A DNA stretch of 60,476 nucleotides from Nitriliruptorales bacterium. Lineage in GTDB: Bacteria; Actinomycetota; Nitriliruptoria; Nitriliruptorales; JAHWKO01. Shown here piece after piece: positions 1 to 60,476 of this stretch. The translations under genes were made by a program, and so were the position numbers. The stretch covers positions 1 to 60,476 of the forward strand of contig JBHELG010000050.1 in the NCBI GenBank assembly GCA_046263195.1, in the 5' to 3' direction. Under the pieces are notes generated by a model, which worked only from the letters and a program-made list of their open reading frames with translations, searched no databases and was not told the DNA's origin. Numbering within the stretch: position 1 is the stretch's first letter; each line of letters begins with the position of its first letter.

Positions 1-118
1 GATCATCGGCGGTGGTGCGGAAACGTCGACCGATCCAGATGAGTCGTCCCTCTTGATCGGCCAAACTCGCCTGGTGCGCAGCGCGACACGCGACATCGAT
101 GCCCAGACGTAACTGCAC
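1..118 (-). CDS. IS110-family transposase (DEDD/RuvC-like recombinase), 5' part, runs off the window edge
   Basis: Not in the ORF track. Manual translation from GTG at 118: MQLRLGIDVACRAAHQASLADQEGRLIWIGRRFRTTADD..., with the IS110 N-terminal GIDVA motif (first catalytic Asp). SD AAGGAAGGAGG immediately upstream. Confidence 0.88.
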   Translation of the reverse strand, partial: MQLRLGIDVACRAAHQASLADQEGRLIWIGRRFRTTADD

Positions 119-149
119 AAACCCTCCTTCCTTTCGACGACTACCCACT

Positions 150-400
150 GGCCAGCGTGGACGTCACCGCGGTGGGGAGGGTCGTTCCGGACATTCACTA
201 ATAGGGATCCGAGCCCAGCTCACGCTGACTCGGTCACCGGGTTCCCAACAGGACGCACCGCCTCCCCGGCGGTGACCCCACCCACCCCGTGATCAACAGG
301 CAAGGAGTCGCGTCGCGCTCCGGTCGGTCAAGCAACGGCGGCGGGTGGGCGCCGGTCCCTCTGATCCTCGTCTCGTCGGCCGCCTGATCCACGGATTCGG
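150..400 (-). ncRNA. Candidate IS110 bridge RNA (target-binding domain 277-349, donor-binding domain 163-276)
   Basis: Stem 335-349/277-290 encloses two 13-nt loop strands and hairpin 304-321. Stem 269-276/163-170 encloses a GUGA-tetraloop hairpin and the strand UGAAUGUC (190-197), which is complementary to the junction 416-423. RNA ends are approximate. Confidence 0.72.
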
Positions 401-420
401 AGGGCTCACTGAGTTTGAAT

Positions 421-1086
421 GTCGGTGACCACCGCGATCGGTGCGGGCGCCTCGCCGATGACGAAGTCGTCGGCGTTGACGACGTCCATCCAGCCTCGGT
501 CGGCGCGGAGATCATCGAGGTCGAGGACCCGTTCGGCCTCGACCACCGCACGCCGCAGGCAGGCGAGCGCGTCCTGACCGCGGCTGGTTGGGGTGACGGT
601 GGTGGCCAGACAGTATTTGCTCGCGTAGTCGATAACGGCGCAGATCCGCCAGATCCCGCCGCGGGCGGTCTCGAACTCGCTGAAGTCCATCTGCCAGACC
701 CGGTTCCGCTGCCTTGGCGGGTCACGGAACACCCGCTTACGAAGCCGCGACCACGACCTGCGGTCGGCGCGGAACCCGGACGGCAGCAGCAGCCCGCGGC
801 GACGCAGCGCCCGTTCCACGGTCGACGTCGACACCTCATAGCCGTCGGCACGCATCATCGCGGCGATCTTGCGGTGCCCCCACGCCGGCCAGTCCGCCGC
901 GTACTTGGCTGCGATCGCCTCGACCGCGTCGGTCTTCGGCGCCGGCCACGGGCCTTTGGCCGGGGCACCGGCACGGTGCCGGGCAAGCCGACGCCAGTAC
1001 GTCCGTTCCGGGATCCCGGCCAGTAGTGCGAACCTCGACACCGACACTCGACGTGTCGCTCTCAGGGCCTCGAGGTGGGCGAAGGG
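421..1086 (-). pseudogene. IS3-family transposase OrfB, truncated after the second catalytic Asp
   Basis: WGHRKIAAMMR, VERALRRRGL, PRQRNRVWQMDFSEF, VIDYASKY and ...VVTD, then out-of-family IQTQ-stop. The NG and the catalytic Glu region are absent. Confidence 0.85.
1032..1086 (-). promoter_or_regulatory. Candidate -1 programmed frameshift signal (C_CCT plus stem-loop)
   Basis: C_CCT at 1086-1083 in the orfA frame, 6-nt spacer, then stem ACCTCGA...TCGAGGT (1076-1032) with an inner GACAC/GTGTC hairpin. Confidence 0.55.
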
Positions 1087-1409
1087 ACGGAGTCGGTGTA
1101 CTCCGAGCCCTTCTGCCAGATCCGCAACTGCACCGTCGCCTCCGCCAGGGCGAGCTTCAGCTGCTCGCACTCGGTGCGCAACCGCCGCTCGGTCTGCGAC
1201 TGCCCACCATCTGGGCCCGGCAACGAACGGTCCATCCCAGCCCTGCCCGCATCCACAAACCGGTCCCGCCAGTTCCCCACCGTCGCCGAGGTCACCCCAT
1301 GCCGGCGTGCTGCCTCGGCCAGCGACAGCTCGCCCCTCAACACAGCGAGGACCACCTGGATCTGCTCGTCCACCTGCACCTGCCGGGACGGTTTGCGCTG
1401 TCTGCTCAC
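1062..1409 (-). CDS. IS3-family transposase OrfA (HTH)
   Basis: VLAVLRGELSLAEAARRHGVTSATVGNWRDRF HTH plus a coiled-coil tail; overlaps orfB in the -1 frame. Confidence 0.85.
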   Translation of the reverse strand: MSRQRKPSRQVQVDEQIQVVLAVLRGELSLAEAARRHGVTSATVGNWRDRFVDAGRAGMDRSLPGPDGGQSQTERRLRTECEQLKLALAEATVQLRIWQKGSEYTDSVPSPTSRP

Positions 1410-1787
1410 CCTGGCACCCTCCGTGACCCCTCAATCGCGGACCCTGCCAGAAAGTTTGACGCACACCATCTGGGTTAAGCCGAGGGACCATGGTGGGAGA
1501 TCAACGACTTGACCTCGCGGCGTGACCACGCGCCCGCCGATTCATTCTCCACCGGTTTTCAAAGCTCGCCTCAGAGGCAGCGTGATAGAGGCCGCAATGT
1601 CCAAGGGACTGGCTACGGTTCATGGGCGAGCTGCCCGCTCGATGGCGGCTACACGAGCGAAGTTCAGAGCCTCCCGCAACGTCGCATCAGCGTGCTCGCC
1701 GTGGTCGCAGCTGCGAACGTGAAGCGGTCATCTCGACGAGCGAACCCGGCGAGATCAACGTTCCGCTCTTAAAACTGACCGAGGCCC

Positions 1788-3923
1788 TTATGCCAGTACG
1801 CGTTCCAGCGGTCGATCGAAGTGGCGGTGCGCCGCGATGGCATCGGCAAAGGACGCCGCGAACGATTCGAGGAGTTCCGCGTTGTCGTCACCGACGGTCA
1901 CGACTCCCGCCTCGGCGATGACGCCGTCGGAGCTTCGCGCCAACCTGGCACCCGGGAGCTGGAGCTGGGAGAGCAGTTCTACCCCGGCTCCGATCGCCCC
2001 GATCGGTTTGGCATGCTTATACGCCTCCACCAGGTAGTTCGCGGCCGCCCCGTGAGCCATGATTGTCTCAACGCTCTCTTTGCCGCCCGCCGCCAACACC
2101 GCGTCATAGAGCACCGACGACATGGTGGCGACATGGCGGTCAACCTGAACCTCACCGTCAGTGGAGCGCAACGACCCGTCGTGGGGGGCGACGACCTCGC
2201 AGGTCACCCCCCGGTCGCGCAGAGCAGCACAGACCGTCTCCAGCGATCGATGGTCGACGCCGTCAGCGGCCAGGATCGCCACCTTGCGCGTCGCCGGGCT
2301 GCGCGGCTGGTTGTCCTGGCTGAGCGCGGGCGAGCTGCGGCCGTGGTTGGGACGTCCTGGCTCGGGTGGCTCAACGCCGATCCCCTCGGCGACCGCCGCG
2401 GCGAGCTCGTGATCGACTTCTTTGAGGTGTCCGACCATGCGCTCGCGGATGTGGTGGTGGGAGACCTTGCCGAGCTCAAAGTGGAAGGCGCTGATGATGT
2501 GCTGCCTTTCCCAGTCGGACATCGAGTTCCAGAACAGGGTGGCCTGGCTGTAGTGATCCTCGAAGCTCTTGCTGCGCCGGCGCACCTTTTGCCCGTCGAC
2601 GCGCTCCGTGTAGTGGCGGAACGCCCCTTCTTCGGGCGATGCCACGCGTGGGTAGTTGTCCGACAATGAGTTCGGGGAGAAGTTCGTGCGCGACTGGTTG
2701 ATCCGATGTTGGCCATAGCCGTCGCGCTGGTCGTGATGCACCGCCGCTATCGGTCGGTTCACCGGCAGCTGCGCGAAGTTCGGCCCCCCGAGGCGGATCA
2801 GCTGGGTGTCGAGATAAGAGAACAGGCGGGCTTGCAGCAACGGGTCGTTGGTGAAGTCGATACCTGGGACGATGTTGGCGACGTGCATTGCGACCTGCTC
2901 GGTCTCGGCGAAGAAGTCGTCCACGTTGCGGTCCAGAACCATTCTGCCGATGGGGCGCAGCGGCACCTGTTCCTCGGGGATGATCTTGGTGGGGTCGAGC
3001 AGGTCGAAGTCGAACGCGTCCTCGTCCTCCTCCGCGACGAGCTGCACGTTCAGCTCGTACTCGGGGGAGTTGCCGGCCTCGATCGCCTCCCAAAGGTCCA
3101 TACGGTTGAAGTCGATGTTCTTGCCGGCGATTTTTTGTGCCTCGTCCCACACGAGTGAGTGCGCGCCGAGCATGGGCCGCCAATGGAACTTGACGAACGT
3201 TCCGCGGCCCTCCGCGTTGACGAACCGGAAGGTGTGTACCCCGAAGCCGTCCATCATCCGGAAACTGCGAGGCACCGCGCGTGGGGAGGTCACCCACATG
3301 AGCATGTGCGTGGACTCGGGCTGCAACGAGAAGAAGTCCCACGCGTTGTCGTGAGCCGCCGCCGCCTGCGGGATCTCGTTGTGCGGCTCGGGCTTCACGG
3401 CATGGACGAGGTCGGGGAACTTGATCCCGTCCTGAATGAAGAAGACGGGGATGTTGTTGCCCACCAGATCCCAGTTGCCCTCGCGAGTGTAGAACTTGGT
3501 GGCGAAGCCGCGGACGTCGCGCACCGTGTCCGGTGACCCCCGCGACCCCACTACGGTGGAAAAGCGCACGAACACGGGCGTGCGGAGTCCGGCCTCGCTG
3601 AAAAGGTCGGCGCGCGTGATGTCGGCGAGGGACTCGTAGGCTTCGAAGAAGCCGTAGACACCGAAGCCACGCGCGTGGACGACGCGCTCGGGTATCCGCT
3701 CATGATCGAAGCGGGTCATCTTCTCGCGGAAGTGGAAATCCTCGATCAGGGTCGGACCACGCTCACCGACCTTCAAAGAGTCGTCCGTGTGATCCACCTT
3801 GATTCCCTGATCGGTCGTCAGGTGAGTGCCCTCGTGGGACACACGGTGCTCGTCGAGCTGGTCCTGCTTCTCGTCTCGGCGCTCGGAAGGTCGCTTCGAC
3901 GGTGACGCGTCTGCTGCACTCAC
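1788..3923 (-). CDS. katE: Large-subunit catalase HPII with C-terminal DJ-1/PfpI-like domain
   Basis: FDHERIPERVVHARG, RFSTV, LVGNN, RLFSYLDTQ heme-ligand motif, EAYKHAKPIG. Start placed at GTG 3923 after GGGAG. Confidence 0.95.
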   Translation of the reverse strand: MSAADASPSKRPSERRDEKQDQLDEHRVSHEGTHLTTDQGIKVDHTDDSLKVGERGPTLIEDFHFREKMTRFDHERIPERVVHARGFGVYGFFEAYESLADITRADLFSEAGLRTPVFVRFSTVVGSRGSPDTVRDVRGFATKFYTREGNWDLVGNNIPVFFIQDGIKFPDLVHAVKPEPHNEIPQAAAAHDNAWDFFSLQPESTHMLMWVTSPRAVPRSFRMMDGFGVHTFRFVNAEGRGTFVKFHWRPMLGAHSLVWDEAQKIAGKNIDFNRMDLWEAIEAGNSPEYELNVQLVAEEDEDAFDFDLLDPTKIIPEEQVPLRPIGRMVLDRNVDDFFAETEQVAMHVANIVPGIDFTNDPLLQARLFSYLDTQLIRLGGPNFAQLPVNRPIAAVHHDQRDGYGQHRINQSRTNFSPNSLSDNYPRVASPEEGAFRHYTERVDGQKVRRRSKSFEDHYSQATLFWNSMSDWERQHIISAFHFELGKVSHHHIRERMVGHLKEVDHELAAAVAEGIGVEPPEPGRPNHGRSSPALSQDNQPRSPATRKVAILAADGVDHRSLETVCAALRDRGVTCEVVAPHDGSLRSTDGEVQVDRHVATMSSVLYDAVLAAGGKESVETIMAHGAAANYLVEAYKHAKPIGAIGAGVELLSQLQLPGARLARSSDGVIAEAGVVTVGDDNAELLESFAASFADAIAAHRHFDRPLERVLA

Positions 3924-4280
3924 GGCCCGCACTCCCCTGCTGCTCGAGTCAGTTTCACTGAAAGCCTTCCACATGGTCACGACACCAACCGGACAGCTCA
4001 CCGCCGAATGTCCGCCAACCTCCTCCTGAAAGGGGGGGCGGGGTCGGGACGGGTGCTGTCGCAGACCCAAAGGGCACTAGCGAGGGAAACGGTGGGGTAC
4101 GAACGGCGTGTTGCTCTGACACGGCTGCGTCGAAAGCGACAACGCCAAGGTGGTCGACCCAGGGAGGACAGAAGTTCCCGGGACCGTAGTTTCAGCGGCC
4201 TGGCCGGGGTTCGGTTCCGGCGTTCCTCTCGGGACACGAGACCATGTAGTAGGTGGCGTGCGCTGAGGCGCTCGCTGTTC

Positions 4281-4309
4281 TGGACGGCCAATGGCGATAG
4301 GCGTACAGT
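4281..4309 (+). promoter_or_regulatory. SigA-type promoter for a leaderless vapBC transcript
   Basis: TGGACG-17 nt-TACAGT, 7 nt before ATG 4317; no SD present. Confidence 0.6.
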
Positions 4310-4316
4310 TAGACGT

Positions 4317-4565
4317 ATGCCACGGCTACAGGTCTACCTCCCCAAGGATCTTCACGAAGCGCTGAAGAGTCGAGACTTGCCGGCGTCTGAACTCCTCCAA
4401 GAGGCAGTCCGCGCAGAGCTGCAACGTCGCGACGCCATCATCGCGACCGATGATTACCTCACAGCGCTCGCGGACGAGGTGGGCAAGCCCACGCCACGGC
4501 AGTTGTCCCGGGCTGACGCGATCGCCCGAAGGATCAGGAGTCGCCAGCTGAACCAGACTGGGTGA
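4317..4565 (+). CDS. Type II antitoxin (RHH/CcdA-like, VapB)
   Basis: MPRLQVYLPKDLHEALKSRDLPASELLQEAVRAEL RHH pattern; lies 3 nt upstream of the PIN gene. Confidence 0.8.
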   Translation: MPRLQVYLPKDLHEALKSRDLPASELLQEAVRAELQRRDAIIATDDYLTALADEVGKPTPRQLSRADAIARRIRSRQLNQTG

Positions 4566-4568
4566 GCC

Positions 4569-4949
4569 TTGCTGCTCCTCGACAGCGGCGGGCTGAGTCG
4601 CGTCGCTGAGCGGTCGACCCGCGCGCTGGCGCTCATCTCATCACTCCGAGCCGCCGAACTCTGGCCGCCGGTCGTTCCCACCGTGGTCCTCGTCGAATCG
4701 CTCCAAGGCCACGCAGGGCGCGACGCGAACCTGAACCGCTTCCTGAGGACTTGCATCCTCGACATCCACGTCACCGAGAAACTCGCTCGAAGGGCCGCTG
4801 AGATTCGGCGACGGGCCGGTAAGGGTTCTGCGGTCAACGCCATCGTGGTGGCATTGGCTGAGCCGGGCGGAACGGTTCTCAGCGGCGACGAGGCCGATAT
4901 CAGGGCACTCGCCCAGCACGTACATTACGTCGGCATCGAAGCAGTCTGA
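4569..4949 (+). CDS. PIN-domain toxin (VapC-like)
   Basis: LLLDSGGL, VLVES, GSAVNAIVVA, VLSGDEAD; 126 aa. Confidence 0.85.
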   Translation: MLLLDSGGLSRVAERSTRALALISSLRAAELWPPVVPTVVLVESLQGHAGRDANLNRFLRTCILDIHVTEKLARRAAEIRRRAGKGSAVNAIVVALAEPGGTVLSGDEADIRALAQHVHYVGIEAV

Positions 4950-5258
4950 CTCCCGAGCAGCCCCCTCTAGGTGAGGCATACAAGGTCCTCCCAGGAGAGG
5001 AGGACAGCCGGACACCCTCCAAAAGGTTGCCTGCCTCCAACCGGTCGAACAGCTGCTGACGGCGGCAGCGAAGGAACTGAAGAGGTCTGTCTGGATACCA
5101 GCCTCTGGTCACAATGAATCCCGGCGCTGCTCGACGGAGACCGTTTCGTCCAGGCGCTCACCAGCTTTGTGTGGGAGCACGGTGTGCTCGTGGTCGTCGG
5201 ACTGAGCTGGGTACTTGGAACTTGCAAGGGAGGAGTGGTTCGTCGGCGAAGACGGGCA

Positions 5259-5696
5259 CTAAGGCTCCCGGGCCTCGTCGCCGCCTGGCAACACCCCGAC
5301 CTGCCGCAGGATGGTGCCGGTGTCCAGGTAGGTCCTCACGTAGGCGATCTTGCCATCCCGAATTTGCATGATGCCGCAGGCGTGGTACTCCAGCCGTCGC
5401 CCAGTGGGCGGGAGCCCCCCGAACTCGCCTCGGTGCGTGCCGGTGACCCGCCAGCAGACGGCGGCCTGATCGCCGCTGGCGAATTCCCGTTCGACATCGA
5501 AATGCAGGTCCGGGAAAGCCGCATAGAATCCAACCATGGTTTGCACTACGGCTGCCCGGCCGACGGCCGGGGCCGGTAGGGCATCGTCCTCCCACACGGC
5601 ATCCTCGGTGAACGTGTCCGCGTAGTCTTCCATCACTTGGGTGTTCATGGCCGCGGTATTGGCCCGTATGGCTTCCAGCGTCGGCTGCTCGGACAC
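5259..5696 (-). CDS. SnoaL-like ester cyclase / NTF2-fold protein
   Basis: AAFPDLHF, VTGTHRGEFGGLPPTGRR, IRDGKI. Confidence 0.88.
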   Translation of the reverse strand: MSEQPTLEAIRANTAAMNTQVMEDYADTFTEDAVWEDDALPAPAVGRAAVVQTMVGFYAAFPDLHFDVEREFASGDQAAVCWRVTGTHRGEFGGLPPTGRRLEYHACGIMQIRDGKIAYVRTYLDTGTILRQVGVLPGGDEAREP

Positions 5697-5916
5697 AAGT
5701 CCCTCCCCGGTCCAGGCCCTTCCCTAGAGCCCCCGCCCAGTGAACATCCAGACATACCCTGGCACAAGAGGATGCCACCGCTCGTCAACGTTGGGACGCC
5801 GTCGAGTGGAGATTCGCGCCGACGTGTGACGAGCAAGTGTCCGGTGATACATCGACCGTAGGTGCCGCGAAGGCAGGGGACTGAGACCGATATTGCGACG
5901 CCGGTATCCGAGGGAT

Positions 5917-5938
5917 TGCAACCGAAACTGCAACCGAA
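5917..5938 (+). repeat. Tandem direct repeat TGCAACCGAA x2 (candidate integrase arm-type sites)
   Basis: Copies at 5917-5926 and 5929-5938, ~125 bp from the tRNA fragment. Confidence 0.55.
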
Positions 5939-5994
5939 CGGGCTGACACGGGGCGTCACACGCTATCCTCGCGTGACACGGTCGCGGTGCGAAA

Positions 5995-6122
5995 CCGCAG
6001 GTCAGAGGGCATCAGCGGCAGGAATGACCCAGAGCGGGACGAGCTCGAAGCGGTTTGGGTCCTGGCGGGGTAACACCCGTGGGAGTTCGAGTCTCCCCGC
6101 TCGCACCACCTCTGACCTGCGG
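5995..6122. repeat. Perfect 14-bp inverted repeat bracketing the tRNA fragment
   Basis: CCGCAGGTCAGAGG (5995-6008) / CCTCTGACCTGCGG (6109-6122). Confidence 0.8.
6062..6108 (+). other. 3' fragment of a long-variable-arm tRNA (probably tRNA-Leu); likely att-site duplication
   Basis: Variable arm GGGT-AAC-ACCC, T arm GGGAG-TTCGAGT-CTCCC, acceptor strand CGCTCGC-A-CCA. No matching 5' acceptor strand or D arm upstream. Confidence 0.8.
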
Positions 6123-6500
6123 GCTGTGCAAACGACTTCGCCCTAGTTCCCTGACGCGAGCCCGTGACAGCAGCGGTTACAGCAGGCACCGTCATGAAGC
6201 GACGAGAGCGCCGCCGGCCCACGGACCGATCCCCACTCGCAGTGTCCGACGTCGAGCAGTTCCGTCGGCTGGATTCGTTGGCCCTAGGTGGCTTTCGGCT
6301 GTCTAGCCCGAGGTGATGAGCTTGGTGCGGGCTCGAGCAACTCGGGAGCGCATGGTGAACAGGGGGGGCTGTCGCCGAGACGACTATCTCTCTCTGAGTT
6401 TCACAGAGGTGGGGCCGCCAGGAACTTTGGATTGCGGGGCGTGGCTGAAAAGGTAGGCAGCGGTGAGTCGGTCGCCCGCCGACCGGATCTGAGATGCGGT

Positions 6501-6887
6501 TCACAGCGCCGGGAGCCGATTGAACGTGTTCACGGGGCGCTTGGCGCTCACAACGACGCCTGATCCCGCGAACATCTCATCTGTGCGAGGAGGGGGTCGC
6601 TGGGGATGCGTCATACGAGCATGCTCATCTTGTCCCAGGTGGTGAACTCCTTCCGATCTGAGAGACGGTCGACGATCACTTGCATTGGAAGGCCCATGGA
6701 CGCCGCGTCGGGGTGGACCTGGACGACCGTCGCCTTCGTGCCTTCTTCGTTGATAGAGGCGCCGAAGTGGATCAGGAGGATGATTCGCCTCCAGGAACTC
6801 CAACCACTCCGGAGCAGCCTGCTCGTAGCCCTCCAGCTTGCACTCCCTCATCCCTTAGGTGTTGATGAAGATGAGCGGCTCGGCCAT
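6501..6887 (-). pseudogene. Degraded paralogue of the 7050-7436 protein
   Basis: MAEPLIFINT*GMRECKLEGYEQ...LEANHP, frameshift, LIHFGASINEEGTKATVVQVHPDAASM...MLV*, second frameshift, ...NTFNRLPAL. SD GAAAGGAA intact. Confidence 0.75.
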
Positions 6888-7049
6888 GAGGTGTTCCTTT
6901 CAGCTGCTTCTCCGGTACGCCGATCTGTCATTGCCTGCCCGGTGCCGGTCGGTCTACTTGCTGCGTGGCTGCCGATGATCGAACCATCCATATCCCATAC
7001 TGCGCAGAGGCGGTAACGCCACCATGGCGTCGTACTGGTAGCAGACCGA

Positions 7050-7436
7050 TCACGAGGCCTGCAGGCGGGTGAACCCGCCGAGGTGGTAGGGGTGGTGGGT
7101 GAGCTCGACGCCGTACTGGCGGATGGCGTCTGCGGTGGCGAGGTTGAGTGGGCCGAACGCATCCGATCGCTCCGAGCCGTGCTCGAGGTGCTCGTAGGCG
7201 CGAAGGCCGTGCTCGGCCACGACCTCCTTCATGAAGAAGTCCATGTGGTTGGCGTCGGGGTGCAGCTGGACGGCGAACACCCGGCGGCCGTCCTCGCTGA
7301 GGTAGAGGTGGAAGGCGAGCAGGTCAGGCGCCTTCGCCTCGGTGAACGCCGCATGCTCCTTGGCGTACTCCTTGTAGCTCTCCAGCTTCCCGTCTTGGAC
7401 TGCGGCGCTGAAGATGTGGACCAGCGGTGCCGTCAT
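7050..7436 (-). CDS. Conserved hypothetical protein, probable dimeric alpha-beta barrel (ABM-like)
   Basis: GKLESYKEY...FHLYLSEDG...VQLHPDA...GGFTR; strong SD AGGAGG; high GC3. Confidence 0.75.
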   Translation of the reverse strand: MTAPLVHIFSAAVQDGKLESYKEYAKEHAAFTEAKAPDLLAFHLYLSEDGRRVFAVQLHPDANHMDFFMKEVVAEHGLRAYEHLEHGSERSDAFGPLNLATADAIRQYGVELTHHPYHLGGFTRLQAS

Positions 7437-8058
7437 GATGCTTCCTCCTGTCGACTGACTGACTGTGCACCGATACTGCGGGGGCGCGGTAACGGGTTGG
7501 TAATGGCTCCGGTGGAGGGCACCGCGGCGGGCAGTAGGGTGAACGGGGCCGGGGGCAGCAGCGACCGATCTCCACGCGACCCGCCGAGGCGCCGATCAGA
7601 ACGGGCCGGGGAAGGCCTGGCGCACCCTGGATCAAACCGTGCGCTGGGAGGTAGGTGGGTTGGTGCCGTAGCGGTCACCTCGGCTCCGGCGTGCCTGCTC
7701 GGGCAACGAGACCACGTGGTCGTTGGTGCGCTCTCAGGCGCTTGCTGCTCTCACGCTCCCTCTCCGGCGCCGTCGTGAGAGGGCCGCTGCGGCACTCCGA
7801 CCGTGAGGCTCCCCTCTCTATCGTCGGGGCGTCCGCCAGGGTTCCTTTCGGCCGTGATCTCTCAAGTAGCCCCTCTGCTTTGCCGACAGTGCATTTGGCA
7901 CCCAAGCCCTCCCCCGAGACGGACCAGAGGTAGCCAATTGCTGGCGGCCCCAACCCAGTGAGGGCTCCGGAAGCGGCCGCAGTCGAGCCCGCACGCAGAA
8001 AGGACCCGGCGTGACCCATGACAACCGTGGACTGCGAGCGACGTGAAAGGCCAGGTCG

Positions 8059-8733
8059 GTGACTGAAACACTTGCGGCGTACGCGCGTCGAGCGGCGCTC
8101 ATCCTGGCTGCAGCAATGGTCGTCGTGGCTGCGGCGGTCTTCCTCGCATCTGCAGCCGACACCCCAGCCGGACATGCCCAGCCCACCGGTCAGATCGCCC
8201 CTACCGCACCCGCAACCGCACCGGGGCAGGCAATCCCGGCGCCCCGGCCGGTTGTCGCGCCCGAGCCGCCCCGGCCGGTTGTCGCGCCTGACCGTGTGCG
8301 CATAGCGGCAATCGGGGTGAACGCGCCCCTCATCCCGCTGGGCCTGAACCCCGACCGCACGCTCGCCGTACCGACGACGGCCGGGATCGCCGGTTGGTAC
8401 ACGGGGGCGCCGACACCCGGGGAAGTCGGTCCCGCCATCGTCGTGGGCCACGTCGACTGGCGCGGGGAACATGGCGTCTTCAAGCGCCTCGACCAGCTGC
8501 GCCCCGGCGACCAGGTCGAGTTCCGGTCCGGCGACGACGTCACCTCCACCTTCGTCGTCACCCGTTCCGAGCGAGTGTCGAAGGAAGCCTTCCCAACTCA
8601 GCGGGTGTATGGCGACACTGCCGGTCCCGAGCTCCGACTCATCACCTGCGGAGGAGTATTCGATCGGACCAGCGGCCACTACCGGGACAACGTCATCGTG
8701 TACGCGAAGGCGGTAGGTGAGACGAACCGGTGA
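8059..8733 (+). CDS. Class F sortase
   Basis: N-terminal TM segment, AGWY...PGEVGPAIVVGHVD, LRLITCGG...YRDNVIVYA. Confidence 0.92.
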   Translation: MTETLAAYARRAALILAAAMVVVAAAVFLASAADTPAGHAQPTGQIAPTAPATAPGQAIPAPRPVVAPEPPRPVVAPDRVRIAAIGVNAPLIPLGLNPDRTLAVPTTAGIAGWYTGAPTPGEVGPAIVVGHVDWRGEHGVFKRLDQLRPGDQVEFRSGDDVTSTFVVTRSERVSKEAFPTQRVYGDTAGPELRLITCGGVFDRTSGHYRDNVIVYAKAVGETNR

Positions 8734-8991
8734 GCGCCTGGTGTCAGTCCGATGCTCCCGCATCCTGACGAGGTCCAATCCGAACTTGATGACTAGCGAC
8801 GGGCGTAGTCCCGATTCGCAGGATGCGCACTCGACCCAAGCGACTCGAGCGAGCTGCTCGAGGCTGGATATGAGCGAAACTTGGAGGCAGGGGGCAGAGA
8901 GCAGCTGATGCAGTCGCCGTCAGGTTCGAGATTCCGGTAGGAGTGCCATCCCCTCCATCGGCGTGCTGACAAGCAACACCGGAGCAAAGTC

Positions 8992-10005
8992 ATGCCGATA
9001 CACCCCTGCAGGCCTCGCCTTTCTTCGCACAGCCAGCGGAGCCGTGTCGCGCTCGTCGGCATCCTCGTGATGATGTTTGCACTCTTGGTCGTCGAGTCCT
9101 TCTATCCGTTCGAACCGCAGTTGCCGGTGTGGCGGCGGACCATCCCGGCCCGCAATCCGGCCACGGGATCGGTGCGGTTTGACGGCCGCTCGCTCCTGGT
9201 CAGCCCCTCGCCGCCGGGGTGGCTGGTCGCAGCCCGACAAGGCGGACGCGTGGAGTTCGATCTCGAGGCCAGGGCTGAGCGGCCGCTACAGGGAGGCCCC
9301 GCCCGAGTGCTGACGATCAGCCGGGACATCCACGAGGCCAATATGAGCATTGGTCAACAAGATGACGCTCTCGTGGTGCGGGTCCGGCGTCACGGCTCCG
9401 ACAGGTCAGGCGATCCCGCCATCGAGGTTCCCCACCTCTTCGCTGCCGAGGGGTGGCACTCCGTCCATGTGCTGATAACGCACGAACATCTGCGCATAGA
9501 GGCGGACGGGCGTGTGGTGGTGGACGAAGCGCTCGAGACTGACGCCCTCGCCGGCTGGGATTCCGGCTACCTGCTCGCCCTTGGGGACGAGCCCCAGGGC
9601 GAGCGGGGCTGGGTCGGCGAGCTGCGACGGGTGCAGGTCACCACATCCGCTGGAGCGGTAAACCTGTTGACTCCTGGCTTGCTCGAGCCGAAGCGTGGCG
9701 CCGTCGTGCGGACTCGAGTCAGGACGCTCCTGGTACCCGCGGGTGGTGGTGATCCCATGTACCTGGTGGCTCTCCGGGTCCTTGCGTTTGTACCCATCGG
9801 GGTGGCGCTTCAGCGGTTGCTGCGTCGTTGGTTTCCCGTTCTGCTTGCCATCGTGGGGTTCTCTGGCCTGCTGTTGGTCGGCAAGCTGTTCGTCGCCGGC
9901 CGGCACCCCAACCTCGTCGACTTCGCTTGGAGTATCGTCGGCGGGTTCCTCGGTTACCTCTTCGGCATGGTCTTCGAGAGCCTCCGTCGACGACCGATCC
10001 GCTAG
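8992..10005 (+). CDS. Membrane protein with ConA/LamG-like domain and VanZ-like C-terminus
   Basis: TM segment, GPARVLTIS...IGQQDDALVVR...ALGDEPQGERGWVGEL, then three hydrophobic helices with AFVPIG and GRHP..VD. Confidence 0.6.
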   Translation: MPIHPCRPRLSSHSQRSRVALVGILVMMFALLVVESFYPFEPQLPVWRRTIPARNPATGSVRFDGRSLLVSPSPPGWLVAARQGGRVEFDLEARAERPLQGGPARVLTISRDIHEANMSIGQQDDALVVRVRRHGSDRSGDPAIEVPHLFAAEGWHSVHVLITHEHLRIEADGRVVVDEALETDALAGWDSGYLLALGDEPQGERGWVGELRRVQVTTSAGAVNLLTPGLLEPKRGAVVRTRVRTLLVPAGGGDPMYLVALRVLAFVPIGVALQRLLRRWFPVLLAIVGFSGLLLVGKLFVAGRHPNLVDFAWSIVGGFLGYLFGMVFESLRRRPIR

Positions 10006-10115
10006 GGAGCTGCGGGCCCCACGGCGTTAGGCGGTCACCCTCAACCGCTACCGCATTGCCTGGCGCGCCAGGTTCTCGCCCGGATCTCCCCCGCCACGAA
10101 TAAGTCCATCTTCTG

Positions 10116-10142
10116 TGTCGATTTCGCGGACCCTCGTACGAC
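10116..10142 (+). promoter_or_regulatory. ECF42-type promoter upstream of the DGPF gene
   Basis: TGTCGA (10116-10121)-17 nt-CGAC (10139-10142), matching the ECF42 consensus as recalled from Streptomyces work. Confidence 0.65.
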
Positions 10143-10213
10143 GCACTGGTAGAGCGAGGGTTCACACCTGAACGAGACCGTTCGGGGCCCCGGCTCGAGG
10201 CAAAGGAGGAACG

Positions 10214-10648
10214 GTGATGCGAGTCATGGTCCTGGTCAAGGCCAACGAGCAGAGCGAGGCAGGGGTTCTGCCCAGCGAGGAGCTCCTGACCGAGATGACG
10301 CGTTACAACGAGGAGCTGGTGAAGGCCGGCATCATGCTCGCGGGCGAGGGTCTGCAGCCGAGCTCGAAGGGCGCCCGGGTGAGGTTCTCCGGTGGTAAGA
10401 CCATCGTCATCGACGGACCGTTCACCGAGGCGAAGGAACTGATCGCCGGTTTCTGGCTGTGGCAGGTGAAGTCGATGGACGAGGCGATCGAGTGGGCCAA
10501 GCGGATCCCCAATCTCGAAGACGTCGAGTCCGAGGTCGAGATTCGTCCGGTGTTCGAGGCAGAGGACTTCGGTGAGGCGCTCACGCCCGAGCTCAGGCAA
10601 ACCGAGGAACGCCTGCGCACGCAGGTGGCCGAGCAGCAGCAGCAGTAG
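10214..10648 (+). CDS. YciI/DGPF-family protein
   Basis: AGEGLQPSSKGARV, IDGPFTEAKELIAGFW, EVEIRPVFE. Confidence 0.93.
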   Translation: MMRVMVLVKANEQSEAGVLPSEELLTEMTRYNEELVKAGIMLAGEGLQPSSKGARVRFSGGKTIVIDGPFTEAKELIAGFWLWQVKSMDEAIEWAKRIPNLEDVESEVEIRPVFEAEDFGEALTPELRQTEERLRTQVAEQQQQ

Positions 10649-10695
10649 TCGCGTCCTGCTTGTTGAGAGGAAGGTGGGTTGCTTGAGTCGCTGCC

Positions 10696-11964
10696 GTGAA
10701 GACTGTCGATGCTCGACGCGCGATCGAAGCCGTGTGGAGGATCGAGTCGGCCAGACTGATCGCGGGGGTGGCGCGGATCGTACGCGACGTCGGTCTCGCC
10801 GAGGATCTGGCGCATGACGCGCTCGTCGCCGCGCTCGAGCAGTGGCCGGAGTCGGGCGTCCCGGCAAACCCGGGCGCCTGGCTCATGGTCGTAGCCAAGC
10901 GACGTGCGATCGACCTGCTGCGACGAAGGGGGCTGTCAGAGCGCAAGCACGAGGAACTCGGTCGCGAGAACCGGGCCCCGGAAGGGTCAGTGGAGCCCGA
11001 TCTCGACGCGGTAGAACATGACGGACTCGACGACGATCTCCTGCGCCTCATGTTCGTGTGCTGCCATCCGGTCCTCTCAACCGAGGCACGTGTGGCCCTG
11101 ACGCTCCGCCTGCTCGGCGGCCTCACCACGGTGGAGATCGCACGGGCGTTTCTCGTCCCCGAGTCGACCGTCGCCCAGCGGATCGTGCGGGCCAAGCGAA
11201 CCCTCGCCGAGGCGCGGGTCCCCTTCGACGTCCCCCATGGGGCTGATCGCGCCGCCCGCCTGTCGTCGGTGCTGGAAGTCATCTACCTCGTGTTCAACGA
11301 GGGCTACTCGGCCACGGCTGGTGACACGTGGGTGCGTCCGGCCCTGTGCGAGGAGGCGCTTCGGCTCGGGCGCATCCTGGCCGAGCTCGCACCGAAGGAG
11401 CCCGAGGTCCACGGCCTCGTCGCGCTCATGGAGATTCAGGCGTCACGGTTGCGGGCGCGGACTGGTCCATCAGGGGAACCGATCCTGCTCTTCGATCAAG
11501 ACCGTGCGCGCTGGGACCAGCTGCTCATCCGTCGTGGTCTCGCCGCCCTCGAGCGTGCCGAAAAGCTCGGCGGCGAACGGGGCCCCTACGCGCTGCAGGC
11601 CGCGATCGCCGCGTGTCACGCCCGAGCCCTCACGCCAGCGGAGACCGATTGGGGCCGTATCGCCGCGCTCTACGACGCGCTCGCCCAGCTCGCGCCGTCA
11701 CCCGTGGTGGAGCTCAACCGGGCGGTCGCCCTGGCGATGGCGTTCGGTCCTGCAGCGGGCCTCGCGGTCGTTGACGGGCTGAGGTCGGAGCCGCTGCTCA
11801 AGTCGTACCACCTTCTGCCGAGCGTGCGCGGCGACCTGCTCGCCAAACTCGGCCGCTTGGATGAAGCACGTGCTGAATTCGAGCGCGCGGCATCGCTCAC
11901 GCGGAACAAGCGTGAGCGCGAACTGCTCCTCGAGCGCGCTTCCGCCTGCGCTCCCGACACCTAG
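10696..11964 (+). CDS. ECF42-group sigma factor with C-terminal TPR-like extension
   Basis: AEDLAHDALVAALEQWP, LRLMFVCCHP, EIARAFLVPESTVAQRIVRAK, GPYALQAAIAACH, SPVVELNRAVA; adjacent DGPF gene. Confidence 0.92.
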   Translation: MKTVDARRAIEAVWRIESARLIAGVARIVRDVGLAEDLAHDALVAALEQWPESGVPANPGAWLMVVAKRRAIDLLRRRGLSERKHEELGRENRAPEGSVEPDLDAVEHDGLDDDLLRLMFVCCHPVLSTEARVALTLRLLGGLTTVEIARAFLVPESTVAQRIVRAKRTLAEARVPFDVPHGADRAARLSSVLEVIYLVFNEGYSATAGDTWVRPALCEEALRLGRILAELAPKEPEVHGLVALMEIQASRLRARTGPSGEPILLFDQDRARWDQLLIRRGLAALERAEKLGGERGPYALQAAIAACHARALTPAETDWGRIAALYDALAQLAPSPVVELNRAVALAMAFGPAAGLAVVDGLRSEPLLKSYHLLPSVRGDLLAKLGRLDEARAEFERAASLTRNKRERELLLERASACAPDT

Positions 11965-11988
11965 CGCCGCAACTCCGTCGGCTCATTC

Positions 11989-12816
11989 GTGAATGGAGCA
12001 CGGCACCGAGTGGCACGGCTTGTTCTAGCGCTGGTCCTCGGGTCGGTCGCGCTCACCGTGCTGACCTGGATCCTCCAGCGCAGATTGATCTACTTTCCAG
12101 GCGGCCCCCCTCCACCGGTCGAACAGCTGCTGACCGGCGGTAAAGCCGTGACGCTCGGCACGGACGACGGCGTCGAACTCGAGGCCTGGTTCGTCGCATC
12201 CGGCCCGACCGCCGTCCTCGTTCTACCTGGCAACGCCGGCAATCGGAGCAACCGGGCGCCCCTGGCTCGAGCGCTGGCCGCCGAGGGGCTCTCCGTTCTG
12301 TTGCTCGAATACCGCGGGTACGGGGGAAATCCCGGACGACCCTCCGAGGAGGGCTTGCGTTCCGACGCACGTGCGGCGGTCGACTGGCTCGAGGAGCATC
12401 CCGACATCGATCGGATCGTCTACTGGGGAGAGTCGCTCGGAACCGCCCTGGCCACCTGGCTGGCAACCGAACGGGCACCCGCGGCGCTCGTTTTGCGCTC
12501 CCCTTTCCCCTCGCTCGGGGAGCTCGCGCGCCTGCACTACGGACCTGTCCCCGACTGGTTTCTACGCGACCGCTTCCAGGCCTTGGAGCAGGTACGCGTT
12601 CTCGACGTGCCCCTGCTCGTCGTCGCGGGCGAGCAGGACGAAGTCGTGCCACTTGACCTCAGCCGCCGTCTCCATGCCGCAGCGAAAGAACCGAAGAGGT
12701 TCGTGGTGGTGCCAGATGCCGGTCATAACGATCCGGCACTGCTGAATGGGAAGCGGCTCGTCGACGCTTTCACCGGCCTTCTGCGGGAGCATGGGGTCCT
12801 CGGGCCGGCTGACTGA
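11989..12816 (+). CDS. Alpha/beta hydrolase (ABHD13/17-like), membrane anchored
   Basis: QRRLIYFP, GNAGN, YRGYGG, GESLG nucleophile, GEQD, AGHND. Confidence 0.9.
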   Translation: MNGARHRVARLVLALVLGSVALTVLTWILQRRLIYFPGGPPPPVEQLLTGGKAVTLGTDDGVELEAWFVASGPTAVLVLPGNAGNRSNRAPLARALAAEGLSVLLLEYRGYGGNPGRPSEEGLRSDARAAVDWLEEHPDIDRIVYWGESLGTALATWLATERAPAALVLRSPFPSLGELARLHYGPVPDWFLRDRFQALEQVRVLDVPLLVVAGEQDEVVPLDLSRRLHAAAKEPKRFVVVPDAGHNDPALLNGKRLVDAFTGLLREHGVLGPAD

Positions 12817-12849
12817 GTGAATGTAGGACGACTCTTGGCGGCCGACGAC

Positions 12850-13578
12850 TCAGACGTCGGATACGAGGATCGGATCGGTTGATGGCTGCAGTGAACCCGC
12901 CGAGGGCTCGACGGTGATACCGATCTTGGCCTCCTCCGGGACCCCGCCGGCGAGAACGTGAAGCACGCGCCCGTCGTCTGTCGGCCGGAAGAGCCCCGCA
13001 GGCTCCGCGCCAGAGTCGTCAATGATCCAGAGCTGGTAGGTGCGCTCGCGACCGAGCGGAGGCAGACCGTGGGCGATCATCAAGGCGCGATCCTGGGCCT
13101 GTGAGAGGATGAACCGAGCGCGTACACCACCATGCCCAGCCACCGATACCACGCGCGCGTCTTCAGCTGCCAGGATCTCGTAGATCTCGGCGTTGCGGGC
13201 CTCGAGCTGACTGACCCGGGCGTTCATTCTCGCCACGACAACGGTCAGCGCAACGATCACGATGAGGGCGGCTGCGGCAGCACCCACGACAACACTTCGG
13301 GCGCGCTCCCGCAACCCCGGACGCTCCACCTGCGGGGGTGGAGGTGGATCCTGGCGCACCGTGTCGATCTGGGCGAGCACGCGATCACGCAGCGAAGGTG
13401 GAGCGCGCTCGGAGGAGGCGGCGCCGAGCTTCGCCGCGGTGGCCTGCAACTCGGTGACCTCGGCACGACAGCCCTCGCAGACGTCGAGGTGCGCCACGAA
13501 GTACCGTCGTTCGTCCTCGGGTAAGGCGTCGAGCGCGTACGCCCCCACGAGGGTGTGGATGTCATGGCTGGACGTCAT
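12850..13578 (-). CDS. rskA: Anti-sigma-K factor RskA-like
   Basis: LVGAYALDAL, HLDVCEGC (ZAS motif), TM segment, YQLW...AGLF...ITVEP..GS..PS. Confidence 0.88.
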   Translation of the reverse strand: MTSSHDIHTLVGAYALDALPEDERRYFVAHLDVCEGCRAEVTELQATAAKLGAASSERAPPSLRDRVLAQIDTVRQDPPPPPQVERPGLRERARSVVVGAAAAALIVIVALTVVVARMNARVSQLEARNAEIYEILAAEDARVVSVAGHGGVRARFILSQAQDRALMIAHGLPPLGRERTYQLWIIDDSGAEPAGLFRPTDDGRVLHVLAGGVPEEAKIGITVEPSAGSLQPSTDPILVSDV

Positions 13579-13581
13579 CTA

Positions 13582-13662
13582 CTACTCGCCCCTGAGTGCC
13601 TCGGGGTCTGACGAGGCCGTACGGGGGGTCGGGACGGCTTCGGCGGGAAGCTGACTGGTCAT
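13582..13662 (-). pseudogene. 26-codon ORF, probable internally deleted sigK remnant
   Basis: Perfect SD GGAGGTGA and ATG; ends TAG TAG directly before the rskA ATG. An alternate frame reads GLVRPR, followed by EALRGE in frame, resembling the SigK C-terminus DGLxRLRxAL. Confidence 0.5.
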
Positions 13663-13793
13663 GGCTTTCACCTCCGATTTCTCTTTCCCAGAGGTCCTCG
13701 CCTCGCCTCGGCGGTCCATCACTAGGAGCCGTCAGAACCCAGCATGGTTGCAGAATGGTGAAGGGCGCACGAATGAGTGCGGTTGGTCTTCGG

Positions 13794-14711
13794 TCAAGCG
13801 GGGTTGCTGACAGCCCCCGCATTCGCAAGTGCTGCAGTCGTGGTGAGCGCCGGAACCTGGGACCGTGGCAGGCGGGCCAGCGCCATCTCGCGCGCGTCCT
13901 CGAGCAGCTTCAGCCCCTCCAAGCCGGGAAGCGCGCTCACCGTGGCGTCAACTCGTCGCACTTCCGCCAGACCCCTCTCGTCACCGAAGAGGCTGGCCAG
14001 AACGAAGTCCGTCTCCTGCTGGGGACGCACCCCGGTTCCCACTGGGTCCCACAGCTGCTCCATCACCCAGCGGGTAACGCGGCGAGCTCGGGCGGAGCGG
14101 GCCAGCCTCAGCCGGGCCTGAGCGCGATAGAAGGCGAAATGGCGCCGCTCGTCCTTGACGATCCGGCGCAGGAGATCGACCAGAATCGGGTGCTTCGTAC
14201 GCTCGATCAGCGCCTGATAGGCGGTCAGCGTCGAGAGCTCATTGACCGCGCCCCACGTCACGTACACGGCCACGAAATCCGTGGTGAACGCGGAGGCAAA
14301 CAGGATGGCCAGATGGCGCAGCGTCCCGCTGACGACGACCGGACCACGAATCCGACGGTTGCGAGCCATCTTCGTGGGGAAGGGCGACCGCCCTCCGACC
14401 GCTTCATGATCGGGGGCCAGGCGAAGACCGGCCTCTCCCAAGAAGCGGCTGAAAGCCTCCCCGTGCCACAACTCCTCGTAAGCCCAGCACGAGAGAAAAG
14501 CGGTCACATCCGGCTCCAGGATCGCTCGGGTCGCCAACAGGTCCCGCAGATACACCACCGTGTGTGACTCGATGTCCATCATGTAGGTCAGACAGCGTGC
14601 CTCCACTTCGTCCAGCGGATGCTCACCGATCCGGTCCCAAGCCAGCGCAGACAGATCGATCCGGCCCGACGCCCGCAGGTAACGATCGAGATCGAACTCG
14701 TCGACGTGCAT
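13794..14711 (-). CDS. Ferritin-like di-iron protein (acyl-ACP desaturase-like)
   Basis: MMDIESHT, WAYEELWHG, GAVNELST, IVKDERRHFAFY (two ExxH motifs). Start ATG 14711. Confidence 0.85.
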   Translation of the reverse strand: MHVDEFDLDRYLRASGRIDLSALAWDRIGEHPLDEVEARCLTYMMDIESHTVVYLRDLLATRAILEPDVTAFLSCWAYEELWHGEAFSRFLGEAGLRLAPDHEAVGGRSPFPTKMARNRRIRGPVVVSGTLRHLAILFASAFTTDFVAVYVTWGAVNELSTLTAYQALIERTKHPILVDLLRRIVKDERRHFAFYRAQARLRLARSARARRVTRWVMEQLWDPVGTGVRPQQETDFVLASLFGDERGLAEVRRVDATVSALPGLEGLKLLEDAREMALARLPRSQVPALTTTAALANAGAVSNPA

Positions 14712-14745
14712 GCGAAGCCATCCTCCCGAGCGGCGCCAGCACGAA

Positions 14746-14771
14746 TTCGGACCCCGTGCCCGTCCGGATGG
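14746..14771 (-). promoter_or_regulatory. SigK-type promoter for the ferritin-like gene
   Basis: CCATCC-15 nt-CCGAA on the minus strand. Confidence 0.7.
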
Positions 14772-14883
14772 GTCGGAGAGCTGTGACAGGCGATGGCTCG
14801 CAGGAGAACCAAGGGTCGGCCGACGTCCCTCTTCCCCTGGATCGTCCCGTTTCGGACACCTCACGCGATGATCTTCACGCGAC

Positions 14884-14909
14884 CAATCCGCGTGCTGAAC
14901 CGTTTCGAA
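14884..14909 (+). promoter_or_regulatory. SigK-type promoter for the DUF4383 gene
   Basis: CAATCC-15 nt-TCGAA on the plus strand, divergent from the previous one. Confidence 0.6.
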
Positions 14910-14943
14910 CGAGGGAGGACATCCCAAGGACACGGAGAAAATA

Positions 14944-15390
14944 GTGCAAGATTTCGCGGAGACAAGAAGGCCTCGGACCACGGCACAGTGGTTCGCCCTG
15001 ATCGCTGGCTCGGTCTACATTCTCATTGGCCTAGCCGGGTTCTTCGTTACCGGCTTTGACGTTTTCGTGGGAAACTCTCAGGAGACACTGATCCTTTTCG
15101 AAGTGAACCCGTTCCACAACGTCGTACACATCGTAATCGGTAGTCTTTGGTTGGTTGCCGGACTCATGCTTGGCGCGGAGGCGACGCAGGGCGTGAACTT
15201 CGCCATTGCGGGCTTCTACCTCCTCGCTGCCGTGGCGGGATTCCTCGGGCTGGGAATCTTGGACGATCTCCTGGCAATCGACGGTGTTCTGCACCCGGAC
15301 AACTTCCTTCACCTCGCAACGGCACTGGCATCGTTGCCCTTCGGTGCGGGCGTCCTGCGGTCTCGTACCGTCCAGCGCGGTGCTGCATGA
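14944..15390 (+). CDS. DUF4383-family membrane protein
   Basis: GLAGFFVTG, FEVNPFHNVVHIVIG, DNFLHL; four TM segments. Confidence 0.85.
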   Translation: MQDFAETRRPRTTAQWFALIAGSVYILIGLAGFFVTGFDVFVGNSQETLILFEVNPFHNVVHIVIGSLWLVAGLMLGAEATQGVNFAIAGFYLLAAVAGFLGLGILDDLLAIDGVLHPDNFLHLATALASLPFGAGVLRSRTVQRGAA

Positions 15391-15414
15391 CCGACACATG
15401 GGCCGAGGTCAGCC

Positions 15415-16491
15415 TCAATGTTCGTCTTGGTCGTCCTGCAGTTCACTGCCTAACCGTCGGTAGACCCGTTGCACAATGTCACCCGTGGCTGAGGCGCTCT
15501 GGGAATCGGATCGTGTTGGTGGAGAGTCCGCTGATGACGATGAAGACGGCGACGAAGCTGTCAGCTGCGGGCTGGACGATGTGCGGCCGGCGACGGCCTC
15601 GTGGAAGCTGGGAGCGGCGTCGAGAGTGATGGTCTCGAAGGGCATATCGATGTCAGCGGCGTTGAAAGCGTTGTAGATCGCCTCGACGACCCGGTCTTGG
15701 GTGCGACGGACCTCGGCCTGTTGGGGCCGCGTCCAGAAGCGCAGGTCGAGGTTGATCGACGAGTCACCGAACTCGTCGTAGTAGGCCTGCGGCTCGGGCT
15801 CTTCGAGCACGCCTTCTACGCTGGCAAGCGTATCGAGGGCAATCTCCCGAGCCTGGCCGAGGTTCGTCTGGTAGCTCACGCCCACCGTCACGTTCGTGCG
15901 CACGGCCTCGAAGGCCGTTTGAACCTTGATGGTGTTGTTGTAGACCTCCTTGTTGGGGATGATAATGAGGCGGCCATCGAAGGTGCGAAGCCGCGTTTCT
16001 CGCACCGAGATGCCTTCGACACTGCCTTCGTGGTCGTCGATTTCGACCTGGTCGCCGGAGACGAATGGCTGGCGGAAGATCAGCAGGATTCCCGCCACCA
16101 GGTTGCTCAAGATGTCCTGCAGGGCGAACCCGGCCGCAAGGCCGAGGACACCAAGCCCCCCGAGCACCGTTGCGACACTGACCGAGGGAAAGGCGATCGG
16201 TAACGCCACTACCAGCCCCAGGATCCCCACTCCCGCGTAGGCGAGAGCTGAGAAGACGCGTCCGAAGCTGGGAGTTCGGAGCCGGGTCAGACGGGGGTCG
16301 AGGACACCCTGGACCAGTTTCCCGATTCCGAGGAAAATCACGAAGACCGTCGCCGCTATCCCCACCCGCGGCGCCCCCGCGAAGAAACCTGCTGCCAGGT
16401 CCTGCAGGGACTCCAACGCCTTCTGGGCAGGGCTGACCAGGACAGGACGCGGGGACGGCGACGGCGTCTGCTCCAGTGGCAGCATTGTCAT
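15415..16491 (-). CDS. mscS: Small-conductance mechanosensitive channel (MscS family)
   Basis: GFALQDILSNLVAGILL, PFVSGDQV, IIPN, VGVSY, FGDSSINL. Confidence 0.92.
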   Translation of the reverse strand: MTMLPLEQTPSPSPRPVLVSPAQKALESLQDLAAGFFAGAPRVGIAATVFVIFLGIGKLVQGVLDPRLTRLRTPSFGRVFSALAYAGVGILGLVVALPIAFPSVSVATVLGGLGVLGLAAGFALQDILSNLVAGILLIFRQPFVSGDQVEIDDHEGSVEGISVRETRLRTFDGRLIIIPNKEVYNNTIKVQTAFEAVRTNVTVGVSYQTNLGQAREIALDTLASVEGVLEEPEPQAYYDEFGDSSINLDLRFWTRPQQAEVRRTQDRVVEAIYNAFNAADIDMPFETITLDAAPSFHEAVAGRTSSSPQLTASSPSSSSSADSPPTRSDSQSASATGDIVQRVYRRLGSELQDDQDEH

Positions 16492-16594
16492 GAGCGATCA
16501 CAGCCGGTTGTGGCGTAACCCATCTGTCCCTCCCTCGCCGAAGATTGCTCCCTCAGTAGGAATAGCGCTGTCATCACGGACGCTGCGCGCGACA

Positions 16595-16634
16595 ATCAAG
16601 TGGGCACGTGACTCAGCGTCACGTGCCACTTGAT
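16595..16634. terminator. Long hairpin, possible terminator downstream of the DUF3618 operon
   Basis: ATCAAGTGG-G-CACGTGAC / GTCACGTG-CCACTTGAT, 17-bp stem with one bulge; no U tract. Confidence 0.5.
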
Positions 16635-16790
16635 CACCACGAGCAGGGAAGGATCAAGAGGTCACTTCCCCCAGTTTCCGAATGTCGTGATCCGGGTGGC
16701 TGTCTAGTTGAGCCCTGGGACAGCAAGAGGCTGACCAGCCGGTAGCTCTCCGGCCCAATGTGCCGGGGCTCCAGTTACAGCAGGGTTGGA

Positions 16791-17054
16791 TCACGAGGGA
16801 TCGGTAGCGCGTTCAAGTTCGACCTCCTCTACAACCTGTCGCGCTATGCGACGAATCCTACGATCGCGGAGGCGGGCTCGAAGCCACAACCCGAGCACTC
16901 CCGCCACCACCCCGCCCACTGCCGCCGCCGTGGCAGGCTTCTTCAGGGTCTCCGCGGGCGGGACCTGCTCCGCGAGTTCGTCGATGCGGGTGTCGATGCG
17001 CTGGCGTGACGCCTCGATCTCGTTTCTTACCGATTCAGCCGAGTTTGCGCCCAC
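16791..17054 (-). CDS. DUF3618-like small protein
   Basis: SAESVRNEIEASRQRIDTRIDEL plus C-terminal TM; overlaps the upstream holin-like gene. Confidence 0.75.
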   Translation of the reverse strand: MGANSAESVRNEIEASRQRIDTRIDELAEQVPPAETLKKPATAAAVGGVVAGVLGLWLRARLRDRRIRRIARQVVEEVELERATDPS

Positions 17055-17455
17055 TTTTTGTCCTCCTTCAGGGCTTCGATCGTTGCTTCCGGGGCAGTCG
17101 GAGGCGCCATCAGGTGCTTGCGTGCGAACAGTGCCGCACCCGTCACGCCCCCCAGAAAGATAATGGCAACAATCAGCCGGGCGACCCAGTCCCACAAGAG
17201 TTCGGCGAGCCCGTAGGCGAGTGCCGAAGCGAGAAAGCCGAGCGCGAACAGGCCCATCACGCCTGCAGCGACCCCCGCCGCAACCGCCTTCAAGCGCGCC
17301 TCGAGCGTCTCCAGCAACTCCTGGCGTGCCAACTCCTGGTGCTTCCTGAACAGCAACTGGGTCTCGTGCAGCAGGCTACGAATGATCTCGACCGGCTCCC
17401 GCTCCTGAGCCGAGGCCTGAACGTGGTCGCGCCCAACGGCGTCGGGCCTCTCCAT
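17027..17455 (-). CDS. Phage-holin-family (YqjE-like) membrane protein
   Basis: LLFRKHQELARQEL, two TM segments, PEATIEALKEDKKW. Confidence 0.8.
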   Translation of the reverse strand: MERPDAVGRDHVQASAQEREPVEIIRSLLHETQLLFRKHQELARQELLETLEARLKAVAAGVAAGVMGLFALGFLASALAYGLAELLWDWVARLIVAIIFLGGVTGAALFARKHLMAPPTAPEATIEALKEDKKWAQTRLNR

Positions 17456-17718
17456 CGACGCTCCTTTCGTACGGCCCCAGGCCGCTGCAATCCAAGACCA
17501 GGCCACCGACCGGGGGGTCAAGCAGGTGCTGCGATGGCAAGGGCGCAACTGGGCGAAGCATGTCGGGCTGGAAGGATGCCGAGAATGCCCCCATGCGGAG
17601 TACGCTCGTCTGGCAGCTAGCTTCCGGTTCATAGCATCTGGGACTCATTTCATCCGTTACCCAAGCCAGGCATCGCCTACGAAGGGGATGGCTGCCCGAC
17701 TTGAAAGGTCAACACGCA

Positions 17719-18777
17719 ATGCCGGAAGAGGGTGAGTGGCGCCAGGAGTGGCGGGCGAAGATGCAGCGGGAACAGGGGGGGACGCGGCAAGTCGCGCGGG
17801 CGCGTGAAGGCTCCCAGCAGCGGCGAGACCACGATGACAGCAGCGGTGGACAGGAGCCGAGGAAACCGAGCGACCTCGACAGGCCGTCGTGGGGAGGTGT
17901 CCTCAAGCGCACCTTCGCGGAGTTCCAGGACGACGACCTCACCGACTGGGCCGCCGCGCTGACCTACTACGGGGTACTGGCCATCTTCCCCGCCCTCCTC
18001 GCGCTGGTCTCGGTGCTCGGCCTGGTCGGGAGCTCCGCGACCCAGCCGCTGATCGACAACCTTGGCCGAGTGGCACCTGGTCCAGCGAGGGACATCTTCA
18101 CCACAGCCATCGAGAACCTGCAGAGGAGCCAGACCACCGGGGGCGTTCTCTTCGTCGTCGGCCTTGCCGCGGCTCTCTGGTCAGCCTCCGGCTACGTCGC
18201 CGCCTTCATGCGCGCGTCCAACAACATCTATGAGATCGAGGAGGGACGTCCGTTCTTGCAGAAGGGTGCGGTTCGCCTGGGCATGACCATCGTGCTCGTA
18301 GTGCTGCTGGTGATCACCGCACTCGCCGTGGCCCTCACCGGGGGGCTCGCAGACCGACTCGGCAGGCTGCTGGGCGTCGGGGAGTTCGCGGTCACGGTCT
18401 GGGACATCGCCAAGTGGCCGGTGCTGCTGCTGATCGTGAGCTTCATGTTCGCCCTCCTCTATTGGGCGGCGCCCAACGTGAAGCAGCCGGGCTTCCGCTG
18501 GGTCAGCCCTGGAGGGATCCTCGCCGTGATCCTCTGGGTCCTGGCCTCGGCAGCTTTCGCCTTCTACGTGGCCAACTTCGGCTCGTACAACAAGACCTAC
18601 GGCGCCCTCGGCGGGGTGATCATCTTCCTCGTGTGGCTGTGGATCTCCAACATCGCCGTGCTGTTCGGCGCCGAGTTCAACGCCGAGGTCGAGCGGGCCC
18701 GTCAGATCGAAGCCGGCCACCCACCGGAGGAAGAGCCCTTCCTGGAGCCCCGCGACACGAGGAAGATGAAGCGCTAG
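17719..18777 (+). CDS. YihY/BrkB family membrane protein
   Basis: DWAAALTYYGVLAIFP, LWSASGY, YWAAPN, SYNKTYGALGGVI..LVWLW, GAEFNAE. Start uncertain (17701/17719/17761). Confidence 0.92.
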   Translation: MPEEGEWRQEWRAKMQREQGGTRQVARAREGSQQRRDHDDSSGGQEPRKPSDLDRPSWGGVLKRTFAEFQDDDLTDWAAALTYYGVLAIFPALLALVSVLGLVGSSATQPLIDNLGRVAPGPARDIFTTAIENLQRSQTTGGVLFVVGLAAALWSASGYVAAFMRASNNIYEIEEGRPFLQKGAVRLGMTIVLVVLLVITALAVALTGGLADRLGRLLGVGEFAVTVWDIAKWPVLLLIVSFMFALLYWAAPNVKQPGFRWVSPGGILAVILWVLASAAFAFYVANFGSYNKTYGALGGVIIFLVWLWISNIAVLFGAEFNAEVERARQIEAGHPPEEEPFLEPRDTRKMKR

Positions 18778-18799
18778 AGGCGAGCTGGGAGGGCCAGTT

Positions 18800-19942
18800 T
18801 CAACGCGAGGATGCCGCACGCGTGGGGCGCCCTGGCGAGCTGAGCAGGAGGGCGCTGCCCACGACGGCGGACAGCAGCGATCCAGCGAGCACCCCCACCT
18901 TGGCGACATGCAGCTCAGGCCCGTCGTCGAAGGTCAGCCCCGCGATGAAGAGCGCCACCGTGAAGCCGATCCCACCGAGTGGCGCCATTGCGAGCACATG
19001 CCGGGGCGCGAGTCCGAGCGGCAGGCGTCCGAGACGCGTGCGCGCCGTCAGCGCGCCCGTCAGGCCGATACCGAGGGTCTTTCCGAGCAGCAGTCCGGCG
19101 ACGATCCCGATCGAGACCTCGCTCGACGCAGCGGCCCGAAGTGAGACCAGGTCGAGGGCGACGCCGGCGTTCCCCAGCGCGAACAGCGGCAGGACGAGGT
19201 AGCTCGACAGCGGGTGGAGGCGGTTTTGGAGGACGACGGTCTGCGGCGCCGGCGTCAGGAGACCGAGGACGACACCAGCGATCGTGGCGTGGACGCCTGA
19301 AGCCAGCATCAGCGCCCATATGGCGACGCCGAGTGGGACGTGCAACCAGGGCGAGGATGTGATGCGCCACGTCGCAGCGACGAGCAGGGAAACGCCTGCC
19401 ACTGCAGCCAACCAGCGGGGATCGATGCCATCGGAGTAGGCGATTGCGATGATGATGACCGCCCCGATGTCGTCGGCGACCGCGATCGTCAGCAGCAACA
19501 CCTTGAGGCCGGCCGGCACCCGCCTGCCGAGCAGCGCGAGCACGCCGACCGCGAAGGCGATATCGGTCGCAACCGGAATGCCCCAGCCGGCCGCACCGGG
19601 GCCCCCCGCATTGAAGGCGAGGTAGATGACGGCAGGGAGTGACAAACCTGCGAGCGCGGCGAGGAGCGGCAGGACGGCCACGCGCGGGTCCCGCAGCTCC
19701 CCTTCGACCAGTTCACGTTTGATCTCGAGACCGACGACGAGGAAGAACAACGTCATCAGCCCGTCGTTCAGCCAGTGACGAAGGTCCAAGGGGCCGAGAC
19801 TTCGCTGCCAGACGTTTTCGTAGCCGCTGTGGACGTTGGCCCACAGCAGAGCGATGACGGTTGCGCCCAGCAGCACCACGGCACCGCCGGCCTCGGTGCG
19901 CAGGAACGAACTGAGCGGGCGCAGACGTTTGGCGCTTGGCAC
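18800..19942 (-). CDS. nhaA: Na+/H+ antiporter NhaA
   Basis: WLNDGLMTLFFLVVGLEIKRE, GWGIPVATDIAFA, AVADDIGA, SGVHAT, GIGFTVALFI. Start placed at GTG 19942. Confidence 0.95.
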   Translation of the reverse strand: MPSAKRLRPLSSFLRTEAGGAVVLLGATVIALLWANVHSGYENVWQRSLGPLDLRHWLNDGLMTLFFLVVGLEIKRELVEGELRDPRVAVLPLLAALAGLSLPAVIYLAFNAGGPGAAGWGIPVATDIAFAVGVLALLGRRVPAGLKVLLLTIAVADDIGAVIIIAIAYSDGIDPRWLAAVAGVSLLVAATWRITSSPWLHVPLGVAIWALMLASGVHATIAGVVLGLLTPAPQTVVLQNRLHPLSSYLVLPLFALGNAGVALDLVSLRAAASSEVSIGIVAGLLLGKTLGIGLTGALTARTRLGRLPLGLAPRHVLAMAPLGGIGFTVALFIAGLTFDDGPELHVAKVGVLAGSLLSAVVGSALLLSSPGRPTRAASSR

Positions 19943-19947
19943 GATGG

Positions 19948-20006
19948 CGGCTCCGGACGGCACAGACGGATCGCCGACCAGACTTCCCGGCACACCAACG
20001 CGGAGC
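19948..20006 (-). promoter_or_regulatory. Candidate nhaA-I-like (Na+/Li+) riboswitch leader
   Basis: GGTGTGCCG-GGAAGTCT-GGTCGGC core (19996-19973) directly upstream of nhaA; TATGCT -10-like box just 5' of it. Confidence 0.5.
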
Positions 20007-20151
20007 ATAAGGCACAGGCTGGCCTCGCACCGCTCCGCGGCGCTCCGAGCCTTCCTGGCCTCCCGCCAGCAGTCTTCCCATGAGCGAGACGGCTGCCGCC
20101 GTATAGCTCGCGAACGTAGAACGCGAGAGGAGAGTGGGGATGTCTCGGACC

Positions 20152-21216
20152 TCAGCGGACCGTGAGTGCAACCTCTTGGACCAGGTTGTTCCCCATGCCC
20201 TGGACATTCCAAGGCTGCTCGAGCGGCTGAGAGGTTCCCGTCTCGTCCGTCGCCCGGCACGAGAGCAGGTGGCCTCCACGCGTCGCAAGCCACTCGTACG
20301 ACCAGCCTCGCCAGGCCCATTCCCCGGCCGGCGCGGCGAGCTTCGCTTCGAACCAGTCGCCGTCTATGCCCACCTCGACTCGGAGGATAGGGGCGGTCCC
20401 ACTCCAGGCTCGGCCCTGGATCGCCACTGGTCCGCGGTCGAGGTAGCGGCGCCGCTGCGGGAAGTCGGGGAACCCGGGAGGAATCATCAGTGCGCGGGGG
20501 CGGATGCGATTCACCGGCTCACCGGGATCCTCCTGAGAGCGCTGATAGTGGTACGCGACCGCCTGATGAAAGCCTCGGAAAGACTCGGCGAGGACCTCTA
20601 TGCGTGAGAGCCATTTCACGCTCGCCATGCCGTACCAGCCGGGGACCAGCAGTCGCAGTGGGAAGCCGTGCTGGGGCTCGAGCGGCCGGCCGTTCATCTC
20701 GTAGGCGAGGAGGACCTCGGGGCGCACCGCCTCGGCGAGCGGCAGCGCACGCGCATAGTTCAGTTCCTCGCCGCCCTCGATACCGTGATCGGCGCCGGTG
20801 AACACGATCTCGACGGCGTCCTGCTCGAGACCGGCTTCTTCGAGGACGCCGACGAGCGAGGTGCCCGTCCAGGAAGCCGTGGAGACCGCTTCCTGCAACC
20901 ACGGCTGGGACATGGGCCGCGGCTCCAGCCGGGCTCGGCCGTTCCCGGCACACTCGAGGGTTACGGGGACAGTGATGGCTGGCCGTGCTCGGATGTCGTC
21001 GAGCGTCAACTCGAGTTCGCGACAGACCCGACCTCCCACCTCGAGCCGCCACGAGCTGGGGCCGCATGCCGGGATATCGAAGTGGACGAGAAGGTAGTGC
21101 AGGCCGACCGGAGTGACGTCGTATCGGAGGGCTTCCAGCGGCATTCCCCGGTTACGGGTTGCCTGAGCCAGTTCCATGGCTGTGATGCCCTCACCGGGGG
21201 CGGCGAGCTCGATCAT
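20152..21216 (-). CDS. Sulfite oxidase family molybdoenzyme
   Basis: TLECAGNGR (Moco Cys), LAYEMNG..L...HGFPLRL.VPGWYGMASVKWL, C-terminal dimerisation domain CRATD. Confidence 0.9.
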   Translation of the reverse strand: MIELAAPGEGITAMELAQATRNRGMPLEALRYDVTPVGLHYLLVHFDIPACGPSSWRLEVGGRVCRELELTLDDIRARPAITVPVTLECAGNGRARLEPRPMSQPWLQEAVSTASWTGTSLVGVLEEAGLEQDAVEIVFTGADHGIEGGEELNYARALPLAEAVRPEVLLAYEMNGRPLEPQHGFPLRLLVPGWYGMASVKWLSRIEVLAESFRGFHQAVAYHYQRSQEDPGEPVNRIRPRALMIPPGFPDFPQRRRYLDRGPVAIQGRAWSGTAPILRVEVGIDGDWFEAKLAAPAGEWAWRGWSYEWLATRGGHLLSCRATDETGTSQPLEQPWNVQGMGNNLVQEVALTVR

Positions 21217-21427
21217 GGGACTCCAAGCTTCACACGGGGAGCGTCTGGGGGCAACAGACTTGGCTCCGGTCGTGAGCGTGACACGACCCCGCAGGCGAAA
21301 TGCGAGCAGACGCCGCATGCAGGCCAAGCGGTTAGGGTGAGTCGGGCGGTCGGCGGCATGGCTGAACCGATGTTCAGACCCAGCGAGACGGTCTGCTGGC
21401 GACCCGTGAGATGAAGGACGTGTAGCG

Positions 21428-22339
21428 GTGCGGGTTGTGTCCCTGCTCCCGTCCACGACTGAGATCGTCGTCGCCCTGGGACACGGCGATGATCTCGTCG
21501 GGCGGAGCCATGAGTGCGATTTCCCCCCGGAGGTCGTGGATCTTCCCGTCATTACCCGTCCTCGGCGGGAACACGTCGGGACTTCGGGCGAGATCCACCG
21601 GGCCGTCGTGGACCTGCTCGAGCAGGTGTTGTCCATCTACGTGGTGGACCCGCCGGCGCTCCGCGCCGCGAATCCTGAGCTGATCATCACCCAGGACCTC
21701 TGTCGCGTGTGCGCGGTACCCGAAGACGAGGTCGTCGAGGCTGCGCGCGTCTACCTCGGAGAAGGCGTCGAAGTTGTCACCTCCTCTCCGACGAGCCTGG
21801 GGGAGGTGTTCGCGGATGTGCTCCGCATAGGGGAAGCGTTGAACGACCGTGAAGCAGCGGAGCGGCTCGTGTCCCGCCTGCAGGGGGAGTTGAACGATCT
21901 GGCCGCCTCCGTCGCCGCCATGAGACGTCCGCGTCTGGCTCTGCTGGAATGGACGGATCCGCTCATGGTGGCGGGCCATTGGACCCCGGAACTCATCGAG
22001 ACCGCAGGAGCCGCCCCCGTCCTCACCAGCGGCGGTCGCCACTCCCCCATCATCACTTTCGAGGCGCTCCGAGACAGTGACCCTGACGTGATACTCGTGG
22101 CCCCCTGCGGCTATGACCTGCCCCGAGCCGTGGCGGAGCGCCAGGTCCTGGGGGGGATCGCGGGATGGCACGATCTGACCGCGGTGAGAGAGGGCCGGGT
22201 GGCGTTCGCCGACGGGTCCGCCTACTTCAGTCGCCCCGGACCGCGTCTCGTCACCTCAGCGGCGATCATCGCCGCTGTGACCCACTCGTTCGGCCCCGCG
22301 CAGGAACTCGAGGGGCGCGCCTGGCAACGGTGGTCGTGA
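21428..22339 (+). CDS. BtuF-like cobalamin/Fe-siderophore binding-fold protein, no signal peptide
   Basis: MRVVSLLPSTTEIV, VGRSHECDFP, TQDLC.VC, LEWTDP, FSRPGPRL. Confidence 0.85.
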   Translation: MRVVSLLPSTTEIVVALGHGDDLVGRSHECDFPPEVVDLPVITRPRREHVGTSGEIHRAVVDLLEQVLSIYVVDPPALRAANPELIITQDLCRVCAVPEDEVVEAARVYLGEGVEVVTSSPTSLGEVFADVLRIGEALNDREAAERLVSRLQGELNDLAASVAAMRRPRLALLEWTDPLMVAGHWTPELIETAGAAPVLTSGGRHSPIITFEALRDSDPDVILVAPCGYDLPRAVAERQVLGGIAGWHDLTAVREGRVAFADGSAYFSRPGPRLVTSAAIIAAVTHSFGPAQELEGRAWQRWS

Positions 22340-22563
22340 TGCCCGGGGAGGGTTGGTCTCGAGCCCCAACCCAAACCCCACCTGAACGACCGTGCTCGCT
22401 CGTGGTCGCGCCGATCCGGGAGTGTCAGCCCGGGCTCCGACGATCCTGAGCCCCTGCCTGACCGCGCCTCGGCAGGCACGAGCGCTTCCTGTCGCAGCCG
22501 TGTCGCGGGCCAGGGCATAGTTAGCGGAGGTGAGAGTAGGTCTCCTCTGCCCTGCTGACCGGC

Positions 22564-22740
22564 TCAAGCGCCATCGACGACCTCGACCGTCTCATCGGCA
22601 CGTCGCCACAGGGTGGCCTCGATGCGGACCTGCCCACCTGCCACTGTCACTTCTCGGATGACGACGACAACAAGCGGGCCGGCAAGGCCGGCAATGTCAC
22701 CAGGACGCAGTTGGCCTGGGGTCGTAGCCGTGGTGGTCAT
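22564..22740 (-). CDS. Small hypothetical protein
   Basis: 58 aa after SD GGAGG; beta-rich composition; no recognised family. Confidence 0.4.
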   Translation of the reverse strand: MTTTATTPGQLRPGDIAGLAGPLVVVVIREVTVAGGQVRIEATLWRRADETVEVVDGA

Positions 22741-22949
22741 ACACATCCTCCCACGTGGTTGTCGGCCGGTCAGTGGATTTGGTTGAGGCACGTTTTGAAG
22801 TTCGAGAGGTGGCGGGCTGTCCCCCACCTGGTCCGAGCGCTCGTACACCGTCACTCGGACGCGTCGCGACGTCTGCGATCGGGTTCTCCTGTCCACAGTG
22901 GTGCCTGCGCCGTGGCGGTCGACATCGACAGGGGAATCCCGGAGGCACC

Positions 22950-23336
22950 ATGCAATACGAAGCGTTCATAGAGCGGGTCCAGGACCGGGGGGACTTCCGC
23001 GATCGCGATCTCGCTGAGGACGCCACGCGCGCAACACTCGAAACGCTTGGGGAGCGATTGACGGCAGCAGACGCCGCCGAGCTTGCGGCACAGTTGCCTG
23101 AGGATCTCGCCGGCTATGTCGAACGACAGGCGTCCGGGGAGACCGACCCGAGCGAGTTCGGAGTGAAGGAGTTCTGTCAAAGGGTTGCGGAACGCCAAGG
23201 CAGCGATCTCAGCCCTGAAGACGCCCGTGAGCATGTCCGTGCGGTCTTCACCACGCTTCGCGAGGCCATTAGCGAAGGCGAGTACACGACGTTGCTCATC
23301 AGACTTCCGGAGGGCTACGGGGAACTCTTTCGCTGA
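22950..23336 (+). CDS. DUF2267 family protein
   Basis: MQYEAFIERVQ, ATRATLETLGERL, LAAQLP, AVFTTLREAIS; SD GGAGG. Confidence 0.88.
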   Translation: MQYEAFIERVQDRGDFRDRDLAEDATRATLETLGERLTAADAAELAAQLPEDLAGYVERQASGETDPSEFGVKEFCQRVAERQGSDLSPEDAREHVRAVFTTLREAISEGEYTTLLIRLPEGYGELFR

Positions 23337-23378
23337 GAGGAGCCCGCGGAGCCCAATGCAACAAGTCGGAGCAGGTTT

Positions 23379-23585
23379 ATGCAGGAGGAAAAGCCCGAAC
23401 GACAGCGCGGAACCGCCGAAAGCGACGCTGGTCCCGACGAGCAACTCGAGCCGCACGACAACGAGCACGGCGACATCGCGCCCGATCTAGCAATCGAACC
23501 CGAACCCCCCGCTGACGACGCAGAAGATGTCGCCCGGAGGTGGGAAGCGGCCGATCCCATCGAAGGGGAAGCACCGACCGGATGA
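23379..23585 (+). CDS. Small acidic hypothetical protein
   Basis: 68 aa, D/E-rich, ends DPIEGEAPTG; follows the DUF2267 gene. Confidence 0.55.
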   Translation: MQEEKPERQRGTAESDAGPDEQLEPHDNEHGDIAPDLAIEPEPPADDAEDVARRWEAADPIEGEAPTG

Positions 23586-23622
23586 CCTGGGAGAAGCCTT
23601 GAACCCGTCAGAGGGCCCCCTG

Positions 23623-24027
23623 TCAGGACGTCGCTCGCGGGACGCCGGCTTCACGAAGCACTGCTGCTGGAACGCCGAGCTCACGCCATGCTGAATAGGT
23701 GATGCCTCGCCGCTCCGAGTACTCCTGCGCAGCCTCGACGAACCCCCGCTCCAGTTCTTCGAAGTCTGGTTGATCCTCAATCCGCGCAAGTTGCCGCTCG
23801 GCATCGATCCGTCTTTGTATGAGCTCAACCCGCTTGACCGGACTCGTCTCCTGATCGATCTCTGCCTGTAGCTGTTCGATGCGCTTTGCCACCGCCTGAC
23901 GATCGACCGGCCGTCCTGGCTTATGTCCGGTCTCGAGGGCTTGCAGGTAGGCCCGAACAGCCAGCGCCTGCTGCCTGCCCTTTGCGAGTGCTTCCTTGTG
24001 CTCCACTGTCAACCCATCACGCGGCAT
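23623..24027 (-). CDS. Conserved hypothetical coiled-coil protein
   Basis: EHKEALAKGR...AVRAYLQAL...ITYSAWRELGVPAAVLREAG; protein-like composition. Confidence 0.7.
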   Translation of the reverse strand: MPRDGLTVEHKEALAKGRQQALAVRAYLQALETGHKPGRPVDRQAVAKRIEQLQAEIDQETSPVKRVELIQRRIDAERQLARIEDQPDFEELERGFVEAAQEYSERRGITYSAWRELGVPAAVLREAGVPRATS

Positions 24028-24441
24028 CCCTGTTCCATTTCAGGTGCTCGGGTCGTACCACTGAGCCCCGCAGCGCTCTTTCGTAGCAATGATCCGGGAT
24101 ACTGTCAGGCAGCAAGGCAAAAACCTATGGCTACCGGTTCAGCGTACGTAAGCTCGACGCCGGGGGACTTGACACAGCAGACTGGAATCCCTTGTCGAGG
24201 TACTCGTCCACCTCTCGGGCTGCTCTTCTGTCTCCTCATGCTTCTGGGCCACTAGCGCTGCCGGGCCGACAACGCGCATGGGCGCGGGGAAACCCTTTGG
24301 GTTCCCAAGGGGAGAAGGGCGTCGCTCATCCCGGTCAGCGGCCCACCTCCGTCTGCGCCTCTTCCCACCTACCTGTCGGTTGGGTTGCACGGGTAGGGGG
24401 CGCGCTGGGAATCTCCAACCACACGAGAGACAGGCGGACCC

Positions 24442-24639
24442 ATGGCGACGGATAGGCGAGAGCCAGAAGAGGCGCCCGACGACTACAGCGCATCGCAGGA
24501 GGAGATTGCACGCCACTCGCTGGACACCGGCGGGGACGCGCCCGCAGCAGCGTCCCTGGCACAACGCGAAGCCCTGGCCCGCGAGGAAGAACCCTTCTTC
24601 GAGCGCGATGAGGACGTCGCGTTCCCCGAAGAGGCGTGA
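24442..24639 (+). CDS. Small acidic hypothetical protein
   Basis: 65 aa, D/E-rich, high GC3, just upstream of the oxidoreductase. Confidence 0.5.
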   Translation: MATDRREPEEAPDDYSASQEEIARHSLDTGGDAPAAASLAQREALAREEEPFFERDEDVAFPEEA

Positions 24640-24660
24640 CGAGCCCCGAGGCAGGCCGCG

Positions 24661-26037
24661 ATGACAGTCGCCGTACTTGGCGCCGGACCCGCTGGGATCG
24701 GGGCGGCCTACCGGCTGGCCACCGGCAATCGAACGGTTGTCGTCCTCGAACGTGCGGGCCGGGTTGGAGGCACGGCAGGTTCCTTCGAGATCGCCGGGAC
24801 GCGCGTCGATTACGGCAGCCACCGACTTCACCCGTCAATTGACCCGACCATCCTGCGTGAGTTGCGAGGCGTCCTGGGAGCTGACCTGCAGCAGCGACAT
24901 CGCAACGGTCGCATTCACCTGCTGGGTCGGTGGATTGCCTTTCCGTTGCGACCCGCTGACCTTCTTCGACGACTCCCCACTTCAGTCGCAGTCGGAGCCG
25001 CCTGGGACGCGGCGACCAGCGCCACCCGTCGGGCACGGCGTGACACGTTCGCCGACGTCCTGCTTGCCAAGCTCGGCCCGACACTCTGTCAGCACTTCTA
25101 CTTCCCTTACGCGCGCAAGCTGTGGGGGCGAGAGCCCGAGGAACTGTCGGGTGTCCAGGCTCGCCGTCGCGTAGCTGCTGACTCCCCCGGCAAGCTGTTG
25201 CGGAGGCTGACCACGGACGCCGCACGTCGACAGATCTTCTTCTACCCCCGTCGGGGCTACGGACAGCTGTGGGAACGGCTCGCTGACGCGACCATCGCCG
25301 CCGGGGGCGAGGTGCAGGTCAACAGTGCCGTCGAAGCCGTTCGGATCCGACCGGACGCGGTGGAAGTCGCGGTCGGTGACGGCCGCACGGTCCGAGCTGA
25401 TATGGCCTGGTCGACGCTGCCGCTTACCGTTCTCGCGCACATCGTCGAACCTGCGCCTCCACCTGAGGTTCTGGCCTCAACCGTTCAACTCAGGTTTCGC
25501 GCGATGGTGCTCGTCTACCTCGTCCTCGACACCGATCGATACAGCCCCTACGACGCCCACTACTTTCCCGGCCCCGAGACTCCGATCACCCGGATCTCCG
25601 AACCAAAGAATTACCGCGACAGCCGCGACGACCCTGCCGGTCGTACCGTGCTCTGCGCCGAGATTCCGTGCTCACAAGGAGGCGAGCTCTGGCGATCCGA
25701 CGACGAGCGCCTAGCCGGAATCGTTCGGAGCGCCCTGAAGGGAGCGGGCCTCACGGATCCTCACCCGCGTGAGGTGGCGACTCGTCGGCTACGGCAAGCC
25801 TACCCGATCTACGACCTCGGCTACGACCACGCCTTCCAAACCCTCGATAGCTGGTTGTCGGACCAGCCACGTCTGTTGACCTTCGGACGCCAGGGTCTGT
25901 TCGCGCATGACAATTCCCACCACGCCCTGTCGATGGCCTGGGCGGCGGTTGATGGACTACGAGAAGACGGCACTTTCGACGTGAAGTCCTGGGCCAGCGC
26001 CCGGGCTCGCTTCAAGGACCACGTGGTCGAAGACTGA
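24661..26037 (+). CDS. FAD-dependent oxidoreductase (protoporphyrinogen oxidase / UDP-galactopyranose mutase-like)
   Basis: VAVLGAGPAG, ERAGRVGG, DYGSHRLH, FFYPRRGYGQL, AYPIY, GRQGLF. Confidence 0.85.
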   Translation: MTVAVLGAGPAGIGAAYRLATGNRTVVVLERAGRVGGTAGSFEIAGTRVDYGSHRLHPSIDPTILRELRGVLGADLQQRHRNGRIHLLGRWIAFPLRPADLLRRLPTSVAVGAAWDAATSATRRARRDTFADVLLAKLGPTLCQHFYFPYARKLWGREPEELSGVQARRRVAADSPGKLLRRLTTDAARRQIFFYPRRGYGQLWERLADATIAAGGEVQVNSAVEAVRIRPDAVEVAVGDGRTVRADMAWSTLPLTVLAHIVEPAPPPEVLASTVQLRFRAMVLVYLVLDTDRYSPYDAHYFPGPETPITRISEPKNYRDSRDDPAGRTVLCAEIPCSQGGELWRSDDERLAGIVRSALKGAGLTDPHPREVATRRLRQAYPIYDLGYDHAFQTLDSWLSDQPRLLTFGRQGLFAHDNSHHALSMAWAAVDGLREDGTFDVKSWASARARFKDHVVED

Positions 26038-26119
26038 TCGTGATGGGCTGACGACTGACACTGCCGGCAGGATGACGCCGTACTTTGCCGCCCACCCACC
26101 AGGCGATCCCGGACAGGGG

Positions 26120-26452
26120 TCAGTCCCAGGTGTCGAACAGCACCTCACTCCATGAGTACGGGGCCTGCACCCGCTTGGACGACTCCCCATCGTTCTCGTG
26201 GGACGCACCCTCGAGCGCATACTCGATGAGGTTCAACGTGCGGTTGCGCAGCGATCCTGGCGGCCGGCCCCGGGTCGGGGAGGCTGGTCGACACCTCGGC
26301 AGCCCGTCACGAAGGATGACCGCCCGAGCAACTTCGAGTGCGAGCCGGTCGCAGTCAGTGTCAGCGAGGAGCGCATCCCGCGCCGTCTGCAGGTTGAGCC
26401 CTGAAGAGGCCAGGCTGACCGCTTTCTGCATCACGACGTCGGAGGCATCCAT
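26120..26452 (-). CDS. Hypothetical protein
   Basis: 110-aa ORF filling the gap between genes; no recognised motif. Confidence 0.45.
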   Translation of the reverse strand: MDASDVVMQKAVSLASSGLNLQTARDALLADTDCDRLALEVARAVILRDGLPRCRPASPTRGRPPGSLRNRTLNLIEYALEGASHENDGESSKRVQAPYSWSEVLFDTWD

Positions 26453-26544
26453 CGCTTTCCCATCTCAGGTCCTGGGGGTAGGACTACCCGCCGAAGAGCG
26501 TTCGGTGTACCGACCGGAGGGCCATGACCACCCTGGCCATCTGC

Positions 26545-27168
26545 TCAACCTGAACCTGAGGGTTGCCCGTGGACTATGAGCTCTTGGAGCGCGGGGCGAA
26601 GGGCTCGGAAGGCAGCCCCGCGATGGCTGCGGGCGTCTTTCACCTCGGGAGGAAGCTCCGCGTTCGTGCGGGTCTCACCAAGGCCGACGAAGATGGGGTC
26701 GTAACCAAAGCCGCCTTCGCCTCGCGGTTCGGTGATGATTCGACCCGCCATGATCCCGAGCGTGGTCCACTCGCGGGCATCGGGTGACACGAGTGCTGCC
26801 GCACAGACGAAGCGCGCGCCACGGTCCTGGGGGGCCTGAACTGCTGTCAGGGCCTCGAGCAGCTTCGCGCGATTGGCGGCGTCATCCGCTTGGGGACCGG
26901 CATAGCGCGCGGAGATGACGCCAGGAAGACCCCCGAGCGCATCGACCTCGAGGCCGGAATCGTCTGCCAGTGCCGGCAGGCCGGTCGCGCTGGCAGCCAG
27001 GCGGGCCTTGACGAGTGCGTTCTCCTCGAACGTCGCGCCGGTCTCATCGGGACCTTCGCCACCGAAGGCGTCGATCGCTAGGAGTTCGAGGTCGAGATCC
27101 CCCAGGATACGTTCCAGTTCCGCGAGCTTCCCCCTGTTTCGGGTCGCGAGCACGATGCGAACGGTCAC
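26545..27168 (-). CDS. rdgB: Non-canonical purine NTP pyrophosphatase
   Basis: ATRNRGK, ETGATFEENA..KA, ADDSGLEVDAL, GFGYDPIF, SHRG. Confidence 0.96.
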   Translation of the reverse strand: MTVRIVLATRNRGKLAELERILGDLDLELLAIDAFGGEGPDETGATFEENALVKARLAASATGLPALADDSGLEVDALGGLPGVISARYAGPQADDAANRAKLLEALTAVQAPQDRGARFVCAAALVSPDAREWTTLGIMAGRIITEPRGEGGFGYDPIFVGLGETRTNAELPPEVKDARSHRGAAFRALRPALQELIVHGQPSGSG

Positions 27169-27175
27169 GGTGATC

Positions 27176-27895
27176 TCAGGGGCGACTCGGAGGAGCTTCG
27201 AGCGCCTCGAGCTGCTGAACGAGTAGCTCCTCGCAGCCTCCGAACGCGAGAGTGAGGAGTCGGTCCAAAGTGGTCTGATCGAAAGGTTCCCGTTCAGCGG
27301 TGCCTTGAACCTCGACGAGGCGCCCGTCGCCGGTGACCACGACGTTCATGTCCACATCAGCGGAGACATCCTCGTCGTAGCTGAGATCGAGCATCGGTTG
27401 GCCGTCCACCACTCCTACCGAGACTGCGGCCACCTGGCCCATGACCGCGCGGCCATATCCGAGGTTCTCCAGTGCCCGAGCGAGCGCCACCCAGCCCCCG
27501 GTTATGGCGGCTGTGCGGGTGCCGCCGTCCGCGTCGAGCACGTCGCAGTCCACCGTCAGGGTGCAATCCGGCAGCGTGTCGAGATCCACGACTGCGCGCA
27601 GAGAACGGCCAACCAGACGCTGAATCTCCTGGGAGCGGCCCTGTGGGGTTGACTCCCGCCTTGCGCGGGGAGCCGTAGCACCGGGGAGCATGGCGTATTC
27701 CGCGGTCACCCAGCCCACCCGCCCGCGCCAACGGGGGGCGCCTTCCAGGTAGGAAACCGCACACACGACGCGAGTAGAGCCGAACTCCACGCAGCAGGAG
27801 GCCACGGGATGCCGTTGAAACCCGAGCTCGAAGCGGACCGGGCGAAGCTCGTCGTACGCTCGCCCGTCGCCGCGGGGCTCGGACTGACCGGCCAT
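27176..27895 (-). CDS. rph: Ribonuclease PH
   Basis: [52 protein letters not shown]. Confidence 0.96.
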
Positions 27896-28653
27896 TACGG
27901 AATTACCCAGACCTGGCCGTCCTCGGCCAGCCACAGCGGCCCCTCATGGAAAGGCTCGGCTCGCCCACGCGCCTCTGTTCGATTCGTGCTCGGCCAGAGG
28001 TGGGTGAGGACGAGGCGAGACGCACCAGCCTCCGCGGCGACACGGGCTGCACCCTGCGGTGCAAGGTGGACGTCGGGAGGGTACGAATCTGCTTCGTCGG
28101 GCCAGGTAGCTTCGCAGATGAAGAGATCAGCATCCCGTGCCGCCTCCACGAGCGAAGAGCCGCCGGCCGAGTCAGCCGAGTAGGTCACGACCCGGTCATC
28201 GTGGCTGGCCCGAATCGAGACGGTGGGTACGGGGTGAGTGCTCCAGAAGAACTGGAAGCCGAGTTCGCCGACCTCCAGTCGATCCCCTCCCGATATGTCG
28301 TGAAACCGGCATATCCTCGTGAATTCTTGCCGGGACTCTCCATTCAGCAGTCCGGCAAGAACGTCGGCTGTTCCGGCGGGAGCATGCACGTCAATGGTCC
28401 GCTCCCCTTCGGGATGGAAGCGCAACGCATAGTAGATGCCAATGAGATCCACACAATGGTCGGGATGGACGTGGGACAGGACGATCGCAGAGAGGTCGTC
28501 GAGACGTGCGAAGCGATAGAGGTTACTGGTCGCGCCGTAACCGCAGTCGACGAGAACCTGACTGCCACTGGCCCGCAACAGATAACCCGAACACATCCGA
28601 CCCGGGCCTGGATGAGTCCCAGAGCAGCCGAGGACAACGACATCAAAGCTCAC
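27895..28653 (-). CDS. MBL-fold metallo-hydrolase (Rv1339-like cyclic-nucleotide phosphodiesterase)
   Basis: VLGCSG, SHVHPDH, YSADS, CEAT, LTHLWP; syntenic upstream of rph. Confidence 0.88.
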
Positions 28654-28835
28654 AGCCAGAACCGTTCCCGCAGACCCACGTTCACGTCCCACTCCACTGG
28701 CGACACGTCAAAACCTCCAGACACCACCGCTCGGATCTTGCCGACCTCGGCTCCCTGCGACAGCGACCAAATGACCGCGACAGGAGGCGTTCCCCGTCAG
28801 ATTTGGCGCAGGTTCCTGCAGTGGATCTTGCAAGA

Positions 28836-29774
28836 TCAGGCCCAGAGGGTCGTTGAGAGGCGTTCAGCCATGGCTTCGACGTCACCCGGCCCGTAGGCGC
28901 CGGTTGAGAGGTACTTCCAGCCTCCATCCGGAGAGAGCACAACGACCTTGGCACCCTCCGGCAAGCGTCGGCAGGCGCGGATAGCGACGACGAGCGCCGC
29001 CCCGGTGGAGATTCCCGCGAATATCCCCTCTCGCTGTGCGAGCTCTCTCGTGCACTTCAACGCTTGCAGAGAGTTCACCTTAATGCGGCTGTCGAGGACG
29101 GTTTCGTCGAAGACTTCGGGCACGTAGCCCTCGTCGAGGTTGCGGAGGCCGTAGACGAGGTCGCCGTACTCTGGTTCTGCGGCGAAGACCTGGATCGTCG
29201 GGTTCCACTCCTTCAAGCGGCGGCCGGCTCCCGTCAACGTCCCGCCGGTGCCCAAGCCCGCCACGAAGGCGTGGAGGTCCGGTAGATCGGCGATGATCTC
29301 AGGAGCGGTCGTCTCGTAGTGCGCCAGGGGATTGGCGGGATTGCCGTATTGGAAGGGCATGTACATGTCGGGAGCCTCGGCTGCGAGCCGCTGCGCCAGG
29401 AGGACGGCCCCGTTGCTGCCCTGCTCCGCGGGGGAGAAGATGAGCTCGACACCGAACATGGCGAGCAGGTCCTTGCGCTCCTGCGACGTGTTCTCCGGCA
29501 TGACGCAGGTCAAGGGATAGCCCTTCGGTGTACAGAGGGAAGCGAGTGAGATGCCCGTATTGCCTGACGTCGGCTCGAGCACGCGTCGGCCAGGCTTCAG
29601 CAGGCCCTCCACCTCAGCGTTCTCGAGCATGTACTTCGCCACGCGGTCTTTGACCGAACCCGTCGGGTTGTGGCCCTCGAGTTTCAGAAACAGCTCGTAT
29701 CCCGCCGGGGAGAGCGACGGGAGCCCGACGAGAGGCGTGTTCCCCACCGCCTGGGCGATGTCATCGAAGAGCAC
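28836..29774 (-). CDS. cysM: CysO-dependent PLP cysteine synthase
   Basis: VGNTPLV, KLEGHNPTGSVKDR, EPTSGNTG, GLGTGGT, DGGWKYLSTG; downstream of cysO and mec. Confidence 0.92.
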   Translation of the reverse strand: MLFDDIAQAVGNTPLVGLPSLSPAGYELFLKLEGHNPTGSVKDRVAKYMLENAEVEGLLKPGRRVLEPTSGNTGISLASLCTPKGYPLTCVMPENTSQERKDLLAMFGVELIFSPAEQGSNGAVLLAQRLAAEAPDMYMPFQYGNPANPLAHYETTAPEIIADLPDLHAFVAGLGTGGTLTGAGRRLKEWNPTIQVFAAEPEYGDLVYGLRNLDEGYVPEVFDETVLDSRIKVNSLQALKCTRELAQREGIFAGISTGAALVVAIRACRRLPEGAKVVVLSPDGGWKYLSTGAYGPGDVEAMAERLSTTLWA

Positions 29775-29786
29775 GTGGCTGGTCCT

Positions 29787-30065
29787 TCAACTTCCGGCAC
29801 CACCAGCCACGGCCGGCATGATCGCGACCTCCGAGGTCTCCTCGACATTCGTGTCGAGACCGTCGAGGTAGCGGATGTCTTCGTCGTCCAGGTAGACGTT
29901 CACGAAGCCGCGGACGTCCCCGCTGTCGAGCAACTGCTCACGCAAGGCCGGGTAGCGGGTGAGAACCTCGTCGATCACCTCCCGGACCGTCCGACCGGAT
30001 GCGTCGACCTTTGCGGCACCTTCGGTGTGCTTGCGCAACACACTCGGAATGCGGACGACGGGCAT
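29787..30065 (-). CDS. cysO: Ubiquitin-like sulfur carrier (MoaD/ThiS family)
   Basis: VRIPSVLRKHT, FVNVYLDDEDIRYLDGLDT, PAVAGG followed by AGS. Confidence 0.9.
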   Translation of the reverse strand: MPVVRIPSVLRKHTEGAAKVDASGRTVREVIDEVLTRYPALREQLLDSGDVRGFVNVYLDDEDIRYLDGLDTNVEETSEVAIMPAVAGGAGS

Positions 30066-30224
30066 GAGGCGAACGTCCTTCTTGGCTGGAGAGGCAGGCG
30101 GCCCGAGAGCGTACCCGGCTGCGGCGGATTGCTCAGCCGCTGGGCCAGGTGGCCTGCCCTGCGCTCGGGGCTTCCTTTCCGGTGACGGCCCCGACACCGA
30201 TGCTCGTGGCTCAGGCTGCCTGTC

Positions 30225-30644
30225 TCATGCGGCCACGTCATCGATGACGAGGGGGACCTCGGAAATCCGCCCCTCCACGATGCGGAAGGCACGTACCTCG
30301 GGCTTTTCCCGGTCCTGCAGACTTACGATGAGGTGGAGCGCATCGGGGTACGCAGCCAGTTCGACGTCGGTCCGGGAGGGAAACGCCTCGGTGTGCGTGT
30401 GGGAGTGGTAGATCGCGAGCCGCCAACCCTCGTCCTCGATCGTCCGCATCGCCTGCAGCAGCTCCTTGCCGTCCATGACGTAATACGTCATGGACCGTTC
30501 CGCATTCGTTACGGGGAAGTGGACGATGCTGCCGTCGGATCGCAGCCCGAGCAGGCCGCAGACCTCATACGGGAAATCCGACCACGCTCGGTCGACAAGG
30601 ACGCGGTACGTCTCTTGGTCGAGCCGGAACATCTCCTCGGGCAC
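30225..30644 (-). CDS. mec: JAMM/M67 metallopeptidase
   Basis: EVCGLL...YHSHTHTEAFPSRTD JAMM motif. Confidence 0.92.
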   Translation of the reverse strand: MPEEMFRLDQETYRVLVDRAWSDFPYEVCGLLGLRSDGSIVHFPVTNAERSMTYYVMDGKELLQAMRTIEDEGWRLAIYHSHTHTEAFPSRTDVELAAYPDALHLIVSLQDREKPEVRAFRIVEGRISEVPLVIDDVAA

Positions 30645-30676
30645 ACGTCCTCCTCGTCAAGCGGAAGGAGGCTTCC

Positions 30677-31804
30677 TCAGCGTGACCAGGGACCCGGCAA
30701 GTCCTGGTCGTCATCATCTTCTGGGTCATCTGAGGGAGAGGTGCTCGGTGACGGGGACGGCGTGCTGCTCGGACTGGACGGACTCGACGCGGGTGGTGAC
30801 GTGCTCGGCGGGGCTGAGGGCGCGTCGTCAGGCGTGTCGCCAGTCGGGTTGTCCGTACCGGGCGCGGAGCTACCCGCCGGGAAGGTGTAGCGCCCGCCGT
30901 GGAGGTAGACGTCGAGACCGACGGGAGCACGTGCGAACAACCACACGGCATCCCAGCGGGTCAGTCGGACGCAGCCGTGGCTGGCCGGACGGGCGGGGAC
31001 GCTGTTGGACCCGTGGAGCGCCCAGCCCTTGTAGAAGTACATCGGGTCGTAGAGGGATCCGAGGTCGGCCTCCCGCAAGCCGGTGATCTTGCGCTGGATC
31101 TTGTACCAACCTACGGGTGTCAGGGCGCGCGCCGTGGCACCGTTCTTCTGCTTGTAGGTGGCGCCATTACCCGAGCTGACCGGCATGATGCGCTCGACCT
31201 GCCCCTGCCGCACATAGAGCAGCACCTGCCGGGTGAGGTCCACCTCGACGTGAACGGCCGGTGTGGCGGAAACGGGCTTGACAAGCACGGGGTTGTCGAG
31301 TCGGGCGAGCGTCGCCGGTCCAACCGACCCGTTCGCCGGTAGGCCGTTCACTTTTTGAAACGCCATCACGGCGCTTCGCATGGGAGCAGACACACGTCCG
31401 TTGATCGGACCCACGTAGTACTTCAGTTCGGTCAGACGTTGTTGGACTCGTGCCACGTCGTAACGGAAGGCAGGCGCCTGTGTCTTCTTGACCGTCACCC
31501 GGGGTGCGGATTTCGTCGGGCCCGGGATCGGGGCGGCGGGTGGTGGGGGCGGCTGGGTCTCGGGAGGGAGGACGGGCGGCGGCTCCACCGCGACCTCCGG
31601 CTCGTCGAGCACAAGGACTCCCGCAACTGGGTCGGGTGCGGTCAGTCGCAGGGCCAGCACAATCCCCGCAAGGGCAAGCACGACGATCGAGGCGATCGCA
31701 AGCAGAAACAAGTGCGGAGAGAGGGCGTCCTCGAGACGCCAGCGGCGCGCCACCTGAGGGAGACGCTGATAGAGGCGCTGAACGCGCTCGAAGTTGCCCC
31801 GCAT
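30677..31804 (-). CDS. L,D-transpeptidase with peptidoglycan-binding domain
   Basis: TM, Pro-rich linker, VQQRLTELKY...AVMAFQK..GL...G.VGP, VDLTRQVL, ALHGS...ASHGCVR. Confidence 0.9.
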   Translation of the reverse strand: MRGNFERVQRLYQRLPQVARRWRLEDALSPHLFLLAIASIVVLALAGIVLALRLTAPDPVAGVLVLDEPEVAVEPPPVLPPETQPPPPPAAPIPGPTKSAPRVTVKKTQAPAFRYDVARVQQRLTELKYYVGPINGRVSAPMRSAVMAFQKVNGLPANGSVGPATLARLDNPVLVKPVSATPAVHVEVDLTRQVLLYVRQGQVERIMPVSSGNGATYKQKNGATARALTPVGWYKIQRKITGLREADLGSLYDPMYFYKGWALHGSNSVPARPASHGCVRLTRWDAVWLFARAPVGLDVYLHGGRYTFPAGSSAPGTDNPTGDTPDDAPSAPPSTSPPASSPSSPSSTPSPSPSTSPSDDPEDDDDQDLPGPWSR

Positions 31805-31926
31805 GGCCGGGAATGCTACTAGCAGCCGACCGAATCATTCCAATCTCGTTTTGCGGCAGGGTCCCCGCTAGCTGCTCGAACGCCAGGAACGCTCACCCTC
31901 GAGAGACGCACAGAGAGCGGAAAGAG

Positions 31927-32730
31927 ATGGAGAGCCGCCATGACGAGCGCGAAGACCACGAGCCCCGCGAAACGGGGCGCCTACCCGCCTCGAGGGACAC
32001 GCCCCTGACGGGCAGTTGGACGTCGCTCGCAGCTCTGGAGGAGGACCTGGTGAACTGCCGGCGCTGCGCCCGCCTCGTCGCCTGGCGCGAAAAGGTCGCC
32101 CGGGAGAAGCGCGCCTCGTATGCCAACGAGGTCTACTGGGGACGGCCGGTACCAGGTTTCGGCGATCCTCAGGGGCGGCTCCTCGTGCTCGGTCTCGCCC
32201 CCGCTGCACATGGTGGCAACCGCACCGGTCGCGTATTCACCGGCGATCGCTCCGGGGAATGGCTGTTCGGGGCGCTGCACAGGGCCGGTTTCGCAAATCA
32301 GGCAAGTTCCACCAGACGCGGCGACGGGCTCGCGCTGCAGGATTGTTGGGTCACCGCGCCGGTGAAATGCGCTCCTCCCGCCAACCGGCCCTCAGTCGCC
32401 GAGCGTGACAACTGCGATGGGTTCTTGCGCGTCGAGGTGGAGCTTCTCCCGGTCCAGGTCGTCGTCGCACTGGGGGGCTTCGCCTGGGAAGCAGCACTAC
32501 ACCGGTTCGGGCCGGTGCGACCAAAGCCGCGCTTCCGTCACGGGGCGGAGATCGGCGTCGGGAAGGTGATCCTCCTGGGCTGCTATCACGTCAGCCAGCA
32601 GAACACATTCACCGGCCGGCTCACCCAGAGCATGCTCGATGCGGTGTTCGCCCGTGCGCGATCCCTCCTGGATGCCTCGCCCGCAACCGCAACCGAGCCT
32701 GGCGGGCGCCTAACGCTCAAGCGTCCCTAG
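31927..32730 (+). CDS. udgB: Uracil-DNA glycosylase family 5
   Basis: CRRCARL, YWGRPVPGFGD, GLAPAAHGGNRTGRVFTGD, KCAPP, YHVSQQNT. Confidence 0.92.
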   Translation: MESRHDEREDHEPRETGRLPASRDTPLTGSWTSLAALEEDLVNCRRCARLVAWREKVAREKRASYANEVYWGRPVPGFGDPQGRLLVLGLAPAAHGGNRTGRVFTGDRSGEWLFGALHRAGFANQASSTRRGDGLALQDCWVTAPVKCAPPANRPSVAERDNCDGFLRVEVELLPVQVVVALGGFAWEAALHRFGPVRPKPRFRHGAEIGVGKVILLGCYHVSQQNTFTGRLTQSMLDAVFARARSLLDASPATATEPGGRLTLKRP

Positions 32731-32857
32731 CCTCTACGCATATCGGACACGGGACGCGCTCTTCGCACAAAGGCTGGCCTGACGCTCTCATCCATGCGAC
32801 AAAGGAGTTGGAGGCGTCGCCGAGACCATCCCGGCACCACCTCCGAGTGGAGATGTC

Positions 32858-33058
32858 ATGGATCTGAGCGAGCTCAATCGTCGGCTCGTCGCGAATGCCT
32901 TCCTGTTCGACGACCCCCGCGCGTATGCAGCCGGAGTCACGGACGCGCTCGATGCCGTTCGCCGTCTGCTTCAGTGGGATGGGATCGCTTGGGGGGCGGG
33001 CGGCCGCGAGGTCGAAGAGCAACGGGTTGGGGCGGGAGCGGCGCGGCTAGAGCCGTAG
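32858..33058 (+). CDS. Small hypothetical protein
   Basis: SD GGAG; MDLSELNRRLVANAFLFDDPRAYAAGVTDALDAV. Confidence 0.5.
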   Translation: MDLSELNRRLVANAFLFDDPRAYAAGVTDALDAVRRLLQWDGIAWGAGGREVEEQRVGAGAARLEP

Positions 33059-33121
33059 TGACGCCGGACCCCCATTCCCCCGCATCCGTCAAGCTTTCAC
33101 GAGGGGTGGCGCGACACCGCG

Positions 33122-34279
<1,158 letters not shown>

Positions 34280-34660
34280 GTCCTGCACTCCTGAGCGAGC
34301 CGGGGTCCGCAGCCGCCTGACAGTCACGTGGGGAAGGCCTGGCTGGTCAAGCTCTTCGAGACCAACACAGAACCGCAGCTGGCCGCACGCATCTTCCTTG
34401 AACGATGTCGTTGGGCGCTGTTGTTTCCGTCGGCACGGACAGTTCACTGGTTGAGCGCAGTATGCCCCTTCCGCGCCCATCGTGCTCGTTCCTTCTTGAC
34501 ACCCAGCGGTTCGGGTCGATCTCCCTGCCTCCACAGGCTCCGGTCGGGAAGCACGCGCATGAGAACCGGCCGTCACCGCAGTGACACGGCTGGCCCGCAG
34601 GCTTTCACGGGCTCCACGGACTCGCCGTTGGCTGGCTGTCATGCCCTAGAGCCTCTCATG

Positions 34661-34697
34661 CACGAGGACCCTCAACCTACGGTTGAGGGTCCTCGTG
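34661..34697 (-). terminator. Hairpin terminator downstream of ssrA
   Basis: Perfect 17-bp stem CACGAGGACCCTCAACC-TAC-GGTTGAGGGTCCTCGTG, 7 nt after the tmRNA CCA. Confidence 0.75.
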
Positions 34698-34704
34698 TTG
34701 GGTA

Positions 34705-35059
34705 TGGTGGAGCTGCCGGGAGTCGAACCCGGGTCCCGCGATTCCGTCACTGGGGCTCTACGAGCGTAGGCTCCGGAATACTTCGGGACCTGTCGCTCCA
34801 GAGCCAGGCGGCCACAGATCCCTAGTCGTCTGCATGTTTCCCGGTCGGCCCGACGACGAAACCGACTCGGTGAAGCCCTGTGTCGATGCCGGCTCCTCCC
34901 TACAGGGCGTCAGGAGGCCGACAGGCGGCTTGTTTAGGCCGCCAGCGCCAGTTCGTGGTTGGCAGCTCTTTGTTCCGACGCGGATTTACGAGGCAGCGTC
35001 GGCTCCTCGGCTCGCTCCCCTGGCGGCGGCACTAATCACGGTCGAGACCAGTCAGCCCC
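34705..35059 (-). ncRNA. ssrA: tmRNA
   Basis: 5' GGGGCTGA; 3' CCGGGTTCGACTCCCGGCAGCTCCACCA; tag frame ANHELALAA-stop at 34963-34934; immediately downstream of smpB. Confidence 0.96.
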
Positions 35060-35147
35060 AAGTCTGAGCGGAAAACGCTCTGAAGTTGTCAAGACAGACA
35101 CCATAACGCATCGAGGCTGGCAAGGATTCCGAGAAACTCAGCGACTT

Positions 35148-35639
35148 TTAAACGGCCCCGCCCGCCCTTGCTTTCAAGGCCCGCTCCCGCTCGCGAGCAG
35201 CCTCCCGCTCGGCAATGGTCTGGCGCTTGTCCCGCGCCGCCCTGCCCTTGCCCGAGGCGAAGGCGAGCTTCGCGTAGCCGTCCCGGAAGTACAGCCTCGT
35301 CGGCACGAGCGCGAGGCCCTTCTCTTGAGAGGCCCGGGCGATCTCGGCGAGTTCTCGGCCGTGGAGTAGCAGCTTCCGTGGGCGGATGGGGTCGTGGTTC
35401 TGCCGGTTGCCAAAGCTGTACTCGGGAATGTGCGCCTGCATGAGCCAGGCTTCCCCGCGTTCGTCGACCTTGACCCACGCCTGGGAGAGCGATGCCTTTC
35501 CGGCCCGCAGCGACTTCACTTCGGTGCCGGTCAGTACGAGCCCGGCCTCGTAGCGCTCCCCGAGCTCGTAATCAAAGCGAGCGCGACGATTCTCGGCGAC
35601 GGTGGCATCGCCACTGCTCCGCTTCTTCTGCTTCGCCAT
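35148..35639 (-). CDS. smpB: SsrA-binding protein
   Basis: NRRARFDY, EAGLVLTGTEVKSLRAG, NHDPIRPRKLLLH, DKR. Confidence 0.97.
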   Translation of the reverse strand: MAKQKKRSSGDATVAENRRARFDYELGERYEAGLVLTGTEVKSLRAGKASLSQAWVKVDERGEAWLMQAHIPEYSFGNRQNHDPIRPRKLLLHGRELAEIARASQEKGLALVPTRLYFRDGYAKLAFASGKGRAARDKRQTIAEREAARERERALKARAGGAV

Positions 35640-35701
35640 GACCCCGAGGCTAGCGGCGGCCCACAACCCCGCCATGAATCACAGGGGGCGGATCTTCTCT
35701 A

Positions 35702-36595
35702 TCAGACGTCGAGGAAACGGCGGAGCGCGACGACCGACGAGAAGGCCGCGATCCCCACCCCAACGAGGATCAACAGCGGACCCACCTGGATGGCTTCCTC
35801 GATGCCGATGAACGGCATGAACTTGATGTCGGCCGTCAACGACCGTGTGATGCGCGGCACCGCGAGGAGGAGCAGTCCCCACGATACGAGCGCACCGACA
35901 AGACCCGCAATCACACCTTCGAGGACGAACGGCAGCCGGATGTACCAGTTCGACGCCCCGACGAGCTTCATGATCGCGGTCTGCTCGCGCCGCGCGAAGG
36001 CCGCCACCCGAATGGTGTTCGCTATGAGCACGCTGGCGGCAACCAGCTGGATGAGGGCGACCGCGAGCGCGCCGAGCTGGAACTTGTCGGTGACCGCAAA
36101 GAAGGATTTCAACACTTCGCGCTGGTCGACGACGTCTTCGATCCCCGGTCTCGCCTTGTACTTCTCGTAGACGGCGGTGAACTCCTTGGGGTCGGTCAGC
36201 TTCACCCGGAAGGAAGCCGGCAGTGCGTCAGGCGATACGGATTCCAGCAGATCGCGCTGGTCCTTGAACATCTCCCGGAAGCGCTCGTAGGCCTGCTGCT
36301 TCGACTCGTAATAGACCTCCGCGACGAGCGGGTCCTCGCTCAGGGTCCGCTCCAGCGAGTCCAGCTGCTCAGGCGTGATCGCGTCGCAGTTGCGTCCATC
36401 GCAGAGGAACAGCGAAACCTCGATCTTCCCGTACCAGTAGCCGGCCGCCAGCTGCACTTGGTCTCGCACGAGCAGGGCAGCCCCCAGCAGGGTGAGCGAG
36501 ACCGCCACGGAAAGGATGACCGCGACCGTCATGAGCATGTTTCGCCGCAGCCCGAGGCCGGCCTCCTGCACCAAGTACTGCCAGCGTCCCGTCAC
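35702..36595 (-). CDS. ftsX: Cell-division permease FtsX
   Basis: LRRNMLMT, LPASFRVKL, NTIRVAAFARR...IMKLVGASNWYIRLPF..EG. Confidence 0.95.
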   Translation of the reverse strand: MTGRWQYLVQEAGLGLRRNMLMTVAVILSVAVSLTLLGAALLVRDQVQLAAGYWYGKIEVSLFLCDGRNCDAITPEQLDSLERTLSEDPLVAEVYYESKQQAYERFREMFKDQRDLLESVSPDALPASFRVKLTDPKEFTAVYEKYKARPGIEDVVDQREVLKSFFAVTDKFQLGALAVALIQLVAASVLIANTIRVAAFARREQTAIMKLVGASNWYIRLPFVLEGVIAGLVGALVSWGLLLLAVPRITRSLTADIKFMPFIGIEEAIQVGPLLILVGVGIAAFSSVVALRRFLDV

Positions 36596-36636
36596 GGTGC
36601 TTTCTCCTCCTTCAAATGGAGCGTGGGGGCGGGCTA

Positions 36637-37323
36637 TCAGCCCCCGTAGCCGTACACGCCGCGGTGCTGGTCACGCACGACCACTCCATTGTCGAGCTCG
36701 ATCACCCGCCGGCGCATCGAATCCACGATCTGCTGATCGTGGGTTGCCATGACCACGGTCGCGCCGGTGCGGTTGATACGGTCGAGCAACTTCATGATGC
36801 CGACCGAAGTCGAAGGGTCGAGGTTTCCGGTGGGCTCGTCGCAGAGCACGACGCGGGGCGCGTTCACGAACGCCCGCGCGATCGAGACGCGCTGCTGCTG
36901 GCCCCCCGACAGCTCGTGCGGTAGCGCCTCGGACTTGTGAGCGAGGCCGACAAGGTCGAGCACCTCGGGTACGCGCTTCGCGATGAGCTGCCTGGACTTG
37001 CCGATCACCTGGAGCGCGAAAGCAACGTTCTCGTACACGGTCTTGTTCGGCAGAAGCTTGAAGTCCTGGAAGACATGACCGATGTCGCGGCGCAGCAGGG
37101 GCACCTTCCACGACTTCAGCGTGCGCAGGTTCTTGCCGGCGACGTAGATCTCCCCGTCATCGGGCAGTTCCTCGTGGGTGATCAGCTTCATGAGCGTCGA
37201 CTTGCCGGATCCTGAAGGACCGACCACGAATACGAACTCGCCCTTGCTGATTTCGACCGTCACGTCCTTCAGCGCAACGATGCCGCCTTTGTAGATCTTT
37301 GTGACGTTTTGGAGACTGATCAC
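36637..37323 (-). CDS. ftsE: Cell-division ATP-binding protein FtsE
   Basis: [39 protein letters not shown]. Confidence 0.96.
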
Positions 37324-37608
37324 ATTTGCACCACTGGTAGGAGGTCACACATCTCACTGCACGAGCGGCGTTGCACAAGTTCCCTATTGATTCACGGTGC
37401 GCAACCTAATGGGGAAGGTTGCCAGCAGATCGCTGCGAGAGCGACTGGTGGCGTGGTAGGGGACGGAGTACTCGCGGCGCCCGAGCCGAAGGGTAGCACG
37501 CAAGTCGGAGCCGTCAGCTGTAGCGGGCTTTTCCCCGCGGGCGTGTCGCGCAGGTCTTGAAGGCCTCGGCATCGGAGGGATGCCGTTCCCCTCATACGGC
37601 GACCTGCA

Positions 37609-38731
37609 TCAGCCATCGACGTCCGACCGCTCGCCAGCCCGTCGCCGCAGTTCGGCCTCGATGAAGCCGTCGAGGTCCCCGTCCAGCACTGCTGCCACGT
37701 TGCCCGTCTCCTGCTCGGAGCGGAGGTCCTTCACCATCTGGTAGGGATGGAGGACGTAGCTGCGGATCTGCGAACCAAAGCCGATGTTCTGCGTACCGCC
37801 TCGGAGCTGGGCCAGCTGCTGCTCGCGCTGCTGGCGCTCGAGGTCCGCCAGCTTGGCCTTGAGCACGCGCATCGCCGAAGCCCGGTTCTGGATCTGTGAG
37901 CGCTCGTTCTGACACGAGACGACAATGCCTGTCGGCAGGTGTGTGATGCGCACCGCGGAGTCCGTGGTGTTCACTCCCTGACCACCCGGACCAGAGGAGC
38001 GGTACACGTCGACGCGGATCTCCTCGTCGGCAACGTTTACCTCGGCTTCGACGTCCGGCAGCAGGGGTACGACGTCGACGAGCGCAAATGAGGTCTGGCG
38101 ACGAGCGTTCGCATCGAAGGGGGAGATCCGCACGAGGCGGTGCACGCCGTGTTCGACCTTGGAGAGGCCGTAGGCGCCTTCGCCGTGCAAGGCGAAGGTC
38201 GTTGACTTCAACCCGGCTTCTTCCCCGAACTGCTCGTCGTAGACCTCGACGTCGAATCTTCGCCTCTCCGCCCAGCGCAGATACATGCGCTGGAGCATCT
38301 GCGCCCAGTCCATCGCGTCCACGCCACCCTCGCCTGCATGGATCGACATGATGGCATCGTGGTGGTCGTATTCCTCGCTGAGCAGCGTGACTACTTCGAG
38401 CCTGTCGAGCTCGCTCGTCACCTCGCCGAGAATCTTCGCGACCTCACTGGCAGCGGCGACGTCGTCCTCCTCGATCGCGAGCTCGTCGAGCACCGCCACG
38501 TCGTCGAGCCGAGCGGTCAGCTCGTCTACGCGCTCGATCTCGTCCCCGAGACGAGCCAGTTCCCTCGTCGTCTGCCGCGCGCTGGACGGGTCGTCCCACA
38601 GGTCGGGCGCCGCCACGTGCTCGCGTAATCGTTCGAGACGCGCCCGCTTGCCCGGGACGTCAAAGGTATTCCTTTACCTTCGTGAGCCGGTGCCGCTGCT
38701 CCGCTATGAGATCGGCGTGACTGACAGTCAT
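37609..38731 (-). CDS. prfB: Peptide chain release factor 2, translated via +1 programmed frameshift
   Basis: ATG 38731 gives MTVSH...KEYL, then CTT-TGA-C at 38665-38659; the +1 frame continues DVPGK...APDLWDD. SPF and GGQ motifs present. Confidence 0.96.
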
Positions 38732-39163
38732 GTTGGCAGGCTCCCGAGAGGCTCACAGGATCGAGTTCGCAGCAACCGAGGTTACCTTCACCGGCATGGG
38801 AGACCGGAGGAGCGGTCTGGGAGACCTGACGAGCGCTCTCGGCACGCCGAGGGATCCGGTAGGTCGGGCCGGGGCGCGGGGGGACGGATGAGGCCGCGAT
38901 GGAGGCACGGGAAGGCCTAGAATGGAAGAAGCGGGTGCCCTCCCCTCAAGAGGCACCCGCTTCCGCGGCTCGCTTGCTATCCAGTTTTTCGCCACAGGCT
39001 CCGGCCGATCCTGCCGCAAAACACGAGTTCGTGCGCGGGATGCACATTTCTGCGCGTCTTCCGGGGAAGCCCGGGAAGCGACAGGAGGAAAGCCCGGGGA
39101 GGGACTCCGAGCGGACTCCGAGCAGGGAAGAGACGCTCGTCGAGCTCTTCAGATGCGCACTGC

Positions 39164-40300
39164 TCACTCTCCCGCTGCGAGCAGTGTCGTCGCGAATTGC
39201 CAGGCGACCCGCAGGTCGCGAGTAGCCTGACGGATCTGCCGGGGCGAGGGTCGGAAGTCGACGTGTCTGAAGAGCCGCACCACACCGCCGTGCGCATGCG
39301 GGAAGGCTTTGACGAGCCGTCGCAGCTCCGCATAAGGGATGATCGGATCGTTTTCCGCGTGTAGGAGGACGACAGGGGCCCTCACCCTCCCCGCCACGCA
39401 CACCGGCGACAGGCGAGTGATGAGATCCGACAGGGGAGGAGGAAGGGCGGAGAGAAGCGTGCTGGTGGCTGCCGGGTCCCGATTCGTCACCAGCTCGTGA
39501 ATGCTGCGAGCCGATGGCGGCAGCGACGGCGTCTCCATCTCCCCCCGCAGGGCGGCGACAACAGCTTCCACCGTCTCGGCTCCGAGGAGGCGGCCCTGCT
39601 GGATGATGAGATCGATGACAGCTTCCCTCGCAGTGACGGGCGGGTCGGGCCGCCACTCGTAGCGCTGCCCGTCGAGCAGCGTCACACCGGTTGTCGCAGC
39701 CTGGATGATCCCGCCCAGGTCGCCGTAGCCGCCGAAGCTCGCCACGAGCCGCAGCCGCTCTCCGACTCGTGGGTCGGCGGCCGCGAGAAGGGCGTAGGAG
39801 GCGCCGAACGAGAAGCCGAGCATGGCCACGCTCCCACGCACGCGCGGGTGGGCGTGGAGTGCCCGCGTGGCGGTGACGAGCCGCTCGATGTCAGCCTCGT
39901 CAAGTTCGTGCCGAGCAAGAGCGAGTTGCGGTGCGAACACGACGCGTCCGGTGCGCGCAATCGCTGTCGCGAGCCGCACGAGCCTCGGGTCCGCGGTCCC
40001 CTGCGGCGTGACACCCGCAGCCAGCAGGACTGCGGGGGCAGGCCGGGGCACGAGCCACAGACGGCCGGGCGCGGCCGGTAGATCCTCACCTGCCGGTGGG
40101 CGCAGCAGGACGTCTCGCCAGCCCGTGGCACAGTCCCCGGGTAGCGGCCGGTTCAGAAGCCAACGGAGAAGCAGGCGTGCCGCCTGAACACGCGTCGGAA
40201 AACCAGGTTCGACGAAGACGGGCAGACGCCCGCCTGGTTGCTCCGAGGCCGTCAGCCGACTTTCAGGCGGTGACGCACCAGGCGGCGGTGGACGCGGCAC
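39164..40300 (-). CDS. Alpha/beta hydrolase-fold protein; true start probably downstream of 40300
   Basis: GFSFG nucleophile elbow, LHAEND, FRHVD. Confidence 0.75.
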   Translation of the reverse strand: MPRPPPPGASPPESRLTASEQPGGRLPVFVEPGFPTRVQAARLLLRWLLNRPLPGDCATGWRDVLLRPPAGEDLPAAPGRLWLVPRPAPAVLLAAGVTPQGTADPRLVRLATAIARTGRVVFAPQLALARHELDEADIERLVTATRALHAHPRVRGSVAMLGFSFGASYALLAAADPRVGERLRLVASFGGYGDLGGIIQAATTGVTLLDGQRYEWRPDPPVTAREAVIDLIIQQGRLLGAETVEAVVAALRGEMETPSLPPSARSIHELVTNRDPAATSTLLSALPPPLSDLITRLSPVCVAGRVRAPVVLLHAENDPIIPYAELRRLVKAFPHAHGGVVRLFRHVDFRPSPRQIRQATRDLRVAWQFATTLLAAGE

Positions 40301-42003
40301 ACCTTCTCCTCACAGGTCGCTGCAACGACCTCGACCGTCAGAGTGCCGCTTCCGGGCTCGCCTGCGATGACCTCGGCGGTGCCCACCGCCTCGTGGAAGC
40401 CCCAGTTGGCAGGTCCCGCGAGGAGACTTGCAGGCTCACTGTCGAGCATGACCCGCACCGGCGGCCCCGACGACGGGTCGAGTGGCTCGCCTGCGACATC
40501 AACGAAGAACGGCACCGAGAACCGTGTCCCGGGCGGCACACGGAAGGGAGGACCTTCCTCCACATCGGATGGGGGGCCGGGGTCGTCTACAGAGCCCGAA
40601 AAATGCCTGGCATCGCTGAGACCACGAACGGGGATGGCTGCAAATGTCCCCGTGCGCGGATCGATGCTCACGATCCGATGGTTGTTCGTGTCGGCCACCA
40701 AGAGCCGGCCGTCGGGCAGGACGTCAAGGCCTCCGGGTTCGTTGAGCCCGGGTATGGCGAGAGTGTGGAGCTCACCGTCGCGCCAGACCCGCAGTCGTGA
40801 GTTGAACGTGTCTGCCACGTAGACAACGAAGTCGCGCCCGGCCGGCCCAGACGGAGGCGGAGTCGCGACTCCCAGCGGGTGTTGCAGCCGGGCCACCTCC
40901 GGCGGGCCGTCGGAGGCTCCCCATTCGAACAGGCCAACACCGACGAGTGTCGCCACCGCCCCATCATCGCTCAGGACTCGCAGTGCGCTCGACTCCGCGT
41001 CGACGAACACTGCCCCGTCGTCGAGCCCCGCCAGCCCGGAGGGTTGGGCGAGGTGGGCGTCCGCACCCGGACCGTCGCGCAAACCCTCTGCCGTTCCACC
41101 CGCGACCGGGACCGCGTCCGACCCGTCCCTTGTGCAGCGCCACAGGCGATGTCGTCCCGCCTCGGCGATGAGGTAGGTCCCGCCCTTCTCGACCAGCACG
41201 TCCCAAGGCGATGCGAGGCCGTCGAGGACAACCTCACGCGCCCCGCTGGAGAGCTCGACGCGTATGAGTCGGTCCGCGCCCGTCTCGCAGATGAGCAGGA
41301 AGTCTTCCGGTTGCCGGCTGGCACTGGTGGTCCAGTCGAAGCGCACCCCCTGGGGTTCGAGCAGGCCGTCGAGCACCTGCATCACCAGCCCCAGTCGGTC
41401 GGTGACGAGCACCCGATCATGAGCGGTGTCCGCGATCGCCAGTCGCTCGCCCCCGTCCGAGGCGACTTTGCCCGGGAATGCGAGCGGCCGGTCGAGCGGC
41501 GCGCCCTCTGGCGGGTCCCCCGCGATGACCGCCCCGGGCCGCAGGCTGCCCTGCGCCTCGTGATCACTGATGAGTTGCTCAACGAGACGTTCAATCGCAG
41601 GGCCGAGGCCCTCTCCCGAGCCCATCGCCACCACGTACCCCTCAGGATCGATCACGACCAGGGTCGGCCAGGCGCGGACCCCGTAGCGGTTCCAGGTCTC
41701 CAACTCGGGGTCGTCGAGGACGGGGTGGTTGATGTGGAGCCGTGCGACAGCCTGCCGCACGGCTTCGTGATCATGCTCGTGGGGAAACTTGGGTGAGTGC
41801 ACCCCTATGACGACGAGCTCGTCCGCGAAGCGCCGTTCGATGGGTCGCAGCTCTTCGAGCGCACGCAGGCAGTTGACGCAGCAGAAGGTCCAAAAGTCGA
41901 GGACGACGACCTTGCCGCCTAGGTCCTCCCGGAGGCTCAGTGGTCGGTCCACGCCGATCCAGCCGGCACCGTGAAGCTCGGGGGCCCGGGTGGGGGCAGT
42001 CAC
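40252..42003 (-). CDS. Thioredoxin-like plus NHL-repeat protein (NHLRC2-like)
   Basis: LDFWTFCCVNC, GVHSPKF.HE, YGVRAWPT, LAQPSGL, LQHPLGV, VADTFN, VADTNNHRI. Confidence 0.92.
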   Translation of the reverse strand: MTAPTRAPELHGAGWIGVDRPLSLREDLGGKVVVLDFWTFCCVNCLRALEELRPIERRFADELVVIGVHSPKFPHEHDHEAVRQAVARLHINHPVLDDPELETWNRYGVRAWPTLVVIDPEGYVVAMGSGEGLGPAIERLVEQLISDHEAQGSLRPGAVIAGDPPEGAPLDRPLAFPGKVASDGGERLAIADTAHDRVLVTDRLGLVMQVLDGLLEPQGVRFDWTTSASRQPEDFLLICETGADRLIRVELSSGAREVVLDGLASPWDVLVEKGGTYLIAEAGRHRLWRCTRDGSDAVPVAGGTAEGLRDGPGADAHLAQPSGLAGLDDGAVFVDAESSALRVLSDDGAVATLVGVGLFEWGASDGPPEVARLQHPLGVATPPPSGPAGRDFVVYVADTFNSRLRVWRDGELHTLAIPGLNEPGGLDVLPDGRLLVADTNNHRIVSIDPRTGTFAAIPVRGLSDARHFSGSVDDPGPPSDVEEGPPFRVPPGTRFSVPFFVDVAGEPLDPSSGPPVRVMLDSEPASLLAGPANWGFHEAVGTAEVIAGEPGSGTLTVEVVAATCEEKVCRVHRRLVRHRLKVG

Positions 42004-42446
42004 GGAGAAGTCACCCCCGCGGGACGACCGAGGTCGGTTGCGAGTTCGATGAGGTACCCGTCCGGGTCGCGCACGTAGGCGGTGCGCTGCCCCCAGTGAC
42101 GATCGGTTGGCGGAACCGCTGGTTGCACGCCCCGGGCCACCAGGACTGCGTACACGCTGTCGACATCCGCCACCTTGAAGCCGAGTTCGAATCCAGGGGC
42201 ATGCGGATCAGGGGCTGCGAGCTTCTCTACGCCGAGCGTCTCTGCCATCGCGTCACGCTGGTAGAGGGCGAGGCGGGTGCGGCCCGTGTCCAGCTGGACG
42301 AAGGGGCCGGAACGGTGCTGGAGCTTGAGCCCGAGCAGGTCGACGTAGAAGCCGACGGAACGTTCCAACTCGGCGACGATCACGACCACGTAATCGGGGA
42401 CCTCGAGTTGCAGGTGACGAGTAGGACGAGGCGTCGGGCTGCTCAT
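42000..42446 (-). CDS. VOC/glyoxalase family protein
   Basis: SVGFYVDLLG, ELGFKVADVD, WGQRTAYVRDPDGYLIEL. Confidence 0.9.
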   Translation of the reverse strand: MSSPTPRPTRHLQLEVPDYVVVIVAELERSVGFYVDLLGLKLQHRSGPFVQLDTGRTRLALYQRDAMAETLGVEKLAAPDPHAPGFELGFKVADVDSVYAVLVARGVQPAVPPTDRHWGQRTAYVRDPDGYLIELATDLGRPAGVTSP

Positions 42447-42847
42447 CCCCCGGGAGTCTCGGGCGCCGATCCGGCTGGGACGTCCGCGGCCTGGTCATAT
42501 TCGAAAACACCGAAGACGTTGCCCTCTGGATCACGACAGTACGCCACGTAGCCCACGCTCGGGATGACCGTCTTTTCCTGGACGATCTCACCACCGGCAC
42601 CCTTCACCCGCTGCGCATAGTCGTCGACAGATGGGACGGAGACGATGTTCGTCGTCGTCTCGACAGGGGTGGCCCGCCGTAGGATTGCCCCGTTGATTCC
42701 GGGCTCAGCGTCGGAGCCGGTCGAGACGAGCAGATACTGTGCAGGTCCTTCCCAGTTCGAGGCCGTCCAGCCGAAGACCTCCGCATAGAAGGATGCCGCC
42801 CGCCGCAGATCCTCGGCGGGAAGCTCGAAGTGGACGACCCGGGGCAT
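42443..42847 (-). CDS. VOC/glyoxalase family protein
   Basis: MPRVVHFELPA, FYAEVFGW, GINGA, IPSVGYVAYCRDPEGNVFGV. Confidence 0.9.
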   Translation of the reverse strand: MPRVVHFELPAEDLRRAASFYAEVFGWTASNWEGPAQYLLVSTGSDAEPGINGAILRRATPVETTTNIVSVPSVDDYAQRVKGAGGEIVQEKTVIPSVGYVAYCRDPEGNVFGVFEYDQAADVPAGSAPETPGG

Positions 42848-42984
42848 GACTTCCTCCTCGACCCACTCAACGATGATGCGGTCCAGGCCTCGCCGATACC
42901 GCGACAAACAACGATACTGCCTGGCCGGAGGGAGGACCGGACCATGTCCATGCTCCAGCCGCCCCATCCACGGAGACTCGTGAA

Positions 42985-44121
42985 GTGGTACGCCGTCACC
43001 CTCGCACGACTCCCCAGGACGCGCCGCGGCAGCAGCCAGCGTGGCGGAAGGAAGAACTTCGCTCTCTACCTAAGGTAGAACTCCACGTCCATTTGGAGGG
43101 CACGGTCAGCCCTGAGGTGGCCCGTTCGCTGGCCCGCCGCCATGGTCTCGATCCTGAGGCCGAGCTGCCTCTCGTGGCCGGCCGGTACCCACCGGTCTTC
43201 ACCGACTTCCCGCAGTTCGTTCGGCTCTATCTCGCCGTCAGTCGGCAGATACGAACCCCCGACGAGCTCGCCGGTGTCGCTGCTGATTTCGCCCGCCGGC
43301 AAACGGACGAGGGCGTGCGCTACACCGAGGTCACGTTCACCGCGCTGACGCATGTCCGAAACGGCCTGGAACCTCGGGCCATGTGGGAGGCGCTTCGAGC
43401 AGGGCTCGGCGAGAGTGGTCCCGACTGCGAGATCAGGCTCATCATCGACGCACTCCGCAACCGTGGAGCCGAGGACGCCGAGCGCACGGTGGCCCTGGTT
43501 GCCGACGCCGATGCTCCGGTGGTCGGGCTGGGATTGACCGGTAGGGAGGATCCTGCCAATGAGGGCGCCTTTAGGGTTCTGCGACGCGCCGCCGACCGCC
43601 TCGGCCTGGGCCTGACGGTGCATGCCGGCGAGGCCGGGCCCCCCGCCAGCGTGCGTGCCGCCCTCGACGACTTGGGAGCGGACCGCATCGGGCACGGGAT
43701 CAGTGCCATGCGGGACGCGCAGCTCCTCGCTCGCCTCGCCTCCGAGCAGGTGCCCCTCGAGATCTGTCCGAGCTCCAACGTCCGTCTCAGCCTCGTCCCA
43801 TCGCTGGACGCGCACCCGTTTCCCGAACTCTGGCGAGCCGGAGTGAACGTGACGGTCAACAGCGACGACCCGGCGTTCTTCGCCACCACACTGAGCAACG
43901 AACTGCGCCACGTTGCTCGCCTCGCCGGACTGGAACACTCAGACCTCGCCGAGCTCCAGCGACGAGCGGCCCGGGCCGCCTTCGCCCCCCCGGATGTTCG
44001 CCGTCGCCTGCTTGCCGCCATCGATCACTGGGCTCTCGATGAGCCCGACGGGCGGCACGGTCGTGACCCGACGATCTTCGCGGCAGCGCCGGAGGGTCCT
44101 ACCCAGCGTCCCGAGGAGTAG
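42985..44121 (+). CDS. add: Adenosine/adenine deaminase
   Basis: LPKVELHVHLEG, HAGE, RIGHG, EICPSSN, NSDDP. Confidence 0.92.
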   Translation: MVRRHPRTTPQDAPRQQPAWRKEELRSLPKVELHVHLEGTVSPEVARSLARRHGLDPEAELPLVAGRYPPVFTDFPQFVRLYLAVSRQIRTPDELAGVAADFARRQTDEGVRYTEVTFTALTHVRNGLEPRAMWEALRAGLGESGPDCEIRLIIDALRNRGAEDAERTVALVADADAPVVGLGLTGREDPANEGAFRVLRRAADRLGLGLTVHAGEAGPPASVRAALDDLGADRIGHGISAMRDAQLLARLASEQVPLEICPSSNVRLSLVPSLDAHPFPELWRAGVNVTVNSDDPAFFATTLSNELRHVARLAGLEHSDLAELQRRAARAAFAPPDVRRRLLAAIDHWALDEPDGRHGRDPTIFAAAPEGPTQRPEE

Positions 44122-44135
44122 AGCCCTGGTCGGAT

Positions 44136-45341
44136 TCAGGCTCCGGTCACGGCCGTGGGGACGACTACTCGAAAGGAGGTCCCCACTCCCCGCTCGCTCT
44201 CGACCGTGATCTCGGCGCCGATGACGTTGCCGAGGCGACGGACTATCGCCAGTCCCAGCCCGAACCCGTCGGAATCCTCGCTCTTCGCGTACGCCTGCTG
44301 GAAACGGTCGACCTCTTTCGGGGACATACCTCGCCCGGTATCGCGGACCACGATCACCGCGCCCCCCTCGACCTCGTGTGCGGTGATCGAGATCACACCC
44401 TTGGAGGTGTACTTGGCCGCATTGACCGTCAGGTTGAGCAGGAGGCGCCGCAAGGCGTGGGCCTGGCCGACAAGCAACCCACCTCCCCCGAAGGTGATGT
44501 CGACCTCATCGTGGGTGAGCAGGTGATGGGTCTCGGCCGCCACCTCAGCCACGAGCCCGCCGAGATCGATCTGCCGAGGCTTCTCGACAAGCTCCCCGTT
44601 CGCTCGAGCCTCGGCGTCGAGCAGCCCGTCGATCATGGCCGACAGACGCTTCGCGTTAGCGACAATCGCCTGAGACGCTCCCCGCGACTGTTCCGCTTCA
44701 CCCGCGTGACGCTGAGCCAGACCAGCGAGACCGGCGATGACAGCGAGAGGAGTGCGAAGATCGTGGGCGAACTCGGCCACGATATGCCGGCCCCGTGAGC
44801 GATGCTCCTCTCGAGCCCTCGAAGGCACGAGGTGATCGCCACTCGCGAGCTCTTCGTAGGCCGGTGCGAGCAGCTGGGCAAGCGTGGTGAGCAGCCCGTG
44901 CTGAGCGCTGCTCAGGAAGACCCGTTCCCGGTCCATGACTGCGATGGCCCCCACGAGGCTGCCATTGGCGAGTCGTACCGGTACCGCGATGACCGTTCGC
45001 AGCGACGCCCGCCACGCTTCGACCGCGACCACCTCGCCCTTGACAGCCCCTCCCGGACGATCCAACTGCGGGCCGTTGTCGGCACCGAGCGCGCGCTCCA
45101 GGATCACGCCCCAATCGACGTCGGCCTCCCTCTCGAGCACCCCGACGTCGGCACCGTCGATTGCGGCTATGACCTCCCAGCCATGCTCGGTCCTCCGGGT
45201 GACGACCACGGTGCGCGTATCCAGAAACGCGTGGATCGTCTCGACGACCGATGTCGCGACGTCCCCGACGCGCCGTTGGGGTCTCGCCGGGTCTGAACGA
45301 AGCAGCGAGACGTGAGGCTCGGCGGCGTTGGACGTCGGCAT
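44136..45341 (-). CDS. Cytoplasmic GAF-domain sensor histidine kinase
   Basis: GAF-like IAVPVRL...VGAIAVMD; H box FAHDLRTPL; NAAKY, DTGRG, GFGLGL. Confidence 0.88.
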   Translation of the reverse strand: MPTSNAAEPHVSLLRSDPARPQRRVGDVATSVVETIHAFLDTRTVVVTRRTEHGWEVIAAIDGADVGVLEREADVDWGVILERALGADNGPQLDRPGGAVKGEVVAVEAWRASLRTVIAVPVRLANGSLVGAIAVMDRERVFLSSAQHGLLTTLAQLLAPAYEELASGDHLVPSRAREEHRSRGRHIVAEFAHDLRTPLAVIAGLAGLAQRHAGEAEQSRGASQAIVANAKRLSAMIDGLLDAEARANGELVEKPRQIDLGGLVAEVAAETHHLLTHDEVDITFGGGGLLVGQAHALRRLLLNLTVNAAKYTSKGVISITAHEVEGGAVIVVRDTGRGMSPKEVDRFQQAYAKSEDSDGFGLGLAIVRRLGNVIGAEITVESERGVGTSFRVVVPTAVTGA

Positions 45342-45483
45342 CTCCGAACCTGACGTGGTCTGGCCCCGACTGTTGCTGGTCGTTCCATACCGTACAACTT
45401 CAGGCCGTCACGAATACACTACACTCTGATAGTCGTCTGAGGACGTGCGAGGAGCGAACGTCAGGCACGCGCGATCGCGCTCG

Positions 45484-45798
45484 TTAACCTCCCGTCCCGG
45501 ACTCGAGCACGACCTCGAAGCTGAGCAGCCTGGAATGCGTCGCGGCGGGACCGTGCTCGGAGGTCTGGGCATGCCCACGTTGGAACTCCGGACTCCGGAC
45601 CCAGCGCTGGAAGTCCTCCTCGCTCCGCCAGCGCGTGACGACGAAGTAGTGACCACCTTCGTCGGTGGGACGGAGCAGCGAGAAGCCTTCGAACCCGGGC
45701 AGCGTCTCGACCTCGCCGGCGCGGTTTGCGAAGCGCTCCTCGAGGGCCTTGGCCTGGTGGGATGGAACCTCCAGGGCGTTGATCTTGACGACACTCAT
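45484..45798 (-). CDS. ABM-family monooxygenase (MhuD/HmoA-like heme-degrading)
   Basis: MSVVKINAL, LEERFANR, PGFEGFSLLRP, YFVVTRW.SEEDF..W, GH. Confidence 0.85.
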   Translation of the reverse strand: MSVVKINALEVPSHQAKALEERFANRAGEVETLPGFEGFSLLRPTDEGGHYFVVTRWRSEEDFQRWVRSPEFQRGHAQTSEHGPAATHSRLLSFEVVLESGTGG

Positions 45799-45979
45799 GC
45801 AGCCCTCTCCGATCCCACCTACCGCTACGAAGAACGTACCGTTGGCGGTCTTGGAAAACCCAAAGACCGCCCCTCCCACCCTGATGCTATGCGGTCGCGC
45901 GGCACCTGATGGGACGTGAGCGGTCGGGCCGCCACACAGCGCCTAGAGGATGGGGTGGGCTGGAAGTCATCGGTGCCGG

Positions 45980-46806
45980 TCAGCGGTAATCCGGGAGCAC
46001 TTCCGTGATGAAATTCTCCAGGCGTTCGCGACCCTCGCTCGGCCAACTTACGACGAGATAAGACAATCCGGCATCGTCGAGAGCCTCGATCGTTCGGCGG
46101 ATCTCCCCGAACGGCTGTGACAGCGACAGGTTCGTCGCTCGCCGGATCTCCCCCGGATCGCGGCCGAGCCTCTCGGCGTGCTCGTCGACGAGTCGACCTT
46201 TTCGCCGCAACTCATCGACCGGACCGAAGGTGTGCCACACGTCAGCAAGCCGTGCTACGAGTGGCAGTGCGAGCTGCTCTCCCCCGGCCCCGATCCAGAT
46301 CGGTGGGTGGGGGCTTTGGACAGGCCTGGGGCGGTAGGTAGCACCACGCAGGTGGTAGTGATGGCCCTCGAAGTGCACATCGTCTTCGGTGAGCAGGCGA
46401 CGAATGACCTCGGTGGCCTCCTCGAGACGTCGCACCCGCTCCGGGGCGTCGGGGAAAGGGATGCCGAGCTGCCGGTGCTCCTCGGCGAACCATGCCGCCC
46501 CAAGGCCGAGCTCGAGACGGCCACGTGAGATGTGGTCAACGGTGACGACCTCAGCTGCCAGAACCGCGGGTGGACGGTAGGTCACCCCGGTGAGAGCACG
46601 CCGAGCCTGATGTGCTCCGTCTCGGCCGCCAGTGCGGCGAGCAGAGTCCAGGCCTCGAGACAAGGTCCCCGGGGATCGCCGTAAAGGGGCTTGAAGTGGT
46701 CGAACAGCCAGGCGCTCGCAAACCCGGTGCCCTCGGCGAGGCGCACCCGCTCGATGAGTTCCGGCCAGGTGAGCTGGTGCTGAGCGACGTCGAGTCCGAA
46801 GTCCAC
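45980..46806 (-). pseudogene. LLM-class (F420-type) oxidoreductase with a single-base frameshift
   Basis: MDFGLD...WLFDHF...EAWTLLAALA..TEHIRLGVL / TGVTYRPPAVLA...GRLELGLGA.W...PPIWIG. One G missing between 46593 and 46594 would restore LVTGVTYR. Confidence 0.8.
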
Positions 46807-46817
46807 GTCTTTCCTCC

Positions 46818-46981
46818 GTCGTAGTAACGGTCTCGGGCCTGCCAGTCTGTCACCGAGGCGCGAAGGCCTGATGTTTTTGGGGGAGAGGTCGTAGTAACGG
46901 TCTCGGGCCTGCCAGTCTGTCACCGAGGCGCGAAGGCCTAGTTTTTTGGGGGAGAGGTCGTAGTAACGGTCTCGGGCCTGC
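46818..46981. repeat. ~70-bp tandem repeat, 2.3 copies
   Basis: Units start at 46818, 46888 and 46957 with GTCGTAGTAACGGTCTCGGGCCTGC; units 1 and 2 are nearly identical over their full length. Confidence 0.92.
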
Positions 46982-46995
46982 ATAGACTTCCTCGG

Positions 46996-47418
46996 GTGCC
47001 GAAGAAACCCGCCATTCCTGAAGGCGAGGCCCGCCGGGTGGCATGGGCGCGCCTGCAGGGCGCTGATCGTCGGCGCATCGTTCGAGCGGTGAACCGTGCG
47101 CAGCCCCTCAGGGACCCTCACGAGGCGGCGCTCGCGGTCGGTGTCGCTCAGAAGCAACAGCGCTTCTGGCGCAAGGGATGGATCGTGGGCCCGCTCGTCG
47201 CCGGCGTCCTCTTCGCCAACCGCGGCTGGTGGGCGCTCGTTTTGAACCTCGCCATGGCTACCCTGCTCTTCGGGCTCATGGCGTACCTCTTCTATCGTCG
47301 GGCGCAGCGGGCTGAGGCCGCCAACCGTGCCGTGGTGCAGGCGGCGCGCATCGAGCACCTTCCGTCGCATCGAACAACGGGGACCGACAAGAAGCGGCGG
47401 AAGCGCAGGCGCCGCTGA
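46996..47418 (+). CDS. Hypothetical membrane protein
   Basis: Two TM segments and a basic C-terminal tail. Confidence 0.65.
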   Translation: MPKKPAIPEGEARRVAWARLQGADRRRIVRAVNRAQPLRDPHEAALAVGVAQKQQRFWRKGWIVGPLVAGVLFANRGWWALVLNLAMATLLFGLMAYLFYRRAQRAEAANRAVVQAARIEHLPSHRTTGTDKKRRKRRRR

Positions 47419-47529
47419 CCCGTCAGGGTCGCGCCTTCGACGTGGCAGGAACCCCTGCCACTGGTGCCTAAACCTTGCCGGGGTCCGATGTAGGCGCGTG
47501 GCTATCCTCGACTCGTGGAAAGGGCGTCC

Positions 47530-49062
47530 ATGTCTCGGCTTCGGCACGGCGTGACCTTGCGCGTGTCGCTCGACAACCTGCCGGGGATGCTCGGGCGGGT
47601 CACGAAGGTCATCGAGGAGCTCGGGGCGGAAATCAGCTCCATCGACGCCGTTCGCGCTCATCGCAACCTGGTCGTGCGCGACATCACCGCTCAGGTCCGA
47701 GACGACGTGCACGGGGATGAGCTGGCGGCGGCAATAGACGGGCTCGAGGGGGTCGCGCTCCTGTCGCTGATCGACGAGGTCGTGCGCGCCCATCTCGGCG
47801 GGAAGATCACCGTGTCGAACAGGCGGGAGGTGCGCGACGCCGCCGACCTCGCCCTCGTCTACACGCCAGGGGTGGGGCGCATCTCGCAGATGATCGCCGA
47901 GGATCCCACGGAGGCCTACCGGCTCACGATCAAGTCCAACAGCGTGGCAGTCGTCACCGATGGGACCGCGGTGCTCGGCCTCGGCGACGTCGGACCCCTC
48001 GCCGCCCTGCCCGTGATGGAGGGCAAGGCCATGCTGTTCAAGGAGTTCGCCGGGGTCGACGCGTACCCGATCCTCATCGACGAGCGCGACCCCGACGAGT
48101 TCGTCGAGACCTTGGCTCGGATGTCCGCCGGTTTCGGAGGCATCAACCTGGAGGACATAGCCGCCCCGCGCTGCTTCGAGATAGAGGGGAAGCTGCGGCA
48201 GCGGCTCGAAATACCGGTCTTCCATGACGACCAGCATGGCACCGCCGTGGTCGTCCTCGCCGCCCTCATGGGCGCGGTGAAGGTCGTGGACAAGGCGATA
48301 CCTGAGCTGCGTATCGTCCTTCAAGGCGCCGGTGCCGCCGGTGTGGCAGTGTCCAATCTCCTCCTGGCAGCGGGCGTGGTCGACCTCATCGCGGTCGACC
48401 GGCGCGGCGTCCTCAATATGAAGCGCCGAGGAAACGACCCCATCAAGCGACGGCTCGCGAAACAGACCAATCCACACGGAGTCGAAGGAGGACTCGCCGA
48501 GGCGATCGAGGGGGCCGACGTCTTCATCGGCTTGTCCGGCCCTCACTCGCTCCCACTCGAGCTCGTGAAGACGATGGCGACGGACCCGATCGTCTTCGCG
48601 CTCGCCAACCCGGTGCCCGAGATCATGCCCGAGGAGACTGCCGGCCACGTGAGGGTCATGGCGACGGGACGGTCCGACTTCCCCAACCAGATCAACAACG
48701 TGCTGTGCTTCCCCGGACTGTTCCGGGGACTGCTGGACGCGGCGGCCACCGCCGTGACCGATGAGATGAAGATCGCGGCCGCCCGGGCGATCGCCGAGGT
48801 CGTCGGAGAGGACGTCACCGAGGATTACATCATCCCCTCGCCCTTCGATCGTTCTGTGGCGACGGCCGTCGCAGAGGCCGTCGCACGCACTGCTCGCGAC
48901 CAAGGCTGCGTGCGTCCGGGCTCCTCCGGTTCGTTGCAGGAAGAACTGGAAGCACAGGCCCGGGAGGCGGCACGTCGCGCTGTCACTCGGGCAGCGGGGC
49001 GGCTGACGCGGGCGTCACCGCCGGCTCGCGACGAACCGGCGCCCGAGGGCGGACCCGAGTAA
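47530..49062 (+). CDS. NAD(P)-dependent malic enzyme with N-terminal ACT domain
   Basis: DNLPGMLG ACT; YTPGV, VTDGTAVLGLGD, MEGKA.LFK, INLEDI, FHDDQHGTA, GAGAAG, ATGRSDFPNQINN. Confidence 0.95.
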   Translation: MSRLRHGVTLRVSLDNLPGMLGRVTKVIEELGAEISSIDAVRAHRNLVVRDITAQVRDDVHGDELAAAIDGLEGVALLSLIDEVVRAHLGGKITVSNRREVRDAADLALVYTPGVGRISQMIAEDPTEAYRLTIKSNSVAVVTDGTAVLGLGDVGPLAALPVMEGKAMLFKEFAGVDAYPILIDERDPDEFVETLARMSAGFGGINLEDIAAPRCFEIEGKLRQRLEIPVFHDDQHGTAVVVLAALMGAVKVVDKAIPELRIVLQGAGAAGVAVSNLLLAAGVVDLIAVDRRGVLNMKRRGNDPIKRRLAKQTNPHGVEGGLAEAIEGADVFIGLSGPHSLPLELVKTMATDPIVFALANPVPEIMPEETAGHVRVMATGRSDFPNQINNVLCFPGLFRGLLDAAATAVTDEMKIAAARAIAEVVGEDVTEDYIIPSPFDRSVATAVAEAVARTARDQGCVRPGSSGSLQEELEAQAREAARRAVTRAAGRLTRASPPARDEPAPEGGPE

Positions 49063-49067
49063 GAACC

Positions 49068-50081
49068 TCAGAGGTAGGGCCGGAAACGGCGCCAACGAGT
49101 GTCGAGGCGCCACAGCCCCGCCTGCCGGGCCGCAGCCTCGACCTCGTGGAACTCGCGCGATGTGATGCCGCGATTGATCTCTTCATAACGGTCGGTGGAG
49201 GTCACCTTCCACTCAGGCCGGTACTGGTCCATGAGGTTGAAATAGAGGTTGGTCGAGAGGCCGGCAAGAAAGCGCGTGATCGCGCGGGCATCGTCGACCA
49301 TCCCGGGCATGACGAGGTGGCGGACGATGACTCCTCGTAGTGCCAGCCCCTGCTCGTCGACGACGAGATCATCGACCTGAGCTTGCATCGCGGACACGAT
49401 CTCGCTGGCCACCTCTGGATAGTCGCGCACGCCGAGATAGCGGTGGCAGTGCTCGGGATTCCACAGCTTGAGGTCGGGCATGTAGACGTCGACGATGCCG
49501 TCGAGCAGTTCGATGCTGTCGATGCTGTCGTAGGCGCTCGTGTTGTACACGAAGGGCACGCGCAGCCCCCTCTCGACGGCGAGGGGCAGCGCTTCGAGTA
49601 CCTGAGGGACGACGTGCTCGGGGGTGACGATATTGATGTTGTGGCAGCCCCTCGCCTGGAGATCGAGCATGAGCTCCGCCAGCTCCCGAGGTGGAACCTC
49701 GCGTCCCACGGGGCGCTGACTGATGTCGCCGTTCTGGCAGAACACGCAGCGAAGATTGCAGCCGGCCATGAAGATGGTGCCTGAGCCGCGCCAGCCACGG
49801 AGGACGTCCTCCTCACCGAAGTGGGGGAAGGCGCTGGCCACCCGTGCGTAACGACCGATGCGGCAGGCACCGAGCTTGTCCGCGAGCCGGTCCACATCCT
49901 TGCACGGCCGCGGGCAGACCCGGCATGGGGTGAGCAGATCGCGTGCCTGCTCGGCCCGCTGCTGGAGTTTCCCCTGCGCGTAGGCCTCGACATAGGCCGG
50001 GACGTATTCCGCGCGTGGGCGTACGAAGCGTCCCTCGCCGTGCACCGCGACGGGCCCACTCCAGCTCGAGACGTCGACCAT
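49068..50081 (-). CDS. Radical SAM protein, PflX-like
   Basis: CRVCPRPC, PHFGEE, GCNLRCVFCQN, HNINIVTP, YMPDLK, VRHLVMPG, MDQYRP. Confidence 0.9.
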   Translation of the reverse strand: MVDVSSWSGPVAVHGEGRFVRPRAEYVPAYVEAYAQGKLQQRAEQARDLLTPCRVCPRPCKDVDRLADKLGACRIGRYARVASAFPHFGEEDVLRGWRGSGTIFMAGCNLRCVFCQNGDISQRPVGREVPPRELAELMLDLQARGCHNINIVTPEHVVPQVLEALPLAVERGLRVPFVYNTSAYDSIDSIELLDGIVDVYMPDLKLWNPEHCHRYLGVRDYPEVASEIVSAMQAQVDDLVVDEQGLALRGVIVRHLVMPGMVDDARAITRFLAGLSTNLYFNLMDQYRPEWKVTSTDRYEEINRGITSREFHEVEAAARQAGLWRLDTRWRRFRPYL

Positions 50082-50165
50082 CCTGCTTCCCTCGCTTCGC
50101 TGCGCAAACGCTACAAGGAAAGCGCTCGTGGTTCGTTGACGAGGGGGAAGGGGTGCCCGAGGCGA

Positions 50166-51092
50166 TCAGGGTTGACTACCGTCGCCGGACATCCGTTCCA
50201 GCCCCTCCTCGTCAAGTCGCTGCGCGAGCCGGCTCCATGCCGCCAGCGCCTCGTCGTCGCCGTGGGCCTCAAGCTCGCTGAACCGCGCCCCACGCCGGAA
50301 CCCCGCCCGCCACACGAGCTCGCCGTCGCCGGTGACCCTCACCCGGGTCCCACCGCTGCTGCCACGCTCCACCCGGTGCCCGGAGAGCTGGTCCGGCTCG
50401 AAGCCGAGCATGTCTTCCCACACCCCCACGTATTCGCTTCCGATCTCGGCGGGCTCGTCGAACACGAGCGTCCAGGTCCCCGAGCCTGGCATGGCCGTGA
50501 CAACCTCGATGCGCATCGGGTGGGGCATGAGATCGCGGCCCTGGCGGGCGGCGGCGTCGAGCACGAACTCGACCACGAGCTGAACCGTCTCCTCGTGCCG
50601 GTCGACCAGATTGCCGAGGATCTCGCGGATGTCCTGCCGGTGGGCGTAGTGGTGAGCCATCCAGCGACGGGCCGCCTCGGCCAGGGTCTCCGCCTCCCCA
50701 CTCGGGGTCATGACGGGCCACTCCCAGTCGTCCTGACGCGCCTGCGTCAGGGTCTTCTGGAGGCGGTCCATCGACTCCTCGTAGGTGGCGAGCGCCTCAT
50801 CAGGGTCGACGTCCTCCTCCACCGTCGAGTGCTCGCGCGGATCGTCCGTGGCGTAGAAGAGGGGCTCGTCCGTGTGCTCGTAGTGCTCCTCCCAGGCCTC
50901 GGCGACCCGGTCTGCCTCCTTGCACAGGTGCGAGACGACGTCCAGAATCGTCGTATCTCCGTACACGGTCTTTAGGCTCCACTGCTCCTCGTTGAGCGAC
51001 CGGAGGTCGCGCGCAAGATTGCGGGCTTCGCGCTGCAGCAACTCTGCGGCCTGGGGACCGAGCAGGCTGGCAGCCCTGGGCATGTCGCTCAT
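50166..51092 (-). CDS. DinB/maleylpyruvate-isomerase N-terminal superfamily protein
   Basis: EEQWS..T...TILDVVSHL and H..AHRQDI metal-binding pattern; acidic. Confidence 0.65.
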   Translation of the reverse strand: MSDMPRAASLLGPQAAELLQREARNLARDLRSLNEEQWSLKTVYGDTTILDVVSHLCKEADRVAEAWEEHYEHTDEPLFYATDDPREHSTVEEDVDPDEALATYEESMDRLQKTLTQARQDDWEWPVMTPSGEAETLAEAARRWMAHHYAHRQDIREILGNLVDRHEETVQLVVEFVLDAAARQGRDLMPHPMRIEVVTAMPGSGTWTLVFDEPAEIGSEYVGVWEDMLGFEPDQLSGHRVERGSSGGTRVRVTGDGELVWRAGFRRGARFSELEAHGDDEALAAWSRLAQRLDEEGLERMSGDGSQP

Positions 51093-51414
51093 ATCAAGCC
51101 CCTGTGATCGACCATAATCACTCAACCATTGCCCATGGCTGGATTGGTCGTGACGACATTCCACTGCCGATTGGGCAGGGGCAGACCGTAGCCGTACACC
51201 CACTTTCACCCCCGGCACCCGGGTCGGTGCCGTCGTTACGCGAAGCTCGCACCGCTCAGGCCGCTCACCTCACCTGGTCAGCGTCGAATATCGCCCGCGG
51301 CCTTGTCGTACCAGTCGTTTCAGCGACTCATACGGTCGCGGGAGTAACTGACCGTTGGGACGCTGGGCTGTGAGCCGACCCCCTTGGCAGGCTCCGCAGG
51401 AACGGGAGGCCCAC

Positions 51415-51561
51415 GTGGAGATAGTCGTCGTCCTGCTCATAGTCCTCCTCCTGCTCGCCGCGCTGCCGGCCTGGCCCTACAGCAGGGGTTGGGGCTACTA
51501 CCCCTTCGGCGGGCTGCTGACGCTTGCCCTCGTCCTCCTCATCCTCTTCTACCTTCTGTGA
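51415..51561 (+). CDS. DUF3309 family small membrane protein
   Basis: LLAALPAWPYSRGWGYYP.GG; SD GGAGG before GTG. Confidence 0.88.
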   Translation: MEIVVVLLIVLLLLAALPAWPYSRGWGYYPFGGLLTLALVLLILFYLL

Positions 51562-51619
51562 GGGAGCCTCCCTCCCCTCGTCACACGCCGGTTGTGCGTT
51601 GCCCGCCTTTCCCTCCCCA

Positions 51620-51784
51620 CCTCGTCGTCTTGCCCCCACCTTGCCGTCTGAACCCTGGTCGTCCGCCCCTCGCAGCGACAGCCGGCTAGGACTCCCCCTA
51701 CACTGACGAAACGTCGACTCCGTCATGTCCGCTTGCCGCGTCGAGGTCGCCGACGCTCCTCCTCCGGCTCGCACAGGAGGAGCG
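51620..51784. promoter_or_regulatory. Structured leader of the GDT1 gene: yybP-ykoY-like motifs on the opposite strand plus an SD-sequestering hairpin
   Basis: GTCTTGCC (51627-51634) and GGCTAGGACTCCCC (51684-51697) are reverse complements of GGCAAGAC and GGGGAGT..TAGCC. 10-bp stem 51754-51763/51775-51784 covers AGGAGG. Confidence 0.5.
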
Positions 51785-51788
51785 GTGA

Positions 51789-52352
51789 ATGGGGGCGACC
51801 CTCATCGCCTTCGGGGTGATCTTTCTTGCCGAGCTCGGCGACAAGAGTCAGCTCATTGCACTCGTGTTCGCCGCACGCCTCCGCCTGATCCCCGTCCTCA
51901 TCGGCATAGCGACCGCGAGTGTGCTCGTGCAGGGCCTGTGGGTGGCGGCCGGAAGCTTCGTGCGCGTGTCACTGCCCACGACCGTCATAAACGTCAGTGC
52001 AGGAGCGGTTTTCCTGGCGTTCGCCGTGTGGACTCTCGTCGGTGGCGGCGAGGACAGCACTGCGGTGGAAGGCAACGGACGTGGGTGGGCCGTAGCAAGG
52101 GTGACGACGGCGTTCGTGTTCGCCGAGATCGGAGACAAGACGATGCTCGCCACCGTTGCTCTCGCCGCCCGTGACGGGGCGCTCGCCACCTGGATCGGGG
52201 CGAGCTTGGGGATGGTGACGGCGAACGGTCTGGCCGTGGCGCTGGGACGCAGGATCGGGGAACTCGCCCCTCGACGCGTCGTTCATCTCGTTGCCAGCGC
52301 TATCTTCGCGGCGTTCGGGATCATCCTGCTGGTACAGGGTCTCGTCGAATGA
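51789..52352 (+). CDS. TMEM165/GDT1 (UPF0016) Mn2+/Ca2+ transporter
   Basis: Two signature motifs, ELGDKSQ and EIGDKTM. Confidence 0.93.
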   Translation: MGATLIAFGVIFLAELGDKSQLIALVFAARLRLIPVLIGIATASVLVQGLWVAAGSFVRVSLPTTVINVSAGAVFLAFAVWTLVGGGEDSTAVEGNGRGWAVARVTTAFVFAEIGDKTMLATVALAARDGALATWIGASLGMVTANGLAVALGRRIGELAPRRVVHLVASAIFAAFGIILLVQGLVE

Positions 52353-52402
52353 CGAACCGCAATGACGCGCCGGGCCAGGGGCCAAAGGATTCCAGCGGAC
52401 GG

Positions 52403-52987
52403 TCAGAGGATCCCTAGTCGGGCGGCTTCCGCGACAGCCCCCGCCCGATTGCGCGCGCCCAGCTTGTCGTACAGCTCCTGCGCGTACGCCTTCACCGTGC
52501 GTTCCGTCACACCGAGCTGTTCGCCGATCTCGCTGTTCGTCAGCCCTTCGCCCATGAGCTCGAGTACCTGCTGCTGGCGGGGCGACAGCTTCGGGCCTGC
52601 AGGAGGCTCGGGGATCTCGAGCACCATGGTCATCTCGTCGTTCTTTGCCATGGCGCTGGGATCCTCGAACAGGAACTCGACAGGACCCAAGGAGATGACA
52701 TCGCCGTGGTGGAGCACGCACGGCCCCGTCAACTGCTGGCCGTTCACGCTCGTCCCTGCGCTGCTGCCGAGGTCCGTGAGAACGTAGGCACCCGCCTCCT
52801 TGCGGATGGCGGCATGAAGACGTGAGACACAAGGGTCAGGCACGACATAGGTATTGCCGTGTCGGCGACCAATCGTGCCGTCTTCTCCTTCCAGACGGAA
52901 CACGAGCCCACTGAAACTTCCATTGCGGGCCGTCAAGCTCGGCAAAGGAACGACTTTGCGGGCCTTCTGAATGGTACGCCCCTCCAT
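52403..52987 (-). CDS. FHA domain plus LuxR-type HTH regulator
   Basis: TIGR, VSRLHA, DLGSSAGTSVNG (FHA); LSPRQQQVLELMGEGLTNSEIG..LGVTERTVK (LuxR). Confidence 0.88.
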   Translation of the reverse strand: MEGRTIQKARKVVPLPSLTARNGSFSGLVFRLEGEDGTIGRRHGNTYVVPDPCVSRLHAAIRKEAGAYVLTDLGSSAGTSVNGQQLTGPCVLHHGDVISLGPVEFLFEDPSAMAKNDEMTMVLEIPEPPAGPKLSPRQQQVLELMGEGLTNSEIGEQLGVTERTVKAYAQELYDKLGARNRAGAVAEAARLGIL

Positions 52988-53146
52988 TGTTCTCCCACCC
53001 GTGGGTTTCTACGGCCAGCACAACCTTGCAGGAGCCCTCGGCGCCAATCCGAAGGATCATGACCCTTTGGTCACCTTCGCGTCGATTTAGCACACCATTG
53101 AGCAGCACCTGCTGAAAATCGCGCCCCGCAATCATACTGCGACCAG

Positions 53147-54394
53147 TCATGCTCCGACCGGCTTCTCCTTGGGATGCTCAGCGAAGAAGCGCACGAGTTG
53201 CGCCGAAGCGTCAGGACCCTGAGGGTCGGTGTAGGAGCCGGCTGAACTGCCCCCGGACCAGGCGTGGCCCGCGTCATGGACGATCCACAGTTCCATGCTC
53301 GGCTTGCCAACGCCGTCATGGAAGGAGAAGCGAGTGTACTCGCGGCCGCTGACAACCTGCCCTCGTTCCACCCTGGGTTCGCGCTTTTGGCTCGCGGGCT
53401 TGTGCTGATTATTGCTTGCCGCTCGACTCCAGTCGTCGAGTATGCAGTCAGCGTTGACCCTGTCTACGACGTGATCTCCATCCCCATGGAACACGATCAG
53501 CGGGATGACGTCGCTCGTCGCCAGGGCACGATGGGGCTTCCCCTGTTTCATGGCGGCGAATGCGGAGGGGAGATCGTGGGCGGCGCCGTAGGCGAGGCCA
53601 GAATGCACGCCAACCGCCGCGTAGAGGTCCGCGTACGTGGAGGCCATGATCATGGCCATCGCGCCTCCTGCGGAGAAGCCGGCGACATAGACGCGCCTGG
53701 CGTCGACTTCAAAGTCGGACATGATCTTCCGCGTGATGCCCGCGATGAGGGAAGGCTCGCCGGCAGCGCGATCCTGGTTGGCCGCCTGGAACCAGTTCCA
53801 GCACCTCGCCGCATTGGCAGACGCTGGCTGCTCCGGGTAGGCAACCAGGAACGTGTTGCGTTCCGCGAACTCGTTCATCCGGGTGCCGGCCGCAAAGTCG
53901 ACAGCCGACTGCGTGCCCCCATGCAGCATGATGATCAGGGGCACAGCGTGTCCGGTGTAGCCACTGGGAACGTAGAGCTTGTAGCCACGGGTGCCGTACA
54001 CATTCGTGTAGGAGGCAGTAACGAACAGCCCTCCGACCTCAGCCGCGGCTGACTCCAAGTCAGGTGGCGTTGGGCTCGTACTGGTGAGGCATCGCTCCAG
54101 CGCAGAGGAACGGAGGCCCGCAGCGGCGACGCGACGAAGTAGCCCGGGGGCAGCGATGTCTCCTGCCTCCTGCTCCCTGCGCGGCCGAATGGTCGGCTCA
54201 GCCAGTGGGTAGGTCGTGGATGGTCGCGTATTCGCCTGGCGCAGGTTCTCGACAAGTTGAGGTCCTGGGAGGGACAGATCAGACTTCCGCGAGTTGTCGA
54301 GTCTTCTCTGGATCAATGCGGTCGCTTCGGTGAGTCGTCCCGCAACCGTGAGGCGCGTCGCCTCGCTCATCGCGGAGTGCATGTCTTCATTCAT
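53147..54394 (-). CDS. PHB depolymerase family esterase
   Basis: YKLYVPSG, MLHGGTQ, FAAGTRMN, CWNWF, AGFSAGGAM, FHGDGD, GHAWSGG. Confidence 0.9.
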   Translation of the reverse strand: MNEDMHSAMSEATRLTVAGRLTEATALIQRRLDNSRKSDLSLPGPQLVENLRQANTRPSTTYPLAEPTIRPRREQEAGDIAAPGLLRRVAAAGLRSSALERCLTSTSPTPPDLESAAAEVGGLFVTASYTNVYGTRGYKLYVPSGYTGHAVPLIIMLHGGTQSAVDFAAGTRMNEFAERNTFLVAYPEQPASANAARCWNWFQAANQDRAAGEPSLIAGITRKIMSDFEVDARRVYVAGFSAGGAMAMIMASTYADLYAAVGVHSGLAYGAAHDLPSAFAAMKQGKPHRALATSDVIPLIVFHGDGDHVVDRVNADCILDDWSRAASNNQHKPASQKREPRVERGQVVSGREYTRFSFHDGVGKPSMELWIVHDAGHAWSGGSSAGSYTDPQGPDASAQLVRFFAEHPKEKPVGA

Positions 54395-54469
54395 CACGAG
54401 TTCTCCCTTCTTGTCGTTGCTCGCGTCGCCGTACCCGAGGTCGGGCATGCGAGTTCTTCCAGTCGCTGC

Positions 54470-54865
54470 TCACACGATTCTGTCCGCCAGGGCTGCCCTT
54501 ACGGCGGGGCTTGCCCGGAAAGCACCAAGGACCTCGACCACGTCGATGGTGGCCAGGGCAAGCTCTGCAGGAACGTCTTCGGCGATACTCGCCAACCCGA
54601 GGACGCGGATCTGGAGCTTGTCACCCGTCGCACGGACTGCCTCCAGTTCCTCGCGCGTGAAATGCTGCACGCCCAGGACAAGCGTCTTGCGTGCCACCGT
54701 TTGCTTGACCGCTTCGGCGTGGCTGCGAATCTGGTTGCGGATGGCTGTGCGGATGAAGTCGGTGCGGTTGGCGTAGAAGCCTTCGAGCACCAGCAGATCG
54801 ATCTGTCCCAGATCTACCGGCCCCAGGTTGACCGTGACCTTCTCGGTCTTATCGCCTTCAGCCAT
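54470..54865 (-). CDS. CopG/RHH family transcriptional regulator
   Basis: EKVTVNLGPVDLGQIDLLV.EGFYANRTDFIRTAIRNQ. Confidence 0.88.
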   Translation of the reverse strand: MAEGDKTEKVTVNLGPVDLGQIDLLVLEGFYANRTDFIRTAIRNQIRSHAEAVKQTVARKTLVLGVQHFTREELEAVRATGDKLQIRVLGLASIAEDVPAELALATIDVVEVLGAFRASPAVRAALADRIV

Positions 54866-54897
54866 CGCGGCTCGTACCCCTCCTCTAACATCCACTC

Positions 54898-54939
54898 ACC
54901 ATCCGGTGGGATGGTAGAGGGAAGGAAGTGCGCAGTCAA
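54898..54939 (-). promoter_or_regulatory. SigA promoter with overlapping palindromic operator
   Basis: TTGACT (54939-54934)-17 nt-TACCAT (54916-54911); palindrome ACCATCC-N4-GGATGGT at 54898-54915. Confidence 0.7.
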
Positions 54940-55164
54940 AGGAACAGCGCGTTGGCTCGAAGAGGATCCGGAGGGTCGAGGGCGGGCCTCGTCAACCATG
55001 ATGGACCTGCACACGTCGCCACCCCTCCCGGTCGAGGAGCAGGACGGTCGGGAATGCTCCCATGAGGCGGGCGCTGGTCGACCCCGTGCGGCTCGTGCCC
55101 GTGTAGCTCCCCCACGGACCGCGCCGTCGCTGCCGTGCCTACCGGGTGCTCCCTCGGCTCGGGG

Positions 55165-56385
55165 CTAGAAGAGGCGGACGCTCAACAGCTTCTCTTGAGT
55201 ACTGTCAGGGTCGTCCGTGGCATCCCAGTCCAATACGCCCTTCTCCTTCAGGGTCGCGGCGACGCCAGAGGGACCGATGGCCGGGTTGGCCGACTTGTAC
55301 AGGGCTGCGGCTCCTGCCACATGCGGAGCTGCCATCGACGTACCATTGAGAGTCCTGTAACCCCCGTCCTTGTAGGTTGAGTAAATGCAGACGCCAGGTG
55401 CGATCAGATCGATATCAGCCCCGTAGTTGGAAAAACTTGCCATGGTGTCGTCTTGGTCGGAGCGACAGGTTGGCTGACCGAGTCCACCAGGTAGGCCGTC
55501 GAAGTCCGCCAATGCCGAGACCGAGATAACCTCGTCGAACGCTGCCGGTACATGACGGCGGACATCTGTAGCGCTGTTGCCGGCCGCAACCACGTAGGTC
55601 ACGCCTGCAGCGACAGAATTGCAAATGGCGTCATGAAAGGCATCGCCAGTCGCACATCCGGCACCAGGTGGTTCCGTACCGTTGCTGCCAAGACTCATGT
55701 TGGCCACCTCGATCGTCGAAGCGTTGGCCGTCACCCAGTCGATACCGCAGAGAATGCTCGCCTCGGTACCGGACCCCGAGTTGTTCAGGACCCGGACCGC
55801 CCACAGCCTGGCTCCGGGGGCGACTCCCACGACCCCGTCAGCGTTGTCCTTGGCAGCGATGACCCCTGCCACATGGGTGCCGTGGCCGCTGCCATCGTCG
55901 TAGCTGTCGCCTGTCGAGCAATTCTTGCCGCCTACCACGTTGAGGTCCGGATGGTCGATGTCGATGCCGGTGTCGATCACCGCCACGTCCACGTCGACGC
56001 TGCCCGATCCGTTGCCGGAGATCGTGGTGCTCAAATCGCCCTCCACACGGTTGACGCCGGTCGGGAGCGTCTGGGCCTTGGCGCTGACTTTGCGGTCCTT
56101 CCTGACCGAGGCGACCTCGGGGTCAGAGCGCACCTCGTCCACCTTCTGCTTGGGGATACGCGCTGAGTAGCCTCGAAGAGCGTGGCGGTAGACGAATCCG
56201 ACCTTCAGTTGGTACTTCTCCGCATGCTGTTTCGCCACCGAGTCGACACGTTTCTTGTGGGCATCAAGCAGAACGATGTAGTTGCTTGACTGCTGTACCT
56301 GAGCCGCCATTGAAGCGACTCCAGGGAGCGCTAGAAGCGCAATAAGCACAAAGCAAAGACGGATTCGCGATCTTGTTGCACCCAT
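55165..56385 (-). CDS. Secreted subtilisin-like S8 serine protease with I9 propeptide
   Basis: Signal peptide, YIVLL...YRHALRGYS propeptide, IDTG, HGTHVAG, AAGN, GTSMAAPHVAG. Confidence 0.95.
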   Translation of the reverse strand: MGATRSRIRLCFVLIALLALPGVASMAAQVQQSSNYIVLLDAHKKRVDSVAKQHAEKYQLKVGFVYRHALRGYSARIPKQKVDEVRSDPEVASVRKDRKVSAKAQTLPTGVNRVEGDLSTTISGNGSGSVDVDVAVIDTGIDIDHPDLNVVGGKNCSTGDSYDDGSGHGTHVAGVIAAKDNADGVVGVAPGARLWAVRVLNNSGSGTEASILCGIDWVTANASTIEVANMSLGSNGTEPPGAGCATGDAFHDAICNSVAAGVTYVVAAGNSATDVRRHVPAAFDEVISVSALADFDGLPGGLGQPTCRSDQDDTMASFSNYGADIDLIAPGVCIYSTYKDGGYRTLNGTSMAAPHVAGAAALYKSANPAIGPSGVAATLKEKGVLDWDATDDPDSTQEKLLSVRLF

Positions 56386-56853
56386 GATTCTGCGACACCT
56401 CTTGCTTTTGATCCTCTGCTGTACCTATGGCCCCTCCCTATGGCAGCTGGAAGGAACTTCCAAAGGGTACTTTTCGAACAGATCGGGTTGCAACCCCGTA
56501 CTTTCAATCACCGTCCGGAGTACAGAGGACCTCGTGGCGCCCTTTCCTCGGCTTCCTCGTGCCCACGGGAGACGCGACCGGTGGCTTCTTCGCAGGTATA
56601 CAGCTGGCATACGGCTGGTACGGAGTGGCGCATCACCCGGAGTCGGCGAGGGAGCAGGGGCAGACCGAAGGCCCGGAGCGAGCCGCCGTCTTCCTGATCG
56701 CCCGGGAGTGAGCTCTGACAGGCTCCGCAGACCCGGTGTTTTTTTGCTTCAGCGCCGGGAATCAACCGCCGTTCAGGGGCCCGAGGGCAGCGATGCCCAG
56801 GTACGCTCGCCCCTCGCCTCACGCGTCGCGGCCTCGGAGGACTCATCCAGGTG

Positions 56854-58074
56854 ATGCCACGGTATGACGTCGCCATTGTGGGCGGCGGGCTCGTCGGTTT
56901 GGCGGTCGCCTACCAGCTGTTGCGACGCTCACCGGGCCTCGCCATAGCCGTGATCGAGAAGGAAACGGAACTGGCCCACCACCAGAGCGGCCACAACTCC
57001 GGCGTCCTCCATGCGGGCCTCTACTACCAACCCGGCTCCCTTCGAGCGCGCCTCTGCGTCGAGGGAAAGGAAGAGCTCGAAGCCTTTGCGCTCGACCACG
57101 ACATTCCCTTCCGGAGGCTGGGAAAGCTCGTGGTGGCCCTCGATGCCCGCGACCTCCCTCGGCTCGAGGAACTGCGACGACGGGGACGAGCCAACGGCGT
57201 GCCCGGGTTGCGGGAGATCGGCCCCGAGGAGATGAGGGCGATCGAGCCTCACGTGGTGGGCATACGGGCACTGCACGTCCCGGGCACGGGCGTCATCGAC
57301 TTCGCCAAGGTGGCGCAGACGATTGCCGACGAGATCCGGTCCGCGGGCGGCGAGCTGCTCCTCGGTCAGGAAGTCGTGGGGATCCAGGGCGGAACAGGGG
57401 TCTCGGAGCTGCTCACGCGTCAAGGAGAGATACGCGCTCGACACGCGGTCACCTGTGCCGGATTGCACGCCGATCGCGTGACCGAGTTGAGCGGCCGTAA
57501 GCCAAAGGCGGGCATCGTGCCCTTCCGCGGCGACTACTACAGCTTCCGTCCGCCGGCGCGTGGCCTCGTGCGCGGGCTCGTCTACCCCGTACCCGACCCG
57601 GCTTTTCCCTTTCTCGGCGTGCACTTCACCCGGACCATCAGGGACCAGGTCCTGGCCGGGCCGAACGCGGTGCTCGCGTTGGCGCGGGAGGGCTACCGCC
57701 GACGGGACCTCGACCTCCGCGATCTCCGGGAGACGCTCGGCCACCCGGGCTTCCGGCGCCTCGCCCGCCGTCACTGGCGCTACGGGACGGCGGAGCTTTG
57801 GCGGGATCTCGTGAAGTCCTCGTTCCTGCGTAGCTGTCGCCGCTACCTCCCGGAGCTGCAGAGCAGCGACCTCGTTTTCGGCCCGTCCGGCGTGCGCGCT
57901 CAGGCTGTGGCCGAGGACGGCTCGCTCGTCGACGACTTCCTGATGGACGAAACCGAGACGGAAACGCACGTGCAGAACGCGCCTTCGCCGGCGGCGACCG
58001 CCTCACTCGCGATCGGGCGGGTCATATCGGAGCGGGTCCTCGGGCGGCTGAATGGCCGGCTCCCGGCTGGTTGA
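56854..58074 (+). CDS. lhgO: L-2-hydroxyglutarate oxidase
   Basis: VGGGLVG, HQSGHNSGVLHAGLYY.PGSL, PFRGDYY, YPVPDP.FPFLGVH, GVRAQA, NAPSPAAT. Confidence 0.92.
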   Translation: MPRYDVAIVGGGLVGLAVAYQLLRRSPGLAIAVIEKETELAHHQSGHNSGVLHAGLYYQPGSLRARLCVEGKEELEAFALDHDIPFRRLGKLVVALDARDLPRLEELRRRGRANGVPGLREIGPEEMRAIEPHVVGIRALHVPGTGVIDFAKVAQTIADEIRSAGGELLLGQEVVGIQGGTGVSELLTRQGEIRARHAVTCAGLHADRVTELSGRKPKAGIVPFRGDYYSFRPPARGLVRGLVYPVPDPAFPFLGVHFTRTIRDQVLAGPNAVLALAREGYRRRDLDLRDLRETLGHPGFRRLARRHWRYGTAELWRDLVKSSFLRSCRRYLPELQSSDLVFGPSGVRAQAVAEDGSLVDDFLMDETETETHVQNAPSPAATASLAIGRVISERVLGRLNGRLPAG

Positions 58075-58085
58075 GCGCAGTGAGC

Positions 58086-58910
58086 CTAGGTCGGGCCGGT
58101 TATGGCCAGCAGCTGCTCGAGGAAGCGGCGGACCTCATCGGTGTCCGCAAGCGAATACTGAGCGCTCGTCTGCCGCTCGTCGTCCTCGCCCCGGACGACG
58201 ATTGCGATGCCGCGATCGCGAATTGCTTCGAAGGCGTCCTCGTCGGTGACGTCGTCACCGACGTAGAGCGGCACAACGTCGTCTCGGTCGAGCCCGAGCG
58301 TCTCGAGGAACCACATCAGGGCCCGTCCCTTGTCCCAGTCGACATCTGGCCGCAGTTCGATGATGCGCTTGCCGCCCGTCGTGCGCAGCCTTGACTGATC
58401 CTCCGCGACCTCTTCGATCGCCGCCTCGACTTCGGGAACATCCTCGTCGTCGCACTGGCGGAAGTGGCACGCGATAGCGAAGCGCTTGCGTTCGAGACGC
58501 GCTCCCGGGATGTCGTCGAGCAGGGGGCGCAGCTTTTCCTCGGCCTCGTCGAGGGCGGGTAGGTACTCCTCCCCGTACTGGTGACGTGACCCGTCCGAGG
58601 CGACGATGTCGAAGCCGTGGCTTCCGGCATAGGCGAGCGCATCAATGCCGACCATCTGCCGCACGTCGTCGAGGTCGCGGCCGCTGATGATCACCACCCT
58701 GACCGGCTCGCTCAGCCGTTCGAGCAGATCACGGGTCTTGTCGGGCAGCGTCGCGTCCTCGGGGTTCTCCACGATCGGGGTCAGCGTCCCGTCATAGTCG
58801 ATGAAAACCACGGCCTCCTGTCCGGCGAAGCGCTCCTCGATCTCCTGCCGCCGATCGAGCGCCGAGGGCAACTCGCCGAGGGTTGGCTTTCCGTTCGTTT
58901 CCCCGCTCAC
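58086..58910 (-). CDS. otsB: Trehalose-6-phosphate phosphatase (HAD)
   Basis: FIDYDGTLTPIV, ISGR, YAGSHG, ELRPDVDWDKG, GDDVTDEDAF. Start placed at GTG 58910. Confidence 0.92.
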   Translation of the reverse strand: MSGETNGKPTLGELPSALDRRQEIEERFAGQEAVVFIDYDGTLTPIVENPEDATLPDKTRDLLERLSEPVRVVIISGRDLDDVRQMVGIDALAYAGSHGFDIVASDGSRHQYGEEYLPALDEAEEKLRPLLDDIPGARLERKRFAIACHFRQCDDEDVPEVEAAIEEVAEDQSRLRTTGGKRIIELRPDVDWDKGRALMWFLETLGLDRDDVVPLYVGDDVTDEDAFEAIRDRGIAIVVRGEDDERQTSAQYSLADTDEVRRFLEQLLAITGPT

Positions 58911-60476
58911 CGCAGCTCCGAGCTCGTCGACGGCCAGATTGCGCTCAAGTCCCGTGTGAAACAAGGCTAGCTTCGCGCCACCTCTACCGCGCGACGCTCG
59001 CTCGGGCGCCGCGTGATTGCGGGGAAAAGGAGCGGCACGGAACTGCTCCCCTCGCCCGCTCGACCCCCAGTCTCGCACCCTGCCCTAACCATCCTCTCGG
59101 GGGCCAGGGCGTTGCCGGTAGGCAGGAGGCCGATCAACGGCGGGAATGCAGGATGTTCCGCTTCTCCCTGGCGGTTGCCCTCTTCGCAGCCCCACCTGCG
59201 ACCCATGCCGTAGCCCAGCCACTCGTAGCCGCTCCGTCACACGCAAGGGGCATTCGCTGGGACGGCGGGCTTGGGACGGGCGTAAACACGTACTAAGCCT
59301 CGATCCGGAGAGCCCTGGCGGCGACTTGCTGGCGTCAGTGCCATGTGACCCTGCTGCGAGTGGAGTCGAGCCCAGCCTCCTGATAAGCGGGGCGAACATG
59401 TCGAACCGCGACGCTGACTCCCTCGCGGAGTACGAGTCCAAGTGGGCTCGTACGTCACCTTCGACGGTGGCGCTAGGTGGACCGCCCTGTCAGCTCCTGT
59501 GTTCGGCGAGCACGGGATCCCCGCGCCTGAGGGCTGGCGGGAGCCGTTATGGCGGCTGATGTGGGTCGCAATCGGCCAACGTGTGGAGGGGTTGGACGTC
59601 TCGTGCTCGACGTTGAGCACCTCAACCCCGCGACAGGTCGAACCTAGCTGTCGACGTGAATGCAGATGATGTTCGATTGGGCGAGAGCATCCTTCGCCTT
59701 GTTCTTGCACTGAGAGCCATGAGCGAAGGCGCTCGACGCCTGGATGATGGTCAGGATCGCCGCGGTCAGGACAAGGACAGTTCGTTTCTTCACGGCGGTT
59801 GCTCCCTTCATTTCGGCCAGGCTCTCCCTGTTACGCTCAGTCGCGCAAGCGTTGTGTTGTTGAGGCTAGGTTCGGCCATCACCTTGAGTTTGCCTCTATG
59901 ACGTCCTGCGGCCCGTGTCCAAATGACCCTTAAAGTGCCTTAACCCACGACACTTGTCCCAAGCCGCGGATGGCTTGTGCCTGCGGTGGTGTCGATGTAG
60001 GCGCTCTTCAGGATGACTGAGCCTTGAGATGTGGGCCGTGCTGTGCCAAGCTCAAGCCAGAGGCTCTCGTCCCGCGCTTTCCCTTCGAATTCTGTTCTCC
60101 GAGTAGGAGTAGTACAAAACTCCTGGAATCGATTCGCGCGCTCTGGGCGAGTGGATTGGAGGCCAGAGTGGCTTCGTAAGACTCTGATAGCTGAGGCTGA
60201 CGTCCAGCTTGCAACTTCTCCTTTCGGGCTTCCCCTTGAGGGGTCCAAGGCCTGGAGTGGGTTGTCCTCATTCAGACGCGCTGAGTGCCTCGCTGGTCAG
60301 CCATGAAGTTGACTAGGAACAGCCGCGTACAATCGGTCGAAGTGGGACCCGGGCGGGGCGTGTTCCTCGGAGACGGGCAACCACCGACCCTCCGCAAGAG
60401 CAACTTCAACAGCCCCCCTCGAGGAGTACCCTTGGTCGTACCGAAAGCATGGCCTAGTCTGCGCCAAGTTGTAGAC

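Follow-up and report, generated by a model that had tools for sequence, protein, structure and literature searches.

Positions 1-421 of the window (the whole stretch of DNA that was analysed, 60,476 nucleotides of a Nitriliruptorales bacterium contig) are, on the minus strand, the left end of an IS110-family element, the remainder of which is cut off by the contig start. Very probably, this is a bridge-recombinase element that inserted scarlessly into an IS3-like DDE transposase gene, with guides that read DNA encoding the motif xTDNG. The evidence comes from the anatomy of the window, from the structure of the predicted RNA, and from the insertion sites of related elements in other genomes and metagenomes.

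The element end and its host gene

The features of the element end and of the interrupted gene are as follows.

1..118, minus strand: codons 1-39 of the DEDD transposase (IS110 family), with a GTG start at 118-116 (ORF list)
122..131, minus strand: ribosome-binding site GGAAGGAGGG, 3 nt upstream of the GTG start
119..421, minus strand: left end (LE), non-coding, one core copy included (nhmmer match 421-124)
412..417, minus strand: -10-like hexamer CAAACT, of a putative junction promoter with the right-end TTGACA
420..421, minus strand: core dinucleotide CA of the left junction, spanning position 3 of the Asp codon and position 1 of the Asn codon
422..429, minus strand: left target (LT) GTCACCGA, the codons Val-Thr and the GA of the Asp codon of the host transposase
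421..1080, minus strand: truncated orfB (rve / DDE catalytic domain), IS3-like, broken directly after the Asp of ...VVTD
1062..1409, minus strand: orfA (helix-turn-helix part) of the same IS3-like element (NCBIfam IS3 positions 3-85, E 5.5e-9)

The transposase gene of the element extends off the contig start (ORF list). The 49-residue piece of this ORF shares 69-92% identity with the N-termini of the best-ranked full-length hits, which are about 446-506 amino acids in length and carry both PF01548 and PF02371. The 39 codons in the window are too few for a domain call; PF01548 is carried by these best-ranked relatives, and the region of PF02371, the C-terminal domain with the conserved Ser, falls off the contig in the window copy. 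A GGAG-rich block is found in the upstream regions of relatives at the place equivalent to the ribosome-binding site. A profile built from 74 left ends matches the window at 421-124 (nhmmer, E 6.5e-57), and the closest relative among the loci read, L085, is 84.7% identical over 424 aligned nucleotides. The core (421) is separated from the GTG start (118) by 303 non-coding nucleotides, a long upstream region of the IS110 type. In addition, the ends of relatives, CATTCAA... and ...GGAACTCA, are not inverted repeats of one another, in keeping with the lack of terminal inverted repeats in the IS110 family.

The host ORF reads ...IAVVTD and then continues into IS sequence as IQTQ* in translation. 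Pfam rve is matched by the final 110 residues of this ORF (E 6.5e-9, profile positions 2-76 of 102), which places the host among the rve-type genes, and the fragment stops at the second D, with the E part absent. The 220 residues preceding the break match NCBIfam IS3 (E 8.6e-22, positions 95-285 of 369) and IS481 (E 1.3e-16), scores that lie under the curated cut-offs because the gene is truncated. By homology, the Asp at the break would be the second catalytic Asp of orfB. In an intact target gene, the TDNG aligns with the TDNG of the retroviral integrases in PDB entries 7pel and 7ouf, within an aligned pattern D...TDNG...G-VER. The Asp of this TDNG is presumably catalytic, as is generally held for retroviral integrases. 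As the insertion splits the DDE triad, the host transposase should be inactivated.

The window begins at the first base of its contig (C50), and the missing part was sought in the 157 contigs of the assembly. Searches with 1-430 and 400-1500 (blastn) returned no other copy in these contigs; a full-length relative (P0006) was matched in the assembly over residues 1-37 only (tblastn), and a profile of right ends gave nothing credible there (nhmmer, best E 6). No matching rve C-terminus was found at a contig start in the assembly. The start of contig C85, an IS3-type orfB C-terminal piece, was considered as the continuation and rejected, its subtype being unlike that of the window's nearest host homologues. 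The right end and right flank of the window copy are thus absent from the assembly, and the right flank of AACGG predicted by the first-pass annotation is verified in relatives only. A DNA search with 1-430 against the source genome and 60 relatives gave, outside the source genome, three short chance-level hits only, which were set aside, and the exact 40-nt pattern of the target-binding loop had no hits in metagenome contigs. The source genome contains only two ACCGAYAACGG sites, neither in a transposase and about as many as expected by chance, and an intact rve gene in its contig C107 carries CTGACGGAC/AATGGC with two mismatches (here and below, a slash marks the insertion point or its equivalent).

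Structure and guides of the bridge RNA

The predicted RNA has the following parts.

187..355, minus strand: bridge RNA core, with an outer stem of 355-352 (CCGG) and 190-187 (CCGG) (RNAalifold consensus)
335..349, minus strand: 5' arm of the target-loop stem, CCCACCCGCCGCCGT, pairing with 290-277
322..334, minus strand: 5' strand of the target-binding loop, UGCUUGACCGACC, with the left target guide (LTG) UUGACCGAC at 331-323
304..321, minus strand: hairpin within the target-binding loop (GGAGCGC...GCGACUCC), helix 4
291..303, minus strand: 3' strand of the target-binding loop, UUGCCUGUUGAUC, with the right target guide (RTG) CCUGUUG at 300-294
277..290, minus strand: 3' arm of the target-loop stem, ACGGGGTGGGTGGG (RNAalifold and pair counts)
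256..275, minus strand: possible short inter-loop hairpin (UCACCGCC GGGGA GGCGGUG), from a single-sequence fold
239..255, minus strand: 5' strand of the donor-binding loop, with the left donor guide (LDG) GUUGGGAAC at 249-241
204..238, minus strand: hairpin within the donor-binding loop, helix 5
191..203, minus strand: 3' strand of the donor-binding loop, with the right donor guide (RDG) UGAAUG at 197-192

The guides are defined as in the IS621 study, where the LTG has the same sense as the left target (Durrant et al., 2024; PMC11208160). The first-pass annotation had drawn the target-loop stem, its hairpin and the loop strands on the minus strand, and every coordinate proved correct when read directly from the sequence, as did CCUGUUG at 300-294. 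The same holds for its comparison of UUGACCGAC (331-323) with the host flank GTCACCGAC (429-421). Without the core, the LT and the LTG are identical at six of eight positions; with the core C counted they agree at seven of nine, leaving two mismatches to the left flank. The RTG can pair along CAAC(G)GG, one of the pairs being G:U. On the donor side, the LDG resembles the right ends of relatives, GTTAGGAAC/ATTGGGAAC, and the RDG is complementary to the window's own left end CATTCA (421-416). All four guides can therefore be placed on the window RNA. The right end of L085 reads ...ATTGGGAACT-CA, and from its relatives the window copy is predicted to measure about 1.7-1.9 kb and to end in ...TTGGGAACT-CA.

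A sceptical reading holds that the loops form no functional guide RNA and that both the 7/9 match and the stems arose by chance in a GC-rich untranslated leader. The single-sequence fold is what this reading would expect, with an MFE z-score of -0.64 and 48 of 200 shuffles folding equally well, and an Rfam scan at E up to 10 matched no family, returning chance-level hits with none near the gathering score. Structure beyond chance, which the single sequence does not show, is shown by the comparative data. RNAalifold on 69 distinct relatives recovered the stems drawn in the first pass, and over 29 pairs in these relatives 96.8% of cells are paired, against 84.9% when shuffled and 40.2-54.6% when the partner is slid. 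Compensatory changes occur at 20 of the 29 pairs, and 268 cells are changed on both sides, against 72 in shuffles (none of 500 reach the observed value) and 28-61 with slid partners. By helix, the outer stem (helix 1) is paired in 98.9% of cells, helices 2 and 3 have compensatory changes at all 12 pairs, helix 4 is paired in 100% of cells with two of four pairs compensatory, and helix 5 is paired in 95.3% with six of nine compensatory. The hairpin at 256..275 may be less secure, as it was seen in the single-sequence fold and is missing from the RNAalifold consensus. Since, in addition, each of the four guide segments fits the DNA that it is expected to read in relatives, as described below, the chance reading retains almost no credence. 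The covariation supports the annotation of the window RNA as a bridge RNA of the IS110 type, in which conserved stems flank two internal loops.

A promoter at the junction of the circularised element would be a further trait of this type. A TTGACA hexamer is found in 129 of 139 right ends of relatives (among the loci from the best 80 of 306 genome and best 80 of 380 metagenome stretches), and a TTGAC-type hexamer ending 15 nt before the core end is found in 136 of the 139. The left ends of relatives carry CAAGCT, CAATCT, CAAACT and similar hexamers. In the circle, CAAACT would lie 17 nt from the right-end TTGACA, forming a putative junction promoter. A -35 box in the junction of right and left ends is described for IS621 (Durrant et al., 2024; PMC11208160).

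Insertion sites and guide covariation in relatives

Relatives were selected on transposase similarity alone, giving 80 genome loci and 80 metagenome loci. The genome scan yielded 306 stretches encoding a relative, of which the best 80 were read, and the metagenome scan (with protein P0001) yielded 380, of which the best 80 were read. Where both sides were readable, the insertion is at xD/NG in 44 of 58 genome-collection loci (best 80 of 306) and in 55 of 61 metagenome loci (best 80 of 380). Some loci represent one insertion recovered in several samples, and 109 loci reduce to 104 distinct flank pairs. Among these 104 distinct insertions, again from the best 80 of 306 and of 380, 87 are at xD/NG and 82 at [TS]D/NG; 17 are not at xD/NG. 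The right flank, expected as AAC-GGN, begins with NG at 50 of 63 genome-collection and 66 of 70 metagenome loci, so that this expectation held in relatives, with the window copy's own flank lying outside the assembly.

The interrupted genes are diverse and include IS481, IS3, ISNCY and IS30-like members. Of 53 right-flank translations, 37 matched Pfam rve_3, and of 52 from the left flank, 35 matched rve, in agreement with the proposal that rve transposases are targeted at their xTDNG motif. NCBIfam assigned the 52 left-flank translations, with overlaps, to IS481 (33), IS3 (18), ISNCY (13), and IS30, IS6 and IS21 (one each). In every case, the IS110 element is co-oriented with the host gene. 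The junction seen in the window also recurs in another host gene, in a gene call from the protein database (P0070, 17 members, with rve, PF01548 and PF02371) that reads ...LPASMLTD/IQTGCV.... Members of this large clade come from named Actinomycetota genomes and from metagenome-assembled genomes, those of Chloroflexota among them.

The position of the core follows from these junctions. In nearly all loci listed, the left junction carries YA and the right one CA, and C and A are the sole bases common to the left and right junctions in relatives. Two empty sites in one complete genome (L167 and L168) read ...TTGACCGA-TA-ACGGCATGG... (STLTDNGMVY), and over the 40 nt to their right they agree fully with the right flank of L035, an occupied copy from Kribbella. 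In this relative, insertion at the 2-nt core was scarless. As the left flank of L036 occurs only once in its genome, L035 was the copy compared with the empty sites. On the basis of the shared junction bases and the empty site, the core is CA (ACCGA-CA-ACGG), in place of the AC first proposed.

These sites also bear on whether the nested arrangement arose once and then spread as a composite, so that the junction would reflect shared ancestry. Such a history is suggested by the loci that represent the same insertion in several samples, but it is highly improbable given how unlike the host genes are: 70 right-flank peptides form 58 clusters at 70% identity and 23 at 50%, and the left-flank translations of relatives, which match several IS families, are 9-47% identical to that of the window. 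L035 and L036 place the same IS in two unrelated transposase genes of one genome, which in addition holds empty copies of one of them. Furthermore, the guides covary with the flanks.

Repeated insertion directed by the guides is what this covariation points to. In 113 unique pairs of an LTG and its own left flank, mean identity is 6.16 of 9, against 5.17 +/- 0.10 when permuted, and none of 10,000 permutations reached the observed value. The LTG positions opposite codon third bases match poorly (56, 74 and 47 of 113). A right guide of the form CC(Y)RTTG is present in 123 of 145 relatives (from the best 80 of 306 and best 80 of 380 stretches), and where the right junction of such elements is readable, CAACGG follows in 90 of 107 and CAATGG in 11, for a total of 101. 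The covariation of guide and target anticipated in the first pass was thus found on both sides of the core. For the donor guides, the LDG matches the element's own right end at 7.39 of 9 positions, against 6.82 +/- 0.11 permuted (0 of 5,000). The covariation of the RDG is weak, its reverse complement matching the LE at 4.84 of 7 positions against 4.53 +/- 0.10 permuted, with 13 of 5,000 permutations as high; RDG variants do covary with left ends, AGAUG occurring with CATCT and AAAUG with CATTT.

Several sublineages appear to have been retargeted. L059, whose LTG GATTCCGAC matches its own flank at 9/9 positions, has a TCC guide and a DSD/NG insertion, and L027, inserted at SD/NG, has an AGC guide, with GAGCGA facing an AGC-Ser flank. 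The guides of L066, L076 and L084 fully match their own flanks over 7-8 nt. In L082 and L083, an IS6-family gene (Pfam DDE_Tnp_IS240; NCBIfam IS6, E 2.5e-34) is interrupted at YLN/NRAEN.

The same element and guide could be imagined without any selected niche, if the 13-nt word TGACCGAYAACGG happened to be common in high-GC genomes; insertions in transposase genes would then predominate because such genes are harmless and multicopy targets, in which insertions survive. In one complete genome, four of the seven perfect 13-nt sites lie in unrelated genes, one of them a histidine-kinase-like gene reading LTVTDNGTGI in translation; all four are unoccupied, as are the three transposase sites. Recognition is therefore of nucleotides, and a few insertions are found at look-alike non-rve sites (L014 at GGTGACCGA-CA-ACAGCC, L011 and L016). 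These observations are what the absence of a niche would predict, and the transposase enrichment may owe something to which insertions survive. Against this stand the 82 of 104 distinct events at [TS]D/NG, and the diverged sublineages with changed guides (L059, L027, L082, L083), which are still found in transposase catalytic motifs. Chance retargeting is not expected to land on transposases again, which counts against an account lacking a niche, and we regard that account as rather unlikely. On evolutionary grounds we infer that transposase genes are the selected niche, the sense in which the guide would be "programmed against transposases".

Proposed mechanism, related systems and implications

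In the proposed mechanism, the excised circle would recombine, as in IS621, at the 2-nt core CA with a site recognised by both target guides. In the window, insertion would have occurred between ...GTC ACC GA and AC GGN of the catalytic-domain gene, the right half lying beyond the contig. The 5' strand of the target loop, UUGACCGAC, spells out the (L/V)-T-D codons, and the 3' strand, CCUGUUG, can pair with CA-ACGG, the end of the Asp codon followed by Asn-Gly. The guides of the donor loop correspond to the right end (..TTRGGAACT) and the left end (CATTCA..) of the element itself. The recognised site would then be the DNA for xTDNG around the second catalytic Asp of rve-type transposases (IS481, IS3, ISNCY, IS30 and others), with TGACCGACAACGG and TTGACCGACAACGG as the predicted target words for guides of this clade. 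RNA-guided recombination activity of the clade is likely by analogy with characterised systems, and inactivation of the host transposase would be the expected outcome.

The IS621 bridge recombinase system, which was reportedly also described by Hiraizumi et al. in 2024, is one of the closest systems for comparison. The IS621 report describes the same overall plan, with a non-coding RNA upstream of a DEDD transposase and two internal loops, in which the 5' strands have the sense of the left half and the 3' strands complement the right half. Scarless insertion at a 2-nt core and a right-end -35 box are likewise shared (Durrant et al., 2024; PMC11208160). Unlike IS621, with its CT core and its natural target in REP elements, the present elements have a CA core and target the protein-coding xTDNG codons of rve transposases. 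In addition, their transposases are long (446-506 amino acids among those read), their right target guide is apparently longer, at 6-7 nt, and includes a G:U pair or a bulged U, their LTG has no match to the second core base, and an outer stem surrounds both loops.

Elements of the IS1111 family, which target attC sites or REP elements by means of a seekRNA, share the RNA-guided choice of a repeated, dispensable target and natural retargeting through replacement of guide segments (Siddiquee et al., 2024; PMC11187229). They differ in having the non-coding region downstream of tnp, subterminal inverted repeats, a reversed guide order and non-coding targets. Other known elements with DEDD transposases are likewise site-specific for mobile elements, but they hit non-coding repeats at the termini of a single transposon or transposon family, whereas here the target is the conserved catalytic motif within the transposase ORF, several IS families are affected and the gene is broken.

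Inteins, homing endonucleases and group I and II introns home into conserved active-site codons. Like the present elements, they are selfish and use, as a landing site that lasts from host to host, the codons most conserved within a widespread protein family. However, inteins and introns splice out and leave the host gene functional, whereas here there is no evident way to restore the transposase, and recognition is by a guide RNA.

The first pass had known of no report of this target class, and no description of rve/TDNG targets was found in the literature searched; Supplementary Data 2 of PMC11208160, which gives target motifs per guide bin, could contain the motif. Such targets are not described in the accessible parts of PMC11208160, PMC11187229, 10.64898/2026.08.14.744561, 10.1101/2024.06.21.599552, PMC2516522, 10.64898/2026.08.31.748434 and PMC12859917.

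As many relatives are found at the same active-site spot, the lineage appears to subsist on insertion into other transposons. A broader reading, possible though short of probable, is that these elements are widespread, obligate "transposons of transposons", with a guide tuned to invariant DDE codons, that exploit the host IS and have been repeatedly retargeted. Mismatch tolerance at wobble positions would have allowed many unrelated IS families to be colonised across phyla, and the host IS would be exploited through read-through transcription, proposed because the IS110 element is always co-oriented with the host gene, and through in-trans mobilisation by intact copies of the host IS. Retargeting would have taken place among TDNG, SDNG in its alternative Ser codons, and the motif that surrounds the catalytic Glu in IS6, and the genome's load of active DDE transposons would be lowered.

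Bridge recombinases are under development as programmable genome-writing tools, and little has been written on natural guide targets beyond REP elements, attC sites and transposon ends. The codons at which the present clade aims are held constant by protein selection and belong to the active site of transposons that compete with it. Should this be confirmed, the clade would clearly exemplify RNA-guided conflict or parasitism among mobile elements, in which a short guide tracks a protein motif across families through tolerance of third-position mismatches. It would also account for "fused" rve-IS110 gene calls and broken IS481 and IS3 genes in annotations, and would supply natural bridge systems to set beside IS621, from which they differ in their CA core and longer right guide.

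The contig start and its predicted bridge RNA

The source assembly comprises 2.88 Mb in 157 contigs, and the window, the first 60,476 bases of contig C50, opens inside the left end of an IS110-family element. The gene that this element interrupts is assigned as an IS3-like rve transposase by its profile matches to Pfam rve (E 6.5e-9) and NCBIfam IS3 (E 8.6e-22; positions 95-285 of the 369 in the profile). Its orfA is located upstream of it. Adjoining the IS3-like element is a 760-aa ORF (1788-4070, minus strand) that, from its motifs, we take to resemble a large-subunit catalase. Among full-length hits, those ranked best share 69-92% N-terminal identity with the 49-aa ORF piece of the IS110 element; these proteins measure about 446-506 aa and have both IS110 transposase domains (PF01548 and PF02371).

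Features at the contig start (all on the minus strand)
430-421: end of the interrupted transposase ORF, ...GCG GTG GTC ACC GAC (IAVVTD), reading from 430 and ending at 421 (sequence reading)
421-119: non-coding stretch of about 300 nt, no credible ORF (sequence reading and ORF list)
355-352 with 190-187: outer stem (RNAalifold)
349-335 with 290-277: target-binding-loop stem, two helices (RNAalifold)
334-322: 5' loop strand of the target-binding loop (sequence reading)
321-304: target-loop inner hairpin (RNAalifold)
303-291: 3' loop strand of the target-binding loop (sequence reading)
238-204: donor-binding-loop hairpin (RNAalifold)
131-122: ribosome-binding site (sequence reading)
118: GTG start of the ORF MQLRLGIDVACRAAHQASLAD..., which extends past the contig start (sequence reading and ORF list)

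The first-pass annotation had proposed a bridge RNA here, programmed against the (L/V)TDNG codons of other transposases. Direct reading of the minus strand bears out all of its coordinates, including the stem at 349-335 with 290-277, the guide UUGACCGAC at 331-323 (7/9 identical to the flank at 429-421) and CCUGUUG at 300-294. Folded by itself, the sequence does not exceed shuffles in stability (z -0.64), and an Rfam scan gave no match. The sequence alone is no proof; support for the RNA comes from its relatives. Across 69 distinct sequences, RNAalifold predicted five helices (the target-loop stem counted as two), in which 96.8% of 1995 cells form standard pairs, compared with 84.9% for shuffled alignments and 40.2-54.6% with the partner strand slid. 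Compensatory changes occur in 20 of the 29 pairs, 268 cells are changed on both sides (72 in shuffles, 28-61 when slid), and the covariation score was reached by 0/500 shuffles. Kin sequences may beat shuffles without any structure, a caveat that is answered by the slid controls.

Insertion junctions and the core dinucleotide

An alignment of 21 full-length relatives was made, and a scan of one genome per prokaryote species returned 399 candidate stretches, 306 of which encode a relative. The best 80 of these 306 (L005-L084) derive from many Actinomycetota genera, plus Dehalococcoidia, Limnocylindria, Coriobacteriia and other MAGs. A metagenome-contig scan with the close relative P0001 gave 380 confirmed stretches, the best 80 of which were kept (L085-L164). 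Because loci were picked by transposase alone, their flanks provide an unbiased read-out. Flanks were translated by reference, with left and right pieces kept separate; in the genome set, neither junction was located for L045 and L049, and L007 has only 3 nt past its right end.

All left ends of the relatives begin (C/T)A-TTCAA/TTCAT/TTTAG, and all right ends close ...TTGACA-N13-CA. In the counts below, xD/NG denotes a left flank ending in an Asp codon and a right flank starting with Asn-Gly.

Flank readings at the junctions
Genome collection, left flank end: TD 37 and SD 12 of 73 (72 loci and the window)
Genome collection, both sides readable: xD/NG 44/58 (TD/NG 30, SD/NG 9, AD/NG 4, KD/NG 1)
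Metagenomes, left flank end: TD 48 and SD 17 of 70
Metagenomes, both sides readable: xD/NG 55/61 (TD/NG 37, SD/NG 16, KD/NG 2)

The predicted right flank, AAC-GG, was recovered in the relatives, where the right flank opens with NG at 50/63 genome and 66/70 metagenome loci, while the flank of the window copy itself is absent from the assembly. Searches of the 157 contigs by blastn, tblastn and an nhmmer right-end profile found no right part of this copy. Contig C85 of the same genome opens (1-330) within an IS3-type orfB, in its C-terminal region (...GDSYDNALAES...), which was judged not to continue the window's broken gene. Pooling the 109 loci that have 20 nt or more on each side left 104 distinct flank pairs after de-duplication, of which 87 are xD/NG and 82 are [TS]D/NG. 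L085, the relative closest to the window element (84.7% identity over 424 aligned nt), has the junctions HTD/NGSEF. The other 17 of the 104 are not xD/NG and include a sister clade, two IS6-family insertions, and chimeric or look-alike sites.

At L039 (2680-2700, 4409), the left flank already reads ...CTCACCGACAACGG ahead of the CA core, and ACGG recurs at the start of the right flank, which would reflect either a small duplication or insertion one step past a TDNG that is already complete. In L030, L149 and L153, compared with L150 and L152, one element has mixed flanks: on the left either rve (...SMLSD) or a gene resembling shikimate dehydrogenase (...MLQKD), and on the right rve (NGMVFTTR) or unrelated sequence. 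This suggests inter-copy recombination, or insertion where one guide alone matches, a 'half-match' of the kind described in 10.64898/2026.08.31.748434.

A complete Kribbella genome contains exactly two copies of the element (L035 and L036), in two unrelated transposase genes, and the L035 host gene has two more 99%-identical copies without the element.

Empty and occupied copies of the L035 host gene
Empty copies: ...ACGTTGACCGA-TA-ACGGCATGG... (STLTDNGMVY)
L035 with the element, left junction: ...TTGACCGA-TA-ttcaat...
L035 with the element, right junction: ...ggaact-CA-ACGGCATGG...

Occupied and empty copies agree over all 40 nt to the right of the insertion, which shows that the element goes in without a scar, at a 2-nt core. 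The core is CA rather than the AC first proposed; its C closes the Asp codon and its A opens the Asn codon. The left junction retains the target core, which in L035 is TA from the Asp codon GAT, whereas the donor CA stays at the right junction. Of 113 unique left junctions, 15 have T as the first core base (GAT), such as those of L035, L016, L021, L040, L044 and L086, with CA still at the right junction; together with the TA empty site of L035, this indicates that a C/T mismatch at core position 1 is tolerated and that each junction keeps the core of its own parent.

Guides and their DNA partners

The left target guide, the 9 nt ahead of the inner hairpin, shows 6.16/9 identity with its own left flank (113 unique pairs), compared with 5.17 +/- 0.10 for permuted pairings, none of 10000 reaching 6.16; the genome set alone gives 6.15 versus 4.81 +/- 0.15. 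The left target guide covaries with the left flank. Agreement at first and second codon positions is 92, 101, 111 and 109 of 113, and at third positions 56, 74 and 47 of 113, a mismatch pattern that a guide tracking a protein motif would show. Diverged members show this most clearly: the L059 guide, GATTCCGAC, is the same as its flank, L027 pairs the guide GAGCGA with the flank CAGCGAC, and the guides of L066, L076 and L084 match quite different flanks in full. The right target guide reads CC(Y)RTTG in 123/145 elements; 107 of these have a readable right junction, with CAACGG in 90 and CAATGG in 11. Other right guides mostly accompany other right flanks, with 4-5 nt matches in L057 (CAGC), L075 (CAGA), L080 (CAGG) and L072 (CAAGC), and no flank match in L069 and L078.

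The left donor guide (GUURGGAAC) matches its own right end at 7.39/9 (permuted 6.82 +/- 0.11; 0/5000), and the reverse complement of the right donor guide matches the left end at 4.84/7 (permuted 4.53; 13/5000). In the window, the right donor guide UGAAUG (197-192) is complementary to the element's own CATTCA (421-416), and from the left donor guide GUUGGGAAC (249-241) the expected right end is ...TTGGGAACT-CA, resembling that of L085. TTGACA occurs in 129/139 right ends, in 136/139 a distance of 15 nt separates a TTGAC-type hexamer from the core end, and left ends run on as TT-CAAnCT. In a circle, a -35 box would come to lie 17 nt from a -10-like box, as a candidate junction promoter that agrees with the one reported for the RE-LE junction of IS621 in PMC11208160.

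Host genes and the choice of target

Of the 53 right-flank pieces with 40 aa or more, 37 contain Pfam rve_3, 13 rve_2 and 5 rve; among left-flank pieces (n=52), rve is found in 35 and rva_4 in 11. Overlapping NCBIfam matches assign the 52 left pieces to IS481 (33), IS3 (18), ISNCY (13), IS30 (1), IS6 (1) and IS21 (1). A single ancestral nesting is excluded, because 70 xD/NG right-flank peptides (at least 60 aa) span 58 clusters at 70% identity and 23 at 50%. From textbook knowledge of retroviral integrases, we take the Asp of TDNG to be the second catalytic residue. An intact target gene (L174) aligns its WQsDfTH, TDNG and GKVER motifs with the deltaretroviral integrases 7pel and 7ouf (E 2.5e-5).

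In the database protein P0070 (17 members, 661 aa), an unrelated rve domain, ...LPASMLTD, is joined to IQTGCV... and an IS110 transposase, at a junction identical in position to that of the window. Here gene callers read the interrupted rve gene straight through the left end of the IS110 element and on into its transposase, as a single 'transposase', and database architectures of rve+PF01548+PF02371 are probably nested insertions, not true fusions.

Two Mycobacterium-MAG copies with changed guides, L082 and L083, lie in IS6-family transposase genes (Pfam DDE_Tnp_IS240; NCBIfam IS6, E 2.5e-34) at YLN/NRAEN (left junctions L082:2740 and L083:203, right junctions L082:4436 and L083:1899), a site that presumably adjoins the catalytic Glu of IS6 transposases. 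A sister clade (L054, L057, L066, L068, L069, L071, L074-L078, L080 and L084) has left ends CATTTAGG or CATCTAGG and different guides. Its sites read ...GGGTGTGA-CA (or CTGAGA-CA, GTGCGA-CA) and lie outside rve genes, with left flanks whose ends recurrently read 'GCD' and right flanks that are mutually unrelated.

The Kribbella genome contains seven perfect target 13-mers (one for a reversed-pattern control), three in IS481-like genes and four in unrelated ORFs, all unoccupied. One of the latter (L180, G061:C1:7498644) reads in translation as a histidine-kinase-like LTVTDNGTGI. The guide recognizes DNA, not protein, and the enrichment in transposase genes may reflect targeting, survival of harmless insertions, or both.

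The defining IS110 features that the analysis covered were all found, in the window copy or in its relatives; for the two transposase domains, the N-terminal fragment of the window copy is too short for an assignment and the C-terminal domain lies beyond the contig. The window element would share the working mode of IS621. IS1383 reportedly inserts at the inverted repeats of IS1384, and IS4321/IS5075 at Tn21 inverted repeats. These elements likewise target other mobile elements, but at inverted repeats, whereas the window lineage targets conserved catalytic codons common to IS families and disrupts the transposase gene. Full-text literature searches of article texts returned no description of an rve/TDNG-codon target class.

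The initial observation is confirmed, and with CA in place of AC as the core its interpretation is supported. The junctions and guides support a natural bridge-RNA lineage that would target DDE transposases at their active-site codons, and the return of retargeted sublineages to transposase motifs suggests a selected niche.
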